Below, in pieces: positions 1-64,000 of a stretch of DNA of 64,000 bases. The stretch is from Camelus ferus (lineage: Eukaryota): the NCBI RefSeq assembly GCF_009834535.1, contig NC_045696.1, forward strand, positions 13,022,001 through 13,086,000, written 5' to 3'. The translations under genes were made by a program, and so were the position numbers. The notes below the pieces were generated by a model, which had not been told where the DNA came from, did no database searches, and saw nothing but the letters and a program-made list of their open reading frames with translations. How positions within the stretch are numbered: the first letter of the stretch is position 1; each line of letters opens with the position of its first letter.

Positions 1-844
1 AGGTGGCAAAGGTGGGATTTGAATCTGGGCACTGTATGATTCTGGACCCTGTTCTGTTAGCCAGTGGGCTTGTGTTTTCAGTATATGAGGTGATGGGCCA
101 CTATTGATTCTTGAAATTGAGTGGATCGCAACTGGAATTTTTTTTTTTTTTTAAATGGAACAGAGTAGAAATTAGAGTACTTTGCACTAGTAAGGTAAAA
201 TGTTGACAGGTGAAAGTTTGTTTCTCTCTTTGTTTTATGTAGCTGTATTTGTACACATGTGAGCTTGTAAGCCATTGCAAGAGGCTAAGTAGCATTTGTC
301 CAGGCAAGAGCCAGTGGTGGCTTAGACTAGAAGTGTAGCCGTGCAGATGGAGAGAAGTGGGTCTTAGTTGTAAGAGGCAGAGGCACCAGGTCTCGATAAG
401 AAATTGGATCTGGGGCCAAGTGTGGGAGATGTCAGGGGTGAGTCCTGGGTTTCTGGTGGGAGCAAGATCAGTCCACTCTAAGGGAGACTGACCCTTCCTA
501 GAGCGGTCCTCCCAGGTGGCTGTTCTACCACCGAATTATCTAGCATCTCTCGGCTGCAGCTGATGGGACTTGGGGTTGGCATGCATATGACTCAAATCTG
601 TAAGCTGGCCATGAATTTAGGAGACAACTTGTCATCCAAACTGCCTAAACAGAGGGGTTGAGCCAAGAATAAATTCTCTCTTAAGTTTGAGGTGAGCAGT
701 GAGCAAACTGGTGGCAGCAGATCGCACGAACCTATGTGGGCGAACAGCAGCTCTGGAGTGATGGTATGGCAACTGGTCTTTCTTTGTGTTATGTAAACAT
801 ATCGCTCCATTTATTTAGGTGTTCTTCAGTGTCTTTCAATACAG

Positions 845-1497
845 TTTTTTTAAATTGAGGTAAAATTGGTACATTAACATCATATAACTTTCAGGTGTAC
901 ACCAGTATAATTCTACATCTGTGTGCATTACAAAGTGATGACCACCTGTCACTATCCATGCATTTGACCCCTTTCACACATTTTGCCCACCCCTGACCCC
1001 ATTCGCTTCTGGTAACCACCAGTCTGTTCTCTGTATGTATGAATTTTGTTCTGTTTGTTTTGTTTCCTTTTAGACTCCACGTATGAATGAGAGCGTACGG
1101 AATCTGTCTTTCTCCACCTGACTTATTTCACTTAACATTATGCCCTCAAGGTCCATCCGTGTTGTCGTAAATGGCAAGATTTCTTTCTTTCTTTTTTTTT
1201 TTTTTAATGGCTGAGTAGGATTCTGTTGTGTATACATATCACATCTTCTTTCATTCATTCATCCACTGCAGGACATTTGTGTTGTTTCCATATCTTGGCT
1301 GTTGTAAATAATGCTACAATGAACATAGGGTGTGTATATCTTTTCAAATTAGTGTTTTTGTATTCTTTGGATAAACACCCAGAAGTGTTAATGATTTGAT
1401 CATATGGTAGTTCTGTTCTTAGTTTTTTGAGGATTCTTCCCATTGTTTTCCATAGTGGCTTCACCAATTTACATTCCCACCAACAGTGGACGAGGGT
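845..1497 (-). mobile_element. LINE-1 3' fragment (ORF2 C-terminus and 3'UTR)
   Basis: Minus ORFs with ELPYD, HPMFIVALFTTAKIWKQHKCP and MDLEGIMLSEISQ; T-rich tail at the left end. Confidence 0.9.
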
Positions 1498-3224
1498 AAG
1501 ATTGGTATGGTTTTAAGGGTGGGCAAGGCAGATGCCAGGAGAGAATAGAAGGCCAGGGACTTGGATGCAGGGACAGAGCAAGGCAGGTGGTCAGCTGTTG
1601 AGTCTGGCGTGGCTGGAGGGTGTCTGGTCTTAGGGAAGGTGGAGGACAGTGGTCTGTGTGGCACCCCCCACACAAGGCACGTATTTCTTTGAATGGTGGT
1701 TCCTCCCCACTATTCCTAACACCAGTTCCTTGTGTTGATAACTGAAATATTAAGACTGACTGCCAAAGGGAATTTGCTGCTCTTTCATATGGGTGCAAAC
1801 CCAAAGTTGAGTTAGTCCTAGTGCATTATTTTGGAGTGGCCATGATTTCAGGTGGTATGCTGAATCAGGAAATGATAGGTTGTGATTCTTAACCCTGGGT
1901 AGAGTTTAACCACAGAGTGAGAGATTTTATTTTCGTTGACTGTTTCTGAGGAACTCAGCTATAATGAGCACCTTAAAAATAAACACATAAGTAGAATAGA
2001 ATTCATAGATGCATACCACGTGTCTGTGACTATAACACCCTGTCTCTGAGGTGGAATTCACCTGTGATCTGGGCCTGGTCTGTCTGAATGTTAGTAGTTC
2101 CTGTTTCTCCTTTCATTTTTGTTTGGAGTGTAGTGAATCTGAAAACAGTAACATTTATTCAGTCACCGAACATTTGAGGACCTTCACATTTCAGGCAGTG
2201 TGTAAGGTGTCAGAAGAACAGAAGTGACACAGGGATGACCTCTGAAGCTGTGAGGAGCTTCTCAGCCTCCCTCATCGTGATTGCCATGCCCTGGTGGGTC
2301 TGCATGTACCCGGGGGTGCTCACTGCTGGCCATTGTGGTTTGGGAGAAAATACTAGAACTTCTCTTTTTAGCCTCTGACTTTCAGCCTCTGTGTTTTGTA
2401 ATGTATGTAATATGTAAGACTAGTACATGTCTGAAATATGTAGACAAACATGCAGACGTTGGGGCTGCCTTTTTTTGTCAGTAGTGTGTATCTGATCAAA
2501 AAATGTTTGGAGGCTACTATATGTTAGTATGCGTTTTTAAAAATAGACATTTTGGATAACTTTCTCTTAGGTTTTAACATTTTGAGAAAACCAAGAGTTT
2601 CTACCTGTGACAAACCTTGTTCTTAATGATGGAGTAGTCATACTTGTAGCCTACGTTTTGTAGTGTAAAGTAAGACTTGTGATGTAAAACGAGACTTATC
2701 ACTAAGATCTGGCCTGGCACATTTGAGTCTGTCAAGGAAGTCATTTTCTTCTTGTTGGAGGAACTTTACCGTTTGTAGAATGTGTCCCTTGTTCTGAAGC
2801 AGCAAGGCCTCCGACCAGCTGCCAGAAGTTGGGGAATAGGGCATGGAGAATGGTGGGGTGCCGTATGCCAGTTGCCCTGCTCAACCCCATCCCGAAGTGT
2901 GACCTCTGGTGACCTATACACATGCCCATTAACATCTTATAGTGCCCAGGATGGGGATGCCACCCAGAAATTTCTCAGCCCCCCATCTCTTTGCTCATTA
3001 GAGGTGAATTTCTCAGTATGGTGTGTCTCATTTTCAGAGAGCCATGAAGTCCTTGCTTCAACAAGGTCTTCCCTCCTTCACCCTCCCTCTTCACCAAGAA
3101 CCTTTTTTCCCTAAAATTAGAAAAACTGCTCTCAAGAATCCATTTTAAATCAGGTAAACTGAATAAATACTTCCAGGTGCTCTATTTTTTAAAATTTATT
3201 TTTATTAATTTTTTTTTCCTCTTC

Positions 3225-3500
3225 CCTTTTTTTTAATTGAAGTGTAGTCAGTTTACAATGTATTCATTTCTGGTGTACAACGTAGTGACATAGTCATACA
3301 TACATATATACATATATGTTCCTTTTCATATTATTTTTCATTATAGGCCATTACAAGGTATTGAATATGTTCCCTGTGCTATAAAGTAAGACCTTGTTTA
3401 TCTATTTTATATGCAGTAGGACCTTGTCGTTTATCTATTTTATATACAGTAGTTAGTATCTACAAATCTATTTTCTATACGGTAGTTAGTATCTACAAAT
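3225..3500 (-). mobile_element. Short L1 3'-end fragment with internal direct duplications
   Basis: ttttaattgaagtgtagtcagtttacaatg...ttgaatatgttccctgtgctat; repeated tctattttxtatacxgtagttagtatctacaaat units. Confidence 0.75.
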
Positions 3501-3637
3501 GTTTCTGGGCTCTCTAGAGGCCTGTTTTCAGTTCTGTCTTAGTGGTGAGTATTTTAATTTATATTTGCCAGTGTCACGTTTTATAAGCCTATTCCCCAAA
3601 GTTTTCTGTGAGTGAACCCTGGCCTGTGTCTTCGCAG

Positions 3638-3697
3638 GGTTGATGACACGCAGAAGCATGCTCTCTCGGACCTCCCCGGCGCCACCTGCCACGCAGA
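3638..3697 (+). other. BACH1: BACH1 5'UTR portion of the first coding exon (exon 2)
   Basis: Acceptor tgtgtcttcgcag|G at 3637/3638, 60 nt before the ATG; the sequence resembles the recalled human exon 2 start GGTTGATGA...AGAAGCATG. Confidence 0.8.
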
Positions 3698-3949
3698 ATG
3701 TCGCTGAGTGAGACCGCGGTGTTCGCGTACGAGTCCTCGGTGCACAGCGCCCACTTGCTGCTCAGCCTGGACGAGCAGCGCCGCAAGGACGTGCTGTGCG
3801 ACGTCACGGTCGTGGTGGAGGGCCGGCCCTTCCGCGCCCACCGCGCCGTGCTGGCCGCCTGCAGCGGCTACTTCCACTCCAGGCTCGCGGGCCAGGGCCA
3901 GGGCCAGGGCCAGGAGGACGCCGGGCTGCGCATCACTCTGCCCGAAGAG
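3698..3949 (+). CDS. BACH1: BACH1 coding exon 1 (N-terminal half of BTB/POZ domain), 84 codons
   Basis: [17 protein letters not shown]...[32 protein letters not shown]...ITLPEE is the BACH1 BTB N-terminus; donor GAG|GTGGGA at 3949/3950, phase 0. Confidence 0.97.
3890..3913 (+). repeat. Coding hexanucleotide repeat (GGCCAG)4
   Basis: Perfect 4 x GGCCAG encoding GQGQGQGQ. Confidence 0.98.
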
Positions 3950-4639
3950 GTGGGAGAGGGTGCCGCGATTCCAGTTCAATCTGAGTTACATCTCTTGCGG
4001 TTAATCAGTATTCTAAAGATAAAACGCGGTCTCCTTGTCATCAGGCTGAAAAGTTCCCGGGTTCTGCATCAGCACATTTCTTTAACTTTCTTCATAGGCA
4101 TGATGGGTATGATGGATTACGGGTAAAATGATTCACTTTGGATGTTAGTTAACAGTATTGATGAGCAATTGAATATCTTGACCCCTTGTTAGACTGTTTT
4201 TGATGAAATGACCCAGCCAGTGGATTACAGACATTGAAGTGGTCACACTCTGAGGGGCCACACTCTGTGCCAGCCCCTCCCTTTGGACACTTTTCCTGTG
4301 TTGGGAAACTGACTGGGGTTAGGGTTCTCCAAAGCATCCAATTCTCTAAGAGGTGCCCTCATGGAAAGTAGGTGGTCCACAAGTGTTTCCTTTCTCCCCC
4401 CTTTCTTCTTTCTGTGCAGCTCTGCATTGGTAGAAAAAAGGTGATTTTGTGTCATATTTTAGAGCCTTGTTCTTTTAAAAAAAAATTTTATTTCTATAGA
4501 GCCTTGTTCTTACACACCTTTTGAAGGCCCACCAGCCTGTTGTGGAGCTCCCACACCAGAACTTTAGGTCCTTATTATGGTCCTGCCTCCAACAAACCTC
4601 TCTCTGGGCAAGACTACTGGGTACACTGACTCAACTCTT

Positions 4640-4801
4640 TTTTGTTTGTTTGTTTGTTTAATCTCTTAGAAAAAAAATTTTTTTTGGAGAGGGAGGTAAC
4701 TAGGTTTATTTTATAATTTTTTTTAATGGAGGTATTGGGGATTGAACCCAGGACTTCATGCATGCTAAGCACGTGCTCTACCACTGAGCTATACCCTCCC
4801 C
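4640..4801 (-). mobile_element. tRNA-derived SINE (camelid vic-1-like) with TSD
   Basis: Minus-strand A box TAGCTCAGTGG and B box GGTTCAATCCC, A-rich tail; flanked by ctgactca(a)ctctt at 4626-4639 and 4802-4814. Confidence 0.85.
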
Positions 4802-5439
4802 CTGACTCACTCTTATATCATAATAGTTTGCTTGATTTCAGTACTAACTGCAGCTAGAAGAAAGCTGAGCCTTGTGGCATCGGGACACACATAAGAAATT
4901 GTTTAGAGGAATTTAGACATAGTATGTAAAACTTCTCTGTGTATGGACAGGTCTGTGTGAGCTGCTCTGTGATGACACTAAGTCTCCAGTTTGGCTTAAC
5001 GCTGGCATGCATACATCCATGAAATTGGTGCTGCAGTTTGGAGAATCAGCAGGTTGTCACTTCTGTGGCAGGAGTAAGAGCAAATAATACAATAACAAGA
5101 CAATGACAAGAAAGGCCAACTATAGGTTAGCCATTGTTTTTTAGAAAGTTTCAACATATATTATAACAGAGATATCCTTGTTATGGTCCGTAATTTCAAA
5201 TTACTTAATAAGACTTTTCAAGTATAGAAAATTTTGATTCACGTAAACTGAATGAAATGTGTATGTGTCCATGCACTTGTGAATACAAGTGCATTCATTC
5301 TAATTTGAGTGTAAATTGTAAGTTTTCAGATATTTGAAGTATTTCATCATAGTGACAGATTGAAAAGATTATTGTATAACTCACTGTCTTAAAAGCCTTT
5401 TTGATTATTTTAAATTATTAAATTTTTTTTAATTTAGAA

Positions 5440-6330
5440 TTTTTATTGAGATAACTGTAAATGCACGTCCAGTTATAAGACATAATGCAGAGGGATCCCT
5501 TGTACACTTGTCCAGTTTCCGTCAATGGTAACATTTTTCAAAATTATAGTATAATAACACAGCCAGGATTCTGATATAAATACGGTTCACTCATCTTATT
5601 CAGACTTCCCCAGTTTTACATGTACTAAATTGTATGTGTGTATGAAGTTCTATACAGTTCCATTCCCTGGGTGGGTCCCAGTATCTACCACCCCATTCAA
5701 GATACTGAGCAGTTCCAAGAGCCGCCCAGCGATTCCTCGTATTGCCCTTTTATCATCACCCCCACTTCTTTCCTGCCCTCTGCTCTCACTCCCTTACCCT
5801 CTCCCTCCGTTCCTAATACCCGGCAACCACTAATCTGTCCTTTCCTAAAGTGTCATCATTTCAAAAGTGTTATATAAATGGAATCATGTAATATGTGACC
5901 TTTTGGGATTGACCTTTTCCCACTTACCACAATTCCCTTGAGATTTATCGAAGTTGTGTGCATCAGTAGTGTGTTCTTTTTACTGCTGAGTATTCCATAG
6001 TGTGCGTGTACTAGTTTGTATTTAACTGCACACCTACTGAAGGGAATCAGGCTAATTCCAATTTTTGGCTGTTAGAGACCAAATTGCTGTGAACATTTGT
6101 GCATAGATTTTTGTACAAACTGGAGTTTTCATTTCTCTGGCATAAAAGAACAGGAGTCCACTTGCTGGAACACATGGGTAGTTAATGTATAGTTTTATAA
6201 GAAACTACCAAACTGGTTTTCAAAGTGGCTGTACCATTTTACATTCCCACCAGCAATGAATGACTAGTCTAATTTCTCCACATCCTCACCAGTGTTTGGT
6301 GTTATGGCTATTTTTTTATTTTAATTATTT
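5440..6330 (-). mobile_element. Old LINE-1 (L1MB/L1MC-like) fragment
   Basis: Motifs such as atataaatggaatcat and caaagtggctgtaccattttacattcccaccagcaatg. Confidence 0.8.
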
Positions 6331-7217
6331 AAAAGCTAATTAAGTGCTCACAGTTTAGTAAGTTTTTAAGAAGATCAAAAAAAATTATACTATATTGATC
6401 ACTCTTAGAGGAATTCAGTGTTTTAAAATTAATTTTGTATTTTGAGCCCAGAGTGAGGCTTTCCCTGCACTTCAGAAGGTTTCCTTTGCCCCCTACTTTG
6501 CAGAGGCAGGTTCAGTGTAAATGTGCAAGTTTCTCCTGAAAGGTTTTATTACCTAGAGTCTATGAGTCTTTGCTGACACAGTACTGGGCACGATTTTTAG
6601 ACCTTCACTTAGATCACTTTTTAACTCTGAATCTTTAAAAATTTTATTAGAAATTTTTGGCATGGAATAAAGATGATAGTTAACCATTTACCTTGCGTTC
6701 ACCTTGGATCAGGACTACTTTAAGTGCTTTAGATATATTGTTTTCCATCCTTGAAAACTTCACTTTTGTAGTTTCTAGCAGTTGGGGAGTTGTTTGGAAG
6801 ATAGTGACCACGTGGACCTGGGCTGGCAACAGACTCCTGGCATTTGACTATGTTGCAAGTTGTGTCTGTGCTGCTTTCTTCCATAGATGACTTCTTTCAG
6901 CTAATGTGGAAAATTGTGATAATGTTTATATCTCTTCCTCATCTGAGCAAACCGTAATCCATGGGTCATTAAGAGTGGAATCTATAAAGTGGAGGGTGTG
7001 GTCCTAGTGAACACAGTGTGATAAGCGTGCTTTTCCAGACTCCCTTAGCTTTGCATTTCCTAGAAGAATATTTTTTCTTTCCAAATTAATTAAAATACCC
7101 TTTTTATAATTATCAGGAAACTGCTACTCATCTCACTCTTCTCTCCTTCTTCTCTTGTACTTATCTACTAGACAGCCTCCAGGTAACAGATTCTGTTTTT
7201 ATTTTGTCTGTTAACAG

Positions 7218-8564
7218 GTGACAGTTAAAGGCTTTGAACCTTTGATTCAGTTTGCCTACACTGCGAAACTGATTTTAAGTAAGGACAATGTGGATGAAGT
7301 GTACAAGTGTGTGGAATTTTTAGGTGTACCCGATATTGAGGAATCCTGCTTTCAGTTTCTCAAATATAAGTTTTTGGACTCCACTGCAGACCAGCCAGGA
7401 TGCCCAAGAAAAAAATGCTTCTCGTCATCCTGTGAGAAAACAGATTTTAAATGTTCCCTTTTTGACCAGAGGGATTTAGAAATTGATGAGGTGGAGGAAT
7501 TCTTGGGAAATAAAAATGTTCAGACCCCTCACTGTAAACTCCGTGGGCATCAAGGCAGTGCAAAAGTGTCACCTCCTCTGCAGGACAGTGCCAGTCAAAC
7601 ATGTGAATCCATGTGCTTAGAAAAGGATGCTGCTCTGGCTTTGCCGTCTTTATGCCCCAAATACCGAAAATTCCAAAAAGCTTTCGGAACTGACAGAGTC
7701 CGTGCTGTGGAGTCCAGTGTCAAAGACGTTCAGGCTTCTTCTGTTCAGCCAAATGAGACATCTGAAAGTGATTGTCTGGGAGCAATCCAGGACTGTGCAG
7801 ATCTGCAGGTGATTTTAAAATGTGAAGACAGAAAATTAGCAATGGAACATGAAGAAACCAAGAAAAAAGATCCTGCTTCTCAGTGCCCATCAGACAAAAC
7901 AGAAGCGACTCCTTTCCCCCCGGCTTCTGCAGACCCTCATGGGCTCTATACTCTGTCTCTCTTACACACGTATGACCAGTATGGTGACTTGAATTTTGCT
8001 GGGGTGCAAAACAAGACAGTGTTAACAGAAAAGCCTTTGTCAGGTTCAGATGTTCGAGAGGAGAAAACTTTTGGTGAGAGTCAAGATTTACATCTGAAAT
8101 CTGACTCTGGCCCCAGGGAAGATAGTAGTAGCCTTGCCTCGAGTGATCTGAGCAGTGTGGAGCGAGAAGTGGCAGAACACCTAGCAAAAGGCTTCTGGAG
8201 TGACATTTGCAGCACGGACTCTCCCTGCCAAATGCAGTTATCACCTGCCGTGGCCAAAGATGGCTCAGAACAGATCTACTCCCAGAAACGGTCTGAGTGT
8301 CCCTGGTTAGGTATCAGGATCAGTGAGAGCCCAGAACCTGGTCAAAGGACTTTTACAACCTTAAGTTCTGTCAATTGCCCTTTTATAAGTACACTTAGTG
8401 CCGAAGGCTGTTCAAGCAATTTGGAAATTGGAAATGATGATTATGTTTCAGAACCTCAGCAGGAACCTTGTCCCTATGCTTGTGTGATTAGCCTGGGAGA
8501 TGACTCTGAGACGGATACCGAAGGAGACAGTGAACCCTGTTCAGCCAGAGAACAAGAATGTGAG
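7218..8564 (+). CDS. BACH1: BACH1 coding exon 2 (BTB C-terminal half plus central region with Cys-Pro heme-regulatory motifs), 449 codons
   Basis: Acceptor ttaacag|GTG; VTVKGFEPLIQFAYTAKLILSK...EREVAEHLAKGFWSDIC...ECPWLG...NCPFIS...PCPYAC...AREQECE; donor GAG|GTGAGC at 8564/8565; six CP dipeptides. Confidence 0.98.
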
Positions 8565-9079
8565 GTGAGCGGAAAAATGAGTGTGTCGTAAAGTCATCAT
8601 TTTACCACCATTAATTGGGGTGAATGCGTCAGCTCCTGCTGCACCACTAGGGATATGAGCTGGTTCAGGGAGGGAGGACGAAGCCCACACACAGTTAGTT
8701 ATAAAACCATGTGATAAATACCAAGAGTGTGTGATGAAGGTTGAAGGACTTCTGTGTTCATATATTTCCAGCAGGTGTATGTATTATGATAACCAGAGAG
8801 TAGATTCACGCATTGGCCATTTAACTGTTTAAATCCAATGCCATGTCCCAAGAGGAAAAAGAATAGATTCTGTAATCATCATGTGACAACTCCTGGTTAA
8901 ATACAGCACGTATTCAGTCTTACTCATTGCCACAAGCATGTCTAGACATGGGACTAGCCACTTAGCAATGACTTAGCAGTGACTAGTTGTAGGAAAGTGG
9001 CTTCTGATCCAGAGTTTTCTTTACACTAGTTTCTCATGGCTATTAATGTTTTTCTTATTTTCCCTTCACCATTTCAGCT

Positions 9080-9148
9080 ATGAATTTAAAGGATGTCTTA
9101 ATAATTTAGCATGAATTTAAAGAATGTCTTAATAATTTAGCATGAATT
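9080..9148 (+). repeat. 31-bp tandem duplication (x2.2)
   Basis: ATGAATTTAAAG(G/A)ATGTCTTAATAATTTAGC twice, one mismatch, plus ATGAATT. Confidence 0.95.
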
Positions 9149-10063
9149 ACGTGTAGCTGGTACGGTATTAATCGTACCAAGCTTGATCTGTATGTTTTGT
9201 ATATAAATGTTTGTGTTTGATAGATTTTTTTTTTTTGGTAAAACATTACTATATTTCCAGTAATAATAAGGGCTTGTTAGTTCTTTATCATGTTCTTTGG
9301 TTTTATAGCTGTTGGATGACGTAGTTTGAAAGAATGAAAGAGGTTTTTTTCCCCCTTGGCTTTGGAAAGAGATGATTGGTGATTTAATTTAAGAAGTAAT
9401 AATGAATGCTTGGGTTGAATCTATAGATTTTTATATGACATTTGTAAATCCAGTGTTTAGAGCTATGAAAACAGTGTTAAAAATAAAACATTTAAGAAAT
9501 TTTAGAATATTTTGTGTAACTAATTTTTGTAAGCTTGAAAACTAAGTTGCCAGAGAAACTCACCAGTGTTCATTTGTGTTTTTGATGATAATATAATTAA
9601 ATTGTTCCACAATTTTATTGTTTTTTAAAAATTATCTTTTTTTTTTTCAAATTTAAGTATGAGGAAATGACTTGAAAATATTCATAAGATTTTTCTAACG
9701 ATTTCTACATTGGCAAGTAGAATAAGTTATGTGAAACTGCCATTTTCCTGACAGAAAAGTAAATTTTCTGAAATGCTTTAGAAGTTACTAGTGTTATAGA
9801 CCAGTATTGAATCAGTGCTACACAGTAATATAAATCAAAGAATAAAATATATTTTGGTTTAGGTAAAAACATAATTTAAAACACTTTAAAAAGAACCTTA
9901 ATGATATTTATGGGATATTAATATACCCTAGTAAAGTAATTTAAATTCTGTTTAAGTATAAATGAAATTCCCTGGAAAATATAGATGCATATCTTCCTCT
10001 TTCTGGGTTTAAGCAGAACTACAAAATACAGCACCAATTACTAATGTTAATCTCACCTTCTAG

Positions 10064-10270
10064 GTAAAACTGCCATTTAATGCGCAACGAATAATTTCAC
10101 TCTCTCGAAATGATTTTCAATCCTTGTTGAAAATGCACAAGCTAACTCCAGAACAGCTGGATTGCATCCACGATATTCGGAGAAGAAGTAAGAACAGAAT
10201 TGCTGCGCAGCGCTGTCGCAAGAGAAAACTTGACTGCATACAGAATCTGGAATCAGAAATCGAGAAGCTG
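10064..10270 (+). CDS. BACH1: BACH1 coding exon 3 (CNC domain and basic region), 69 codons
   Basis: Acceptor ctaat...caccttctag|[72 protein letters not shown]; donor CTG|GTAAGT. Confidence 0.98.
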
Positions 10271-11279
10271 GTAAGTATACAAGTTTCTTGTTATTGTAAC
10301 TCCAACAATTCATTCTTACTTTCTTTTTTGTACAGGAAACAGCTATTTCAATTCCTAAGTCAGATATAATGCTCAATTATACATTAATTTTAAAATTTGC
10401 CAATTACTATTTTAAGAAAATAAAGCTTAGGAAATCAAAAACAGTGAGAGTTTTTAATATACTGTTTTACTTAAGAAGTTTTCTCCATGTTTAGCATGAT
10501 ATACTATTATATGTAAGATGAGAACTATTTCTGTGTGCTTTTTTATAAAATGATTTATAAATGAAGGATAATTTTACTATCTACCTAATCCTTCATGGTA
10601 AGGATTAAAGAAATTATAAAGCACTTTAATCTCTTTGTGCTGTGTTTGGCATCTATAAAAGCTAATATTCCAGCTGTTAGTTTAAATGAACTGGTAACTT
10701 GTTTTGGTTGATACCAGAACAAACCAGCCAACTTTCTTATTATTCAGCTTTGACTAAATACTTCCCTGCCTTAGAGTATAGCATTTTAGCTCTAGTTATT
10801 ATTCTGTACTGTAATACAGAGATGCTCTTGAGATTGTTGGGTTGAATAGAACTATGGGAAATCTGCATAAACTTGTACTACTGGAGTTCTTACACCTGCT
10901 CCTTGTAGTTCTGTCTTCCTCCTCAGCTAGTGATAATTTATAGCTGCCAGTAGAATTTATCTAGTTTCCGTCCTTCTAAAAACAAACAAAAATGAAAACA
11001 AAACAAAAAAGCCCTTCAGATTGATCAGGTTTGTTTCATCAGTAGCTTTATTTTATGCATGTACTATGCAAATATAATGGAGAATAACTATTACCCTTTA
11101 AAACCATTCTGTTTCCTGACTCACTAGTCTTATATATATTTTTTTGATTGAAGTCAGACATTGGATTGCTGGACAATTGATATTTTTACTGAATTTCAGA
11201 TATCTAAGACGAAGAGGTCTTGCTACTTCCTTTGAACTTTGCTCCCTCTGCCTTTGCCTCAACAGAGAGCAGTGGGAGA

Positions 11280-11535
11280 TGCAGTGGTTCAAAGGATGGG
11301 ATTCCGAACCACACTCCCATCTGTGGCACTTTGCAACTCTGGGCAGGCTATTTAATTTCTCTGCCCCTCAGGTTTCTCCCCTGTAAAATGGGATAAAACT
11401 AGCTCTTACTTTATAGAGTGGGTGTTCATTTATGAAGATTAAATGAGTTAGTACATCTAAGAGCTTAGAAAAGTGCCTGACACATAGTAAGCACTCAATA
11501 AATGCTGCCTTTTTCTTCTTATTATTGCTGTACTA
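11280..11535 (+). mobile_element. MIR SINE
   Basis: Core cctcaggtttctcccctgtaaaatgggataa...gaagattaaatgag...agtgcctgacacatagtaagcactcaataaatg. Confidence 0.9.
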
Positions 11536-13949
11536 TTATTTATCAAATTCCTGTTTTCTCTCCTTTAATTGCTTCTTTCCTAGTGTCTCTGCCTATAACT
11601 GTAAGCTCTGGGTTTGGACCTCACCCTTATATTGCCCCTCTCATTACAGTAAGTTTCCTTTCATATGGTCAATGCAGTAACTCCTGGTTAATTTCTAATA
11701 CAAAGGAATGTTTGGTTTCCCAGCAGTTTTTATGAAATAGAAACCAGGGTGATCAGTACCCTATTTACCTGCGGTATTAACTTGGACTCTCTGCAAGAAC
11801 AGAAACCATCTGAAACATGAATTATTGAATGAACAAATGAATGAATGAATGAATTTGTTGTAAGGATTTACATGTGTCTCAATTAGAAGCCAAAGAATGG
11901 AGGCAGGCCTTGTAAATAGCATAGTGTAAGAGGTGGAAAACTGCCAGGAACCCAGAGAATCTTCTCTCTCAGCTCACCTGAGAGAGCACCTGCTCACCCT
12001 CCACACCGCAGGATGGCTCTGTGTGCTGCCAAGCGTGTATGGAAGAGTGGCTACAGCACAGCTCTGGGACAGGTCCATTCTCCTCCAGGACCAGTCCAGG
12101 TGGAGATCACTGTTTTAATCAGTTCTAAATTCCCAAGGAGGAGAGCATCTCTTTGGCCTGTTTTGGCTCAGGTGTCCTCCTCTGGGACTAGAGCGCAGGA
12201 ATGAACAGCAGAAACGTGGCTGCCAAGATCCCACCTCTCTGGGCAGGTAAAGCAGACGAGTCTGCTCACCCAGATGTGTGCCAGTCTGAAGTCAGCCTCT
12301 TTCCTCTTCCAAGATATCCCTAGAGGAGACACGTTAGAATTTTTAAAAAATCTGAGTGACTTGCTTTCTGTTTCAGCTTCCTTGAATTAATCCTGTTCTC
12401 AGTTCTAGTGATTTATACAGGCACACTCCACTTGCAGAGTATAAGGGGCACGTTATAAATTTCAGTCCTGCCACAGACATCGCTTTCAGATGAATAAGCA
12501 GAAAATGTGGTACTTTTTAGCTAATAAGAATAAGAATAAGCTGGCCCTTTTCCTGAAGTAAGAGAATTTGATGCTTAAGATAGTAATTACATTAAGATGC
12601 CTGCTTAGAACTTAGACCCTGGTTATTGGGTGATGTTATGGACCTTGTTGTCTTTTGGTAAAGAGGAAATTTACCCCCACACTTCTGTCACAGACACCTG
12701 TTTAGTTGTATGGAGAGTTCGGAATATGGAGGAGTGTGATAGATTTTTTTTTTTGATCAAGGTGTCACTTTTGGAAGCATGGCCAGTAGACAAGCAGTGT
12801 TTCCCAGTCTCTATGGTCTGTGTGGGATTTTAGCAGACCTACTTAATGGAAATTATGTTGTTTCATAATTAGGATTCATTTTAATACAACTGGTGATTGA
12901 TTGGATTAACATTAATAAATTCACAGTGTGCCCTGTCTGGTAATATTTGGGCAGAGGGCCCCATATTTTTGTAAGCTTTGGTCTTTGGCTATTGACTCTG
13001 AACTTTTTGTAGCTAGTCCTTAGAGTAATAGCCTAATAGATTGTGGATGGATCAACACATGAAAAAAACGTTTTGATTATAGTAAGAATAATGACTTGAA
13101 AATGTCTTAAAGGTGGGTCAATAGGATAATTATCATGTATAAAGGGTGCTTTTATGGTGCTCCCTTAAGTCAAAGGGAGCTGTTAGTTCAAAATACGGAG
13201 TTTTATTTCTCAACAAGAAGTTCTATCAGCCTAACAGAACCTTTGAAGAAAAGGAAAGGCATGTATTTGGTTGATAAATTGATGGTATTGACTTTTAACA
13301 TTTATTTTGAATTTGATAGTATTTTAGAGGTTAGACATTAATTCAGCATTGCTTTTACTGTAAGGATTGAATATATGTAATCTATAGCCCAAAAACATGA
13401 CTTTTTTTTTTTAACCAATAAATGTAAGATCTTGAACAAAGTTCAAGATTCATTCAACTGCTCTTATGTGTTTGGCATATAAAGCCTTTGTCTTTATAGG
13501 ATTCTTTATAAGGTCCATGTTTATTCTTTTATGTAAGATTAATTCAGAAGTTAGAAAATATGTGTCTTTGATACCATTTTGTCCTCAAAGGTAACCTTGA
13601 AATGAACCTTGCTTTTTAAAGAAAAAAAAAATTACCAAAATGTATTTCTCTTAGAAGAAGATATTGCTTGATATCAGCTTGTAAGTGATCAGAAGTTACA
13701 GTATTCACAAGCTCTTGAACTCAGGGTTGAGGTGTTCACACACCATTTTGTTTCATTCTATTATGATGGTATAGGAGGAAAACGACCTCATCTGTCTTTT
13801 AGTGTTTTGCATTTTTGTGAAGATTGTATTATTATCTCATTAAAAATACACCTTTTCTGGTCACATTCTACTGGCTGCTCTAGCTACATGTGCACTGCCA
13901 TCTCCAAACACTCCAGTGGGCCCTCCTGGAACCTGCTGTCCCCCACTCT

Positions 13950-14125
13950 GTGAGGCCCTTGAAATGTGGTCTGTGTACCACTGGCATCAGTTATCCAGGG
14001 GGCCCCCCTTCAAAATACACTCTCCCCAGTCCCATCCCGACCTATGGGAGGGGCCCAGGAACATGCATTTTAAAAAAGTTTCCAGGGTAAATCTTTATTA
14101 TGCACATTAAATTTTGAGAACTTAC
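13950..14125. mobile_element. MER5-like hAT-Charlie DNA transposon remnant
   Basis: ggggcccaggaacatgcattttaaaaaagtttccagg...atgcacattaaattttgagaac. Confidence 0.7.
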
Positions 14126-14539
14126 TTCAGTAGAACTCAGAAGTCACATGGAGGCTTTGGAGTCGAAAGGCTGGAAATTCTGCCTGGCCACTTGGTAGCT
14201 TCATGGTCTGGAGGAATAATTTCACCTCCAATACCCAGTTTCCTCATTGGTAATACGGAGATAAGAATCCGTCTATCAGGTCTGGTGCAAGGCTCAGATG
14301 CCACTAGGGATGGGAAGCCTTTTGTGTTCCCAGCACATATTCAGGGCACAGGAAGCGCTAGTAGTTGTGTTTTCTGTAAGCATCTGCTGGTCGCTGCATA
14401 TTAAATGTACAGGGTACTAGGAAATCAAAGATCAATGATACATGGTACTTGCCAGTAAAATGCTTTTAGTCTCATAGGAAGCCAGGTTTATGTGTGTTCA
14501 TTGTTTCTTGAGACTCATCTTCCTCTTCCCCATTCTAAA

Positions 14540-17170
14540 AATTTCACGCTTTCAGCAGAGCTAAATGAACAGTGCAGTAAAGGACCATATACTCCCCAGG
14601 TAGATTCACCAGTTACTGACATTCTCCCACATTTGTTTTCTCTCTCTTTCTGTGGGTCTTGGTCTCTGTCTCTCTGCTCGGGTGTGTGTCCCCCTGCTCC
14701 GGTTGATTGGTCTTTGTCCCTGTTCCTGTGGGTCAGTCTTGGTCTCTTTTTAACCACAGTGGAGTGAGCTTGGTCTCACTGTCTTTCTTCTCTGACTCTG
14801 TCGCTCTCCTGTAATTTTCTGAATCATTTGAAACCTGCCACATTATAATATTTCACCCCTAATTGCTTAAATATGCATCTCCTAGAAATAGACATTCTTA
14901 TATATCTTTATCACATTTATTTACAAGTATCTTTATCACATCTGAGAAAATTAATACATTTTTGATATCATATGTAGTCCCTATTCAAATTACCCTAATT
15001 GTTCCTAAAATATATTACATCTATGTGATTTTTCTTTTTTCTTTTCAGACTAGGATCCGGTCCTCACATGACACATTTGGTTCTGCCTTTTTGGTTTCCT
15101 AAATAGAATAAATCTGCCTCCCCTCTCATTTTTTTTTTTTTTTAAATGACAGTAACTTTTTGAAGAGTCCAGGCCAGATTTCTCTTAAAAGTCCTGCTTT
15201 TTATGTTTGTCTGATTGTTTCCCCTTGGTTTTATTGAACTCCTTCCTCCACTCCCTGTGTTTCGTGTAAACTGCAAAAAGGAGAGTTCTGCGGCTGAGAT
15301 TAAACTTTTATCGGTGTGTCCTTGGTACTGCATCACTTGGGGAGGCGCAGTGTCAGGGTGTCCCACCTGAGCACCCTCGAGTTGCCAGATCATTTTCAAA
15401 AAAATTTCTTTTGCTTTTGTAATTGTTTAGTAATCTCTGTGTGTTCATTAGGGCCTTTGCGAATATCCAGTTCCCCAGTACCTTTGGTTTTAAGCACACG
15501 TTGATGGCCTTTACAAGTCGGGGCTGCAGAATTGTGGTTTTTCAAATGCTGTCTTTCCACTTACATTTATTGGTATTCGTCTTTAAAAAGAATTTTCCTT
15601 CCCTCCTCTTCTCCCTCCCTCCCAACACACCTCTTCTGTGTCACTGTGTTCCAGTGGATTAATTTTTTTCTAATTTAATTTTTTAAACTTATAATGGTTA
15701 TTGGTCTTCTTGATGTTGACATTTTTTTTCAAACATGGCCAGGGAGAGCCAGCCCCCCTCAGCCAGCTGCTGTGTGCTTTTGACATGACCCTATTAGTGT
15801 TTCGGTGCCGCCTAGAACAGCATGTCATAGGCTCACCTTGTACCTCTCTTGTCCTAAGATTGGGAATCATGCTTTCTCTAAAAGTCCCGGGTTTCTTATA
15901 ACATGTATTAGACACTAGGAAGCATGCTTGCTCCTGGAAATGTTGGGAAATTGTGCGTGTGTGTGTGTGTGTGTGTGTGTATAAAATCTTGAGTGCAGTC
16001 AGTATGTATATCATTCTTCAATAAATAAAAGTGTTAGAAATCATGAGTTCATGCAGATATTTCCAATCAAAATTTAATTGTACAGAGCTTTTGTCTTTTT
16101 ACTTCTTTTATATATTTATGTTTTATCTCTTTTCATTATAGGGAAAATCTTGGCTTCCAATTATATTAATGTATTTATTATTTGATAAATACATATATAT
16201 ATCCTATATATGTTGTAAAGTTATAATGTCAATATTCTATTAATAATAAATTGAGTAAAATGTAAGATTTCTTTGCTTTTTTCTTTGTCCCTAAATGTAT
16301 ATACCATAGTACTGAAGTTTAAAGTTTAGAAGTTATTCAAAGTAATTCTTTGTTTATGTTAGCAATTTGATATACTGTGAACTTGTTTCTATTTCTGTTA
16401 CTGGGATTTACTCTTCACATTTTTAAGTTTAATTTTTGAATATGTAAAATGTCTACATGGTTTAAAAGTTAAAACTGTGTTTAAAAAAAGTTATTCCAAA
16501 GTCTTGGATCTCATCTTCTCCCTGTCCCCTATTCATAGCTATAACACTTCTCATTAATTCCTAGATTTTTTTTTCTTGTATTTCTTTTCTAAAAGCAAGT
16601 TAATATTTTATGTGTATTTTCATTACCCTTTCTGCTACAGAGAAGTATTCTATATATATACCGTTGTGTATTTTACCGTTTTCACTTAAGTGATTTCCAG
16701 GAAGTGCTTTTCTTAGTTCGAAGTGGTTGTCGTTCTTGCTAAAGCTCCCTAGTGCTCAGTTGTGGCTGCAGCACAGTTAATCCAAACCAGTCTCTTATTG
16801 GACATTTGGGATACTGTAGTTAGTAACTTTGTACCTTGTTTATTTTAGCGTTTAATAAGATGTGTCTTTAAGACAGATTCCTAGAAGCAGGATTGTTGGA
16901 TCAAGAACAAATATATATGCAATTTTGTTAGGTATTATTGAATTCCTTTCAGTAGGGGTTATGGCATTTTGCTTTCCCACCAGCAAAAATAATGCGTGTC
17001 TGCCCACAACCAAGGCAGAGAGTTTGTTGTCTGCTTTTGTTTTTTCCGTAGTCTGACTGAGAGGATTGGTATCTTATGGTAGCTTTTATTTTATCTCTCT
17101 ATGAATGAAATTGAGCACTTTTATTCATATTTTTAAGACTCATTTATGTATTTCTATGAACTGTCTGTGC
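14540..17170 (-). mobile_element. Ancient LINE-1 (L1MC/L1ME-like) fragments, with (GT)12 at 15957-15980
   Basis: Degenerate L1 3' motifs (atttcacccctaa, gaagagtccaggccag, gattcctagaagcaggattgttggatcaa, ttcccaccagca). Confidence 0.65.
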
Positions 17171-19324
17171 AGAGGTTTTGCGTCATAAGGGACTATTAGT
17201 CATCACTTTCTAGCTGTGAGTCTCTAACCTAAAATAAATTGTCACTGTCATCTGGCTTTCTTGGTGCCAAATTCTTCCACTCCTAATCTTTATTGGGTGA
17301 GTTATATTTGGAATCTTTTTTTAAAAAAAACTCTTATATTTGAATGAATATTGTACACTAGCTGTTGAAAATATGGATTTGGGTGTACATTTATTTTCTT
17401 GCCATAAAATACAGAATAGTACCAGGATTCATTTTTAAAAAATAGATCTGTGATTAAAGCCACAGGACTTCGTACTTGAGATTCATAGGGTTGCATTTTA
17501 AGAAAATTCAAGTATATTGTAGAAATAGGGAGCAGGACACTGGTAGTATGTTTGGGAGGTGTCTTTAATAATGATATCATGAAGTGATTAAGTTGAATTA
17601 CTTTTATTAAACTGAGTGCTATTGAAGTAAATCTGTGTTTTAAAATTAGAGTAAAATGGAAAAATCAGCTAACTGCCTGGAAACTTAACCCTTGTAGGAG
17701 TTAGCTTAAAGTACAGAGGAACAGAAGGGAGCATTTAATTTATAGAAATAATCATGGTAGACTTTCAGGGTTGGACCTGTTGGTTTTAATTGTTATGAAG
17801 AAGCAAGCCATCTTGTATGGGACATACTTAGAGTACAGTGGTGTCATCTTTTATTTAGGAGAGTGGTAGTGAGAATATTTTAAGATTGTATTAATATTAT
17901 CAAAAGATACAGAAGTTATAAAGTCATCTTCATAGTATCTGTAGGTTAAGTAGTAGTTCTGATTTCTGGGAGGAAGTTCAAATATTCATTATTTTGCTTA
18001 ACCATATTTAATTTAAAAGACCAGCCAACAGTTGAAAGTTTGTCTATTGCTACTTAGGGCCGAGATTCATCCCAACTTTGTAAGAGGAGTCTCTGGCTGA
18101 ATATTGATGTGACTGAGGAAAACGTTTCTTATTTTCTTCTGGAAGCTTTGTTTCCATGCTCATTTGGAATGGCTGCTGAAGGGCCATACAGAGAAGTGGG
18201 TGCTGATTGCATTAAATATATTTATTCTCTGACCAGGTGGTGGGCACTGTTTGCCCTACAAGCCCAGCAGACTCATTTTATTTGAAGGCTACAGCTGACA
18301 AACTTTCTGTACAGAAAAATGTACTTGCTGAACATTGATCCTGCTTTTATTTATTTTGTGTATATGTATATTTTTTCTTGGCCTCTACCTATTTTTTCAA
18401 ACTACAACAACTTGGAGAATACCTTGCAGTATAAAATTTAGTGCTTTATATTCATTGACATTTTCTCAAAATATTAGATGGCCTTAAATTATTTAAAAAC
18501 TACCAATAATTGGATTTACACAGAATTTTATAGAAAAACCTTTATATAAAACTGTAGTAGTACTTTTGTGCAAAGCAAATTTCTTTTTACCCTTTTAGCC
18601 ATTTCTGTCCCAGAAAAGAATCTATTTAGAGGTTGGCCATTGTAGATGGTTACTATGAAATAACCTGTGTAAATGTTAACTGGCAACATTCAACAGCTCA
18701 GCTCTCCAGAAACCTGCCAACAAGCAGAAAGCTAAGAGAGTTGTCACACATTGCACAAGAGAAATCTTTGACCCTCTATCAACATTTATTTACTCTTACC
18801 TTATAAACAGCTGGATCATTTGGTTTTCTAGCTTGTACTAGCTTAGGAGCGCAGCCGTTGTGGAATGGGAAGGATGAGGTGGGGCATTGGTAGAAAACGA
18901 TGTGCTGTCAGGGTGACCGTGGTGGACAGAAAGGCAGGAACCAGGAAAATTTGAAAAAAATTCTGTGGGCAGACTTTCCTGCAGGGATAAATTTTAAAGT
19001 GAAAATAATAACAGCATGAATAACAGTAATAATTAACAAATACAAATCACCCCCCCCCCCCAATTCTTCACACTTCACCCACTAGGTCACCCACTAGCTT
19101 TCTGACTCTGGGATTTTAAACTCTGAATCCCATCTATAAAATGGGTTTGATATTCCTGAAATCAAAGCCATTATGAGGACTGTAGCTAAGATTGTGTATT
19201 TGAAAACATTTAACACAGTATCTGGCACAGAGTAAATGCCCAGCAAATGTCAGTCATTATTATAGTCTTGCAGGAGTAATGATCTCTGCGGTTGTGCCTT
19301 TTGAGGCCATATTTTCCATCCGAA

Positions 19325-19637
19325 AAGTCCACCCTTGTTTATCTGCAGTCCACAAATCCAGAAAGCTCTAAGATTGTGCATGTTTGTCACAAACAGTTTT
19401 GACCAAAAACCTGACAGACTGACATCAGGTTGTGGAGAGTCTTTATTTACCCTGCTTTGTGCATTGCTATTTTAATGTGTTTTATTTAGAAACAGAAAGG
19501 TGTTTGATAGTGGGGTACTGCCTGGAGACCCTGCTAGAGACATTATGTGTGCATCCATATTTTCTTTCTAAAATCTGAAAAACTCTGAATCCCAAGGTAC
19601 ATGTATCTGAATTTGGGGTGAGGGGGTGATGGACATG
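19325..19637. mobile_element. MER46C-like TcMar-Tigger DNA transposon remnant
   Basis: gtccac...aatccagaaagctct...aaaacctgac...tttctaaaatctgaaaaactctgaat...tggacatg, with degenerate inverted termini. Confidence 0.6.
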
Positions 19638-19790
19638 ACGTATTTAATACATTTTTGAGTTGAGTTGACAGGAGAAAGTCCATGTGCTCTTATTTAACGA
19701 GAAGACGCCGTGGAGGTGAGTGTGTGAGCACCTGAGGGATGCTGACAGAGCTCAGAATCACAACTCACTGTGTCTCTTTCGCCCTGGCAG

Positions 19791-20201
19791 CAAAACGAAA
19801 AGGAGAGCTTGCTGAAGGAAAGGGATCACATTTTGTCAACTCTGGGCGAGACGAAGCAGAACCTGACCGGACTTTGCCAGCAAGTCTGCAAGGAAGCAGC
19901 TCTGAGTCCAGAGCAGATACAGATACTCGCCAAGTACTCGGCCTCCGACTGCCCACTTTCCTTTTTAATTTCCGAGAAAGGAAAGAGCCCTCCTGATGGG
20001 GAGCTTGCGTTGCCGTCGATTCTGAGTTTACCTGAAGGGCCTGTGGCCGCCGGGGAACCAGGCCCTCGCCTCCCCAGCGCCAAGGCCAAGGCCGACGAGG
20101 CCCCCCCGGAGCAGGCCACGCCCAGGGAGCCCTGTCGCCAGGGCGGTGGCATCTCGGATTTCTGTCAGCAGATGACCGACAAATGTACTACTGATGAGTA
20201 A
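19791..20201 (+). CDS. BACH1: BACH1 last coding exon (leucine zipper, last CP motif, C-terminal cytoplasmic localisation signal), 136 aa + stop
   Basis: Acceptor tctctttcgccctggcag|CAA; QNEKESLLKERDHILSTLGETKQNLTGLC...DCPLSFL...GISDFCQQMTDKCTTDE-TAA matches the BACH1 C-terminus. Confidence 0.97.
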   Translation, partial: QNEKESLLKERDHILSTLGETKQNLTGLCQQVCKEAALSPEQIQILAKYSASDCPLSFLISEKGKSPPDGELALPSILSLPEGPVAAGEPGPRLPSAKAKADEAPPEQATPREPCRQGGGISDFCQQMTDKCTTDE

Positions 20202-22024
20202 CCCTATGTCCGCGTCCTTCACACCAGCTCAGTTTCTACTGAAATTCGGACATTGTCTTGAAAGCCTAGGACAGCCCTTGGCTCTTAGCAGTGTTGTTTC
20301 CTCCCCTCTCCTTGCTGTTAAGGGCACCTCTCTGCAGTCCGCCCTTGACTTTTCCTCGGTTCCCGCAGGAGATGCAGAAATGACTTGCCTCCTGGATGCC
20401 AAAAAAATCACACGTGAAAATGTAGAAAAGTTTCGAAAACTCATGTTTTTAAAGAATAATAGCTATAAATAATAACTCTAGCCAGTGTTCAGAATAAACG
20501 AAAACTGCAGCGTATCCAACCACAGTTAAACAGTGTGAAGTGTCTGCAGATAGTTTCTGTGAAGGAAGCAACCCGCAAAAGTTTAATAATGCGACGCTCT
20601 CACAGTGCACTGGTTTAAAAGGAAATTTCTCGCCAGGTAACGCTGAAAGAGCTCAGGCCTGCTGAGAAGTCGGGTGTCAGCATTGGGCTTGTTTGCGTAG
20701 AACTGCGGTGTGGAAAAGATAAAGGAAACGCCTTGCCTGAGTCCTGGCGCTTTGCTCTTCAGCTCCTGCTGAAACCAGGAATGGGTCGGCCTGTGTTGTG
20801 CTCCTGGGTCCCGGAATAGTTAGGGAACAGGCAGGCGGGTGGCCTCCAGCAGGGACTTCTGTTCCTCCTCAACATTGTAAAAGAGTTCTGGCTGCGTCAG
20901 CAGTAGATAAGTGTCATTTCCCTCTTTTCTTTTTTTCTCTTCAGTCTCTTCCACATCTGGGTCCGTCATGATCTTTCTGTTTCCTGGCATTCTTGTCCCT
21001 TTGGAAGAAGAAATAGGACTCAGGGTACGGTGGCTTGAGCGCACACATTGGCAATACCGTCTTATCCCCTCCTAGAATCCTGGAGAGCTCACCAAAATAC
21101 AGGAGTGTTTGCCTGCCCAGCAGAGGTCACCCACATGAGAAAACCAGATATCACAGGAGAAAAAAATTGTCTACATTTATCAGGAGTGGCAGTTCATTTT
21201 TCATCCGTTTTTGAAGCCCTATGGTTTATTTGTAAAAATGCATTATTACTGTGCAGGTTTGTGAAATAGGATGAAGTTTGATCTTGTTCCATTGTGGGTT
21301 TAAATTTGGAAGCCAGATTTAATCTTGCTCGCTTCCCCAAATCTCGTGTATAAGGGCACACAAATCATTTTGGACTTGGGCATTTTAAAATCAGTCTTTG
21401 TGTTTATTCAGTCCTGCTTTAAAATAGTTTTTTTTTATAATCTGAGCACCTACCCTGTAACATTTTGCAGTGGTTCTTAGCCATTCCGCTGTTACCGACT
21501 TGTTTGGGAGTCAAATGAAAGCTATGGACCTCTGAACAATGCAAAAAAATTGCATATTCACAGAAACATTTGCAGAACCTAGTTTGAAAGGATACAAGGG
21601 AGTAATTTATAGTGTTTGGGTAGAAAGTACTTCATTTCACCAAGATCAAACAACCTGAGAGAGAGACTTTTCTAAATGGCGTCCTGAGTCTAGTGAAGGG
21701 CTTGTGTAGTTAATGGGGGAGCCAGCCGTCTGCCCTGCAGGAATGGGTCTAAGCAAGTCGGCCTTTCCTGGCAGAGTGTATGGGGACCAGACTCCATATT
21801 TCAGAGTAATTTGTCAAATGTTACCCTTTTTCTTGGTCAGGTGGTGTTAGGGAAGGTTGCTACTGTATTTTCAGTGGTCTGTATGTTATCTGTTATCGAC
21901 TTAGTTGTTGTAAGAGAAAACTAGTTGGGCTTGTTTATTTTCTAGAAGCTTTTATAAGTACACTCAAGAATTTGTCAGGGAGAATGATAATCCTATGATA
22001 ATGTATCCCATACTACAGAAGATT

Positions 22025-22053
22025 TGTGTGTGTGTGTGTGTGTCTGTGTGTGT
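22025..22053 (+). repeat. (TG)n microsatellite in the BACH1 3'UTR
   Basis: TG run with one TC interruption. Confidence 0.95.
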
Positions 22054-22181
22054 AACCCCATGTAGCTATTTCTCTGATACTTGTAATTTTAAATTTTAAC
22101 TTCAAAGTATAAAATAATATAAAACCTTTTCTGGTTTACAAATTGTAAAATCTTATACAAGCCAATGGACTCCTTGATTTC

Positions 22182-22189
22182 CTACCTCA
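22182..22189 (+). promoter_or_regulatory. let-7 8mer seed site
   Basis: CTACCTCA; BACH1 is an established let-7 target. Confidence 0.8.
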
Positions 22190-22382
22190 GTGTACACTTG
22201 GCTGTTTGTCATATCCGTTCGTGTATGTGCAAATGTCAAGTAATCTTTTGCTTTAATTGCTACTGTAAATAATTGCTTTGAAAGATTACTTCCTATTTTA
22301 TGATAAAACCTAGCTGTCTCCAGAATTTAAATATGACTTCTAGAGCACTTGGTTTAAATTTCTCTCTACATATAAACAGTTT

Positions 22383-22390
22383 AGCATTAA
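22383..22390 (+). promoter_or_regulatory. miR-155 8mer seed site (further sites AGCATTA 22604-22610, GCATTAA 23105-23111)
   Basis: AGCATTAA; BACH1 is an established miR-155 target. Confidence 0.8.
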
Positions 22391-22485
22391 GGGTTTATTT
22401 TAATGGTATTCTGATTATTGGCCAAGTGAAATATTTCATAAAATATTGCATTACTTTTCATAGCCAGCATGTAATACAAGGAACT

Positions 22486-22496
22486 ACACTACCTCA
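22486..22496 (+). promoter_or_regulatory. Overlapping miR-142-3p / miR-196 / let-7 seed sites
   Basis: ACACTACCTCA contains ACACTAC, ACTACCT and CTACCTCA. Confidence 0.75.
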
Positions 22497-23232
22497 TACC
22501 TACATGATTTTCAAATTGTAATCCAGAGGGACAGAGAGAGAAAAAAAATTTTTTTATCTTTGTCTTTTGGCCATAAAGTGGGGAAAGTTTTTATATATCG
22601 CATAGCATTATACACTTACGCCTATTTTACCATTAACTTCTAAAGAAGGTTTTTTTTATAAGGAAATTTAAGTTGATTTTTTTTTTTTTGAGGCTGCCGA
22701 GACAAATGACAGGATTATGTGTATACAGTGTATATCTTTTCCTTCATGCAGAATTTTGGCAAGGTGGTTTTCAGTTTGTAGATTGCATATTCACATGATC
22801 GTTGTTCTTTATTTTATGAGTTAGTCTTCTCACTGCTTGATGATTTCTAAAAAGCTGTTAGGTCTAACTCAGTAAAATAACCTTACCTTAAGATTTTATT
22901 TTTTCGTTATTTGAATCCTGCAGCTATGGCAAATAATTTGCTGTTAAATTGTTACATTCAAAACAAATATGATATAAATCTTAGTTCTCCATCTGTACCT
23001 TTTATCACGTAATTTACTATAGCTTAATGCTTAACTAATTTAAAATGAGGAATCAGACATATTTGATGCAGTAGACGATACAGGTTGCATGTGGACACTC
23101 AGCCGCATTAACAACTTGGGAAAATAATTTTAAAATGGGCAATGTTATAATGAATTCTCAGGTGAACTTTTTTCAGTTATGAAACATCTATTTTGAATTT
23201 GTAAATATTTTAAGTGTTTTATTAAGGCATGT

Positions 23233-23383
23233 AATAAACTATTCTTTGAAACCTGTTGGGCAGAATGAAAATGTAAAGCCATAATGGTAAAAGATGGCAT
23301 ACTGATTGTAAAATAAACAAATAATAACAGCTATTGATTTTTTTTGTATCTTTCATAATATAATTTTCTAACAATGCAATAAA
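23233..23383 (+). terminator. Polyadenylation signal cluster (AATAAA at 23233, 23312, 23378)
   Basis: Three canonical hexamers at the end of the AU-rich UTR. The 23378 site (caatgcAATAAAaccactaaa) resembles the recalled BACH1 mRNA end. Confidence 0.7.
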
Positions 23384-26300
23384 ACCACTAAATTTGTATA
23401 TCCATATCCGATTAAGATCATGTTTCATTAAAAGTGAACTTTCATAGTATTTAATTTACACTTTCTTCTTAATGTGCTTATCCAAATGTAGCAAAACTAG
23501 AAATGTTAGATGCTCAATAAAACTCTCTGAAATTGCTTCTGATTGAATAGAGTTGTGCATTCCACTTCCAGTTTTTCACCACTCATATGACTTTGCTAAC
23601 TTGAGCCTTTTGATAAGTAGGCAAGTATGACTGTGGCGTTTGTATGAGGAAATCTTTGATGAGTTCATTATCACGCCTGAAAAAAGAAGTTCCCAGCAGT
23701 CAGGTATTGAAGGAAGCACAGATTTTAGCCTTGCTTCGGATTTAATTTTAGTCTTTAGGTAGTGCTGTAGGGTTTTTAAAGGAATATTGTCTCTTTCAGT
23801 CCCTAATTTTTAAAAATTTACCTGAGTCAGTTCTGTCATTCAGCTTCTAAGCAGGCTCTTGTAATCAGGCTTCCAGCAGCGGCTCAGGCTAGTGGCAGTC
23901 CAGATCAGGGTCTTCTGGCCTCGTGTTGTCTCAGTTGGGGGCGATCTTGCCTTTTGTGTGGAGGCTTATTTTGGCCTTCTGCGTTGCTCCTTTCTGGGGG
24001 AGAGGCCCGTATTTACATCTCCCCTTCCCACAGGGTATTCCTTGCCTCCAGGCCAAATTGAGCAAGGGCTCCCTCTAGGGGCTTCGAGGCTACACTCCTG
24101 TGTGAACAGGCGTTTTCAGGCATGAGCCTCACTGAAGGGTAGGCTGCCCCTTGCAAAGCAATGGTGAGGCCTAAGAAGACTGTCCCCTGGGGATATTTTT
24201 CCCTTTACGTGGACTTAAGCAATCCAGAGGCAATGAAAGACAGGCATGGATCCAAGGCTAGTCCCTCGCCATTCCCTCCCTGGGCCTGCGTGCCAGAGAA
24301 TTTCAGGCAGTGAGAGTAGGTTGGTGACACTGGCCTGGCACCATCCGTTAAAAGCTAGAGCCTTACTGGCACTCTAGTGTGTGGGACCCAGCTGCTCTGA
24401 AGGAAGCAGCACGTAGTCGTCCCAACTCTGCCTAAAAGCCCTGTGAAGTCGTTTTCCTTGGAAACTGCAGCGGCGGTGCCGTGAGGCTGCCTGCCCGGGT
24501 TCAAGGCCGGCTCCTGGGGGCCTTGGCTTGTAAGGCTGCAGAGCTGTTAGTGTTTCAGACACCCGCAGGCCTGCTGCCTGCAAGTTAGTTTATGCCACGT
24601 GGTACCCATCTTCTAAGGCTCTTGCAGTCCATCATGGTGTGTGTAGGGGGTGAGCTGTGCGGGCAGTATTTCTGCCGATTGAGTTTAAGTTCCTAGTCAG
24701 TCGGTTCTAGCAAGCGGGCATTGACAGGCATCAGGGGAAACTGATGTGAGGAATCCCTCCATGCCCCTGAGTGTCCACCACAGCCTTTGGGGACACGAGG
24801 TACTGTCTTCTGCGATAACTGCTCTGACGGCTCGCTTTAAGACCAGGTGGCACGAATGCTGTGACAGTCCTGCTTGCGTTTCTGTTAACTCGGAGTCATT
24901 AGATTCTTGGTGTGGGGCCAGTACAACTTCTGAGTCTCGGAAGGAATGATGTTATTCCAGTGAAAGGCAACCCACACGTCTGCTGAGGTCCTAGCGCCCG
25001 ATGCTTCCGTATGTCCGCTCAGCCTATTCAAGGCCCCGAAGAGGGCATTTGGGACTTCACAGAAAGTCTCATTTTGTGAGAAGAATACCATATGCTACAG
25101 TGACCTTCCAGATTCAGAATGCTCACAGGCTGGTCTGAAACCTCTCACCCAGGCCACCTGCACGTCAGTGCTGTGAAAACCCACTGGGCCGAGCACAAGC
25201 CTCCGCACACCACAAGGTGAAATCCGCCACCTCCGCCATGGGCCATGCCTCCGCTATGGGCCGCGCCTCCACAAGGTTCCAGATCACACGTGTGTTTTAC
25301 TACCCAAATTCTGTTCTTCTGATTTTGATTTCTCAGTATCTCCAAACACTGCCCTGCCCCACTACAATCTTGGGTTTCTAGAGGAGCATGTCATAGTCCC
25401 TTCCTGAGTTGTGAACAATTAGAGAAAGGAAAAGGAACGGTCAATGGAAAACCAAAATAAAACCTCAATAAAGAGTAGTTGAAGGAGTAACTTGGAGAGA
25501 GAGCCTGGTGTGAACTCCAGAGTGAGGCAAGTTTACATGATCAGTTTGTTTCCTGTGAAAGGGAGATACCTTCCCCCCACTCCTGGTTTCTGTGAAGAGA
25601 GATTTTCCTCGAAGCAGCACAGCACCACCTGTACTGACTCCTCTCTGATGAGCAAGGGGGTATGGAGGGGTGAGGCACAATGGTGCTATTTGGAGACAGG
25701 TGTGTCCCAAGGGGAAGAAGGACCATGCAGAGTGGAGGACAGCCAGTTATTTCCCCCAACTTTATCAATCAGCTAGGTCATTCCACCTCTCTAGGGACAG
25801 AGTGAGTAAAGAGGTTAAGGGAAGATCTTCTCCCAGCAGCCGGAGCGTAGGAGGTTAAGGGAAAAATATGGAGAGGAATCATGGGGAGGCAGTGGGCCTA
25901 AGGGCTTTTGGAAAGTTTACAAGAAGGGAAACAGCCAGGGATTTAAAAGAGGGGCAGGCCACGCTGAGAGTCATGAACTCGTCCCCCAGACTCCAGCCTC
26001 CCTTTCGCCCCTAGTGGGAACATAGGTTCAGGTTTGAAAACAAAGTATTACCTTGGGCTTAAGTCCAAACACTTCTTTTTCTTCTCCCTCACTTCTGTTA
26101 TCTACACTGTTCAGAAGTTTAAACAAGATAATGGGAAAGATTTTAAAAATCGATTACAGCATATTCCTTTTCCATTTAAAAATAACTGTCTTTTCAGCAG
26201 ACAGTTTTCCTTCTCCCCATCTTAGCTGACATTTTGTCACTGTTCAGAAAGCCAGCTGTTTCCTAAACAGTAAATTTCCTTCTTGCAGGAGACTGGACCT

Positions 26301-26472
26301 AAATAATTTCCTAGATACCATCTTGATAGGTAGGTTTCTGGTGTGATATTAATCTCTGGCAAGGAAATCCTGTGAATAATACCCAGATTACTATTAAATA
26401 TGGAAATATCCACTATAATTTAATCTTTCTAAAGTTATACCTCTTTGATCCACCTCAGAAACTTTGAATCTT

Positions 26473-26544
26473 TTTGCTTTGGATTGTTGATTTCAAATAA
26501 TTTTCCTTTGCTTTGGATTGTTCATTTCAAATAATTTTCCTTTG
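26473..26544 (+). repeat. 34-bp tandem duplication (x2.1)
   Basis: TTTGCTTTGGATTGTT(G/C)ATTTCAAATAATTTTCC twice, one mismatch. Confidence 0.95.
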
Positions 26545-27632
26545 TGAAATGAGTAAATTTCTGTTTTACTTGCTTTGATTTAAATGATAACCTTCAGTGA
26601 ACAGGATCACTACTAGTTCCTTTCAAATGAATTTTTCTTAAAAATTTTTTTTTTTAAACATCATATTTTGGTCTTGTCTGAGACTTTTATCCAATTTTTT
26701 TTTAGAAGATCTCAATTCCCGTGCTCGGCTTCTGATATCTGAAGTGTCTGTTGTTGGAAATGGTGGAAAAAAATTAATCTGCCAAGAAGTCTTCCATACC
26801 ATTCCTAGAATCTTGGGTATCTGCTCAAACAGCTCTGTTTCGGCTAAACAGATAAATAAGCGGCATCTGGGAGGGGAGCTGGTTGTGGAATCAAGGATGG
26901 GGTTTGAAACTTACCAGGATGAGGAAGGGAGCACATATACATTAAGGAGATCAAGCTGCTAAGATAAGACAGGAGAATTTGGCTAGTCCAAGCACTTCAT
27001 AGACTAGCCTTATGTTCAACAGGGTCTAGGAGAGCAGACAGCTGCAAACGTACTTTAAATGGGGTAAAGACAAAGTATGCACTTAAGGGCTAAAGGAACT
27101 GCACAAATTTAGCAACGACTCAGGCACAAATCCAGGCCTTTTCAGAAGAAGACCTTAGGGACGAACAGAAAGCATATGGATCTGGAGTTAAGATACCTAG
27201 TCTTGAAGCCTGCTTTTGATAATGACTGACGAGCCATAGGAAATTATACTTAATTTCTCCCATAGTTTTTTTTATCTGTACGCCTTCCATATTGGGTCTT
27301 CTGGCCCTTGAGATCAAAGTCAGATTGACTCAAACTTTCATTCACATCCTATGAAAGTTCTTATCAACTATTCAACACATACTTATCGAATGCGCTCCTT
27401 AAACTGGTGGGTTTCTGGAGTGTGAGTGTGGGTGTTTGTGGTGGGACTGCTTGGTCACCCTGTCTTAGGCACCTGCTTCCATCAAAATAGTTCAGCTTAT
27501 CATTGTCTTGTGCTGTTTTACACCTTGTGGATGGATCCACTCAACTCCATAACTTCCTTTAGTTCCACTCAAATGAATAAGTAGGTAAGCAAAGTAAGTA
27601 AGTAAATAAACAAACAAATAAAATACCCCTGG

Positions 27633-27817
27633 GGTGGGGGATTAAGTGGTACAAACTATTATGTATAAAATGAGCTACAAGGATATATTGTGCAGCACGA
27701 AGAATAGAGCCAATGTTTTATAACTATAAATGGAGTATAACCTTTAAAATCTGTGAATCACTATATTGTACACCTGTAACATGTAATATCATTCATCAAC
27801 TATCCTTCAGTAAAAAA
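27633..27817 (+). mobile_element. 5'-truncated L1 3' end with degenerate TSD
   Basis: gtacaaactattatgtataaaat...gctacaaggatatattg...gaatcactatattgtacacctg...; flanks aaatacccctgg / agatacctctgg. Confidence 0.8.
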
Positions 27818-28874
27818 GATACCTCTGGCTCTAGGCTTTTATGAGTAGAATAGGCTTTGAAAATTTGGGAAATGATGTATTTATTTCCCAGCAATACAGG
27901 TAGCTTCAAGGTGAATCCTGTTAGAGCTCTGTCTGGAGGACTTGCCCTCCACTGGGGAATTTTTCACAGGCTGCCCCACCTCGTGTTGGGTCTCAGCCTC
28001 ATGCCAGCTCGCTGGCAGCTCTCTCTTCCCTTCTCCCCCCGATTTCCTGGGAGTCTCCATTCCAGAGCGCACTCGGGAATCTGTGGAGCCGTTCAGCTCT
28101 CCCCACTCTCAGACCCTGAGGGTGGCTTTGGACCGTCGGCACTGATAAAACCACACAAGAGCTCAGCAGAACAGAGGGCATTTTGTGAAGCAGGATCTGT
28201 CCCATCTAGAAGGCAGCTCATTCATTCATTCATTCAACAGAAATCTAGTAAGCCCCAGAAGGAACCGCTGAACACTGTTCTGGGCTCCATGGATCCTACA
28301 GAGAAAGAGAAAGAGACAAAAATCTCTGTCTCCCTAAATTTATGTTCTAGTCAGGATAAATGGACCATAAGCTGATTATAAAGCATAGAGTCTATTAGAT
28401 GATGAAAAGAAACATGAAAAACTAAGCACAGGAGGGTGAGTGGGGTGGCAGTTTTGCACAGGGTGGCAATGGAGAGTCACCTGAGAAGTGACATTTGAAT
28501 AAAGAACTGAAGGTTAAGTGAGTAAATTGGTTACACATTGAAAGTTATTTTGGCTTAAATTATGCAGTGAAAATGGAGAAGATACCAAACTTGTAAGGCT
28601 GTAGTAAGGATCAGAGGAACCAAGGTATGGAAAAATTGCCATCAGAAGGTCAGTTAGCACATACCTAACATGTGATAAGTTACAGTGTTCTTTTTTTTTT
28701 TAAACAAACAACTTTTCTTTGAATTATAGTTGATTTACAATGTTGTGTTAATTTCAAGTGTACAGCAAAGTGATTCAGTCATACATATACATGTAGTTTT
28801 TTTCAGATTCTTTTCCATTATGGGTTATTACAAGATATTATCATGCCATACAATAGGTTTGTCTTCTTATTCCA

Positions 28875-29088
28875 TAGAATAGTACCATCCAATACAGTAC
28901 CTACTAGCCCCCAAAGGCTATTTTTAAGTTACATTAATTAAAATTAAGTAATAGTAAAAAATTCAGTTTCTCAGTCTCACTAGCCACATTTCAAATTCTC
29001 AATAGCCACATGTGTATGAAGACTGCCATTTTGCACAAAGCAGACATGGAACATTTCTCTCATTGTAGAAAATTCTGTGGCATAGTGT
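28875..29088. mobile_element. MER3-like hAT-Charlie element
   Basis: aaattcagtttctcagtctcactagccacatttcaaattctcaatagccacatg. Confidence 0.8.
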
Positions 29089-30319
29089 GAAACAGACTAA
29101 CATGGATAAATCAAGGAAATATAGTTTTATATATAGCGGGAGTGTACTGGGACTTTGCTGCCTTAGAATTTCAGCTCAAGCGTCCTAGCTGAGGACAGTG
29201 GGAGACAAGTGCTCCCACATATTAGAGAGAGAGGTCAGCATAGACACATCTGTGCAGGGCTTACTAATGGCCAAATTCGTCCTTTGGCCAGACAGCTCCT
29301 GGTCTCCAGTCTAGATAAGAGAAGCCTCAGGATTCAATGAGAGACTGGGTTCTTTCAAGTGAATCCATGAGACAGTGTAGTGGAGAGTGGAGGGGGAGCT
29401 TCTGATCCTACACATCAAGTCAAGGGGGCAGCCAGGAGACCCTTGCATGGAGATGGGGCTGTCTGGTAGAAGGGGAGGCTGACATCTCACTCCTGGCTGG
29501 AGGCGCCTGAGCCGCAGACACTTGTCTGTTCCGCTTGGCTGATCTCAGAGGAAGGTAGGAAAGGGTTCATGAGTGAGCCTGATGTGTGTTCTTATGAATT
29601 TGGGAGGGGGTCTGTGTGAAGGGAGGGGTACCTGCTCCTCCGTGGGGAGGTCCAAGGATGGGGAGGCTGGCTGAGCTGTCCATGACAATGGCCGAGGAGA
29701 GACAGCAGAACCGCCCGTCCTGCTGCCTGTGGCCACCACAGAGGGGCTTGCATCTCTGCTGAGTGTCTACCATAGTGGGTAGGTAGGCTAAAGCCGTCTA
29801 AGGGCCTGCCTGTATAACAAGGGACAAAGTCTATGTATGTCCAGCGAAGACAACGGTCCAGGTGGAGCAGGAGTTGTCAGATGTCAGCTGGAAGTTGCCT
29901 CACCCACGTCTGACGTCCCTGTGGAAGGTCTCTGAGGGTCCTGCAGGTACGCCTTTCGAGGGACAGCTGATGTCTTGTTGCCTGCCTCGACAAGAGGGAT
30001 CAATGGCCAAGAGAGAACTAAAAACGGGGGCCAATGAGGAGGGAGCAGAGCCAGGGAGTGAAAGCAGAGGCCACATGCCCATGCCCTGTGGCTGGTCCCA
30101 GAGTCCTGAGACCAAGCAGGTGAAGTTAACGTAACTCACAAAACAGGAAGGACAGGCCTGTGGGCCGGAGGCCCGCACCCCGTCCAAAAGGGGCAGGTGC
30201 TGCTGACTCTTGTCATTTGTTGCAATGCAGGTCTGGGGTTACCAGACCTCGGAGTTTTCAAAAGAAGCCAGACTGCTGGATTTTTTGTACAAAACTATGT
30301 AATTAAAAAAATATATATA

Positions 30320-30825
30320 TTTTTTATTGAAGTGTAGTTGATTTTCAATGTTAGTTTCAAGTGTACAGCAAAGTGGTTCAGTTATACATATACATACATA
30401 TTTTTTCTTTTCAGATTCTTTTCCATTATATGTTATTACAAGAAATTGAATATAGTTCCCTGTGCTATATGGCAGGTCCTTGTGGTTTGTCTGTTTTATA
30501 TATAGTAGTGTGTGTCTGTTAATCCCCAACCCCCAATTTATCCCTCCCTAGTTTTCCCTTTTGGTAACCATAGTTTGTTTTCTATGTCTATGAGTCTGTT
30601 TTTGGTTTGTAAATAGAATTTGTATTCTTTTTTTTTTTTTAGATTCCACATACAAGTGATATCATATTATATTTGTCTTTCTCTATCTGACTTACTTCAC
30701 TCAACATGGTAATCTCTAGGTCCATCCATGTTGCTGCATATGGCATTATTTCATTCATTTTTATGGCTAAGTAATATTCTTATATATATATATATATATA
30801 GTGTCACATCTTCTTTATCCAGTCA
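30320..30825 (-). mobile_element. LINE-1 3' fragment
   Basis: ttttattgaagtgtagttgattt...gaatatagttccctgtgctat...tttagattccacatacaagtgatatcata...tccatccatgttgctgca. Confidence 0.9.
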
Positions 30826-31299
30826 CTATGTGATTTTCAAAATATATTATATATTTCAAACAGGTTCTGTCCTGGGTTTTTGAACACCTGAAAATAAAAC
30901 TATTCTTTTTGTCAAAAACAATGGTCACGTTTTGAAATTTGCCCAATTTACCACCAGGTGGGTAAGGGAGAGACACTGACAGAATATCAGAAGGGGTGGA
31001 AGACAAACCAAACCATTACTGAACTGTCTCTTCTGAATTTGACCCATTTAATACACTAGGTAGGTATATAACTAAAAAGTTTAGTTTTTATTTCACACTC
31101 CAGTCGCACTGAGGCATTTGCTAGTAAAATGTGCACATTTTCTTCTCTATTCCCCAGTTACAGTCTTGTGGTCTGACTTTTCTCTCCATCTCTCTCATGA
31201 AACTGGTTTCTCAGATTCACTCTACAGTGATCTGTTCTTCCACGCTCTGCTAGGTCTCCACCATCGGGCAGGGACTCCGGGGGTAGCCTAGGGGTGGCC

Positions 31300-31838
31300 C
31301 CAGGTTCTTTGACACTCCTTCTTTGGAAAGTGGGGTCCATTCTTTGCCCCTCTCCCTGGATCTCAGCAGGCTTGTGACAGCATCCCAGTGGAATATAACT
31401 TTATGGAACTCATTCCATGGGACTGCTGAGCCTGGCTCTCAAAAGGCCAAGAGGCAGCTGCCACATTTTTTTTTCTTCCGACTAGAACACTTGTTTTGGA
31501 ACCCTGAGTCACCATGAACAAGCCCGACTACTCTGAGGCCCTCAGGCTGTGAGAAAGGCCATGAGTAGGCCCTCCCACTGACCATACCAGCTGAGCCCAG
31601 CCCTCAAGTCATCCCAGGCTCCGAGCCAGATATGTGAGTAAAGAAGCCTCCAGATGATCCTAGCCCCCAGTTATTCAAGCCACGCCCAGCTGCTTGAGTC
31701 TCTCCAGCTGAGGTCTCAGATGACATGGACAGAGACAAACCAGCTTGTCTCTGACTCACAGATTCCATGAACATAAAGAAGAATTACAGTTATGCCACGA
31801 AGTTTTGGGGGTGGTTACATAGCAATAGATGACTGGAA
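31300..31838 (+). mobile_element. MaLR LTR (MLT1-family)
   Basis: ccagctgagcccagccc; 3' end gccacgaagttttgggggtggttacatagcaatagatgactggaa. Confidence 0.75.
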
Positions 31839-31859
31839 GGCTAGGACATCTGGACCCTA

Positions 31860-34100
31860 GACCTCAGCTGCCCTCTTGATCTCTCCATCTGGAGGTCTAA
31901 CAATCATCTCAAACTTAATATAACTGAGACAGACTTTTGAATACTCTTTTCTGACCGGAATTCTGCTCCCCTTCCAGTAATTTCCATCTCAGTGAATTAT
32001 CCCATTGCTCGAGGCACAGTCCTTAGACCCATCCCTCATTTCTCCCTTTCCTTCATCTCTCCCATCCAGTCCACCAGCAATGCCTGTTGGTTCTACCCCA
32101 AAATACAGCTTTCATCTGATTGAGTGGTCTTCTCACCTGGAGTCAACAATCTCGTCTGAGCCATTCCCATCTCTGCACTGAGCCACTGAGATGCCGTCTA
32201 ACTGGTCTGCTGGTTTCCCTCTTGTCCCTTTACATTCCATGCTACACAAAGGAGAGTGGCTTTTATGACACGTGAGCAGGTCATGTTTCTCCTCTGCTCA
32301 AAACACTTGAGTGGTTTCCTTTTTAAAAAAAAATAAATAAACTCTTTGCCACAGTCTTCCACCCTTTCTAGCATGCTGATTGCATTTCACGTTGCTCCCC
32401 TCTCCTGTTATTATCTTTCAGTGAGAGGGCCTCTTAGTTTCTTCACCTTGCCAAAGTTTTCCTCCATCTCCTATGCAGCATTTGAAAGGAACTTGCCAAG
32501 AACTGGTTTAGGAATCCTTAGCTGGCCACCCACTTCCTACAAAGGTAATTGAGAAGTTGAAGAGGAGTTTTTTTGAGAAGATAGAGAATTTCTTTAAAAA
32601 AGGTTATCATTGTGTTGGGAACCTAACCATCTCAAGCTTAGTGAGAGAGGCTATGAGGGACCCACTAGGTAAGCCTTGATGTCAGTCACCTGGAGATTGG
32701 GGGATGCAAAGGACTGGTACCTGACTCATGAAAATAAAAAGCAAAAACAACCCTGGGGTGAAAGATGGTTGGAACACCTGGGGCAGCAGAATAGAGAGCT
32801 GCATTTGGGAAGAAGTGGGATTTGCTCTGATGTGGGTCAGAGCTGCAGGATTCCAGCCACTAGATGGGGAATCCAAGGGAGGGCTGTTTGTCTGGGTTCA
32901 TTTCCAAAGGGATCCTATACAAGAGGGCTGCTGCCATGCAGTGAGGCAACTTCAGGTACAGAAGCTGAGGAGGGATTGCAAGTAGCCAACCAGTGGAGGT
33001 CTGAAAGACGAGCAAGACGCTGGGTAGAAAGGGTTGGGGAGGAGTGTTCTGAGCCTAGGTGATTGCATGTGAAAAAGCTGTGGGATAAGCATGGGTCTGA
33101 TTTATGTGTAGCGCTGAAATGTGTTTAGCATTATTGAATGCTGTGTGTGTGTCTGTGTGTGTGGTCAGGGTGATGATGACTCCAGGTTGGAGATATGGCA
33201 TGTGATAAGCCAGTCATGTGAGAAGAGTCCGGCCCTTCTTAGGTATATTATAGAGTTTGGAATTTATCTTAAAGACAGTGGGAAACTTTGGAAAGATGTG
33301 ATATGAACAGTCTTGTGTTTTAGGATGTTAGCTTTGGCTGTAGTGAGGAGAGTAGATTGTGGAGTGAAAGAATGGAATCGGAGAGATTAGTAAGAGACCA
33401 TGGCCGCAGTCAGACAAGGGATCGGGGTGGGCTGGACGAAGGAAGTGCTAAGTGGGAAAGCAAAACTGTGGCCAGATTCTTGAGACAGGTAGGAAAGAGG
33501 GGATGGATTTGAATTGGGGAAGATTGGTAAAAAAGACAGAGGAATCATGGACCCTTCCCAGATTTGTTTCTTGAATAACAGACTAGTTGGTGGTGTGAGT
33601 CAGTGAGGTGGTGAACACAAGATCAAGGCAGATTTGAGGAACAGATGCTGAATTCAGTAATGAATGGACAGCCCATGAGGCACCATGTGTGCTTCTCTGT
33701 GGAGACGTCTAACTGGTGGTTGATATATCAGACTTGTGCTCAGGAGGAAGATTTGCACCGAAGCTTTACATTTGTGCCATTAACATATAATCCACTTTCG
33801 AAGCCTTGAGTGGAGTGTGTACACTGAGCAGAGAAGATGGTCCAGAACAGACCCCAAAGGAATAATGATGTTTAGGAAAAAAGAATCTACAAGGGAGAAA
33901 AGATGGAGCACCAGAGGAGAAGGAAAACCAGAAAGCAAGAATAACATGGAAGAGCAGTGTTAGGAAGGAGACAAACTCCTTCCATAAGATAAAGATCGAA
34001 CATCTCCACTGGTGATGAGGTGCTCAGGGTGAGCTTGGTCAGGACCAAGTCTAGCGGGACAGGTGACTTGGTAAGTAACAGGTGGAAAAACAGCGTGGGT
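31860..34100. mobile_element. L2 fragments (plus strand ~31860-32340, minus strand ~33000-34100)
   Basis: catctcaaacttaata, ccatccagtccaccagcaa, ctctgctcaaaac; purine-rich opposite-strand L2 motifs further on. Confidence 0.6.
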
Positions 34101-34459
34101 AGAGAATGCTTGTTCTGCCGTGGCCAACAAACATGTGAAAAGATCTTCAAACTCAACGAACGACAAGGGAAGCTGAAATACAACCATAGTTTTACAGGCA
34201 AAGATTTTAAAGATTGTCAATCAAAACTTAATGTCAACAAGTAAGTGAAGAAATGACACTATCAGTTGAGAAGTAAATTGGTACAAACTTCCTAGTGGTG
34301 TTTTGACGACATCTACAGATTTATTCACAAAACTACTCAAGATCTTATGGTCTAGTCAGAGACAATATGGCTAAAACTGTACCTGATGGTGGTGTTGCGC
34401 TGGATGCCAAAGAGCTTAGCACAGGGGGCTCCTTGCATATCACAATGGGTTTGCTTTTT

Positions 34460-35460
34460 CTAACTTTTTTTTATTGTGGTAAAATATACATAACATTTAG
34501 CATTTTAACCATTTTCAGGTGTACAATTCAGTGGCATTAAGTACATTTACAATGGTGTGTAACCATTACCACTATCCATTTCCAGATTTTTTTCATCATC
34601 CAAACTGAAACTCTCCACTCACTAAACAGTATTTGATCCCCATTCTCCTCTCCTCCTTGGTCCTGGTAACCACCATTTGACTCTCTGTCTCTATGAATCT
34701 GACTACTCTATATACCACGTAAATGGGATCATATAATCGTCCTTTTGTATCTGGCTTATTTCACTTAGCATACTGCTCCCAAATTTTATCCATGTAGTAG
34801 CATGTCTCAGAACTTCATTCCTTTTTAAGACAATAATATTCCATTGTATATATATACACAATACATTTGTTTATCTATTCAATAGGGTTTTTCCTTTTTT
34901 CTTTCTTTCTTTTTTTCTTCCAATTTTATTGAGATATAATTGACATACAGCACAGTATGAGAATAGGGTGCACAGCATAATGACTTGACCCACATACACC
35001 ATGGAATGATTACCATAGTAAGTCCAGTGAGCATCCATCATGTCGTAAAGAGACAAAATTAAAGAAATAGAAAAAAAATTTCCCTTGTGACGAGAACTCT
35101 TAGGGTTTACTCTCTTAACTTCATATATAACGTACAGCCATGTTAATTATATTTATCATATTGTACATTAGATCCCGAGTACTTATTTATCTTATAACTA
35201 AAAGTTGGTACCTTTTGACCACCTTCATCCAATCCCGCTTCCTCTTAATCCCTGCCTTGGGTGACCACGGGTCTGTGAGTTTGTTTGCTTTTGCAGTACA
35301 CAGAACGATCACTATCGTAAGGCTAGTTACCACCTGTCAACATACAAAGATACCACATTATTATTATTACATTCCCCACACCATACATTTCATAGTTGTG
35401 GCTCATTTACTTTGTAACTGGAAGTTTGTACCTCTTAATTTCCCTCATCTGTTTCTCACT
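34460..35460 (-). mobile_element. Two adjacent LINE-1 3' fragments
   Basis: tttattgtggtaaaatatacataac...ggtgtacaattcagtggcattaagtacatt; second tail ttttattgagatataattgacatacagcac. Confidence 0.85.
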
Positions 35461-37994
35461 TATTTCAATGGGGTTTTAAAATAATGGTGGTTCTAGTATT
35501 AATTACTTAAAATATTATAAGATATATTTACTCTTACAAGTATAGATAACCAAGAAAAACATCAGTATGTCTTTAATAGGGGATTATAAAATCCAAATTA
35601 ATTTGGTTTTTTGGGGAGGGATTTAGCTGCAGATGAGTAAGTTTATTGAATATACAAGGTGAGTTATTGAAACTAAAATAAGGAGAAAAAAAATTATGTG
35701 TGTTTCTTCGCTGACTTCCATATTGCCATGTATTCTTACCCACTAACTCCTGCATTCTTTCAGGAGAGGGATTTACATCCACTTTTAGGCACCATCACTG
35801 CTGCAAACCCAGACAAGCCTCTCTAGGAAGAGTGCTGCTCCAGCGTGCTTCCCCATCTTCATGGACTCATGCCATCTGAGGGAGGAAGACAGCTGAAAGA
35901 TTCCAGGAAACCACCGTGGTTTTTGTAAGACTGGGCTTTCCATTTCAGGGGAAGGAGGGAGTGTGGGTGTGGTTTTGGGGAGTTGATGGGATGACTACCA
36001 ACTGCATCATCACAGGAGAAAGCAGCGGATATGTGAACTCGTTGGTCTGGTACAGTAATGAGCTGAAATTTCTAGATGCTTCTTTATGTAGAAGCTGAGT
36101 TTGTTAAATATTTGTGAGCCCAAGTTACAGAAAAACCTGTTATTACAGAACAATTGGGTGGCGTATATGTATACCATGACTGTGTTTTGAATTAAGATTC
36201 TGAATCTCGCTTTTTGCCTGAAATGTCAAGATAACTAGAAATTTCAAGAAGAAATACTGTAGTCTTTTGGTTTGAAGGGGTTAAGGCATGGCCTCTTGAA
36301 AAAAACAGTGTTTTATCTTATAAGGAAGCTGCATCCTTTTATTGAGGTTCTATTAGAGAAATTGCTTTTCAGTAGGAGGGGAGACTTTAGAAGTAGGAGG
36401 AGTTTATTACTGGTTATACTATCTTAGAACTGGTTATGTTTCCTCCTTTGATCTTGCTTTGCTTGGATGACAGAGAAAATCTGAGGCCCACTTCTGACTA
36501 CATAGAACGTTATAGAGAAATTTGTTTTTAACGTAATTTCTGTTAAATTATTTATTCTCCAATTCTTTGTTAGCTTTTACAGGAATTTATTACATATAAT
36601 AGTTCAATAAAGTGGCTATATATAAGATACATAAGATGAGAAGATTTTCTCTTTATCAGCAATAATTGGCTAGAAAATATCCTGAAAAATATCCTGAAAA
36701 AAGAGGTTTCTCATACATAATGGTAAAAACAAAAAAGCCATTTCTAAAAATGAATTCTGGTGAGAAATGGCTGAAACTTATCTAAAAATAAATAGAAAAA
36801 CTATTTTTTGAGAGATATAAAGGGAAATTTAAGAAAATGGAGCGCAGTACCCTATTCCTAAGTGGGAGGGAAGAGTCTATTAGTCAGTGTGGCTCCTGTA
36901 ACAAAAGACCCCAGACGGGGTGGCTTTCACAACAGAGATGTATTTTCTCAGAATTCTGAAGCTGGAAGACCAGAGTGCCAGCAGGGCTGGTTTCTGGGGA
37001 GGCTTCTCTCGTTGGCTTCTAGGCAGCCAGCCTCTAACTGTGTCCTCACGTGGCCTTTGCTCCATGTGCTCCCAGAGACATTGGGTGAAGGATAATTGGG
37101 TGAAGGCCTTGCAGCTGTGACAGTATATGGCTTGCTTTACCCAGGATTTATTTTTGCTTGTAAATAAGTCAATGTCTTACAGTGATTTTAACATGGGGAA
37201 AGGGCCACACTACTACACTTTCAAATGCATTTTGCTCTAGCCTTCTTTGTCTCGCTCTATTTTCAGCAGTTTGTCAGCACTCACTGCATGGTATCTTTTT
37301 TCCTTTCCAGCCATAGGTGGCAGCACATCACTGCCTACGATCAGATAAACCGGCCGAGTTTTTGTAAGTCAGAGATTTCTGGTTAGGAGAGAGCAGCTAA
37401 TGAGTCATCAGTCTGAGCTGAATGACAAATTAATGTCTTCATTAAGTGAACTCACTGGCTTCCTTTACAAACAAGGTCAGAGTATTTATAACCTGGCGCA
37501 TTTCATAAAGCCAAATCCATCTACACGGGTAGGAACCCATGATTTATCCGCATGAAGCATATGCAAAATCTCACTTGGGAAACCATCTTTAATAAGGATG
37601 GGAACCATTCTGATGCAATCATTAATAAAAGGCACCCTTGCGACATAGCCTCATTTTTATCAGACAAGGTAAATGAAAAAGTGATTATCTCAAACAGGTG
37701 CCACCGTTACAAGATGGTATTGGGTGGCCTGTTCCAAACTGAGTCCTTAGTCATAAAAATAAAGCACGGTCCTTACTGATCAAATATACCTGCTGCCATT
37801 TAGGCTGGAAGGAAACTTACTTCACGTTTAGAGTATATTGCACAGATTCAGTTTCATTACCGTCTACTGTATGTCACATTTTAAGTGAATCAAGTGCTTA
37901 ATTTTGCCATCATTGTCAGAGAACTATGTGGGAAGTTCAGAAACTCTTCTCAAAAAGTGACCAGGTGTCAGGGACCTGGTGAATTTCTGGTTCT

Positions 37995-38333
37995 AGAACA
38001 GTGCCGCACAAGAGAAATATAAAGCACGCCGCAAATACGAGTACATGTGCAATTTAAAATTTTCTAGAAGCCACGTTGAGAAATGTAAAAAGGAAGAGAT
38101 GAAATTAATTCTAATTCTGAATTATATTTTATTTAACCCAATATATCAAAAATATGCAGCAGGTAATCAATAGAAAGGTTGTGGAGGTATTGGGCATTCT
38201 TTTTTCACTCTATGTGTTTGAACTCTGGTGTCTATTTTACACTCACAGCTCATCTCCGTTCAGATGAGCCACGTTTCAAGTGCTCAATATGCGTGTGTGG
38301 CCCATGGGCCCCGTAATGTCCAGCTCAGCTCTA
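37995..38333. mobile_element. MER33-like hAT-Charlie element
   Basis: aatttaaaattttctagaagccacg...tatattttatttaacccaatatatcaaaaatat...gccacgtttcaagtgctcaata. Confidence 0.8.
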
Positions 38334-38347
38334 AAGACTTAGTATCC

Positions 38348-38755
38348 GTTGTGGGCTGAAATATGTCACCTTAAAATTCAGCTGTTGAAGATCTAACCTC
38401 CAGGACCTCAGGATGTGACCTTATTTGGAGATGAGGATTTCACAGAGGTGATCAAGTTAAAATAAGGCCATTAAGATGCACCTTAATCTGAAACGACTGG
38501 GGTCCTTATGAAATAAGGGAATTCGGAGACAGACTCACACAAGGGGAGGGCATCACGTGATGATGAAGACCGAGTCAGGGTGATCGCCAGGAGCACCAAA
38601 AGTTGCCAACAACCACCAGAAGCCGGTGGAGAGGCCTAGAACACATTCTCCCTCACAGCCCTCAGAAGGAACGGATCCTGCTGTCACCTCGGTCTTGGAC
38701 TTCTAGCCTCCAGAACTGTGAGACAATAAGTTTCTGTTGTTTAAGCCACATAGTT
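38348..38755 (+). mobile_element. MaLR LTR (MLT1B/C-like)
   Basis: tgtgggctgaa...gatgtgaccttatttggagat...ttggacttctagcctccagaactgtgagacaataagtttctgttgtttaagccac. Confidence 0.85.
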
Positions 38756-40879
38756 TTCAGGGAAACGAATCCACTTCCTGCTGTGGGTAGAGGTCCCTTT
38801 GATCTGTAACTCTGCAGCCTGCCTTTTCTTGCCTTGAATCTTTTCTTCCCTCTTCCTGTGCTGTCTCCTCTGCTCCCAGCTCCCTCTCATGGAATCTCCT
38901 AGACTCTCCCTCCCACTGTATACATGGAGGCTGGGGGTTTCCCCTGCAGTAAGGATGAAAGGGGTGCATCCTGAGCAGTGAGGGAAGAAGCCTGAATTGC
39001 TTCAGGTCTCTAATGGGGGGCAGGGGAGGGGGGATGTTCCCCTCCTAGACCTGCTCGCATGCAGGTCGAGAGCTGATGGAGAAAGTGTTTTGAAAACCAT
39101 AAATAACTGCATAGATGAGAATGGGTATTTTGAGGATGGGATGCAGTATTTCTCAAATTATTTTGATTTCTCCTCCCTGTAATTATCTGGGCTCCCCACT
39201 TTGCAGAAGGAAATGAATGAAAGGGGGAAAAGGCTCTGATCCTTTCCTGCCATCTGGTAGTCGTGGGCTCCTATTGGTTGTCTCTCCAGCCAGTGCAGAA
39301 GCACCCTCTCCCCCACTCACAAACCACGTCCCACCCCATCTCTGGAAGGCCCCAATGTGTGTGTATATACGTATATGTGTGTGTACGCACACACACAGAT
39401 TCTAATAGTTGTTTCTCTTTCTCTGGAGAACCTTGACTAATACATCCATGTCCATGTTCATTCATGGCAAGGGGTCATAAATGCTTAAAAAAAAAGGGAA
39501 AGGAGGAGACCTCTAGCACTTAACCTGATTTCGTTCTGCAAATATCAAAAGTGGCATCAACATATGCCCACAGCTATCATAGCAACATGACCTTTAAATT
39601 CTTTAGCAGTAGGATCCTAAGGGACCCCCCAATTTCAGCCTTTGCTTTGTTCTAGCCCCATCCCAGCTGTTTCTACTAAGTACTCAATTTTCTGCAGGTG
39701 GTTCTCAACTCATAATGGGTCTAAGAAGAGGCCATGGGGGGATTATGTCAGTAGAACTTTTCCCGGAAATAATAAAATTTGGAAATGATTTTTGTCTGCT
39801 TCATAACTGACAGCCTTGACCTTCGGAATGGCCTTCCCGAGGGAGACCAGTGTGTCCACCTCAGTTCTTTCCACCTGGTTCCCTTAGGTGCTTGGGTTTC
39901 AAATGCTGTTGTGTTTTTTCCTAGACAGGAGCTGGCATTGCCTTCCCTGCTGCAAATGTCATTCCCGGGGGTCCCGTTCTTGGTGTTCCTCCTGCGATTG
40001 TGGATGGGTTTCTTTAGAAGCAGCCATCTGATGTTCCAGGGTCCTGGACTCTGTTATGCTGAGTCTTGCTCACCAGAGATCACCCCTGTGGTTTTTCCTC
40101 CACCCTTGGAACCAGAAGGCATGTGACACCCTCCTCTTTGGGCTCTCCCTTACTGTGGGTCTTAATCCTCGTTCTGTTTAATCTTTGTACTGTTTCTTTC
40201 TCCTTTGCCTCACTTTTCTAGCTAGTTTCCTTCTATATCTTCTTCCACCAGTTCAGTTCATGTTAGCCCTCTGCATTTGAGACCAAATAGTAGTTTATTC
40301 TAATCCCTTTCTGGGGCTGATGCTGGTGTCCAGATGGCAACAAGAAGATATTAAACCTTTTAACCTGTGACTTGAAAGACAATGCTCTCTATTTCCCTGG
40401 GAAAACAATTCTTGTTTTTCTCAGTTGGGTAAAATCATACTTTAAAAAATTATATTTCTTTCTTACTTAGATTTAAAAATCTGCTTATTAGCCAATACAC
40501 TTAATTTTTTTTTTTTATCTGAAGAAATATTACTGTTTGTTAGAGTTTGGGTAAATGTTGTTTTTGTTTCTTCTTCTTTTCCTTTTTCTTTCTCTCTACT
40601 CCCTGGCAATAATGGAGATTTAAATAATATATAGTTTTATTATTTACTATATTAACTAAGCTCACTTTTTATGTTCATTTTAAAACATGGGTGACTGAAA
40701 TATTTTAAATTTGACTCTTAAAAAAATAAAGGCATATTAGTGAGTAGAAGGTTATCATTTTTGTCTGACAACCAGTACCAGAACCCAGTTCTCAAAATAC
40801 CTAAATACATGGTGACAGATGTGAGACTCCGAAACAAGCTGAGTGAGAACATTCTTCCCTGGGACTTTTCAAACTATAG

Positions 40880-41380
40880 TTGGGAGAGAGAAGGTGCCTG
40901 TATTAGTTACCTGTTGCTGCATAACAAATACCCATAAAATTGAAGTGGCTCAAAACTGTGAGCATTTATTTAGCTCACACATTTGCTGGTCTGCTGGGCA
41001 GGCTCTGCAGCTCTCATCTGGGCTCACTCAGGTACCATTAGGCTGGAACTGAATGGACTGATTTAGGCTGTGGTAGCTGGGGTGTCTCTGGTCCAGACAG
41101 CAGGTTTGCATATCTGTTGCATGTGTCTCTTACCTTCCAGCAGACTAGCTGGGGAATGTTCCACAAGACAGCAAGTGAGGACATGCAAAGTCTCAGAGAC
41201 CTAGCCTCAGAAGTGGCACATTGTCATTTCTTCCCAAATATTATTGGCCAAACAAGTCACATGGACCAGCCAAAAGCCTGGGCAGAAGTATACACCACCC
41301 ATGAGCAGGCCATGGCTAGTGTGTGGATACATGGAGGGGTGAAGAATTGGGACCAGTCCCAATCCTTCTACCACAGCTCT
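40880..41380 (-). mobile_element. MaLR LTR (older MLT1)
   Basis: tgtattagttacctgttgctgcataacaaatacccataaaatt...ttattggccaaacaagtcacatg. Confidence 0.7.
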
Positions 41381-42989
41381 TGTCCTCTTTAGGTGTGGAG
41401 CTGTTGGGAATGAACTCTGTATGTCTATAGCAGGAGAAGATGAAACCAAAGTCTAGACAGAAGGAGATGGGAAAGAGTTCTAATAATAGTTCTGTTCTTG
41501 ATAGGTCTCTGGTGATGCTCAGATATTATACTTCTGAGCTTTTCTTATTATGATGTGGGCTACCCAGAGCTCTTCAAACTCCTTCTTGCATAAATTCGTA
41601 TATGTTTGGTTTCTGTTACTTGTACCTTATCAACCACATATACTATTTGTCTATATCAGAGGGCCTTTATATAAAAAGAAGCTTTCTTTATCCTAGCGCA
41701 AAGTTTTTTAGGTTTACTTTTGGGGAGTTAAAATCTCTTCACATTAGAAGTAAACCTTAATACCTGTATTTCACAGGAGTTCATAAGTTTATCAAGTTAA
41801 ACTGGACTACAAAAGTTTCAAATAAAATGTTACCTAATATCTAATAAAACTATTTATAATCAGTATAAATTGAGAAAGACATAAAAACAATTCACATGAG
41901 ATAACACTATTGATATTTTTAACCCAGGAATTTTATCCCTGGAAATTTACCTCAGTAAAATAATCTAATGGAAGCAAAGATCCGTATGCATGAACCAGTT
42001 TATGACAACCTCGTTCATAATAATAAATAAAGCAAACTATCTAAATTAAGAGAATGCTGTAATGAATTATGTCAGTTTATCAAGATACAGTTTTTAACTA
42101 CATTAATCAAGACAATTAGATAAAATATTGAAATATATTAATGATGCAAGTGAAAAGGCAGAACATAAAATAACATGTACACAATATTCAAATTATGTAT
42201 ATATGATCACCCCAGAACTACCCACTTCACGCATATACACCCACATCCACAATGAGCACAACACACACAGAGTCATTTTCTTGTTGTGTGCAATGGAAAC
42301 AAATTGTATTTTGAATCTACCTGGAATTTTGTCTGGCTCAGATAAAAGATACTCAACATCTTTGAGTAAACTTACTCTTCAATGAGCTCATTGTTTATGC
42401 CAAGTCAAAATTCTGTCTTAGAATCAAGAGACTGGAACTACACATGCTAATCAACTCAAAATAAAATTGTCAGAGCTGAATTCATTGTGGGCAGAGTTGA
42501 ATCTCTGTGGGATTAGGATGGTGGTATTGTGCACAAGGATGTGGTGGGTTTTATCCTGTCAGTGAGGAAAAGGAGGGCTGGGAAGTGTACTCTGAGTCCT
42601 GAAGGCTCACGGTGGTAGGTGGGCAGAAAGAAAGCCAGTGGAGGGGCGTGACTGACAGACTCAACTCAAGGAGCAGTGATATTTCCTATCGAGTACTATT
42701 GCTTTCTTCTTCTCCATTAAAATTTCCTTATTATTCTCAAGGCTTCAATAAATCATCTTAAATACTCATCCAGGTATTTGCTTAACTTTTAGGAATTAAG
42801 GGAAGGGCTTGCAATGCTCCTTGAATACAGCAAGAGCCTGGCTTGCATAGAAGAATGATAAAAGGTGTAGTGGAGATCTGAGGGGAAGTCCCTGGAGCAT
42901 GGGCTATTCTAGAATGGGAGTTAGGTTGTGGACCCCATAAGAATTCCATTGGTATGGTAGACCATGTTTTGGTTTTCCAAAGATCTTAT

Positions 42990-43835
42990 TTTTCCTCTAT
43001 CTTTTGCTGTGAGAGGATTTTACTTTCCTACTATGCTGAGTTCAGGAGAGGCCATTTGACTTGCTGTAGCCAATGAAATGCGGGTAGAAGGGACATGTAT
43101 CATTTCTGGGCAGAAACACTCGAATTAGTGCCTATTTCCCCCGTGTATCCCCTCCCTCAGCCCTGGATCTGATGACATTCCAGTTGGTGCTGCTCCATTA
43201 CCCTGGGTCCTGGGGTGCAGGTGAAGGGGTCCAAGCCACAGCTGACTTTCCTTTGACTTGTTGTATTGGTATGATGGTTAATTTTATGTGTCAACTTGAG
43301 TAGATCACAGGGTGCCCACATATTTGACTAAACATCATTTCTGGGTTTGTCTGTGAGAGTGTTTCCAGATGAGATTAGCATTTGAATCATGGGACCCAGT
43401 GAAGTAGATGGCTTTCCTCACTGTGGGTGGATATCATCCAACCTGAATAGAGCCTGAATAGCAAGAGGAGAAAGGAGGCATTCTCCCATTTTCTCTGTCT
43501 GTTCTTGAGCTGGGGTATCTCATCTCATCTCTTCTCCTGTCCTTGGACTGGGATTTATACCATGAGCCCTCTTGGTTTTCAGGCTTTCATCCTCAAACTG
43601 AACTATACAATCAGTTTTCCTGGGTCTCCAGCTTTCAGATTTGAGGATATCTCAGATTCCATAATCATGTGAGCCAGTTTTTCATCTATCTATCTATCTA
43701 TCCATCCGTCCATCTAGGATTTGTTCTGTTTCTCTGGAAAACCATGACTGATACAGTAAACATTTGTAGCTACAAGCCACTGAAACTTCAGGGTTGTGTG
43801 TTACTGCAGCACAACCTGGCCTATCCTGACTCATA
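42990..43835 (+). mobile_element. MLT1-family LTR interrupted by an MLT2 (ERVL) LTR at ~43270-43755
   Basis: MLT1: gacttgctgtagccaatgaaatg ... aagccactgaaacttcagggttgtgtgttactgcagcacaacctggcctatcctgact. MLT2: atgatggttaattttatgtgtcaacttg ... ttctgtttctctggaaaaccatgactgataca. Confidence 0.8.
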
Positions 43836-45294
43836 CCATGGGATTCTTCACAAACACAAAGGAAGAATATGGAAGACTGAACCTCCTGTGCCATCCACTA
43901 GGGGAAGTTGATCTGTATTATTTGGTACCTGTAGACTGCAGACCTATGAACCTTTGGATTTTGCTTTGACTTGTACTTGCACCTGAATTATCATGTTCAG
44001 GAGAAGGAGTATATTTTTACTCTTTTGAAATGTCTTTTTCTCCCTTTTTCTCCACATAAGTGGTGCATTTGTCAACTCACCAGCTTCAATCTCACCTTCT
44101 GTCTCTGATTTTTTTCCCCTTAAGTAATATTCAGGGACTCTAGTGATAGCTGTGTAGTGAGCAGCATACTCAAACTAATTCAGAGACAGTGTTCGATAAA
44201 CTTTGGTTTGATTTTTATAGAATTGTCAAAAACTTAATTTGAGAAAACGCACTTTCGACAAAACCTGAGAGTTTCTGTCTCACCAATTTTCCAAAGTTGT
44301 ATATTCAAGTATCATGTTTTAAGTGAAATAATTTGGATTTTAGGCTGATACCTTCAAATACATGAAGAACAATCCACACAGTTCCACAAGAGCAGGGGCC
44401 CAGATTAATTAGAAAGGCCTCATTAGTTCCAGTGGAGGTGGGGTTGATGGGAACATCCCACTGACAACGGAGGAGTCACTGCACCGGGATGGGTAGCCTG
44501 AAGCTTCACTCAGCAGGCAGTCCCATAAATACTTTAATTGCTCACTCTTCTGCCCAGGTGTCTCTTGGTAAAGGCAAGCAGAGGAACCAAAGCAATTACC
44601 CAGATAATTAAGGAAAAACAAACCTGTGTGTGGCAAGTAACTTGGAGAGCTTCCACTAAATTTTCCAGGCAACCATTTAAATTCTCTGCCTCCCTGTTGT
44701 CAGCAGGAATGTGATCTGGCTCACAAGAGCTACTCTGACAATTAGAATGCTCTCAGTTGGTAAATATTGCTTCCTGGGAACTCCTGTACTCATCAGTCTA
44801 GAGTTTGAAATGGCTCCGCGAGATTTCAGGGCTGTGTTGTTCCCACTGATTCATGGCAAGACCCCCAGTCACTGCTCTGAAAATGTTAGGCTGTTTGTGA
44901 AACTTTGGTGGGCAGCTTCTGGCAACTCCTGTTTTGTGATTCTAGGTAAGATGAGACCTGTACCCTCCCAGGCTGGGCAAATGAGATTCCAGTTGTGATG
45001 GAGGCCAAGGAAGAAGATTTACTGTCAGTCTCTGTACGAGGCATTTGCTGTATCTTATCTCCAACACCTTCCAGTGAGGCAGGTCCTGCTACCCTCACTT
45101 TAGAGACAAGAAAATGGAGCCTCCACCAGGCACACAGCTGGTGAGTGACAAAACTAGAATTTCCACCAGATCTTTTTGATCACAAAGTTCTCTCCCCTCC
45201 CCCAGTGGCTCTGGGAGAATCTAGGGCACACATGTTTTTAAAAAGCTCATGGTTGTTTCTCATGTCAGTGGGATTGGAAACTGTATATTAAGAC

Positions 45295-45482
45295 AATAGT
45301 TCTTAATGCTTAGCATGCGTTAGAATCACCTATAAGACATGTAAATACACAGATGTCTGGCACCACACCTGGGGAATCTGTCTGATTCAGGTTGGGTTGG
45401 GGCCTGAATATTTGCACTTCTAACAAGTTCCCAAGTGATGGTGCTGTTGGACCCAGGGACGGCACTGTGAGACCCACCACTA
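45295..45482. mobile_element. MER5A-like DNA transposon remnant
   Basis: tagaatcacct...ggggcctgaatatttgcacttctaacaagttcccaagtgatg. Confidence 0.8.
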
Positions 45483-48400
45483 CATTCAGGAATTCAGAGA
45501 GATGTGAAAATCAACATAACGGGAGCGAAATCAGATGTCTGTAAAGTCACCGTAGAGGGAATGGTTGAGAATAAGTCCTGACTAATTATAAAACTAACAT
45601 GTTCTAGAGACAATATGCCTATCATAGTCGGAAGAGAGGCATTAAATAATGGGGCAGAAAACGTATCTGACAGCTTCCATCTGAAAGGAGGGAGTGATGA
45701 AATGGTCAATTTCTACCTTTCTTTCTGATTCTCTGATCCAAGCAAACTTAAGCATATGAATTCAGTTAACTTAATTTATTTGATTAATTTTTTCCTGGTG
45801 TCTGATATCTGAAGAATGGTTTCGGGCAGGGTTATTTTTCAGGACTACCACTTTGCCTAATCCCTGTGGGTGCCATTCATAATGAATTGTGTGTAAATGG
45901 TGCCCCCTGGAGGAGTGGAAAATAATATCACCCTTTCTAAGCGAAGGCTCTAGCATTGCTACTTAAGCATGATTTGTGTGCCCCCAGAGTCTCCTCTCAC
46001 ATTAAACCAGCAAAACTGAGGACCAGTCCCAGGAACCTATGAGAAGGCTCTCTCCAAGAGTCCTGCTCTTGAGAAAGGTTTTCCTCAGCAATATTGCAAG
46101 TGACCCAGGACCTAAAATTCTTGAAACAAGTGAAGATGGTAGGAGAAGGTGGTTCACAAATCCAAATGCTATCACGATGTGTATTTTCCGTCTCTGTTTT
46201 GTGGAGATACAATTATTTCAGGATTTGACTTACAAAGTGGGAATCGTGACTGAAACTTTTGGATGGGTATTAGACACTTCTTATTGTCCCCTTGTGTCTA
46301 GAAAATGGGACATCCAGGAGGGCCAGGCATTTTCCCATCTCTCCTCTGCTCCCATATCTAGAAACAAGATTCTCCCAAAAGTCCCTCATTCCTCAAGATC
46401 TATGGGGAGCCCAGTGACTCAGTGGAGGAGCTCAAAGAACAAATGTGTCTTCATGAGAGAGCAAGAAGTCTTTGATTCAAACCCTTTGATATAAAAGCGT
46501 TATTCTGCCATGAGCATGAATCCCTAAAGAGGCTTTCCATAGCATCCATGATGCTCCTTGTCTCATGACCCTCTTCCCGCCATTGGAAGGTCAAACTTCT
46601 TCTTTGTGTCAATGCTTTTTTATGACATGCAAGTTTTCCAAGAATACCTGTATTCAAAGCATAGGTCTACCGCTTAACAGCTATGCATTCTTACTTAACC
46701 TTCCTGGGCGTCTCTTTCCTTATTTGTGGGATGATTGTAAGGATTATGGATAGAGAAATATAGGTTGATAAAGCAGAGAGCAGTGACTGACACATCCTTG
46801 CATCTATAAATGTTACTTGTTACTCTTATTATTCAGACACACTTATTAAGAACTTCTGGATGATTGGTACAAGTTGGGTGTTTAAGGGACTGGAACATAT
46901 TTAAGTAGTGGAGGCAGTATTGAGGTGTCCAGCCCATGTTCAATGGGTAGAGCTACAAAGCCATCGAGGGTGTTTAGGTAAGAGAACAAGTGGAGAGGTG
47001 TGAGCTCCAGAGGAGAGAACTCATCTGGAAGGTAGGTAATCAGGAATTTATGATTCCAGTCCAGCGATAAAGAAGGAACTGTGAGGGAGGCGTGTTTTGG
47101 AGAGAAGAGAACAAATGTGGTCCATGCTCCTGGGCTCCAGATTCTCCTCTCCCTCTTAAGGGTCACCTCCCTCTAAGGAGAGTTGTTTGCACTGCTGGTT
47201 GTAGACCACGAGGGTCCAGAAATCTATTTATATGAGCTGTGACCAACATTAAAAAAAAACGGACAGAATATAAAATACCAGTGTCCAATTCATTACACAT
47301 GGTGAGTAGATACTGCTTTACTCAACTTTAATCAGGTATGCAGGTATGCGTGTATAGGGTCATGATGTAAAATGTGTTTTTTACTGTGGGTCAAGGAACA
47401 AGGAATTTGAAACTCACCACTCTGGTGTATTTCCTGGGCTGGGGAGTGGTGGGGAGAGTTTTCTCATGTCTATACTTGCAGGGTTCTCTTTATCTATTCT
47501 CCAGGCTGTTTTTTTCTCCCCAGCCTTTTTTGAGCCAAAGCAGATACCTAGTTACTGCCCTTCTAAGTGGGGGCCTGGGGCTCAGGACACCTTCTTGTGG
47601 GATCTTACTACCTCTGCAAAATCACAGAGGGGATCGTGAAGGGAATCTGTTCCCCTCTGTTATCATCTTTATGGTCCAGTCCCTCACTTATTTCAAGCTT
47701 TTTATTAAAGTGTTAGGGAAACTATGAGAGAAATAATTTAAACTGTGCCACTTAACTTTACTTTTCCTGAAGTCCAAGGAGAGAGCATCCTGGAATTTAA
47801 ATCTTGTGCAGGGGTCACTTCCTAGATGCTCCTGGTTTATCATTGTGATTCCCTGACCTCAGGGCCACATCCCTCGCTGCTGAGGGCTCTTATTGTAATT
47901 CAAAATCTGCAAGTATTTATTCTTTTTTGGGGGAAAATTCTGCCTTGTACTCATGGAGTTCCACATCTCCCCCCACCTAAATTTACTTCTAAATATTAAA
48001 AAAAAAAAAAAAAAAGGCAAGTCAAGTTTAAACTATCTTTCAGAGCCAGTACAATGCTGCCTGTCTCCTTCCCTCCTCCCAGCACTGGCCTTGCTTTTCC
48101 AAGGGGACTTACAGGAAGGAGAAAGCTTTGTCTGCTTTTTTGCTCCTTACTCCTGATTTCTCAGGGCACCTTTCTCCTCGATTGCAGAGGGGGGATAGAA
48201 AGGGATCAATCTAACATTCCTGATGTGCACTGGCCATATCTTGGCTATTGCTTCTCAGGTCGAGATGGCCCAAGTATAGATGCCCACCTAAGGGCGAGCA
48301 TCCCAGCTTGCTTCCTTGTTGGGGTACATGTGTGAGTTCTTTAAGGAACCTTCAGGATGAGAGCAGGGCTCCACCCCTTGTTTCCATCTAGTTCCCTAAT

Positions 48401-49910
48401 GTGAGAGATTAACTCTAGCTCAGCCTCTTTCGAATCCCACCCCAGCTTTCACCGCCAGGAATACACCCTGCCGCTTCCCACCACTGGGGACCCTGACCCT
48501 ATAGGTAGCCTTCTTGTTTGGGGTACGACAAGATGGCTCAAGACCAGCTGCCTTCTGCAGCGTCCGTCTGAGTCACAGGAAATCAGGTTTCACTGAAACA
48601 CCACATGGCAGGAAGGAGGGCTGTTTCCCCCGCTGCTGGCCTTTCTCTCTGCTGTCTCAGTTGCCCGCTCTCCTGCTCAGAGAGGCTTGGAGAATGGACA
48701 GATCAGCAGGTCAGCTCCATAAGCCAGTGTCCCCCTGTGGATCAAGATGCTCATCTCCTCTTGTTTCTGACACCCCAGTGTCTGTGAGTGCTCCCCTTTC
48801 TTCCTCCATGGAAAACACTGAAGCTCTTTACTCTCTGCTGGTGACTCGCAACAAGCAATCTCTCCTTTCTCCCCTCTTCCTGGTCTTCTCCTTGTCTGGG
48901 ATGGGAGGAGTGGTTGGGAGCAGCACAGGAGTTAAATCTGGTCTATTGAAACATCGTGGAGGGGTTCATGCCTCCAGCTGTTGGCAGCTGTCTTCAGAAA
49001 GGGAGGTTCTTGATGTATCTTTGCCTTCTGCTCCAGGTCTTGGTCACCAATTTTGAGAGAAGAAAGTTAGTATCCTTGACAACTCACTGCCTGTGGGACG
49101 AGGGATCCACATCATTTACCCTATCCCTAGTTTAAAGAGTCAAGTTGAAAGGCTCTGAAACTCAAATTTTGAACTGTGCGTAAGCAAGCCTGAACACACT
49201 GCCAAGAGATGGTGTCTTTTCTTTAGAGAAAAGCTGGTCCGGTGGGACAGAGGTCTGTGGACTTGAGGGTGGACATGGTTCATACGGCAGCTGCAACACT
49301 GTTCCCTTGCAGATAGATTTCAGAATCAAAAGGGGAAACTGAAAATGCACAAAAGGAGAGGAGGGATTCCCCTTTTCCAGAATAGGCAAATCTATCTTGA
49401 TTTCTTATAGATTTTCATTAAATAGAAGTAAATAGGAAAAAATTCATGCCACAATTACTCTTGGTACAGTTTTATTTTTAGAAATTGCAGAATTTATGGG
49501 ATTTCAAACATTCACCAGTAATAAAAGGTATTTTTAAAGTGCCTCTATATTATTTGGCCATTTTAGTAAATAATTTATCATACTTGTGGGATATTAAATG
49601 TGAATTTGGAATATTTTTTCTCCAAATAACATCTGTTAATTTACCACCATAGAAATAGACTTAGGTATTATGAAAAATTCAAACAGTAAACAAGCAACAT
49701 TAAATGCTACCCGCCTCCTTTTTTTTTTTTTTTTTAACTGAAGTAGATATTGCCTTGGAAGGATGCTGGAGTGGAAAGTAACATATGAAGTGGTAAGGAC
49801 AGTGTCTCTGCTCTGAGCACACACCAAGGAATACTCCTGTAATGTCTATCACCAGGACCTCTTGGCCAAGTCAGGGGGTAACTCTCACGTTATCAATGAG
49901 ATAATGAGAT

Positions 49911-49958
49911 ATTCATTCTGGTAGCTTAAGTTCTCTCACTGAAGCTACCAGAATGAAT
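49911..49958. repeat. Perfect 17-bp inverted repeat
   Basis: ATTCATTCTGGTAGCTT (49911-49927) and AAGCTACCAGAATGAAT (49942-49958). Confidence 0.97.
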
Positions 49959-50915
49959 GTCCTTCTTTATCCTCTTTATTCTCTTCTCTGTCCTGGGCTC
50001 CCATTTCTGAAGCTCCTGCAGGGGCTTCAACTGCAGGGTTGACATAATCCCTTCCATGGCTATAGACCCCCAATGATTTGCCCTCCAGTCTTCTCAGGTG
50101 ACATTAATGTGTGATTTCAAAATTCATAGCTTCCTTGTGGCCCTTACTCATCAAGGGAAGAATACCGCTTCTCACCAGGGCTACTTTGATTCCTTCTTTC
50201 AGGTTCTCATGCCTTCCCCGCTCAGACAAACCTGGATACAAGTTACCCAGCACCTAGACTGAAAGGGACCAGCGTACCCGCAAAACTACATCCCAAATCA
50301 TTTATTCTTGGTAACCACCAGTTGGGGACACAACTCGACTTTCTCACTTTGAAATAGGAGTAATATTCAAAATGCATATTTAATGACCAGTTGTCTTGGG
50401 CACCATGATGGAATTGGGAACTGACCAACTGATATGGTCAAACCAGTGTGTAGAGGCTTAATATCAGATTGGAATATCAAACAGGGAGGCCTCTGGGCCA
50501 TATTGCCAGTAGATCAGTTTTGTTGGGTATGCAGAGGGATTTTGAAATCTGTTTCTGAGACTTTAGGCTAGATGTGCCTCTCCCATTCCCAATGTGCCAT
50601 CTTGTTTCATGTCTTAGCTCCTGTTGGCTTTGTTGGTTTATCTTACCCTGGCTTCCCGGACAGAATTTGCCTGTGCCAGACTCTTCTCAATCCATTCTTT
50701 GTGGTCTTGTCTCTGTGTACGGGCTATTAGCTTCAAGATATCTCTTAAAATGTCCTCCCAGATTGTCACCACTCGGATGTACCCTCATACATGTGAAATT
50801 GTACAATGCCTCCTCTGGTTGCTGGACCTAAATTTCCACAGAGGTGGGCACCCCATTTTGGTTCTGAATTACACCAATATTTCAACTGTTCCTTAAATTA
50901 TAATTGACTTGGAAA

Positions 50916-51469
50916 TGAGAAATGAAACATATAAACAGACAATGACCAGGCCCTATATAAAAACAGAACTGACCCACAACCTACAGCAACCTGTCCAGGA
51001 CACCTTTGTCTACAATAAACAGTCCAGGAAGCCAGCCTGCTGTAAGTCAGGCTTGTTGGAAGTCAGACTACTATCTCTAATAATCATCTAGGAAGCTAAC
51101 CAGTAACTTCTGTAAAAGTTGGCTCCAAATGACCAGGCAGGATTTGATTAATAATTGACAGCTTCTCAAATCTTTGTCCCCACTTCCAACTTAGGACCAA
51201 CTAGAGAAAGCCAAATATGGACCCCGAACCAATCACATAATGTATCTTCCTACAAGTTAGCCCTCCTCCAGCTTCCCTGTGGCCACAGCCTCCAATCAGG
51301 GCACACCCGAAGTCTTCCCTTTTCACACACTCAAGCATCCCTACTCCTCTGCTTGCCTTTCAGTCTTTGCCAAGATGCAAGTAGACAGTGGCTGACTCAC
51401 TTCTTATCCAAGTTCTGAAGAAATAGCCTTTGCTTGTTCTCATTTGGTTGTTCTTTGTTTGTTTCCACA
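50916..51469 (+). mobile_element. Solo ERV LTR (MER54/MER73/MER74-like)
   Basis: TG...CA termini, both flanked by GAAA; agaactgacccacaacc, CCAAT boxes (aaccaatcac, tccaatcagg), T-rich U5. Confidence 0.65.
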
Positions 51470-52604
51470 GAAACAAATTCAATTCTAACTATGTTAGATC
51501 ATCATCATCATAGTAAAGGCCTTCAGTAAAATGGCAAAATATAGCAGAGAGGGAAAATAATATGTATTTTTCATTCCATAAAATTTTAAGGTGGGTGTGA
51601 TGGAGAGGGGAGAATGTCCCCTTTAGCACTTTTTGAATCTCCTGGTTCAATTTTCTGATTTTTGCCTGCCACCACCAAAATTTGTAATAAAGCAGCCCTC
51701 TTAAAAATGTTGAACTTTGTTACTTTTAAGCTGAAAACTTTTTTGAGGCTTAAGGCAGTTATTTCTGCAAAAGATGGCTTTTGGGTTTATTAATTAAAAA
51801 GAAGGCAGGGAGTATTTGAAATACTATCATCTGAGTGACTTTATTCTACCCTTATAAATACAGTCTCATCACAATTAAGAGAAATTGAAAAGAGTTTGAA
51901 ATACGGCAATAGCTTAAAACTGAAAATGATTCTTTTTAACATGAATAATTATCCCACCAGTTTTATAACCTAATAAAAATCAAAGTAGAAGAAAAACCTT
52001 GGGTGCTTTAATTATGAGAAATCATATGTATTCTGGGAAATTAGAAACATCGCCCACATATTTGTAATTCAAAACCCTCATTCTAGAAATTCTTTCCCTG
52101 GAGAATTTCCAAAGAAGTAGATTCCATGGGCTGGCTTCTCTGCAAGACCCAGAAAACACAGATCTCAACAAGAGGCATACCTGGTTTTGAATCCAAATTT
52201 AGCAACAACAATTTACTTTACTTTTGAGCTGAGATGCAGAGTAGGGATTCAGTCTTTAGACATTGTTTCCCTTATGCTTGTTCCTTTAAAAATGTAGGTT
52301 TTTATTCTGTACTCTAGACAGAGGCAGAGGAAACAATACCCTTGTATTATCTCACTTTCTAAGAATCCCTTCCAAGTTTACTATAATATCACTCATACAC
52401 ATGCACATTACTTATATTGTGATTTGAATCCTAAATCTTTCAGAGAATTCCCCAAATACTCTCTTGGGGGGTCTCCACTGGTTGGTGTATTTTGAAGAAA
52501 AGGACATCAAAGGTCCTCAATTAGCACTTGTTGGCAAATTGATTCAGTGCAAACCAATGTTAAATTAACCTCAATTTGGAAGATGTGCTGAAACAATAAC
52601 AATA

Positions 52605-52820
52605 TTTTAAAACATTTTTTATTGATGTATAATCATTTCACAATGTTGTGTCAAATTCCAGTGTAGAGCACAATTTTTCAATTATACATGAGCATATATA
52701 TATTCATTGTCACATTCCTTTCTCTGTGAGCTACCATAAGATCTTGTATATATTTCCCTGTGCTATATATTATAATCTTGTTTATCTATTCTACAATTTT
52801 GAAATCCCAGTCTATCTCTT
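52605..52820 (-). mobile_element. Younger lineage-specific L1 3' end
   Basis: acattttttattga...tgtgtcaaattccagtgtagagcacaatttttca, nearly identical to the tail at 55745-55930. Confidence 0.85.
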
Positions 52821-53059
52821 TTTAACACTAATTTTGTTAACACTTGTTTTGTATTATCTGGCCCATTTCACCCCACCACCATGTTTTCTATAATTAATTC
52901 ACATAGACTATGTGTCTTTTGATTTCTTAATTATTCTTGTTCCCTCTTGTGTGAAATGAGAATGTCTTGTATTCACTGAGTCCTAGGTTTTTAAGGATTA
53001 GAAGGACCTACAGTGTTCCCCCAAGTTTACCCTTCATTTCTGAGCAGGACTCTCCTCTA

Positions 53060-53242
53060 CTTTGCCCAAACTTTGGTGTACATGGGAATTATCTGAAGGA
53101 CTTAATTAAAACTTCAAGTGCCAGCTCCCACTCCAGAGTTTCTGGTCCCACAGGTCTGGAGTTGGGGCCCAAGAATTTTCATGTTTAGCAAGTTCCCAGG
53201 TGATGCTGCTGCTGCTGGTCTCAGGACCACACGTTGAGAGCC
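53060..53242. mobile_element. MER5A-like DNA transposon remnant
   Basis: caggtctggagttggggcccaagaattttcatgtttagcaagttcccaggtgatgctgctgctgctggtc...accacacgttgagagccactg. Confidence 0.8.
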
Positions 53243-53278
53243 ACTGCCATTGTACCATGTGTAGGTAATAGGAATTCC

Positions 53279-53280
<2 letters not shown>

Positions 53281-53330
<50 letters not shown>
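53281..53330 (+). repeat. (TG)25 microsatellite
   Basis: Perfect 50-nt TG run. Confidence 0.99.
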
Positions 53331-53333
<3 letters not shown>

Positions 53334-55084
53334 TGGCAATGGTGGCGATGGTGGTGGTGGTAGTAGGGGTAGGGTTTGATCAGGGCAGGGCTGGACACAG
53401 AAGAGCTTGCAGGTGTAGATCATTGTGAGAGGGCTGCCGGGGTTCTGGAATGAGCCCAGGTGCCAAAGGTGTACGTGAGAGAGGAAGAGAGAAAGAGAAA
53501 GCCTGTTGTGTTCCTGACAGCTGGATGTTTCTCCCATTTGGACTTCATTGGAGTGAAGCTTCTAAATGGTTTAAACACCCCAGAAGGGCTGCTAAATTGT
53601 CATGTCTCAGGCACATGTACAGTATTGGCACCTGCAGTTTATGCTCTCAGACTACATATTAAAACTCTGTGCAGTGGTGGAGTAAGCTAGATAAATATTT
53701 GTACATTTGACTGCACACAGCCACTACTTGTGTTTCCTTATTCTTCTGTTCTGTCTCAAGAAATCTGAGTCAGATGGTGTAATTGGTTGTGAATTTTAAT
53801 ACCACCATCACAGTCATTCACCTGCTTAAAGATGGGGGTGGGTGGATGTTTTTGCGAGTCTAGTAATCTGTTTCTTTCCTTGCCAAGTGGTAAAGACAAG
53901 AAGCTCTTCACAGATTGCTGGATGTCTTCGGTTATTATGAACTCATATAAAGACACTGCAAACAGGCAAATGTCAGTTTAACAGAATAACAATACACGTT
54001 GATATTTGGATCATTCTCGCGTAGTATAAAGTTGCAGGTGACTTCAGGTTCTGAAAGGGCTTTATAAGCCTCAGGTCTCAAGACTCTCAGATTTTAATGA
54101 CATATTGTCTCTTTCTTTTCAACTTTGTTTAAAATATTTTATTATGAAAAATCTCAAACATACCCAGAAGTAGGGAGAATAGTATAATGAACCTTGATGG
54201 TACTATACTAGCTCCAATAATTATCAGTATTTGACAATTGTACTTAACCAGTCTGTACTCCTGAACCACTGTAATTCCACTTGTAACAATTTTTTTGTAA
54301 TTTTACTTGTAAATACTTAATTTCTAACAGATAAAGGCTTTAAAATAATGTAACCACAACAGTATTATCTAACAAAATTATTGTTTGAAATAATATTCCA
54401 ACCTATGTTTAAATTTCTTCAACCATCTCAAAATTTGTCAATAGTCTTACTTGTTCAGTCAGGATCCAAACAAGGGTCTTTATAGAATTTGGTTGATTTA
54501 TCTCTTATGCCTCTCTTATTCTTTAACAATTTCTGCTTCCTCTTTTTTTTTCCAAGGTACTTATTTGTTGAAGAGATGAGTCATTTTTCCTGTTGAATTT
54601 CCTGCATCCTGGACTTGTTTGGTTGTCTCTTTGTGGTAACGTTTATCTTGTTTCTATAGCCCCATTTTTCTTGTTAACTGGTAGCTAAGTCTAAAACATG
54701 ATTAAATTTAGGTTTAATTATGTTGAGAGAGGCAAGAATATTTCACAGGCAGTGCTGGGTGCTTGCTGTTGGATCACATCAAGGGGAATACAATGCCTGT
54801 TTGCCCCACTTTTAGTGATGCTCAGATTGATCAGTGGGCGTTAGGTGTCAGCCTTTTACCTATGGTTTTAGCAGCTGTTGATGATTATTGCATAGATCCA
54901 TTATTTCACTGGGGTGCAAAATGACATTTTTTCTAAGTCAATCATTCTTTCTGAATTAATCAAACTTCTGTCTGATTAAAGTGAAAAACAGTTTATAAGA
55001 TAAATGCTTGATTCTGTAGATTCTGTACCTTATTTAATTTCAGAATAATAAGCCCAGTAGTATCTATTTATTTACCTATCTATT

Positions 55085-57020
55085 TATTTTTATTGAAGAA
55101 TAGTTGATGTGCATTATTATATAAGTTACAGGTGTATGATATGATTCACAATTTTAAAGGTTATACTCCATTTATGGTTATTATAAAGTACTGGCTATGT
55201 TCCCTGTATTGTACAATATATTCTTGTAGCTTTTCCTGTAATAGTTTGTACCTCTTAATCCCCTACCCTCATGTTACCCCTCCTCCTTCCTCCTCCTCAC
55301 TAGTAACCACTAGTTTGTTCTCTGTGTCTGTGAGTCTGCTTCTTTTTTGTTATATTCACTAGCTTTACTTTTTAGATTCCACTTATAAGTGATATCATAC
55401 AGTACTTGTCTTTCTCTGCCTGATTTATTTCAGTTACCATAATACCCTTCATGTCCATCCATGTTGTTATAAATTGCAAAATTTCATTTTTTTCCACAGT
55501 TGAGAAGTATTCCACCACATATATAATATATATAATATATAATATATAGATATACACCGCACTTCTTAATCCATTCATCTGTTGAAGGACACAGGTTGCT
55601 TCCATATTTTGGCAATTATAAATAAAGCTGCTATGAATATTGGAGTGTGTGTATCTTTTCATATTAGTTTTTTTTTTTTTTGGATATATACCTTTGTGGA
55701 ATTGCTGGGTCATATGGTAGTTCTACTTTTAGTTTTTTTTTTAAACATTTTTTTATTGACTTATAGTCATTTTAGAACATTGTGTCAAATTCCAGTGTAG
55801 AGCACAATTTTTCAGTTATACATGAACATAGATATATATTTTTTTCACTGTGAGCTACCACAAGATCTTGTATATATTTCCCTGTGCTATGCAGTATAAT
55901 CTTGTTTATCTGTTCTACATTTTGAAATCCTAGTCTCTCCCTTTCCACCCCCCGCCCCCTTGGCAACCACAAGTTTGTATTCTGTGTCTATGAGTCTGTT
56001 TCTATTTTGTGTTTATGTTTTGTGTTTTTAGATTTCACATATGAGCGATCTCATATGGTATTTTTCTTCCTCTTTCTGGCTTACTTCACTAGAATGACAT
56101 TCTCCAGGAACATCCATGCTGCTGCAAATGGCGTTATGTTGCTGGTTTTTATGGCTGAATAGTATTCCGCTGTATAAATATACCACATCTTTTTTATCCA
56201 GTCATCTGTTGATGGACATTTAGGCTGTTTCCATGTCTTGGCTATTGTAAATAGTGCTGCTGTGAACTTTGGGGTACAGGTGTCATTTTGAAGTAGGGTT
56301 CCTTCTGGACATATGCCCAGGAGCAGGATTCCTGGGTCATATGGTAAGTGTATTCCTAGTCTTTTGAGGAATCTCCATCCTGTTTTCCACAGTGGCTGCA
56401 CCAAACTGCATTCCAATCAGCATTGTAGGAGGGTTCCCTTTTCTCCACAGCCTCTCCAGCGTTTGTCATTTGTGGACTTTTGAATGATGGCCATTCTGAC
56501 AGGTGTAACTTGATAGCTCATTGTAGTTTTGATTTGCATTTCTCTGATAATTAGTGATATTGAGCATTTTTTCATTTGCCTACTAATCATTTGTATTTCT
56601 TCCTTGGAGAATTGCTTGTTTAGGTCTTCTGCCCATTTTTGGATTGGGTTGTTTGTTTTTTTCTTATTAAGTTGTTTGAGCTGCTTACATATTCTGGAGA
56701 TCACTCCTTTGTCAGTTTCATTTGCAAAAATTTTCTCCCATTCCGTAGGCTGTCATTTTGTTTTACTTATGGTTTCCTTTGCTGTGCAGAAGTACTCTTA
56801 GTTTTTTGAGAATCATCCATGCCATTTTCCACAGTGGCTGCATCAATTTACATTCCCACCAACATCCCCTTTTCTCTAAATCCTTGCCAACATTTATTAT
56901 TTGTGTTCTTTTTGATGACAGACATTCTGACAGGTGTGAGGTGATATCTCATTGTAGTTTTGATTTGCATTGCCATGATGACTAGCAGTATCGAGCATCT
57001 TTTCATGTGCCTGTGGGCCA
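55085..57020 (-). mobile_element. LINE-1 3' fragment with a younger L1 nested at 55739-56792
   Basis: Minus ORFs with ORF2 C-terminal motifs ([46 protein letters not shown]); 15-bp TSD at 55724-55738 and 56793-56807. Confidence 0.92.
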
Positions 57021-57227
57021 GCAACATTTAAACATGACCAATGAGGTTATTTGTTTTTCAAAATACCATTTTGAACTTAAGGATTTCATATATGTATATT
57101 TTTCTCAGTTTATATATTAAAGATTTTATATATTTATATTTTATACATTTTAAATATTTAATATATTTTATTTAAACTCATTGCAATTGGTTGCAATGAA
57201 TTCTCAACATGTTTCCATGTCAATTTT

Positions 57228-57456
57228 TAAAAATTGAAATATATTGATTTACAATATTAGTTACAGGTGTACAACATAGTGATTCAATATTTTTTATAGA
57301 TTATGCTCCACTTAAAATTATTACAAAATGATGGCCATATTTCCTATATTGTATAATATATCTTTGCTGCTTATTTATTTTATATATAATAGTTTTATCT
57401 CTTAACTCCCTACCCTTATCATGACCCTCCCCCCTGCCCTCTCCCCACTGGTAACC
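57228..57456 (-). mobile_element. Short L1 3' end abutting the HMGA1 retrocopy
   Basis: aattgaaatatattgatttacaatattagttacaggtgtacaacatagtgattcaa...cctctccccactggtaacc. Confidence 0.85.
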
Positions 57457-58354
57457 TCCCCTTAATGGGAAGCCAGAGGGAAGAGTCAGAGATCAGAAGG
57501 GACCCCCTCCCCAACCCAGACCAAGAGCCCAGCCAGCAATGTCCCCACCACTGAGGGAGTGAGGACACAGCAGCGTGGGGAGTGGCTAAGTGGGAAGTCA
57601 GCTTTGTCTGGGGGCAGGTGTGGCTCTTGAACGAGATGGGTTGCTGGTTACTGAAATCAAAGGAAAACTCCCCACTCAGGCCCCCAGGGCCCTACAGCGG
57701 CTGGTGTATGCTGTAGTGTGGTGGTGAGGGCGTAGGTGAGGGGGGTTGACACGTGGGCCTGGGCAAGGGGTGGGGTCAGTGGGGAGGGGAGCAGAGCTGT
57801 CCAGTCCCAGAAGAAAACTGTTCCTGATGAGGACTCCTGTGAGATGCCTTCTTCTTCCTCCTTCTCCAGTTTTGTGTCTGCCCCGTGGTTTCATCCCTGG
57901 AGTTGTGGTTTTCTGGGTCTTGGCAGCACCCTTGTTCCTGCTCCCCTTTGGTTGCCCAGAAATCTCTTAGGTGTTGGCACTTAGCTGGACTCCTTCTAAC
58001 TAGCTACCAGCCCCAACCGGGGAATCACCATATTCTGCTTGCATGGCCTGTCCCACCCTCACTTCTCAGGGCTGTGCTTTTCCTGCTTGGAGGCCAAGGG
58101 CTGGCTGGACTTAGAGCTCCACTTGCTCATCTTCCATTGTCTGCAGAGCAGATGGAGGAGCAATGGCTGGGATGCACGAGCTTGGCTGCCAGCCTGCTGT
58201 ATGTGATCCAGGTTGCTGGGAGCCATGGTGCTGGGTGCTGAGGACTGGCCTGGCTCTACCACCTCTGCTACCACTGTTGGTAGCAAATGTGAATGCCTTC
58301 CTGGAGTCACAGCAGGGCCAGAAATATACAGAGCTCAGAGTCCCAATTAGAGGC
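57457..58354 (-). pseudogene. HMGA1: HMGA1 (HMGA1a isoform) processed pseudogene, 3'-truncated
   Basis: Minus-strand ATG at 58130 (GGAAGATG) reads MSKWSSKSSQPLASKQEKHSPEK*GWDRPCKQ..V.P..LV.S*KESS*VPTPKR, then after frameshifts PKGSRNKGAAKTQKTTTPGMKPRGR and LEKEEEEGISQESS. It is intronless, with a spliced HMGA1-like 5'UTR (CCTCTAATTGGGACTC...CATTTGCTACC...CATCCCAGCC) and 3'UTR (CTTCTGGGACTGGACAGCT...CACCACCACACTACA...GGTGGGGACATTGCT...CCCTCTGGCTTCCCAT). It carries multiple stops and frameshifts. Confidence 0.95.
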
Positions 58355-59429
58355 TCTTGTTTTTTGAATTAGGGCTGTATCTCTATAAGTCACCCCCTTA
58401 GAACTGCTTTTGCTGTGTCCGATAGGTTTTGGAAAATTGTGTTTCCATTTTCATATGACTCAAGGAATTTTCTGTTTTCCTCTTTGATTTCTTCATTGAC
58501 CCATTGGTTTTTAGTAGCATGTTGTTTAGTCTCTACATTTGTGTTTTTCCCAATATTCTTCCTGTAATTGATTTCTAGTTTCATACTGTTGTGATTGGAA
58601 AAATATGCTTGACCCTCTTAAATTTGTTGAGACTCGTTTTGTGGCCCAGCATGTGATCTATCCTAGAAAACATGACATATGCCCTTGAAAAGAATGTCTA
58701 TTCTGCTGTTTTTGCATGGAATGTCCCATAGATGTATATAAAGTCCAACTGGTCTAATGTGTTGTTTAAGACGACTGTCTTTCCTTGTTGACTTTCTGTC
58801 AGCTAATTTGTCCATTGATGTAAGTGGGGTGTTAAAGTTCCCTACTAATGTTGTAATATTGTCAATTGCTCCCTTTATGTTTGTTAATATTTGCTTTATA
58901 TATTTATATGCTTCTGTATTAGGTGCATATGTGTTAACAAGCACTATATCCTCTTCTTGTATTGATCCCTTTATCATTGTATAATGCCCTTCTTTGTCTT
59001 TTGATATAGACTTCATTTTTAAAGTCTATTTTGTCTCATATGAGTATAGTTATCCCTGCTTTCTTATCATTTCTATTTAAAATTTTTTTTGGGGGGTGGG
59101 GAGATAATTGGGTTTATTTATTTATTTTAATGGAAGTTCAAGGGATTGAACCCAGGACCTTGTGCATGTTAATCATGTTCTCTACCATGGAGCTATACCC
59201 ACCCCTGTCATTTCTATTTGCATGAAATATCTTTTTTTAGCCTCACTTTCAGTCTCTGTGTGTTTTTAGCTCTGAAATGAATCTTTTGTAAATAGCATAT
59301 AGGTGAGTTTTTTTTTTAAAATCCAATCAGCCACTCTGTGTCTTTTAATTGATGCATTTAGTCCACTAACATTTGAAGCAATTATTGATAGGGATGTGCT
59401 TATTGCCATTTTGTTACTTGTTTTCTGAT
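58355..59429 (-). mobile_element. LINE-1 ORF2 endonuclease-region fragment, interrupted by a SINE
   Basis: Minus ORFs DKEGHYTMIKGSIQEEDIVLVNTYAPN...GNFNTPLTSMD and MKLEIN...NQWVNEEIKEE...FQNLSDTAKAVLRG. Confidence 0.92.
59079..59205 (-). mobile_element. tRNA-derived SINE (vic-1-like) inserted in L1
   Basis: gggattgaacccaggacc...tctaccatggagctataccc; TSD TCATTTCTATTT at 59067-59078 and 59208-59219. Confidence 0.85.
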
Positions 59430-59679
59430 TCCCACCACAATTTTAAGAAGATTGCTCTTAAACTCAGGATATAACTGCTTTTGCAACATTTTGGTTATTT
59501 TAAAAATAACTATACTTAGAACTAAAATATGCTTCTTATAGAAAATTTAGAGAATAAAGGACTCACATAAAGATGAAAATGAAAATCACCTATATTCTCC
59601 TCACTTAGAAATATCCTCTTTAAACATTTTGTTGAATTTTCTTCTTCTTTTTTTTTTTGCTTTTCTGTACATCATTGAA

Positions 59680-61480
59680 CATTCTGTGGTCCATCATTAT
59701 AATCACTCCCTCACAAGTACTCTCAACCCCTCTACTCTTACCTTCATCACATGTGTCTGGCAAAGCCTCAACCCTCCATCTTCTCTGCACCTGTGTCTGA
59801 ACAGCTGAATGTTACCAGAGAATATCTAACTGAACCAATGTTTCCTTAATTTATTATCTAAAATCTCAACTTGTACCCACTATGACCCAGAAACCCACTT
59901 ATATTTCCCAGAATGATTTTGTATGTTCTCTTCACCTACAACTGCTCCCTCTTTTACCCTTACTCAGCTGCTCATCTTGCTTATAATTAAATGAAATAAA
60001 AGATTCCTAATGCAAACTTAATAAAGACTACCCTCATTTTGCAGCTATCTTCATCTTTCTTCTTCTGTCATGATGGAGGACACTTTCTTCATCTTAGCGA
60101 ATTCCAACTCCTCCCCTTATCCTCTGGACCCCATGCCCTTTGACCTTTAAAAACACTTCACTTTGGTTAGCCCTTCTTCTTTTATCAACTTTTCCCATTC
60201 TTTAGTGGATCATTTTTATAACTATATTCTGATTTTCCAATTTTATTTTTAAAACAACTCCAACAATAGTCAAAACTTAGTTTCATAGCTCCCTGACAAT
60301 TGTTTTCACCCATTTGTTCATTATTGTATGTAACCAACTCTCAAAAATTTTTAACTGTATTGGTTTCACCTCCTTAATTTTTCTTTGATTTAATACATTC
60401 CAATATGGCTTCTACTCTTCCCACCACTTTACTGAAATTTCTTGTTTCAGGATCACTAGCAATCCTCACACAGCCATATGCAATGTACACTTCTCTGTCC
60501 TCTTCCTATCCACCCTTTGAACATTTGGTGGGGTTGGCCATTAACTTCTTGAAATATTCTCTTCTCTTGGCTATCATTGCACTATTGTTTACTAGTTTTC
60601 CAAATGCACTGGCTTCTCCCAATAGTTTCCTTTTCCAGCTGGCTCCTGTTCCTCCTCTGAAGTGTTGGCAGTACTCTGGTTAGTCCTGGACCTTCTTCTC
60701 TTCTCATTTTACTCTTTCTCCCTGGGTGATCCTATTAATTCTCAGTATTTTAAAAATCATTATAACTTTAAAAAAACATTATAACTTAAGACTCCACAGT
60801 TTATATCTCCAACCCAGATAATTTTTTTCTGAGTATCATATACAGCTTAACTTACCTGACAGCTCAACCTGGATGTATTACAGACACTTCAAATCTGTAT
60901 ATATCCAAGATAGAACTCCTCATTTCCCTTCTGTAAATGAATCTTTCCCTTATCTGTCCTACCCCAATAAATGGCACCATTATCCTTTAGTTGCTCAACT
61001 CAGAAATCTTAGAGTCAGTCCTGATTTTCTTTTCCCATAACCACTATATCCAAAGCATTGGTAACTTCACTTGAGTCTACTCCTAAAAATATCTTGACCC
61101 TGTCTTTTCTTCTTCTCCTTGGCTAACACCCCATTCATAGCCAATTGTTTCCACATTACAAGAACAGTGATCATCTTCTAGAACATAAACTAAACCTTTC
61201 TTAAAAACCTTCAGTGGTTTTTCATTATTCTTGTAAAACTCCAATCTCCTTACAAGGGCTGGATGGCTCTACAGACCCACCTGATCTGTCTCTGCTGGTC
61301 TCTCCATCCTCACGCCACACTACTCCATGATTACACTAAAATGACTCCTTTTCAAATATGCCCAAATCTTTCCCACCTCAAGATGTTCATACATGCTGTC
61401 CCCTCTGCTCTTTTCTCTCCACTATTGTCTTGTGTGACTGATTATCTGTTAGAAATCATTCTTTCATATTGATCTCTTTT
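59680..61480 (+). mobile_element. L2 fragments
   Basis: Pyrimidine-rich L2 motifs (tggcaaagcctcaaccct, tttatatctccaaccca, aaatggcaccat, ttgctcaactcagaaatcttagagtca). Confidence 0.65.
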
Positions 61481-63179
61481 CTGACCAGTCTAAGTAGGTA
61501 GCGTTTCTATTCCATCCGTGAGTGAAATGATCTGACTATCTCTCAAATGACAATTGGTTATTTTTAATTTTTTCTCAGAAAGCAGTTTCCTCCCTCATTA
61601 CTAATACAAATCTCAGTGATCTCTTCTTGGAATAGCCAATTTAAATATGAAATACTGACCTGATATGAAAACAGTTTCATGACAGTAGACTTGGGTTCAA
61701 ATTTGAATTTTGACATGTTACTTTTAAAATCAGCTCTCTCCTCCTCTCTGTTTCTTAATTAGCAGTTAGATGATAAATCAAAAAGAATGAAATAAAGGGG
61801 AGATATAGTACAGTTGCTGAATAATAAGATAATCTCATGGATTTCTTGCATTTAGGGGCAGAGGAAACATGAAGGAGAGGGGCAAACATCCTTAAATGCC
61901 TGCCCTGTATTAGGCACTATGCTCGACACTTCAGTAGCTGTTCTGACTTTAGAGCACTGCTAGGACAGAACCAGGGGCTACTAACTCATAATATTTTAGA
62001 GCTGGAAAGAATCTCAAAAATCACTAAGTTCATTATGTAATGAACTTGCCCATTATGTGATTCCTCTAGTAATACATTATCTAATGATTACCCAGCCTCC
62101 CCTTAAATTCTCTTCCTCCCACTGCAGCTCATTCCATGGTTAATAATTCTAATTGTCAGAAAGCTTTAGCTTAATGGCATATAAATCTGTCTCCATGTAA
62201 CTTCTACTCACTATTTCTGTCTCTATCCTCTGCAGCCAAACAGATGAGATGTAGCTGTTCCCCCCACAAGAATCTTCCAAGTATTGGAAGTTGGCTATCA
62301 AGTGGCCCTTAGGGCTCCTCCAGGCCAAATGTTATCAAGATGACTTTGGATTTAAGGTTAGTGTGACTTGAGGCTGACTAGGCACAACCAAGATTCCTGC
62401 AGACTTCCTCTCTTCATTTCTCCCTATGGCTCTGGGCCACGTGTATATATTTGAGGTCATTTCTCAGTCCCTTCTCTCTGCACAAAGACTTCTTTAGGCA
62501 TAAAGATGCCCTTATTATTATTGTCCACAGAGTAGCTACTATTTAAATGGCATAATACTTGTGCCAAAGGCATATTAACTTTAACCCACAAAATATCCTT
62601 GGATGGTTGTATTAATTTGAACCATATTAAATTGTGATTTTTTATAGGTAAAAGTGGTTGAGTATCAGTAACTTCAAATGGTTCAATTATTATTAATCTG
62701 TTTTTATAGTTGAGAAAAATAGAGACTTGGACACGTTGTATATACCATGGCTTGTTCAAGGCCACAAAGCCAAGAGCAGGGTGAGGCCTACCCCTACATC
62801 TGTCTGGTTCTAAAAGTGGCTCATTTGCTGCATACTCTGCTTCCTTATGCATCACCTTGCTGTTGCAGACATGAGGACCAAGGTAAAGATAAAGAGGCCT
62901 CAGTCTTTTGTAATGCAACATGGCAGAGTGGAAAGGAAATGGGAATTTGAGATAGTTGTATATTGCTAAACAGGTCATTATTTCACCGCTTACTATTTAT
63001 GTGACCTTCAGAAAGTCACTGAACCTCCCTGAAACCCAATTTAACATATCTCTAAAATTGGATTTAACTTGTAGTACTTGTTTGAGGATTCAGTGGATTG
63101 ACATTCTGTCCGTCTCTTACCCAGTGCCTTCCTGTTTCCTGGCATATCTTAGTCCTTTCACTCTCTTATTCTCCTACAT

Positions 63180-63372
63180 CAAGGGACAGCCAACTCTTCC
63201 CTAAAAGGACAATAGGAAATATTTCAGGCTTTGTAAGCCAAGAGGAAATATCCTCAGGTCTTCAAGCACCTGTTCCGACTGAAGGGCTACATTTACTTTG
63301 AAGAATGTGAAACTCATTCTTAGCTCACAGGCCATCAAAACAGGTCAGAAGGCTGGAGTTTGCCAGCCCCTA
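63180..63372. mobile_element. MER58-like hAT-Charlie element
   Basis: aaatatttcaggctttg...aatgtgaaactcattcttagctcacaggccat...agtttgccagcccct. Confidence 0.7.
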
Positions 63373-63399
63373 TGCTAGATGACTCTTATGTAGTTTCTT

Positions 63400-64000
63400 C
63401 TCTCTTCTCAAGTCTCCAACAGCTTTTTGCTTCTACTCACTCTCAATGAAAATGTTGCTTCTTCTTTCACTGAGAAAACAGAAGCCATCAGAAAAGTCTT
63501 GGCAGCAGCTCCCCTTGCCTCACTTCCCTTCGTTGTGCCTACATTCTCCTCCTTGTCTCTGCAGCTAAGGAGCTCTCTGGGCTCCTGACACAAGCCAGCC
63601 CCTCTGCTTCTGCACTCGATTCCATTGCCTCCTACTTTCTCAGGAGCGTTGCTCTTACAATTCTCCCCTAGCTCCTTTAAAGCACGAACATTTCTTCCTT
63701 TATTGGATCATTCCCATCAGTGAGAAAACATGCTGTTGATTTCTCCCATCTCAGAAAACTCCCCCTTGACTCTGCTTCCTCCTCCACTTACCACTCACTC
63801 CCCATTTCTTGCAGCAAAACTCTGAATGAATTAACTCTATAGGCTAACTCGAATTTCTCTTTTCTTATTCTTTCTTCACCATCACCCCATCAAGGTCAGG
63901 TTGCTTATGCTAGTGAGTAATTCTCAGTCCTCATCTATTTGGATTTATCAGCAACGTTTGTTCAGGATTTTTCCCTTTCTCCCTCCTTTGCTTGCCTTCT
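63400..64000 (+). mobile_element. L2 fragment
   Basis: tttcactgagaaaacagaagccatcagaa...ggatcattcccatcag...attctcagtcctcatctatttggatttatcagcaacgtttg. Confidence 0.75.

What the first reader, a model, noticed from the sequence alone, without database searches (positions are those of the whole stretch)
3638..3970. First coding exon of BACH1 is a sharply bounded GC/CpG island with accelerated protein change (candidate GC-biased gene conversion hotspot)
Seen: 81 of 84 codons end in G/C (only AGT, ACT and GAA do not) and CpGs are dense, while both flanking introns are AT-rich. Only 14 of the first 30 codons of the next exon end in G/C. Against the human protein as I recall it, about 20 of 78 BTB residues differ, many toward GC-rich codons (S7A, T18A, K29R, Q43R, R44P, S50A, S57G, V64A, N72R), whereas the CNC/basic exon appears identical. 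The 5'UTR part is GC-shifted too, so this is not only codon selection. Inference: local gBGC rewrote a normally conserved domain and created an intragenic CpG island that might act as a promoter or methylation target.
Basis: partly seen in the sequence, partly recalled or inferred. Interest (0 to 1): 0.7.

Follow-up and report, generated by a model that had tools for sequence, protein, structure and literature searches.

The report
GC-rewritten BACH1 exon in even-toed ungulates
One exon of the stress-response gene BACH1 in a camel is almost pure G/C at silent sites, and its protein changes are shared with pigs, whales and cattle, which looks like a known recombination bias acting since their common ancestor rather than a camel adaptation.

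Summary
Confirmed. The window is camelid BACH1; its protein is identical to the Camelus ferus record. The first coding exon (3638-3949) has G/C at 81 of 84 third positions and 35 CpGs, in a 351-bp island that ends within about 20 bp of both splice sites. The protein change is not camel-specific. At 11 exon sites all 21 pigs, whales, ruminants and camelids differ from 18 other mammals, and the stem branch is five times longer for this exon than for the protein beyond the BTB domain. Distinct changes run 26 GC-gaining to 2 GC-losing, against 31:34 in the same exon of five other groups. Bats whose whole gene drifts toward GC repeat the same changes. Best reading (0.65): an exon-specific, long-lasting episode of GC-biased gene conversion, a described kind of event. 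Against it: the flanks stay AT-rich, and three changes near the FBXO22 degron lie in the next exon. No DNA of another species could be obtained, so silent-site direction, methylation and promoter activity are untested. The scan noted similar exons before on other DNA (RYR2, LYST). In passing: 20 of 24 cetartiodactyls lack the nitric-oxide-sensing Cys107.

The parts
3617..3967 (.). GC-rich segment, 351 bp, 70% GC; overhangs the exon by about 20 bp on each side
   Evidence: two-changepoint fit; support 3605-3621 and 3964-3977
3633..4058 (.). CpG-rich segment, reaching about 110 bp into the downstream intron
   Evidence: changepoint fit on CpG, right end supported 4028-4132; CpG list
3638..3697 (+). 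5'UTR part of the first coding exon, after the acceptor ending at 3637; 65% GC, 5 CpG
   Evidence: sequence, composition; acceptor read from the sequence, no transcript seen
3698..3949 (+). Coding part of the exon, 84 codons, N-terminal half of the BTB domain; GC3 81 of 84
   Evidence: protein identical to C. ferus P0001
3889..3914 (+). 6-bp tandem repeat (4.3 copies) giving a camelid Gly-Gln insertion; copy number differs among camelid records
7218..8564 (+). Exon 3 (449 codons, GC3 40%). Its first 50 codons are the second half of the BTB domain and serve as within-domain control; they carry Y107 (7302), P116 (7329), Y128 (7365) in human numbering
10064..10270 (+). Exon 4, CNC/basic region; GC3 30 of 69; 0 of 69 differences from human
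19791..20201 (+). Exon 5 coding part; GC3 90 of 137; lies in a second, weaker CpG island (19671-20290)

Best explanation
A local, exon-specific and long-lasting episode of GC-biased gene conversion (gBGC). SHOWN: silent sites of this exon are nearly saturated with G/C in the camel; its amino acids changed fast and almost only toward GC-richer codons; most changes are shared by all cetartiodactyls sampled, with more in ruminants and camelids; the BTB core and degron strand stayed fixed. INFERRED: meiotic recombination was concentrated on about 350 bp here from the cetartiodactyl stem onward; repair favoured G/C alleles strongly enough (B about 4 if at equilibrium) to fix all silent and many mildly deleterious replacement changes, while purifying selection held the core. 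INFERRED, weaker: the exon is unmethylated in the germline, which keeps its CpGs and may have held recombination in place (PRDM9-independent hotspot); three changes in the exon-3 half of the domain on the same branch may be compensatory.
For: GC3 81 of 84, GC4 47 of 48, and C at 27 of 28 pyrimidine third positions not followed by G, so not a CpG effect alone. Against residues shared by rhino and lemur, camel differs at 16 of 75 exon sites, 2 of 47 in the other BTB half (P 0.009) and 23 of 354 in the rest of exon 3 (P 0.0002); by its actual codons 12 changes gain GC and 1 loses it. Distinct changes in 21 cetartiodactyls: 26:2 in this exon, 76:34 in the protein beyond the BTB domain (P 0.009), 31:34 in this exon in five other groups (P 2e-5). 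Stem branch 0.153 against 0.031. Bats with a gene-wide GC push (Phyllostomus 88:1, Pipistrellus 47:8 in the rest of exon 3) share 4-9 of 18 cetartiodactyl states, while equally divergent cricetids and marsupials share 0-2; rho 0.45, partial 0.37, n 48, not corrected for phylogeny, states picked by me after seeing the alignment. PMC12290510 (passages) reports exon-specific episodes with equilibrium GC3 about 94% and compensation in other exons during episodes.
Against: The GC footprint stops within about 20 bp of the splice sites: 40% GC at 3501-3597 and 43% at 3970-4069; a conversion hotspot should also raise neutral intron flanks. No other species' DNA was obtained, so silent W>S counts per branch are missing and direction rests on amino acids. 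The rest of the protein also shows a 2:1 GC-gaining excess by this method. Two of the 16 camel changes border the insertion and depend on the alignment. C107Y, H116P and F128Y in exon 3 are not GC-directed as a set and exceed a rough expectation (P 0.04). The two exon differences between wild camel and alpaca records (V20L; Gly/Cys in the repeat) both read as GC losses, so the push may have stopped in camelids. No recombination or methylation data were seen.
Confidence: 0.65

Rival explanations
1. Selection on the DNA or RNA of the exon (an exonic CpG-island promoter or enhancer, exon definition, or mRNA export) favours G/C, and amino-acid changes follow.
For: Footprint matches the exon within about 20 bp; the UTR part is GC-rich; CpGs are retained. 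PMC11865589 (passages) notes that GC4 far above neighbouring sequence may suggest selection.
Against: Needs selection on nearly every silent site strong enough to carry 11 or more replacement changes; non-CpG sites are equally saturated (27 of 28); the same replacements recur where the whole gene drifts toward GC.
Confidence: 0.13
2. Positive selection or relaxed constraint on the BACH1 BTB domain in early cetartiodactyls (changed dealings with FBXO22, FBXL17 or NCOR1); the GC content is a separate matter.
For: The exon-3 half of the domain also changed on the stem (branch 0.068 against 0.031): C107Y, H116P/S, F128Y, of which C107 and F128 are named at the FBXO22 degron in 10.1101/2024.06.03.594717 (passages). 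N19H and S57A/G hit near-invariant sites.
Against: Does not explain 81 of 84 silent sites or the 26:2 direction. F9, Y11, E12, S13, C34, A53, C55, C109, C122 and F125 are unchanged in 21 of 21. Y107 and Y128 also occur in 7 and 4 of 53 other mammals.
Confidence: 0.12
3. Loss of germline methylation alone: CpG decay stopped and the island built up by mutation.
For: 18 of 19 possible third-position CpGs are present, against 6 of 71 in exon 3; CpG enrichment extends into the intron.
Against: Cannot give 27 of 28 C at non-CpG sites (84 of 166 in exon 3), nor faster protein change.
Confidence: 0.06
4. Ectopic conversion of the exon from a GC-rich paralogue or retrocopy, which would end at exon borders.
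For: Exon-bounded footprint.
Against: Changes accumulate on several branches (stem, camelid, pecoran); the peptide scores 111 bits to BACH1 against 78 to BACH2; the frame and core are intact. No genome was held to look for a donor.
Confidence: 0.04

Closest known systems
[quoted passage not shown]
   Same: One exon of a gene, GC3 near the reported equilibrium of about 94%, excess of GC-gaining replacements, other exons unaffected, possible compensation in another exon on the same branch; fits their '2-branch' class (one exon, also downstream lineages).
   Different: They call episodes from silent substitutions, which I could not count. Their episodes lie on short branches of a roughly 10-million-year radiation; this one is shared by a whole order. 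BACH1 has 0 occurrences in their main text.
PRDM9-independent hotspots at hypomethylated CpG islands (PMC11161765; passages and section 8)
   Same: A CpG-rich, probably unmethylated site with a GC signature that seems to outlast a short-lived hotspot.
   Different: Those sites are promoter-like; this is an internal exon, and its GC peak is only about 350 bp. The paper lists some cetaceans among species with a deficit of such recombination. Neither methylation nor recombination was measured here.
Intron barrier effect on GC content in rice and Arabidopsis (PMC4684703; passages)
   Same: Step changes of GC at exon-intron borders, with the proposal that introns limit recombination or conversion tracts.
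   Different: A plant, genome-wide statistical pattern for outer gene regions; not shown there for a single mammalian exon.
BACH1 BTB domain, human and mouse (PDB 2IHC, 2Z8H, 8UA3)
   Same: Orthologous domain; degron strand and core residues kept.
   Different: 20 of 78 residues differ in this exon, plus a 6-residue insertion; Cys107 is Tyr.

Membership tests
BACH1 orthologue | BTB plus CNC-bZIP protein matching BACH1 records | tested here: met
   0 differences from C. ferus P0001 over 738 aa; best PDB hits are BACH1
Exon-specific gBGC episode | Very high GC at silent sites of one exon but not its neighbours | tested here: met
   81 of 84 against 180 of 449 and 30 of 69
Exon-specific gBGC episode | Excess of GC-gaining replacements and faster protein change on particular branches | tested here: met
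   26:2 against 76:34 and 31:34; stem 0.153 against 0.031; direction inferred from amino acids
Exon-specific gBGC episode | Cluster of silent W>S substitutions on the branch | not testable with these tools
   no orthologous DNA found
Exon-specific gBGC episode | Bias also in adjacent non-coding DNA | tested here: inconclusive
   UTR part 65-74% GC and first 20 intron bases 70%, but 40-43% beyond; no alignment to polarise
Exon-specific gBGC episode | High local recombination or W>S-skewed polymorphism | not testable with these tools
   0 reads laid from 2 runs
CpG island | At least 200 bp, GC at least 50%, CpG o/e at least 0.6 (criteria recalled) | tested here: met
   exon 312 bp, 70%, 0.91; merged windows 3521-4100, 58%, 0.89
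CpG island | Unmethylated, promoter-like chromatin | not testable with these tools
   no bisulfite, ChIP or CAGE data seen; CpG retention is indirect
PRDM9-independent hotspot | Germline hypomethylation and breaks independent of PRDM9 | not testable with these tools
   only indirect: changes on stem, camelid and pecoran branches

The most novel reading that the evidence does not exclude
An internal exon became its own lasting recombination hotspot in the ancestor of camels, pigs, whales and cattle (CpG gain, loss of methylation, more breaks, more GC), with conversion that stops at the splice sites. It forced about a dozen replacements into the BACH1 BTB dimer and drew compensations in the next exon (C107Y, H116P, F128Y), so that most livestock and whales now have a BACH1 without one of its two nitric-oxide-sensing cysteines and with changed routing between FBXO22 and FBXL17: a functional change in a redox regulator started by a neutral process.
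Probability: 0.15. Interest if true: 0.65.

Novelty: new member of a known kind. Interest (0 to 1): 0.38.

Why it matters
It warns that BACH1 would look positively selected in livestock and whales for a non-adaptive reason. It is an unusually clean case: one folded domain split over two exons, only one of them GC-driven, with natural replicates in bats. It poses one sharp question, why the GC footprint ends at the splice sites. Pig, cattle, sheep and camel BACH1 differ from human at many BTB surface positions, and most lack Cys107, which may matter when they are used as models of oxidative stress. I found no paper on this: BACH1 + 'biased gene conversion' 0 papers; BACH1 + CpG island + exon 2 + cattle 0; two further searches listed only papers whose titles and abstract openings are on other subjects. 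The library lacks most subscription papers.

Tried and rejected
DNA of other mammals: metagenome scans by protein (598 candidates, 0 confirmed) and by pattern (7 loci, none BACH1 on translation); genome contigs (0 of 600); viral contigs (3 of 67, short weak matches, not examined further). A run search restricted to Hi-C, meant to reach other species, listed 2 runs of the same species label, none shown to hold the stretch; 0 reads were laid, so no test. No genome is held. Assembly artefact is rejected for the protein (same changes in dromedary, Bactrian camel and alpaca records), but the silent-site GC was seen in this one sequence only. A camel-specific event is rejected. The sigma-70 scan does not apply to a mammal and was not used. 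The per-gene spreadsheet of PMC6636035 was too large to read and 3 of its 9 held files were not searched; it may hold whole-gene GC for BACH1 across vertebrates. bioRxiv supplements of the two structure papers were not seen and may list further interface residues. No fold or complex prediction was run, since solved BACH1 structures would dominate the result. Rows left out: a second alpaca record and a short Bactrian isoform, and beluga, porpoise, Pontoporia, meerkat and loris (short isoforms or poorly aligned ends). Hippo, giraffe and chevrotain were not among the named records listed; horse and cat were viewed but not counted.

Full report
IDENTITY. The window holds four coding exons of BACH1: 3698-3949, 7218-8564, 10064-10270 and 19791-20201. 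The exon-3 peptide is 100% identical to a Camelus ferus record and the 738-residue protein has no difference from it. No upstream CpG island lies in the 3.5 kb before the exon, so the main promoter is probably outside the window and this is an internal exon (inference).

OBSERVATION. 81 of 84 codons end in G/C, 47 of 48 four-fold sites are G/C, and 6 of 7 Arg and 9 of 10 Leu codons start with C. Exons 3, 4 and 5 have 180 of 449, 30 of 69 and 90 of 137. Saturation is not a CpG effect: third-position pyrimidines are C at 18 of 19 sites before G and 27 of 28 elsewhere, against 6 of 71 and 84 of 166 in exon 3. The GC-rich segment is 3617-3967, the exon plus about 20 bp each side; CpG enrichment reaches about 4058. 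Part of the upstream AT-rich flank (3230-3419) is an interspersed repeat with four other matches in the window, but the nearer flank 3501-3597 is also only 40% GC. If GC3 is at equilibrium and mutation favours AT by 1.5 to 2.5 times (assumed), the fixation bias B is about 4 (range 2.6-5.8).

WHO SHARES THE PROTEIN CHANGES. I aligned 79 named records and kept 77, then 72, as listed under Tried and rejected. Camel differs from human at 20 of 78 residues in this exon, 6 of 50 in the exon-3 half of the BTB domain, 53 of 394 in the rest of exon 3 and 0 of 69 in exon 4. Human differs from rhino at 5 of 78 and from zebu at 27 of 78. At 11 exon sites (18, 19, 25, 26, 29, 44, 50, 57, 63, 64, 72) none of 21 cetartiodactyls has a residue found in 18 carnivores, pangolins, rhinos, primates and others; the other 658 positions give 7 such sites. 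On a fixed species tree that I wrote from recalled phylogeny, the cetartiodactyl stem is 0.153 for this exon, 0.068 for the other BTB half and 0.031 for the rest; the pecoran stem is 0.133 against 0.071 and the camelid stem 0.077 against 0.062. The exon-to-rest ratio is 1.9-2.8 in the 8 cetartiodactyls printed and 0.16-1.45 in the 23 others printed. So the event is order-wide and began on the stem.

DIRECTION. Changes were polarised against the residue shared by rhino and lemur. Camel differs at 16 of 75 sites; with its actual codons 12 gain GC, 1 loses, 2 are neutral and 1 is ambiguous; the rest of exon 3 gives 9:3 among 23 of 354. Distinct changes across 21 cetartiodactyls are 26:2 in the exon (of 42; 8 neutral, 6 ambiguous) and 76:34 beyond the BTB domain (P 0.009). 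The same exon in Ferae, primates, rodents other than the pocket gopher, eulipotyphlans and atlantogenatans gives 31:34 (P 2e-5); bats give 28:4. Residues G, A, R, P rise from 14-15 in rhino, dog, human and wood mouse to 22-30.

NATURAL REPLICATES. In several bats and the pocket gopher the rest of exon 3 is itself strongly GC-directed (Phyllostomus 88:1, Sturnira 59:6, Pipistrellus 47:8, Thomomys 81:11). These species carry 4-9 of 18 cetartiodactyl states in the first exon, while cricetids and marsupials of similar divergence carry 0-2 (rho 0.45; 0.37 after allowing for divergence; 48 species; no phylogenetic correction; states chosen after seeing the data). This suggests the changes are what GC pressure does to this exon, not a design peculiar to ungulates (inference). 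Exceptions: jerboa has 4 with a moderate bias, and mouse lemur has 0 with a 5:1 bias on few changes.

WHAT STAYED FIXED. Of 24 exon sites invariant in 53 other mammals only L22 changed (R in 17 of 24, not in camelids or pigs); N19H and S57A/G hit near-invariant sites. Two preprints define the FBXO22 degron: F9, Y11, C122, F125 as core with E12 and F128 peripheral, C107 and C122 as nitric-oxide sensors, and NCOR1 competing for the same site (10.1101/2024.06.03.594717, passages and section 7; 10.1101/2024.06.03.596960, abstract and sections 6 and 10). F9, Y11, E12, S13, C122 and F125 are kept in 21 of 21. But F128 is Tyr and H116 is Pro or Ser in all, and C107 is Tyr in 20 of 24 (Cys in pig, warthog, peccary, oryx). 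These lie in AT-richer exon 3. They may be compensations or a sign of selection on the domain; Y107 also occurs in 7 of 53 other mammals, so the site is labile.

MECHANISM. The pattern matches exon-specific gBGC episodes, for which PMC12290510 reports equilibrium GC3 near 94%, a class that continues into descendant branches, and compensation in other exons during the episode (passages). PMC11161765 shows that hypomethylated islands act as relatively stable hotspots in many mammals with PRDM9, though some cetaceans show a deficit (passages and section 8). I put gBGC at 0.65. The main unexplained point is the sharp edge: neutral flanks beyond 20 bp are not enriched. Possible reasons are turnover of intron sequence by insertions (noted in PMC11865589, passages), an intron barrier as proposed in plants (PMC4684703, passages), or selection on the exon itself. 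The two exon differences between wild camel and alpaca both read as GC losses, so the bias may no longer act in camelids.

LIMITS. All cross-species evidence is from proteins. Attempts to obtain orthologous DNA or reads failed. Silent substitutions per branch, the state of the exon in horse, dog or human, methylation and promoter activity are untested.

VERDICT. Earlier notes of this scan describe similar exons in RYR2 and in a camelid LYST (unchecked), so such exons are not rare. Interest 0.38.

Noticed in passing
window 7302-7304: Cys107, a reported nitric-oxide and alkylation sensor of human BACH1, is Tyr here and in 20 of 24 cetartiodactyls (Cys in pigs, peccary and oryx); also Tyr in 7, Arg in 3 and Ser in 1 of 53 other mammals.
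   Followed up: partly
P0111, P0112, P0091, P0090, P0087, P0117: Gene-wide GC-directed protein change in BACH1 of Phyllostomus (88:1, a third of sites in the rest of exon 3), Sturnira, Pipistrellus, Pteronotus and the pocket gopher Thomomys (81:11); the locus seems repeatedly hit.
   Followed up: partly
window 3889-3914: Gly-Gln repeat length differs among camelid records: wild camel longest, dromedary and Bactrian one unit fewer, alpaca with a Cys in the repeat, an unnamed Logan record shorter still.
   Followed up: partly
window 3643-3711: Two upstream ATGs (3643, 3658) open an out-of-frame 22-codon reading frame that stops just after the BACH1 start; a possible overlapping uORF. Conservation not checked.
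   Followed up: no
window 19671-20290: Second, weaker CpG island over the last coding exon (56% GC, o/e 0.63; 18 of 20 codons end in G/C at codons 101-120), in a poorly conserved part of the protein.
   Followed up: no
P0147, P0144, P0146, P0149: Pecoran ruminants carry more radical GC-directed changes in this exon (S17G, L22R, D68G, L71P, E77G) plus V32E, which recurs in two bats.
   Followed up: partly
window 24701-25380 and 20561-20830: Further short stretches that pass simple CpG-island thresholds downstream of the coding region.
   Followed up: no
L008-L010: Short weak matches to the exon peptide in three viral contigs; probably unrelated BTB domains.
   Followed up: no
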